Source of the DNA: Eremomyces bilateralis CBS 781.70
Taxonomy: Eukaryota
Strand: one strand, 5' to 3'
Length of the DNA stretch: 20,000 nt
NCBI GenBank assembly: GCA_010015585.1
Contig: ML975164.1
Shown one piece after another: positions 1-20,000 of this stretch (its first letter is position 1; every line of letters starts with the position of its first letter). The notes beneath the pieces were generated by a model. That model worked only from the letters and a program-made list of their open reading frames with translations, was not told the DNA's origin and made no database searches. The position numbers and the translations under genes were made by a program.

Positions 1-1298
1 GATATTGCTACCACAGTCATCGATCTGGAAACTATCAGTCAAGAGCAAGGGTTCTAAGCACAAGCACACGCTGAATAGGGTGTGCTTTTAGGTTTGTTAT
101 ATTCAAGAACAAAAGGAGGTTCTACACAAGCATCACAACCACCCCCCGATCACTTCACTCTAGTGCGCATAATGGCTACCGCAGGCATACATCAGCACAG
201 AAAGGCATGATTGAATCAATGACATATGCCGGAGTACAGCCGATGCAGATAATGGCTGCCATTCAAAAGAAGGATCCGGACACGCTTGTCTCTGCCACCG
301 ATATTCGCAGCGAGGGGAAGGCAATTAGAGAGAAACACTTGAATGCGAGGAGTCCGATTGAGACATTACTAAGTGACCTGTCTACGCCGGAATGGGTCTT
401 CGCTATCAAGAAGGATGCGGATCATCATCCTTGTCCCGGCCTCTTTGAGAAGGTAAACGGTCTTCCATGTCATCATACGCTGCGAGATGTGATGAATTAT
501 GGATCAACGTTACGACTAGATCACCTTTACGACGACCATTGGCGCTATCAGCATAAGAAAGGACGGTCAATAAGCCTCTCTCTAAGGCCATATCAATATA
601 TCCTGGAGCCGCTTCCTGCTCAAACAAGAGGTGTGCCGAGGAGGAACGAGGTATCAACTCGTCGAGATCCATCAGCCCTTGAACGACGTGTACCACCTTC
701 TCTTCCTTAATCCAAAGACCAAACACTTGCTGAGGTCTTACAACACATAAACACCTCTGTCGCCGTGCCAATTCCTACATCTGCTCTACCTGCGAATGCT
801 ATAACTACTTCTATATCTGTGCCAATCCCTGCACCTGCTCCTATATCTTCCCCTGTCTCTGTTACTGTGTCTGCCACTATGGCTCGATCCCCTCCACAGT
901 CTGCCTAGAAACCTCCGTCGTTGGAAGAGTTCTTTACTAACATCGAGCGTCGGCGGATTTAGCCTATTCTGCATGACTGCAGTGATTTTAGTAGAGTATA
1001 GTGACCAATTTTTTGGCAGAGACAGGGCAAGAAAAGGACCCCACAGAACTGATTAAAGCACGGAATATGCTCTCGCTACATGCGAGGTATATGCTTCCTG
1101 TACTCCAATAATGGCATGGAATTATGACTTTGGAGATATGGAAGCGTCTACGCTGAAAGATTTGCACAAGTCAAGGCTCAAAATGCTCTTCTTGAGTCTT
1201 AGGATGTGCGCGGAGAGCGCCCTAAGCGCGCTGCAGCAGAGACTGCATCAAATGTTTGGAAAGGACTCGGTCTGCGCAAGAGACAGCTACGTCAGTAG
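1..1298 (+). mobile_element. Degraded, internally deleted Mutator-like (MULE) DNA transposase remnant
   Basis: HHNH motif near 130-145. ORF 207-710 has a MULE-type N-terminal region (SPIETLLSDL..EWVFAIKKD) fused directly to a SWIM-like CPGLFEKVNGLPCHH, so the DDE core appears deleted near 425. A P/S/T low-complexity stretch (770-900) follows, then a disrupted basic C-terminus (YAERFAQVKAQNALLES*DVRGERPKRAAAETASNVWKGLGLRKRQLRQ*, stop 1296-1298). The left boundary probably lies outside the window. Confidence 0.7.
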
Positions 1299-1329
1299 AA
1301 GATAGGCTTCATAATATGAGCAGCTATGA

Positions 1330-1570
1330 AGGTTCAAGGGCCGATTGCTAGAAGGCTTCCTGCAATAGTGAATAGTCCTTGGTAGTAACAATGAGGCCTC
1401 GCGAGGTCTTAAAAGGAGCTTCCGCAGATAATATCTTGAAAGGAGCTACAACAACTTTTTGAAGAATAAGAAGCCGTCTAATGAACATGATCTCGATACC
1501 CAGTTTATGTAATTATACCATGCTAGTAAGAATTGGGTTAGCGTTGGGGACAAATCTCACCAGCCTACCA
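1330..1570 (+). other. Structured non-coding element, copy A (homologous to about 18210-18490)
   Basis: Colinear blocks shared with copy C: TTCAAGGG, GGCTTC, AGTCC, CTTGGTA, AGTAAC, GAGGCCTCG..AGGTC, AAGGAG, AATTGGG, TAGCGTTGGGGACAAATCTCA. Hairpins 1334-1341/1375-1382, 1393-1399/1404-1410 and 1498-1506/1530-1538. Confidence 0.6.
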
Positions 1571-1597
1571 CAAATTTACCATTGCAAATCTTATAAA

Positions 1598-1944
1598 ATA
1601 GCTCCAGGAACAGCCTGCTTTTGTAGGATTTCTGTTGAACTAACGGACGATAAGCTTCTCCGAACCAAACTCATCAAGATTTTGAGATAGCTCTAGAAAA
1701 GCAAGATTAGAATATAGAGTAACCACGGTCTTAAAGGCGTTCCTAACACTGCCATGTTCTTTCTTCTTAGTACAAAGGTATGCCAGACTATTCTGGAAAC
1801 ACAAACTTCCGCCAGGCCTTTCCAACAATTTCTGCTCTTGAGGATCGTCAATCTATCTGCGCTCTTTTGGAATCTAACGGTGTTTTCCCACTGTGTCGCT
1901 GCATTAATCATCTGATTGAGCGAAACCGCTATTTACAACTGTGA
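1598..1944 (+). pseudogene. Possible RIP-degraded ORF of unknown function directly after element A
   Basis: ATA at 1598 (possible ATG>ATA) opens APGTACFCRISVELTDDKLLRTKLIKILR*, with in-frame TAGs at 1688, 1694 and 1715. A protein-like continuation in another frame (NFRQAFPTISALEDRQSICALLESNGVFPLCRCINHLIERNRYLQL*) ends at 1944. No family recognised. Confidence 0.25.
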
Positions 1945-2382
1945 GCAAACGGTCTACCTATCCCTTCTGCCTCAGGCCGCAAGGCCATACCACACAGACT
2001 GGGCGAAGCCTTATCTCAGCTTGGGCTCAGGCGGTATCCAAGCCATGACCCTGGTTATGCTAAACCATAACCAGATTAGCCCCATGTTTAGCGTGAAATT
2101 CACTCAGCTGACTGCAACTGTCTTGGGTACCGTCTGAGAAACTCGTGCAAAACCTCAATAGACGGGTGCATGGCGAGATGTAGTAGAAATGACGAGATGG
2201 CGAATAACATCATACGGTAAAGTTGCGCGGGCTCCAAAAGTTGATGAAATATAGATAAGGGTTTGTTAAACCGTCCTATGGCTTTTAAATATCAATTTGC
2301 TAACTGTTTAATCTATAACTAGAGTTTTAAAACTACTTGTCGTGTCGTTATACGTGAAAGCTCAATCTCCAGATCTGCCTCC

Positions 2383-2978
2383 ATGCGAGTGAAGCGACGG
2401 CAAGGTCGCTCTTATCAGCGTGAAACCTCCCTATACCAGAATCCAGCCTCTGTACAACCATTTCCTATCGAGAAAACAACTGAAGAACGGATATCCATAA
2501 TTGCAACGACACCAGAGAAAGAGTTATGCTCGGTACTGCAAGATCTAGTCAAGACATGTCTGATACGAAAGAACATCAAATACCAGCATGATCTTACATT
2601 CCATGGTTTGCAGCGACTCCTGGGTGGCCGGCTCCCACGTATCAACCGGGTTCGGACTCTTCAACAAATTGTTTTTCGGCATGGGGATACTATTGTCTCT
2701 GCTCAGACTGGTTTTGGGAAGAGCATCATCTTTTATGCTATCCCAATCTTTATCGGCAAAATTGCCATCCAGTTGATCCCTTCAAGCAAGCTTGGAGAGG
2801 AGCAGAAGAGGTCAGGCCTTGCCTTGTTACAGCGGAGACCAAGCGCACGAATCCGAACCTGTTAAAGGAGATTGCAGCTGGATTATACACCCATATCTTG
2901 ATGAGTCCTGAGCAAGCAGTTAGCGACGAGTTTCATGATTTGCTGTCAAACCCTAGTGTCAAGGACGTAGACACGTAG
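2383..2978 (+). pseudogene. RecQ-like (SF2) helicase N-terminal fragment, frameshifted and truncated
   Basis: Motif I GDTIVSAQTGFGKSIIF and motif Ia-like IQLIPSSKLGEEQ in ORF 2383-2865. After a frameshift near 2812 another frame reads RPCLVTAETKRTNPNLLKEIAAGLYTHILMSPEQAVSDEFHDLLSNP (RecQ motif Ib-like SPE) and stops at 2976-2978, before any DExH motif. Confidence 0.75.
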
Positions 2979-3249
2979 TGATGTTGTCTCGAATACGTGC
3001 ATTGTACTACGTGTGAAAGATAATATTAGTACAAAGGAGGAAGATCCATCAAGCGGAGTCTTCCTGATAACTTTTACAAAGCACGTAGACGTTGGTCATG
3101 TGATGTCATGTGATATCATAACCGGCCAATGTCTGAACCGTGACGGACTGTAGAGTGGTTGGATTGGCCCTAAAACTTGATGAAATGTAGAAGTCAACGT
3201 GTAGAATCAATTTCTGATAACAGATTAGCGATAAACATTCAGTATCGAG

Positions 3250-4075
3250 TACGCTTAGCGATGGGAGTTCCCTCACCTATTTCATGATACGATCTTTCAC
3301 GCATCCACATAAAGTCTGTAGGAGTCTCTCAGACGGCAGTCGTGCCTCCTGCCTTTATAGCATATGATTGGTCAATATTTAGTGGCGCATGCTAAAAAAG
3401 ATGCTAGGCTTCAATGGGTATAGCGGAGCCTCATATTGGCCAGGGGGCACGATTGCCGGCTGAGTCCCAACTGAGATAAGCGAAGCCCAAGACTGTCACA
3501 AGAACTTGTAGTTACTTGGCGAGTGATTCACTTAAATGCCCATATGTCAGTAAATGTTCATTTAGGTGTAGTAATTGATTAAGATTTAATGATTAAGAAT
3601 TCGAAGATAGGGCATTAGATTTGCATTGACTTTGCAGCTATAGCATTAGGAAGCACTCTGCGTATGGCTACAGGCAATCTAGGTTGTAGGGATCGGGGGA
3701 CATTATAACAAGGTAGGACCTGTGCTCCGGTGGGGGATGAATTATGTACTGGGATCCTTTGTAGTAGTTAGGCTAAGTTAAGCTCTAATGGCACGGAACC
3801 GTTAGTTAAGTAGATTTTCTACTGATCTTGATTGAGATTTAAATATATCTAATTTATCTAGCTACAAGGAGCATCATGCTCTCGAGTCCCAAATATAATA
3901 TAATCCCCGTACGGAGCACAATTCAGTATTATTGGGCTATAAGACACTTTTTCATGTGAAAATAAGAATGCATCTTCTTCATGTGAGAATGAGAATAAAT
4001 ATGTTATAAGATGGCTGGTACTCACTCTGACCTAGGGGGTAGACTTTTCTCTATTATGACTTAAGAGCCGTATCC
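3250..4075 (+). other. Large structured non-coding region B upstream of the lipase
   Basis: 18-bp stem 3334-3351/3441-3458 (2 G.U) extended by CTCAG/CTGAG. Nested stems 3371-3378/3433-3440 and 3406-3412/3425-3431. Long interrupted hairpin 3721-3729/3912-3920, 3733-3738/3903-3908, 3750-3754/3887-3891, 3755-3764/3862-3870. Further stems 3535-3541/3610-3616 and 3484-3490/3932-3938. Confidence 0.55.
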
Positions 4076-4106
4076 TTAACTGATCGTTCATTGTTAAGTA
4101 CTTGAT

Positions 4107-5391
4107 ATGCTGCTTCTTTCTTTTGTTCCTCTGGGACTTGCGTCCCTTTCTTTCGCGTTTCCAGTCACTGAAAAGGCTGACTTAAGCGTTCCTGGCGTGT
4201 ATGTTACCGATACATACATAGACCATCTTGGAATTAAAAGGCAAAACAGTAAGGCCATCAGTTCGGAGCTCCACGATAGGCTCGTCTATTACTCTGAATG
4301 GGCTACGGCAGCATATTGTTCTCCGCAACAGGGCGAGACTGGGGGGAAAGTGTCCTGCCAAACTTCTAAGACATGTGGTCGTGTCGAGAAGTCTGACACA
4401 AAAATCTATAGCACGTGGCTCAAGTAAGTGGTCGCCCCAGTGAGTCTTAAAACTCTAACGTGCTGGTTTAGCATTGGCAACAATTCAGCCACCGGCTTTG
4501 TCGCCGCCGACCATACCACGAAGAACATTATCATCTCTATGCGCGGATCCGTAGCCTTGGCCAATTGGGTAGCCGACCTTAAATTTTTCCAAACGGAGTG
4601 TGTTGACGGATCAGTCGTCATAGGACCGGGCTTTTGCAATATTGGATTCTTGGGGTTCTGGCAGCAATCTAGGGAAGCCGCAGAGGAAGGTCTTGCGCAG
4701 GGATTGCAGGAAAACCCAAGTTATAATATCGTCATCACCGGCCATAGTCTGGGAGCAGCGGCTGCCGTGTATGGAGCCAGTTATCTCCGCCAGAATGCCC
4801 AGTATAAGGACAAGATAGTGGAGTCGGTATGATATCCCCCCCTTTCCCCTCTATAAGACCTTAAACTGACACCATATGTCTTAGTTTTCGTACGGGCAGC
4901 CTCGAGCTGGAGATGAAGCATTTTCAAAATTTGTCACTGCACAAGGGAATAATTATCGCGTCACCCACACTAGCGATGCCGTCCCAAAGCTGCCTCCAGA
5001 GAGTGGAATTCAGGGCACGCTTGGCTTTGAAACATACAGCCACATTGCTCCCGAGTACTACATTTCGGACGGCTTGGGCATGAACATCAACAATATTCAC
5101 GTCATCGACAGCGGATCTAGCAACGAGGGTAACGCTGGTACAGGCCAGTTGAAGTTCAATATTGTTGCACACATCCAGTACTTCCAGAACAACATGTACT
5201 ACTGCGTTTTACCCCTACCTGATCTAAGCAGTATAGGTATAGGTTATCCAGATGGGACGAAGAGGAGCATCGATACCCTCGATGCTAACAGGACCATCAC
5301 AGATATCGATGATACTGTCAATAGGATCCTCGATGAGAGATTTGGACCGGACATATGGGGAACATCTTCTTTCGAGCCTTTTTTGCAGTAG
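4107..5391 (+). CDS. Secreted class-3 lipase (Lipase_3 / feruloyl-esterase-like), 392 aa; exons 4107-4423, 4472-4826, 4885-5391
   Basis: Signal peptide MLLLSFVPLGLASLSFA, propeptide ending in KR, and motifs AAYC, RGS..LANWVADL, TGHSLG (nucleophile), YGQPRAG, RVTH..DAVP (Asp) and AHIQYF (His). Introns 4424-4471 (gtaagt..ctaac..tag) and 4827-4884 (gtatga..ctgac..tag) join three ORF-track fragments in frame. Confidence 0.93.
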
Positions 5392-5674
5392 TATCACCTA
5401 CTGTGACAGTCTTGGGCTTTGCCCAGTCTGTGTGTTGTGACCTCGCGGCCTACCATAAGGCAGAAGGGAAAGATGTAAAATAGCAGATCGCAGTGAGAGA
5501 GGTCTTTTTCTTTTCTCTTTAGCAAATCCACAGCATTTCAGCTATATTAAATCCTTAGTGGTTTGAGCCTTCACGATTTGATTTTGCTCATTTCTTCCGA
5601 AGAAAGCTTGCTTATACTGATATCCAAAATGGCTTGAACGGATGGATGTACGTCGAAACTAGCAGTTGAGCGAA

Positions 5675-5731
5675 TAATTTCCATCATTACTAGCGCAGGG
5701 GGAAAATCTCACGGGGGGGAGGGAAATCTCA
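5675..5731 (+). repeat. Diverged third copy of the TAGCG..GGGG..AAATCTCA motif
   Basis: 5691-5711 TAGCGCAGGGGGAAAATCTCA matches the 21-mer at 1539 and 18461 at 17/21 positions. The preceding TAATTTCCATCATTAC (5675-5690) matches TAATTTCCATTATTAC at 18442-18457. GAAATCTCA recurs at about 5723-5731 among G-runs. Confidence 0.6.
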
Positions 5732-6657
5732 AAAACGGGGGGGAAAGTGTCGCAAGATGCCCCTGTTGGTTTCTACTGCCCTAACTTTCCTTTCACTGCC
5801 CATTACCCCTAGGCTAGGCCTATTTCGGACAGCTTAGTGTTTTCCCTTGTATTTAGTTATCTTCAACTGTTTTGCTAGCTAGATCTCCTTTTTGGAGAGA
5901 CAATGGGAATCGTCAAGGCCAACTTGCGTTGTGACTCTACAGCAACTGAGCTAAAGAAGCAAACGTGCTTAATCATCACCCACGCGTGATGCGACAGAAA
6001 GTCTCACCAGCCTTATGAAACCGTGTCTGATACCAAACTGTCTGTCGATGCATTTGATTGGATGTTGAAATACGGAATACGAGGTAAGTGGCTGGTCTGG
6101 AAACGGGATACCTTAGGCATCTTGTCGCACGTGATGTGCTAAAATGGTTCGGAGTGAGGTGCTGTTGTTACAGCAGCGAAGTTGTTTGTATTGTGTGTTG
6201 TGTGTAAGTTGTGTGTTCTAGCTGAATGCCTGGTCCCCCGGACCTACAGATATACGAGAGTCACGGCAAGATTATTAATGCAGTTTGTAGCCTTGGACTC
6301 CTAGAACTCATGCCTTGGCCTGCGACACATCTCTATCCTGAATGAAGCCGTTCATTGCCCAGACCTTGATAAATATACATCATTATTGGTTCCGCATGGT
6401 CTCATCATCTGCTCGTTGTTGAGTCTTTGGTTTCAAACTTTTTTGGATTTCCTGCCGTCCTTGATTATTATACCTGCTGCTCTCTTCCCTAAGCCTTTGA
6501 TCCGTTCGCCAATTGCCCAGAATAGCAAATTGCTATTACATCGTACACATCTACATTCAACAGCAGTAGTTATTCCCATCCCAATTAGATAATAATCATC
6601 TCTCCAGCTCATCTATCCATAAAAATCCATACTATCAAACCCACCCCCCCTCTCCCA

Positions 6658-7749
6658 ATGCACGTCCTCTGGTCCCTCATCCAACCCACCCTCTCCGCCC
6701 TCTCCCCCTCCCCCCTTCCCTTCTCCCTCCGCTGGCGCCTCCTCATCTTTCAACCTCTCACCGCCCTCATCTTCACCTTCAAAGCCCTCCCCTGGATCCT
6801 TACCCCCAACTCCTACTCCGTCCACCACCTCCCCACCCGCGCCAAACACTCCCTCCGCACCCTCGCTTTCCAGCCCCCATCCCGCCCCACCCCTGACTCC
6901 CGCCTTCGCCCCCTCGTCCTCCTCATCCACGGCGGCGGCTTCGTGGGCGGCCTCCCCGACATGCTCGCGGAGTTCGCGCAGACGATCGCAAGAAGGACCG
7001 GCGCTGTCGTTGTCGCGCCGACGTATCGCCTTGCGCCGCGGTGGAGGTTCCCCGCGGCGATTGACGATGTGGATGATGCGGTGAACTGGGTGGTGGAGAA
7101 TGCAGAGAAGGAGTGGGGCGCGGATAGGAGGTGCATCACCGTGTGTGGGTTGTCGGCGGGAGGGAATTTGGCGTTCGCGACGAGTTTGGGGAGGAGGGAG
7201 GTGAAGGGGTTGGTGACGTTTTATGCGCCGGTAAGTCTGATTTTGCTTAATAGCTCCGTATCATGTTTGGTTGATGATTGGGTATAGGTAGATTTGCGGT
7301 TACATCCTAGGGCGAAGCCTCGCCCGGACAACTTTCCCAAAAGCGACCCCCTGGGCTTCTTGCAAGAGTTATATGATACGTATGCGTCTGATGCAAAAAA
7401 AGAGTGCCCCGAGGACCCGAGATGCAACCCGATTTTCGCGCCCCTGGACGACCTTCCGAGGAATATCTTGCTGCAAATACCGAAGATCGACATCCTTCTG
7501 CATGAGCAAACCGTCTTCGTGGAGCGCTTACGCAACGAGGCCCGGGGGAGAGGCGAGCTTTTAGAGGATGGAGAGGAGGATTTGGAGGGGAATAAGAGAA
7601 GGATCATGGCGAATTTCTATGAGAAAGGGTTTCATGGGTGGGTGGAGTTGTCAAAGACGATGGTGGATCAGGAGAGTTGGACGATGGCCACGGAGAGTTC
7701 GTTCGACTTCATTAATGAAGTCAATGGAGCGAATGGTTATGCTTTTTGA
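6658..7749 (+). CDS. Alpha/beta hydrolase (Abhydrolase_3, hormone-sensitive-lipase-like esterase), 344 aa; exons 6658-7230, 7288-7749
   Basis: HGGGF oxyanion motif, YRLAP..FPAAIDD, GLSAGG nucleophile, KIDIL (Asp) and GFHGW (His). Phase-0 intron 7231-7287 (gtaagt..tag). Confidence 0.92.
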
Positions 7750-8324
7750 AGTGACAGGTTTGTCTTGGATGGCGATCGGAGTTCTCTGCTTTTCTGAACT
7801 GTGATCCTACCTCTTTCCTTATTGGCGATACGAACATAACCCCCTGTTTATAAGATAACCCCTCAGCTTTGAATGCTACTCTTCTCACACCACTCTTTAC
7901 TTCACATTCATGCTCATCCCAGAGCTTCGATTATTCGAATCGATAGAGTCTTGAGTTGGATTGCTAGGCACTGTGTCCCCCCTCCTTCGACTGAAGCGCT
8001 AATATGAAACTGATGCTGAGAGCCTACCAAAAGACTGCCGACCACAAGCTAAGCTTAGCTGCGATGCTTGAACGAGTTTCTCCTTAAACGTCGCCTAGAT
8101 ATCTTGCATGGGCAGTGACGGCCGCAGGATGAGTGATCTCACTGATATCCGGCTTGCATTCCCGACCCTTCGAGAAGGATGGATGGAATAATCAGTGCCA
8201 GCGGCGGAGCGGCAACATGTTCGACATTGCTTGACGCCGAACTTCTGCGGTCCGATGGTTAGATCAACCAGCCACTCAATTCCATGTTACTTGACAGAGC
8301 GTAGCCGGCAGACAGTGTAGAGAC

Positions 8325-9728
8325 TCATGTTCCCGTAGCAGATATAGTGGCACACCGATTTCCATCCTGCGGGCCCGTTCTCCATACGCATAGGAGCTTA
8401 TCATAAAAGCTGGTGGAAACGAACTCCGCTCCTCCTTCTTCTTTCCAAAGATGGCCGTCGGCGCTCGGAATAGCTGCACTGGCATAGTTCATGCTCTTAT
8501 GCTCCTCGAACCGTGCAAGGACATCGATGCTCCATATGTCATTTTCGAGTTTAATCTCAACGACACGGACACCGGCGTACATGCAGCTGACCAGAACCAC
8601 CCACGAAACACGGTCATTCGAGGCGTCCATTGGGCGGTGTTGCGTGCGTGAAAGCTCTTGAAGCCTCCAGACTCCTCCTCCGAGGTCCAGTTCCGTGAGA
8701 ACGGTGGGTCGGCCCACTGACGGCACGGAAACCGCTCGGATGTGATCATCGTAGCTCCCTGTTAACATGATGGATTTCGACAAGGGATAAATCACCGTGA
8801 CTCCTGCTTGATGGATCCGTCTGTCCACTCGTTGTACCGGTGCGCCTACGCTGAATTTGTCTCCGTCGGAATGTGCGGCAAGGAAACCACTGCAGTCACT
8901 GACCCGAAACGTCGCATCATCTCCTCCTGATAGAACTGATATTCCGTCTATGGACGGCACGACGTACCATGCTTCGAGATCATGGTTACATATCGTCATG
9001 AGCTTCTCGGTGTCGCGATAGTCTACACTACGCGGTTCACTTTCCGGGCTGATCGCTGGACTTGAGAGATCGAGCACGCAAAGGATTATTTCTCCAGTCG
9101 ACAATGCTGCACAGATGATGTTCGGATCTGTGTGGAATTGGAATGCGGTCACCAAGATGGTTGGTGGCGCAACTTGATGGAAGGTCTGTTCTTGAAAACG
9201 GGTTTCGGTTGATGATTTGGTGGTTTGACGTAGCTTATACGAGACGAGACTACCGGTTGATAGAGCGGCGACGAGGATGGGGTCTGACCCTTCAACACGA
9301 TTCGACGACTCTTGGAAATGGAGGTCAAGAACGCTGGAGGTATTGAAGGCCACTCTTTCTAGATACTGTCTATTCGTAATAGTCAGTGTAAATGCCCAAG
9401 GATAGCAAGTGATATGAACCAAAAATTGGACTCCAAGAGACAATATTTCATTTCATGGATGGGTAGGGATATTCAATGCAGTTCATGACTTATAAAACAT
9501 TACATACATATCGCCCTCAGACCCAATAATCTTCATGATATCTATGGCGCCCGATCGAACTTGCGCCTTTCCATGCTCTTCATTGTCTTCATCTTGCTTG
9601 TCGAGATGATAATATCCCACCACAAAATGGGTGGTATCCCAAAACTCCAAACAACATGGTTCGTAATCCAGAGTCACTCGGTTCAGTGTCTGAACTGAAT
9701 ACCTTACTGATGGCTCGGATTCTTCCAT
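8325..9728 (-). CDS. DPH7: WD40 diphthamide-biosynthesis methylesterase Dph7/Rrt2, about 421 aa; exons 9728-9508, 9369-8325
   Basis: Motifs HDLEAW, SGGDD, HQAGVT, TGSYDD, LGGGVWRL, SCMYAG, EEHKSMNYA and STSFYDKLLCVW are typical of Dph7. Phase-2 intron 9507-9370 (gtatgt..ctgac..tag) joins the two minus-strand ORFs. Confidence 0.9.
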
Positions 9729-11451
9729 TGCGGCGTGCAAATAGAGGGAAATGTTGGTCGTTAATCGTAGCAGAATCCAGCCAAAGACGTAGCCAGAGTT
9801 GAGCTTCGGTGGGGACACCAACTAAAGGATTGGGTACATATGAGCAGGTCAGAAGCTACAGGTACTTATGCCCATTCGTCCTGGCGATGGTTCATAATAT
9901 TCATGAAGTATGAAGATGAAGAGTTCAAGATGGAAGTACCATGCTGTAGCGTAGCAAAAGCAGTCTAACCCGTAATGGCAAAGCACACGTCATTCATACT
10001 TGAATTGGATTTTGATATTACAATATTCGATGGTGTGGTTTAATTAGCGCGTTTATTCCCTTACGACTTTTCCATCTTTGTTCTTTCCTCTAATCCGTAA
10101 ACTCTCCCCATCTAATTACATATTTTCGAAAGAATTGCGAAATCTCCTCTCCGTCCACGTTCCCGCCCTTCGCCTCCTTCACCCTCCTCGCCTTTCCTTG
10201 TGCCTTTTCCCAACGGGCTCCTGTCACCGAATCGCTCCCCCTACTCGCTCGCGCATGACTGACACGACTCCTCTCCCACCTGCGACTAGCCTCTGCCGCA
10301 ACAGAAGGGACAGAAGGGCCGGCCGCGGTGACCTCGAGGCATTTGAAGACCGGAAGAACGTGTCGATAAGCATCGTGTGCCAAAACCAAGCCGGCTTGGA
10401 GAGTAATCGGGATAATTATAGAGGGTGAGGTGAGCAGGGCGGCAGAGGTACCGGCCGTAACCAGTCTAAAAACTCCACAATCAAGGGTTCCTAGTTCGAC
10501 GAAGGATGGAGGATAATATTTCTATTTCTATTTTCGCGCTTATTATAAATAGAGTCAACCAGAGTCTTATAAGACATTGCTTCAAATTTAGAGGGCGTAC
10601 AGCGCCCGTTGGCCGCCGGAATGGAAAGGTAGTTGATGCTCGCTTTCGACACGGTGTTGTCGAATGGTCTTGGCGTTAGCTCCGCCCTACCTTTGCAGCC
10701 GACAGCTGCTCTCTAGCAGTGGACAGCAGCAAGGCAGGAGTGTTGATTGGCGAGCTTTGCAAATGGATTCGCTACTTGAGGATGAACCTCATCTGGGTAC
10801 TTCGTACAGACATGAACTCACTCCCAGGCGTTCGCATGCCCACGTACAGAGCAACATGCGCCAGAAGAGAGCAACAACCGGCAGCTAACAAAACTTAACC
10901 TCGCGACTCCAAGCTCATGTCAGGCAGCACTCAACTCATTAGCGGTGTGTCCGCCAACCAGAATTCGCAGGTTGTAGCTGGCACTATCCATGGATCTGTG
11001 AACTTTGGGAGCAGCGAAAGTGAGAGTGCTTAGTTGGCTGTGGCCTCAAAGCAGCAGGAAGCTGACTGGCAATCTAGACTTGAACGATGTGCTCAGCTCC
11101 CTCCCCACCTCAGAGGACGCGCCGTTCAATACATACCAGCGACAACCCGACCCGGCCTGCCTTCCCGATGCCCGCGTTGATCTCCTTCAAAAGATCTACA
11201 TCTGGGCTGATGGCCGAGACGAGCGCTGTATTTTCTGGCTGAACGGCTTGGCCGGCACGGGCAAGTCGACAATTGCGCGCACTGTCGCCCGCAGGCGCTT
11301 CGATGAGCAGCAACTCGGAGCCAGCTTCTTCTTCTCGCGTGGCGGTAGAGATGTCAACCATGCAGACAAGTTCATCACGAGCATTGCGTGGCAGCTGGCG
11401 AACAACATACCCTCTCTCCACCAGCACATTTGCGATGCCATCATAGAGCGC

Positions 11452-11523
11452 CGCGACATTGCGAGTCAGTCCCTCCGCGACATTGCGAGTCAGTCCCTCC
11501 GCGACATTGCGAGTCAGTCCCTC
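11452..11523 (+). repeat. Perfect 24-bp tandem triplication (RDIASQSL x3) inside the NACHT domain
   Basis: CGCGACATTGCGAGTCAGTCCCTC at 11452, 11476 and 11500, followed by CGTGAC. Confidence 0.97.
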
Positions 11524-12960
11524 CGTGACCAGTGGCAGCAGCTTATCCTACGTCCACTATTAAAGCTAGGTGAAAACGGCGGCCAGTCCTCGTACACGTC
11601 GTTGATGCGCTCGATTAGTGCGACGGTGACAATAATATCCGGATTATCATACACCTCTTGGCTGAAGCTCGATTATTAAAGACGGTTCGACTACGAGTCT
11701 TGCTGACCAGCCGATCTGAGATTCCAATCCGATATGGATTCCGTCAGCTACCGAATGCGAATCTCCAGGATATTGTACTTCACGGCATATCACCCTCAAT
11801 CGTAGATCACGATATCTCTGTTTTCTTCGAGTACAATCTTAAGCTCATTGGACAGGAGCACTCTCTGGATGACTCCTGGCCAGGCGAAGAGATTATCAGA
11901 AGCCTGATCCAGATTGCAGGGGGATTGTTCATTTGGGCCGCAACCGCTTGTCGGTTCATTCAAGAAGGTGTTTTCGCAGACGAAAGAGTGCAAACTTTGC
12001 TAGAAGGCAGTACCTATATTCCTGCACAGGAAGAGCATCCGGAAGTACAACTTAATAAGCTCTATACTACCGTCCTAAAGGAATCTATCTGGTCAGGTTA
12101 CTCAGCAAAGGAGAAGGAAGCATTATATGGCATGCAAAAACACATTCTTGGAAGCATCGTGGTTCTCTTCTCCCCGCTCTCTACCAGCTCGCTTCACAGG
12201 CTGCTTAATATCACCAAGCAAAGGATCGATCAGGTGCTCAGGGAACTTCATGCGATTCTAGATGTCCCCAAGGTCGGCATATATCCACTTCGTCTGCATC
12301 ACCCTTCGTTTCGCGACTTTCTCCTCGACAAAAAGAGATGCGGAGATACAAATTTCTGGGTAGACGAGAAGGAAGCTCACCATATGTTAACCAACAGCTG
12401 TATCCAGCTTATGTCGTCATCACTCAAGCAAGATATCTGTTACATGGATGCCCCCGGTATGCTTGTAGTCAATATCAAAAGAAGCCGAGTTGAACAATGT
12501 CTTCCTCCTGAAGTCCAGTACGCATGTCTTTACTGGATCCAGCACCTCCAGAAAAGCGGTGCTCGACTTTGCGACAATGATCAAGTACATCAATTCTTAC
12601 AGGAGCATCTTCTTCACTGGCTCGAGGCCCTTGGATGGATGGGGAAGCTGTCGGAAGGAGCTCATGCTATCGCATCTTTAGAGCTGTTTACTTCCGTCAG
12701 TATGCCTCTAGTACGTCAAATACATTCGCTGACACCTCGGTTAGTTAAGTAATTGCCCTGGTATTTCAAGCTTCATCTATGATGCGAAGCGGTTCGTCCT
12801 CTATAATCGGCCAGCTATCGAGCAGGCTCCCTTTCAGACGTACTATAGTGCCCTCGTATTCGCACCGACAATAAGTATAATAAGAAAGCAGTTCGTAAAC
12901 TATATACCTAGATAGATACGAAATTTGCCAATGGTCGAGGAGAAATGGAATGCGGTAATA

Positions 12961-13212
12961 CAGACGCTCGAGGGCCATTCGAACGGGGTCAACGCCGTGG
13001 CCTTCGCGCCGGACGGCAAGACGCTGGCGTCGGAATCGTGGGACCGGACGGTCAAGCTGTGGGACGCCGGGTCGGGCGCGCTGCAGCAGACGCTCGAGGG
13101 CAATTCGAGCGGGGTCAACGCCGTGGCCTACGCACCGGACGGCAAGACGCTGGCGTCGGCATCGGGCGACGGGACGGTCAAGCTGTGGGACGCCGGGTCG
13201 GGCGCGCTGCAG
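12961..13212 (+). repeat. Two 126-bp high-internal-conservation WD40 repeats
   Basis: 12961-13086 and 13087-13212 differ at 8 of 126 nt by my count. They are visibly more GC-rich than the flanking coding sequence. Confidence 0.95.
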
Positions 13213-13816
13213 CAGACACTCGATATTGTAAACATCGTCTACGCTCTCTCTTTCTCCAATGACGGTACCTCTCTCCAGACGGACCGTGGATCCTTACCTA
13301 TTTTATCGCCTCTCTCTGATGGTATAGGTGTGACCAGTTTACAACATCCATCTTCTATCTTTGTCAATGACCACTGGGTGAGTAGCCATACAGAGCGGAT
13401 TCTTTGGCTTCCTCCCGAGTATCGGCCACATTGCATTGCCGTGTATGGGGGTATTGTTGCTTTCGGATATATCTGGAAGAGTTATGACCATGGAATTTAC
13501 TTTATGATATTTCCCTAAGCTTTATTTAACCTCCTCCCTGCCCACCTTCCTTACACATGGTGTCTTTTATATACTACATGAATAGCACGAGTGGCGGCAG
13601 CCGATGAGTAATGTTTGATTAGAAATCTAAAGGCTTTAAAGCCTGATTGGTGCTAGTTAACTATTATTGAGAGTGTTAAGAAATAGTGCCTGTCCCTAGG
13701 CGTCTCCACTGCTTGCTGCTCAGGCGTTGCTGCTGTGGCGTCAAGGTGTGGCGGAGGTTGTAAATACCGTATGATACGATAAAGACGTAATATCTGGCGA
13801 CATTTCGAAACAAAGT

Positions 13817-14365
13817 TTGCGCTGCGCTTGGGCGGAAGCCAGTTTCGCTAGCGACGGCTCTCGACAGAGGAACAGGGCGTACCTACTAAAGCAGCTCAGA
13901 GCAGGGCACTCGTGGCTTGCATCTCATGCCAAAATCCCCGGCTTTCGAGATGGTGACCAATCCGAATGCGGAAGAGAGGCGGTGGTACACGTCCTGGTGG
14001 ACTGTCCGAATCTCAGAAAGCTAAAACAACAGCTTCAGAAGAAGATGGGAGACGCTTTCAACAGTATCACCGGAATGCTTGGAGGGAGACCTAGGACCAA
14101 GAGAACCAAGGGATGGAAAGTTGACAGCGATGTGCTAGACGCAGTGCTTGATTTTGCGGAAGCATCTAAGAGATTCACATCAAGGGCTCCAGAGCGGCCT
14201 CAAATCAGGGGTCGCGGACATGGTGATCACCGTATTAGGCCTTAACGAGGCAAAAACTTCGTGCATGAAGCAGTATCGTGTAAATTAGCTCAGGAAGGAC
14301 AGACCTGGGTAGTGGTAGCCTGCATATCCCATGGGAAAGGTCAGGGTAAATGAATCAACGACGAC
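13817..14365 (+). mobile_element. 3' fragment of a non-LTR (LINE, Tad1-like) retrotransposon
   Basis: QLRAGHSWL..H...ECGREAVVHVLVDCP is the degenerate C-terminal CCHC zinc knuckle region of fungal LINE pol. Stop at 14245, then a short 3' UTR ending GTAAATGAATCAACGACGAC. Confidence 0.8.
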
Positions 14366-14614
14366 TACTGTACAGCGAAGCCCCGAAGAAAATGACCTTG
14401 AGAACTCCCGGTATTTTCCTGCACTTCTCAAGGTCAAGTTCCCTAAATCTTAAGATACGGAAGTATTATTATTGTCCATTTGTCCATTCATTCAAAAGTC
14501 TCTATTGCTATTAAATATCATGGTATCTCAAAGACGCGTGCTTCGCTATGTAACGCATCATGCCATGCCAATCATTCGTTGATGACCATTCGCCAGTTCA
14601 ACCGGGCAATGCTC

Positions 14615-16417
14615 TTAATACGTCCTGGGTTCCAACAACGTTCGTCCCACTGGCTTCACATTTTCTCCAAACCCTTCGGTCCTCGAATGGATTTTTCGCC
14701 CTCGGAGCCAAGTCTCCTTCACGACGCCCTTCAACTTCAACCCTTCGTAAGGTGAGCATTTATTCCTGAAAAGCATCGTAGAATGCTCGACCTGCTCTCA
14801 GCGTTAACGTCCCGTCGATGCAATTAAGCTGCTATTGCGGCCAAAACTTACCGTGAATTCTCCACAATCGTCAAACACTGCGACGTCCCCGTCATATCCA
14901 ACCGCCAGATCCCCCTTCTTCCCCAACAATCCCACCTGCTTCGCCGTGTTCCGACAACACCACTCCACCACATCCTCAATCCCGACGTCCCCGCCCCGCT
15001 TCTGCGCCTCCGTCCACAGGATCGGAAGACCCAGCCCCACGCTACTAATCCCGCCCCACGCCGCGAAAAAGTCGCCGCGATCCGCCACCTCCGCGCTTGC
15101 GTTGCCCTCCCGCACCACCGCTACCTCCGTCACGGCGTCTGCGTCCTCGGAACTGGCCGGGGACGGACTCTCACTGCCGGACACGCACCCTGACGCGCTA
15201 TCGCTCGCGTCGCTGTCGTTGCCGCAACACCCTGACACCACGCACGCGGACCCGCCGGCCACGTTTGGCGGCAGGATCTTTAGGTTGGGTGTACAGGGCG
15301 AGTGGTCCGAGACGACGGTCTTGATGACGCCTTCCGCGGCGCTCCTCTGTAGCTCATCCCACAGGACGTCCTGGTTCGCCTGCTCGCGGATGGGCGGACA
15401 ACACTTATGACGAGTGTCACCATCAGCGATCTCTTCGGCAGCGAGGCTGAGGTAGTGGAAACAAGTTTCGGCGGTGATGTTGATGCCGTCGGCGCGGGCG
15501 GCGCGGAGGATTGGGATGGCTTGGGTGGCGGAGAGGTGGACGATGTGGAGGGGGAGGTTGGGGGCGAGGTGGGCGAGGGAGACGATCTGTTCGATTGCGT
15601 AGGTTTCGAAGGAGGGGGGGCGGGAGTCGAGGAAGGTGCGGTAGGCAGTGAGGGAGCCGGTGGGGGCGAGGGGCGGGAGGGATTGTTGTACGTCGTCGCC
15701 GACGGAGGCGGTGACTGGGGGAATCATCTCGGCGTGGAACATGGCGGTGGTGGGTTGGTCGGCTAGCTCCTGGAAGGCTTTTGAGATGTCTTCGGCCGAG
15801 ACGGCGGGGAATTCGGGGACCTGATATTGGGTTAGGAATCACGTGAGGCAAGACGAGGCGTGAGGAGGAATACTCACACCACTGTCTATTAAGAAGCCTT
15901 TGAAGCCTCGAACTCCGGCCTTCACGAGTGGAATAAGTTCCTTCTCATTGCCAGGGATGATACCTCCATAAAACCCAACATCGACCCAGCACTTCCCCTG
16001 CGCGGCATCGATCTTTTCCCGGAAGCCATCCACGGTCGTAGTGGGCGGGATAGCGTTGAGCGGCATGTCGACGACAGTGGTGACACCACCGAAGGCCGCG
16101 GCGCGAGTGCCATGCCAGAATCCTTCCCATTCCGTGCGGCCGGGCTCATTAAGATGGACGTGAGCATCGACAAGGCCGGGGATGAGGATGTGCGGAGAGT
16201 GGTCGACATATGGAGTGCCGGCGGGGAAATAGGTCGGAGGTAAGACGGAGTGGAAGATACTGGAGATTTTCCCGGTGGCAGTGCTGATGACAATGGTGGC
16301 CTCAGTTAAGCGGCCATCCACTACAGCCCGTGACGAAGCTAAGACTGTGACAGGGGAAACGGGTGGCGGTGATGATGATGGGATGTCCGAAGCGGTCTGG
16401 TAGGTAGTGGAAGCCAT
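14615..16417 (-). CDS. DAL1: Allantoinase, 561 aa; exons 16417-15878, 15820-14852, 14791-14615
   Basis: Motifs [97 protein letters not shown] and RNKCSPYEG. Phase-0 introns 15877-15821 (gtgagt..ctaac..cag) and 14851-14792 (gtaagt..cag). Confidence 0.96.
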
Positions 16418-16424
16418 ATTGAGG

Positions 16425-17240
16425 CTTATCGTCTTTTACGATTGGCTGAGAGCCTTGTGCAGTGTGCACAATAGGCCGAGAGCCAGTTGCGGAGAATAAA
16501 TTGCCCTATAGAAATGCCCAAGGTCGGCAAGTAGGTGTATACGTGAATACTCAGAGCGGCAAGAAACGGACGAAGCTGATTTGCCGGCGAGCAACTGATA
16601 AGTAGACAAAGGATAGATAAGAGATGTCGCAGCTCGTGTCAGTCCAGACCGGTTAGTGAGCGAACAAGAAGACTCAGATATTGAACGAAAGAACCTGAAA
16701 GAACAGCGAGGGTAACTGTTGTAGAGATCGAAGAACAGCAGAAGGAAAGAAACGGGAAATCCGGGGTAAGTGGCGCTTCTTATCTACAAACTAGGGACTA
16801 AGCATGCATCTTGGTATACTACTTTAAACGGTCCTCCTCCTGAATCGGAGTGGGTCTGATCTATTTTGCAAAATGCAAGCAATAAGGAGAACGCCAGAGG
16901 ATAGGTTCTAGGCCTGTATGTATGCTGTGTAGCCCTGCCGACAGGGCCGGCGATGCAGTGGGTTAGGTCTCGGACGTTCCAGAAGCATCCTAGTACAGGA
17001 CAGGAGTTACTCGATGGAAATACTAGGATGGAATGCGACGTTGAGTTAAGCAGGAATGAAAGCAGAGACTAAGTTAGAGAGTATGACTAGTTGACTACAG
17101 TGGCTCTGCGGGCGTTGGTAGTAATACGGTGGGCTAGTCAGCTGAATAGGCGGGAGTGGATGAGGATGTTGAGACGAGATGACGAGAGCAAGTCCAACGT
17201 GGCGATAAGAGGCGATCCAGGATAATTCGGCTATTACCGT
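16425..17240. promoter_or_regulatory. Allantoinase upstream region with GATA (AreA/NIT2-type) sites and a near-consensus UaY/PCO1-type site
   Basis: GATAAG or CTTATC at 16425-16430, 16597-16602, 16616-16621, 16779-16784 and 17204-17209, and GATAAT at 17221-17226. TCGG-N6-CCGT at 17227-17240 (consensus TCGG-N6-CCGA). Confidence 0.55.
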
Positions 17241-17409
17241 AGATTACAGTACGCTAAAATGGATGCGCACAGCGGGATTCGTTCTTTGTTAGCATTGTTT
17301 CATTCCGACGCCATCTTAATTGGCCACCCAACCGTTCGAATTAATTCTCTTTCGACAATCGATATTGAGACGAAATTCCTTGCCCCGCGCTCGCAACTGT
17401 GACACCACT

Positions 17410-18490
17410 TCAAGTCCCTTAAACGTCCCTGTTTGGTGTTCCTGACCCTTTACCATGATCCAAACTTCAAAAAGGGTCCAGCTGCCCAGGTTGTGCAGCA
17501 TGATCCTGCGGAATGATGCGCTGTGCAAGGGGCTGATCCGATGCGAATTGCCCAGTCAAAATTGGCCTCAACCACGGTCGAGATTCGGCCGTCTCGGAGT
17601 GATCAGCTATGAATCAACATTCGGCACAGGCTCCTTGCTTCAGTTTGCTTGCAATTTGGGATCGGCCGCTGGTTGGGAAACGGGACGCCCAGTATTTTCT
17701 TAGGAGCGTCCCCGTCGACTAACTTGTTCCCATATTTGATATTACTCGATATGATCGAGCAAACGATTGCACTCTCGCAAGTCGCACCCGGTGCTGTTTC
17801 CGACATCACGAATTCCGGAAGATCTCCCGCCAACCCCCTGTTAGCCAATTGGGGTTCCATTTAATAACGACCAGATTTATCAGCGACTGTCGGAGGTGGC
17901 CGGCGGTGGGTTTGTTTGCCGGTATCCGTCAATACGAAACTCCCATCAATCACCTTGCTTATGGCTGTGCTGGCGCAGCTGGGCGGCATGTGAGATCACT
18001 GAGAGCAAGCCGTTACGAGATGCCGATATGCACCCTTCGAAGCGTGTCTAGCCGACATCGTCGACCCTGCGATTGGATCCGACGAAGTGTCTGGCCTCAT
18101 GATTACTCGATTAGTGTGACATATGCCCATTTCTATCGAGTAATAGAAACTGAAAATCGCCTGGGCGCGAATCGTACGAAAATTCTTCTTGGCTTTTTTA
18201 TGTTCGGAGATTTCAAGGGATATCTTAGGTAACGGCTTCGTTAAGTCCCGCTTGGTACCAGTAACCCTATGGATGTAGGAGAGGGGGAGGTCCAATATCC
18301 CCCATACCTGATGCTTCTGGTATCGATAATCTGAACGAGGCCTCGAAAGGTCAGCAAGGAGTGTAAGGCCTTATGATGCATTGCGAACCGTCACGAGGCT
18401 GCTTTGGGAAATCATGCGCTAGGTCAAATTGGGAATTTGATTAATTTCCATTATTACTACTAGCGTTGGGGACAAATCTCAGCCTTTTCA
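17410..18490 (+). ncRNA. Candidate large structured RNA element, copy C, ending about 60 nt before the HET ATG
   Basis: Nested helices 17631-17639/18353-18361, 17640-17646/18147-18153, 18202-18208/18330-18336, 18254-18261/18317-18324, 17793-17805/17888-17900, 18051-18063/18080-18095, 18102-18111/18135-18144, 17532-17538/17601-17607 and 17574-17581/17585-17592. Crossing 10-bp helix 18007-18016/18229-18238. No credible ORF. Homologous to copy A. Confidence 0.55.
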
Positions 18491-18544
18491 CATATCAGCT
18501 TTCCTTAGCTGAACTCGTGGTATTCGTCCATAACTTCAGCAACA

Positions 18545-19756
18545 ATGTCTTCCGGCGTTCCGCAGAAATCGACAACTTGGATCGACCATAATGTTAAACC
18601 AATGGACTGTGGTTTTCGATACGATGCTTTGTCACAGGAGAAGTCTTTTCGACTCCTCAAGTTGCTTCCGTCGTCCGATACCTCGTCTCCCATTATCTGC
18701 ACCATGTCTGAGCAGCGCATAGACGACTCAATTAAGAAGTATACCGCGCTCTCTTACACATGGGGTAACATACAGGATAAAAAAGAAATCATCCTGAATG
18801 GCCGTCCGGCTCTTGTCACGCAGAACTTGCATATGGCGCTCCAACAAATTCGTCATATGCCTGGAATGCTTGGAGCTATCCTTCAACCCCTTTCCCTCTG
18901 GATTGATGCTCTCTGCATAAATCAACAGGATAAGAATGAAAAGGCTGTCCAGATTGGGTACATGCATCAGATATTCGCCAATGCTCAGTGGGTTGTAGCG
19001 TGGCTAGGGCCAGAAGGAGATGAAAGCGGGGCAATAATGGACGTAATCAACCAGGGAAACTCCATTGATGTGGGGTCTATTCCGGCTCCCGCTCTGCTGT
19101 CATTCTTAAGTCGATCATGGTGGACAAGGGCCTGGGTTCTGCAAGAGTGTATGGCAGCATCAGCAGCATCATTCATGTGGTTGGTTTGCGGATCGTCGTC
19201 CACCGCCTTTATACATGTTTTCGCCTTCATCAACGAGGTGTTAATGTACATTGATAGACAGTCGTACTCTATCGGGCGGACGACACTGCGAGAGGCGTTA
19301 TCGTTCCGGTGGCACCTCTTCATGAACCTTGAAAGATACCAGAAAGAGCAAGGCATTCCCCTCTTCGACATTATAAAGCTTTCCAGCAAGTTAGAGGCTA
19401 CAGATTCGAGAGACAAAATATTTGCACTCCTGGGCCTTGTCGATGGCCAAACGAAGTCCCAAATACGGCCGGACTATACCTTATCCCCCTGCGAGATCTT
19501 CTGCAAAGCGATCCGAGTCATGGCGAAGGATACGGAAAGGTCCTCCAATATTCTTAAGAAAATTAAGGACTTTGAAGATATTAGAAACAGAGGTCATCAG
19601 CCATTGATAGAAAACGTCCATGAGCGGCTGCAGTGTGATGGGGTTGCTTGCGCTTCTAAGTATCTATGCTTTGATCTACCCAACTGGGTTAGTGGTGATG
19701 TACCGGATCTCGTTGGTTATTTCATCATGGGTCTCCAAGATCCGAAGACAATATGA
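18545..19756 (+). CDS. HET-domain (heterokaryon incompatibility, HET-6-like) protein, 403 aa, intronless
   Basis: FRLLKL, YTALSYTWG, VTQNLHMAL, LWIDALCINQQDKNEKAVQIGYMHQIFANA..VVAWLG, WWTRAWVLQE, ATDSRDKIFALLGL and PDY. Confidence 0.95.
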   Translation: MSSGVPQKSTTWIDHNVKPMDCGFRYDALSQEKSFRLLKLLPSSDTSSPIICTMSEQRIDDSIKKYTALSYTWGNIQDKKEIILNGRPALVTQNLHMALQQIRHMPGMLGAILQPLSLWIDALCINQQDKNEKAVQIGYMHQIFANAQWVVAWLGPEGDESGAIMDVINQGNSIDVGSIPAPALLSFLSRSWWTRAWVLQECMAASAASFMWLVCGSSSTAFIHVFAFINEVLMYIDRQSYSIGRTTLREALSFRWHLFMNLERYQKEQGIPLFDIIKLSSKLEATDSRDKIFALLGLVDGQTKSQIRPDYTLSPCEIFCKAIRVMAKDTERSSNILKKIKDFEDIRNRGHQPLIENVHERLQCDGVACASKYLCFDLPNWVSGDVPDLVGYFIMGLQDPKTI

Positions 19757-19929
19757 GATGATAACAAATGAGGCCGATCACCTACCCGCTGCAGTACACA
19801 GTTTATGTTGACATGGCTGTCTTCAACGACAAGCTATTGTCTTGTTTCCAACCTGTGTGGAACTTGATGCCTCAGGCATCAAGATCCTTTGATGTTTGCG
19901 TGCATCAGTAGCGGAACTTGCAGGGGCCA

Positions 19930-19966
19930 ATCAACGGTGGATCAACGGTTGAATGGAATCAACGGT
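19930..19966 (+). repeat. Short imperfect repeat, ATCAACGGT x3
   Basis: Copies at 19930-19938, 19941-19949 and 19958-19966. Confidence 0.8.
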
Positions 19967-20000
19967 GGATGGATGGTTGAATCTTGGACGACGTATAGAA

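Follow-up and report, generated by a model that had tools for sequence, protein, structure and literature searches.

Genes, repeats and shared motifs of the locus

The window, i.e. the whole stretch of 20,000 nucleotides that was analysed, opens with a dead and internally deleted MULE transposase gene (1..1298, + strand), the 5' part of which lies beyond the window edge, and contains near its other edge a single-exon HET-domain gene (18545..19756, + strand; PF06985, E 5e-29). HET orthologues of 401-403 aa show 76% identity to this gene at 100% query coverage, and because they cover 100% of the ORF the ATG at 18545 is taken as the true start. A single-copy lipase_3 gene (4107-4832) is flanked by inverted repeats at 1974-2034, 3456-3500 and 5402-5451, and a degenerate DEAD/RecQ-like helicase fragment is situated at 2383-2865. 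An NLR-type gene with NACHT/NPHP3_N and WD40 regions occupies positions 11005-13518 and includes two 126-nt WD40 units with 94% identity (12961-13212) as well as 24-nt tandem repeats (11451-11529); contigs of this gene contain joints adding or dropping repeat units, and many paralogous copies of it were found.

DNA contigs of the organism's runs X1 and X2 may themselves be the source of the window and are thus not independent of it. Their summed depth over 1-1334, the transposase gene included, is about 20-40 times the single-copy level and reaches about 20-130 times over 1-4002 and 5337-6670, while the bin containing the element in front of the HET gene is at only about 2 times. The regions 1566-4002 and 5337-6670 are multi-copy in these contigs, and single-copy DNA contigs break at 18334-18357. 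Run X3 was taken as RNA-like on account of two CT..AC joints (3213/3277 and 14789/14850) present in X3 alone and of a depth over single-copy genes that varies from 0 to about 9200; RNA is not the recorded material of any of the runs. A 63-nt CT..AC intron is contained in one RNA-like contig (2983-3427). Another X3 contig extends without gaps from 16272 to 19935 at a depth of about 1300 and covers the element in front of the HET gene together with the HET ORF; it also takes in the start of an amidohydrolase gene and a 2.1-kb intergenic region including the ORF 17849-18232. Such contigs give neither the strand, the ends nor the level of a transcript, nor do they demonstrate that the covered stretch is one transcript.

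In the first-pass annotation, a non-coding element next to the transposase stop (A) was considered a structure-conserving homologue of the element in front of the HET gene (C). By direct reading of the window, all the short strings on which this comparison was based are present in both elements: TTCAAGGG (1333 in A, 18212 in C), GGCTTC (1354, 18234), AGTCC (1374, 18244), CTTGGTA..AGTAAC (1378-1389, 18251-18265), the block GAGGCCTCG(CG|AA)AGGTC with 14 of 16 positions identical (1393, 18337), AAGGAG, AATTGGG, and the exact 21-mer TAGCGTTGGGGACAAATCTCA (1539-1559, 18461-18481). A repeat search (families D6 and D18) added a third, diverged copy (B) at 5672-5711, reaching about 5745. All three copies of the motif in the window are on the + strand.

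The similarity of A and C is clearly above chance only in their terminal part, which consists of the 21-mer and the adjoining 20-40 nt or so on its inner side. At a tolerance of up to 3 mismatches, the 21-mer has 2 matches in the window against 0.00 expected, and two or more were seen in none of 200 shuffles. Local alignment of 1300-1600 with 18150-18520 gave a score of 42 (18.3 ± 2.1 in shuffles), and the 21-mer is the sole significant alignment between these regions. When it was taken out and A 1300-1538 was compared with C 18150-18460, z fell between 2.2 and 3.3, with 7, 0 and 1 of 200 shuffles equalling the real score under three scoring schemes. For the block-rich segment 1327-1443 against 18150-18420 the corresponding numbers were 9, 6 and 19 of 500 shuffles, and when the same segment was compared with 270 window tiles on both strands, the C tile was tied second, behind an unrelated coding tile at 11881. 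The 16-mer GAGGCCTCGNNAGGTC was found at 1393 and 18337 only in the 20 kb, although at least two occurrences were also reached in 4 of 200 shuffles. The proposed homology of the two elements holds for the outer 45-60 nt or so; the resemblance of the hairpin-bearing inner blocks (1333-1408 and 18212-18352) is marginal, slightly above chance level (p about 0.01-0.05).

A terminal inverted repeat and its relics in the window

Metagenome contigs were scanned with a slightly degenerate pattern of the 21-mer, and the loci were taken with 700-nt flanks. Nine loci with the 21-mer were obtained (L001-L009). Seven of them have three tandem TTGGGGACAAATCTCA units, spaced 18 and 21 nt, with the 21-mer as the first, and the third unit is followed by (C/G)(C/T)AGCC, or by CAGC in L004. 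Beyond this short sequence nothing is common among the nine loci, and the abrupt loss of similarity places the terminus of an element there. The two remaining loci, L005 and L008, have one unit and lack a transposase within 700 nt; the one-unit form of L005 closes in CCAGCC, as in A.

The loci with transposase sequence fall on both ends of the gene. Five of them (L001, L004, L006, L007 and L009) have, directly inside the motif, 66-78% DNA identity to window 720-1316 in the same arrangement as A. Their coding sequence covers aa 604/742-798 of transposase P0026 (800 aa), i.e. its last 57-195 residues, up to aa 797-798. In L002 and L003 the motif has the opposite orientation relative to the gene, aa 1-185/190 of P0026 are encoded, and the transposase ATG is situated 127 nt (L002) or 142 nt (L003) inside the 21-mer. 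The presence of the same 66-nt block at both gene ends in inverted orientation identifies it as a terminal inverted repeat (TIR); this was established across separate copies (five loci for the 3' end, two for the 5' end) and not within a single complete element. The TIR core of about 66 nt consists of TAGCG, three direct TTGGGGACAAATCTCA units and (C/G)(C/T)AGCC. Inside it there are 20-45 nt more, which are less conserved and end-specific, so that the subterminal sequences of the 5' and 3' ends of this MULE family are distinct.

Relatives of the transposase provide the class of the element. The L002 ORF has 39 related proteins, most with PF10551 (MULE) and PF21056; they include Alternaria proteins of 800-943 aa, which bear the names 'FAR1-related' or 'MULE transposase domain-containing', and Macrophomina and Paraphaeosphaeria contribute shorter ones. 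The window copy aligns with such PF10551-carrying relatives with E down to 4e-62, and by its transposase, as by its TIRs, the family belongs to the MULEs. For the FAR1 domain PF03101, the N-terminal 195 residues of L002 and L003 scored 19.2 and 23.0 bits, under the cut-off of 28.1. A Pfam search of window 207-707 gave no SWIM match and no match at all; a C..C..C.H-like stretch, PCPGLFEKVNGLPCHH, was spotted by eye in the three-frame translation. Judging from these sequence data, the block containing the 21-mer appears to be the TIR of a Hop-like, FAR1-type fungal MULE.

Two side observations concern the TIR itself. The variant unit GGGGGAAAATCTCA, in place of the 14-mer GGGGACAAATCTCA, is common to L008 (701-721) and to copy B (5691-5711) and may be a marker of a TIR sub-family. 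Just inside the first 16-nt unit of both end types there is a pair GCGCTAG ... CTAGCGY (1520-1545, 18413-18467 and L001-L009). Its loop measures about 9 nt in the 3' ends and some 37 nt in the 5' ends; the pair is conserved in sequence and shows no compensatory changes.

Scans with the 16-mer gave at least 120 loci in prokaryote genomes and 7 in viral contigs, each with one short match and no further similarity to the MULE; the longest match was 53 nt at 79% identity, and the others were 19-33 nt. One prokaryote contig (L128) contains an imperfect tandem array of roughly 50-nt units with TGAGATTTGTCCCCAA repeated nine times. It was rejected as a relative, being a bacterial array without similarity to the MULE beyond the 16-mer.

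Copy A was compared by tblastn with the full-length relatives P0018, P0026, P0019, P0027 and P0029. Two segments align with the 800-aa relative, window 3-428 with aa 49-196 and window 426-1295 with about aa 501-797; the deletion between them has removed the catalytic MULE domain (the PF10551 part), in-frame stops are visible in the three-frame translation, and the conserved stop TAG is retained at 1296-1298. The 3' UTR or subterminal region (1299..1507, + strand) was delimited by alignment to the five related 3' ends, in which 116 columns are occupied by A alone: the segment 1327-1443, containing the hairpins and most of the blocks shared with C, is missing in all five and is thus copy-specific. 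In the nearest relative, L009, homology picks up again at about 1441 (701-834 against 1559-1441 at 76%). The 3' TIR of copy A (1508..1565, + strand) reads TGTAATT..GCTAG..AATTGGGT, then TAGCG, one TTGGGGACAAATCTCA unit instead of the three in relatives, and the terminal CCAGCC at 1560-1565; past 1565 (± 1-2 nt) the similarity to all relatives ceases. Element A (1299-1565) is accordingly the 3' UTR and 3' TIR of a dead, non-autonomous MULE. The alternative mentioned in the first-pass annotation, namely a terminal or UTR sequence of a MULE abutting the transposase stop, is borne out by the data: the 21-mer is located at MULE gene ends in seven of nine loci, and copies do sit at MULE ends as TIRs as regards both position and inversion.

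The copy-specific segment of A could have another source within the same family. Template switching during gap repair could lengthen a TIR, and 1327-1443 would then have been copied, in inverted form, from the subterminal part of the 5' end of some member of the family, making the inner blocks of A and C homologous; this would refine the explanation of A as a MULE end and not replace it. The segment is indeed an insertion relative to the closest relative, its colinear blocks match the 5' region of C at p about 0.01-0.04, and the 14/16 block is confined to these two places in 20 kb. Furthermore, TIR length in MULEs varies between 14 and 500 bp without regard to phylogeny, according to the review PMC6446971. 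On the other hand, the C tile was outranked by unrelated coding sequence, and 1327-1443 resembles the 5' ends of L002 and L003 only at chance level, with best local matches of 8-11 nt. Besides, A 1302-1321 aligns to a site of L003 that MAFFT pairs with C 18247-18266, about 70 nt off register with the inner blocks, and a DNA contig over 791-1424 has single-copy depth. We consider this origin unlikely. Comparison with the window and with L002 and L003 gave no source for 1327-1443, and the simple TIR model does not explain the slight excess of the inner A/C blocks over chance unless the 3' UTR of this copy acquired sequence of a 5' end.

Copy C is of the opposite end type. Its outer part is a 5'-type TIR (18420..18484, + strand) composed of GCGCTAGG..GATTAATTTCCATTATTACTAC, TAGCG, one TTGGGGACAAATCTCA unit and GCC, a shortened form of (C/G)(C/T)AGCC. 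The subterminal sequence GCGCTAGG..GATTAATTTCC.. is typical of 5' ends and common to L003, L005 and B. Local alignment of C 18410-18449 with L003 has a score of 25, which 1 of 200 shuffles equalled, and the comparison of the upstream regions of C and L003 gave z of 3.5-4.5, equalled in 0-1 of 200 shuffles. Further inside, between the TIR and a relic ATG, lies the decayed 5' leader of the transposase gene (18306..18419, - strand), which includes the GAGGCCTCGAAAGGTC block at 18337-18352. The relic start of the transposase ORF (18267..18305, - strand) was recognised by translation and by matches to N-termini: the minus strand reads ATG GGG GAT ATT GGA CCT CCC CCT CTC CTA CAT CCA TAG, that is, a start codon and 12 codons in all, MGDIGPPPLLHP, followed by a stop. 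The matching place is taken by MDDIAPPPDLLY in L003 and by MEEIESPPNILC in L002, and the ATG of C lies at the distance from the TIR that these two loci predict: its spacing from the 21-mer is 155 nt, against 142 nt in L003 and 127 nt in L002. The N-termini of P0002-P0005 match window 18305-18276 weakly, with E 2.8-5.2. To the left of 18267, tblastn with 39 N-terminal queries gave scattered matches (E 0.16-10) and no colinear series, and since transposase sequence is not recognisable further in, copy C (about 18267-18484) is interpreted as a truncated MULE 5' end comprising the TIR, the leader and the start codon.

Copy B is a degenerate solo end (5665..5745, + strand), recognised by the repeat search and by alignment to the loci. 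In it, GAATAATTTCCATCATTAC and TAGCG are followed by three units in decayed form, GGGGGAAAATCTCA, GGAGGGAAATCTCA and GGGGGGGAAAGTGTC, the two beyond the first being decayed forms of GGGGnnAAATCTCA. B and C have 43 nt in common with a score of 41, which was equalled in 0 of 300 shuffles. Positions 675-722 of L005 match 5665-5712 at 83%, and 679-750 of L003 match 5669-5742 at 72%. These alignments point to B as a decayed solo TIR of the 5' type. It is embedded in a multi-copy repeat, other copies of which diverge at 5402 and 5780 (7 contigs each); the boundaries of this repeat are not formed by MULE TIRs.

The position of C raises the question of whether the 21-mer originated as a host cis-regulatory motif, e.g. 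a transcription-factor site, and not as transposon sequence. The outer terminus of C at 18484 faces the HET gene 60 nt ahead of its ATG, and the RNA-like contig spans both. However, in seven of the nine outside loci the motif borders a MULE transposase gene at one of its ends, and both orientations occur, which refutes such an origin; A is placed after a dead transposase gene and not ahead of a gene, and MULE-specific sequence is found just inside the motif in all three window copies. This explanation can be given hardly any probability at all. We conclude that A, B and C are very probably relics of the ends of one MULE family of filamentous ascomycetes, and that A and C resemble one another because of the shared descent of transposon ends and not through selection for an RNA fold. 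The HET gene is a neighbour of the MULE element and lies outside it.

Evidence on RNA structure

According to the first-pass annotation, A and C would be members of a diverged multi-copy family of structured non-coding RNA (or ssDNA) whose stems are kept while the sequence drifts. It is true that hairpins of 5 bp can be placed in A, C, L002 and L003 at positions that roughly correspond. However, the hairpin segment of A is the very one that is absent from all five related 3' ends. The CTTGGTA..AGTAAC block of C and the first hairpin there (18225-18265) lie just inside the relic ORF, in a stretch that MAFFT aligned to N-terminal codons of both L002 and L003; the blocks at 18212-18265 are within or next to what remains of the sequence for the transposase N-terminus, which is encoded on the opposite strand. 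The small hairpins of L002 and L003 are within an intact transposase ORF, at codons for E-A/V-Y-x-x-L-K, and by eye they are shifted by 1-2 nt relative to one another.

Long-range complements with the hairpin loops were also reported. The strings are real, pairing 10 of 11 positions in A (1349-1359 with 1470-1480) and 10 of 10 in C (18229-18238 with 18007-18016). They are reached by 9 of 200 shuffles in A and 3 of 200 in C, the choice of regions being uncorrected in both counts; moreover, the partner follows the hairpin on the downstream side in A but precedes it, upstream, in C.

The folding calculations, covariation and Rfam lend no support to a structured RNA. The fold of A has z of +1.16, with 184 of 200 shuffles at least as stable, and that of C has z of -1.47, with 19 of 200. 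In the consensus fold of six 3' ends compensatory change was observed in 0 of 20 pairs. Against column shuffles, alifold gave z of -2.07 for the 3' ends as given and 0.03 for their reverse complement; the three 5' ends had -1.88 (about -1.9) in the given orientation and -2.6 when reverse-complemented. RNAalifold applied to C, L002 and L003 yielded a structure in which both partners have changed in 13 of 43 pairs, and none of 500 pair shuffles and no slide did as well. This one result in the opposite direction has little weight: the structure comes from the very sequences on which it was tested, three in number and poorly alignable, which inflates these measures. A search of Rfam gave no match in the window at gathering thresholds and none at E up to 1 in 1250-1650 and 17950-18560. 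Summarizing these data, the structured-RNA explanation is largely refuted and, in our opinion, very improbable, and the description of A, B and C as MULE ends is retained below.

Possible functions of the ends and comparison with known MULEs

The three window copies are inert relics, but their parts can be interpreted by analogy with active elements. The three 16-nt units would be binding sites of the transposase, probably contacted through its N-terminal FAR1/WRKY-like zinc finger, which would position the enzyme for excision. Where a single unit is present, as in A, C and L005, deletion between direct repeats would be the simplest explanation. By analogy with known MULEs, the TIR region may also hold the promoter of the transposase gene: PMC6446971 states that the TIRs of MuDR/Mu-type elements contain this promoter. 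It is also conceivable that the MULE 5' end at 18267-18484 has been co-opted into the promoter or 5' leader of the HET gene; we regard this as unlikely. If it were true, the co-opted end would set the expression of a candidate non-self-recognition gene.

As a result of this analysis, a candidate new family of structured RNA is removed and replaced by a precise description of fungal MULE ends, which can be used for masking and annotating copies in related genomes. A TIR with three TTGGGGACAAATCTCA units (14-mer GGGGACAAATCTCA) was not found in the papers searched; Repbase or the supplements of PMC6446971 may include the family. The region between multi-copy DNA and the HET/NLR genes carries old transposon insertions, as is typical of such loci. 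The MULE relic 60 nt ahead of the HET gene is a mild lead only, and the value of the results is otherwise mainly in annotation.

Target-site duplications of 8-11 bp are a defining trait of MULEs. Copies B and C and the loci L005 and L008 resemble solo TIRs or MITE-like derivatives in being ends without a transposase in reach; they are unlike a two-ended MITE, since an inverted partner of the motif is absent anywhere within these 20 kb. The maize MuDR/Mu system is similar in its cut-and-paste mode, its long TIRs and its tendency to land near the 5' ends of genes. MURA binds within Mu TIRs; the TIRs of MuDR/Mu carry transposase-binding sites, whereas those of the present family are putative. The maize elements differ in belonging to another clade, in the unrelated sequence and length of their TIRs (about 215 bp) and in having a second gene, mudrB.

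The closest likeness is to the Hop-like MULEs of ascomycetes (Hop/Jittery clade), Hop being a MULE of Fusarium oxysporum. Common features are a single transposase ORF of 800-943 aa with PF10551 in relatives, a putative FAR1/WRKY-like N-terminal region, an ascomycete host and gene-adjacent insertion. In PMC6446971, a bias of MULEs to insertion close to genes is reported, FAR1 domains are given for half of the members of one sub-group of Hop's clade, and TIRs of 85-99 bp are given for another, ascomycete sub-group, compared with about 66-110 nt in the family described here. A difference is that the window copies are dead: an internal deletion has deprived one of its catalytic domain, and the other two are ends in solo or truncated form.
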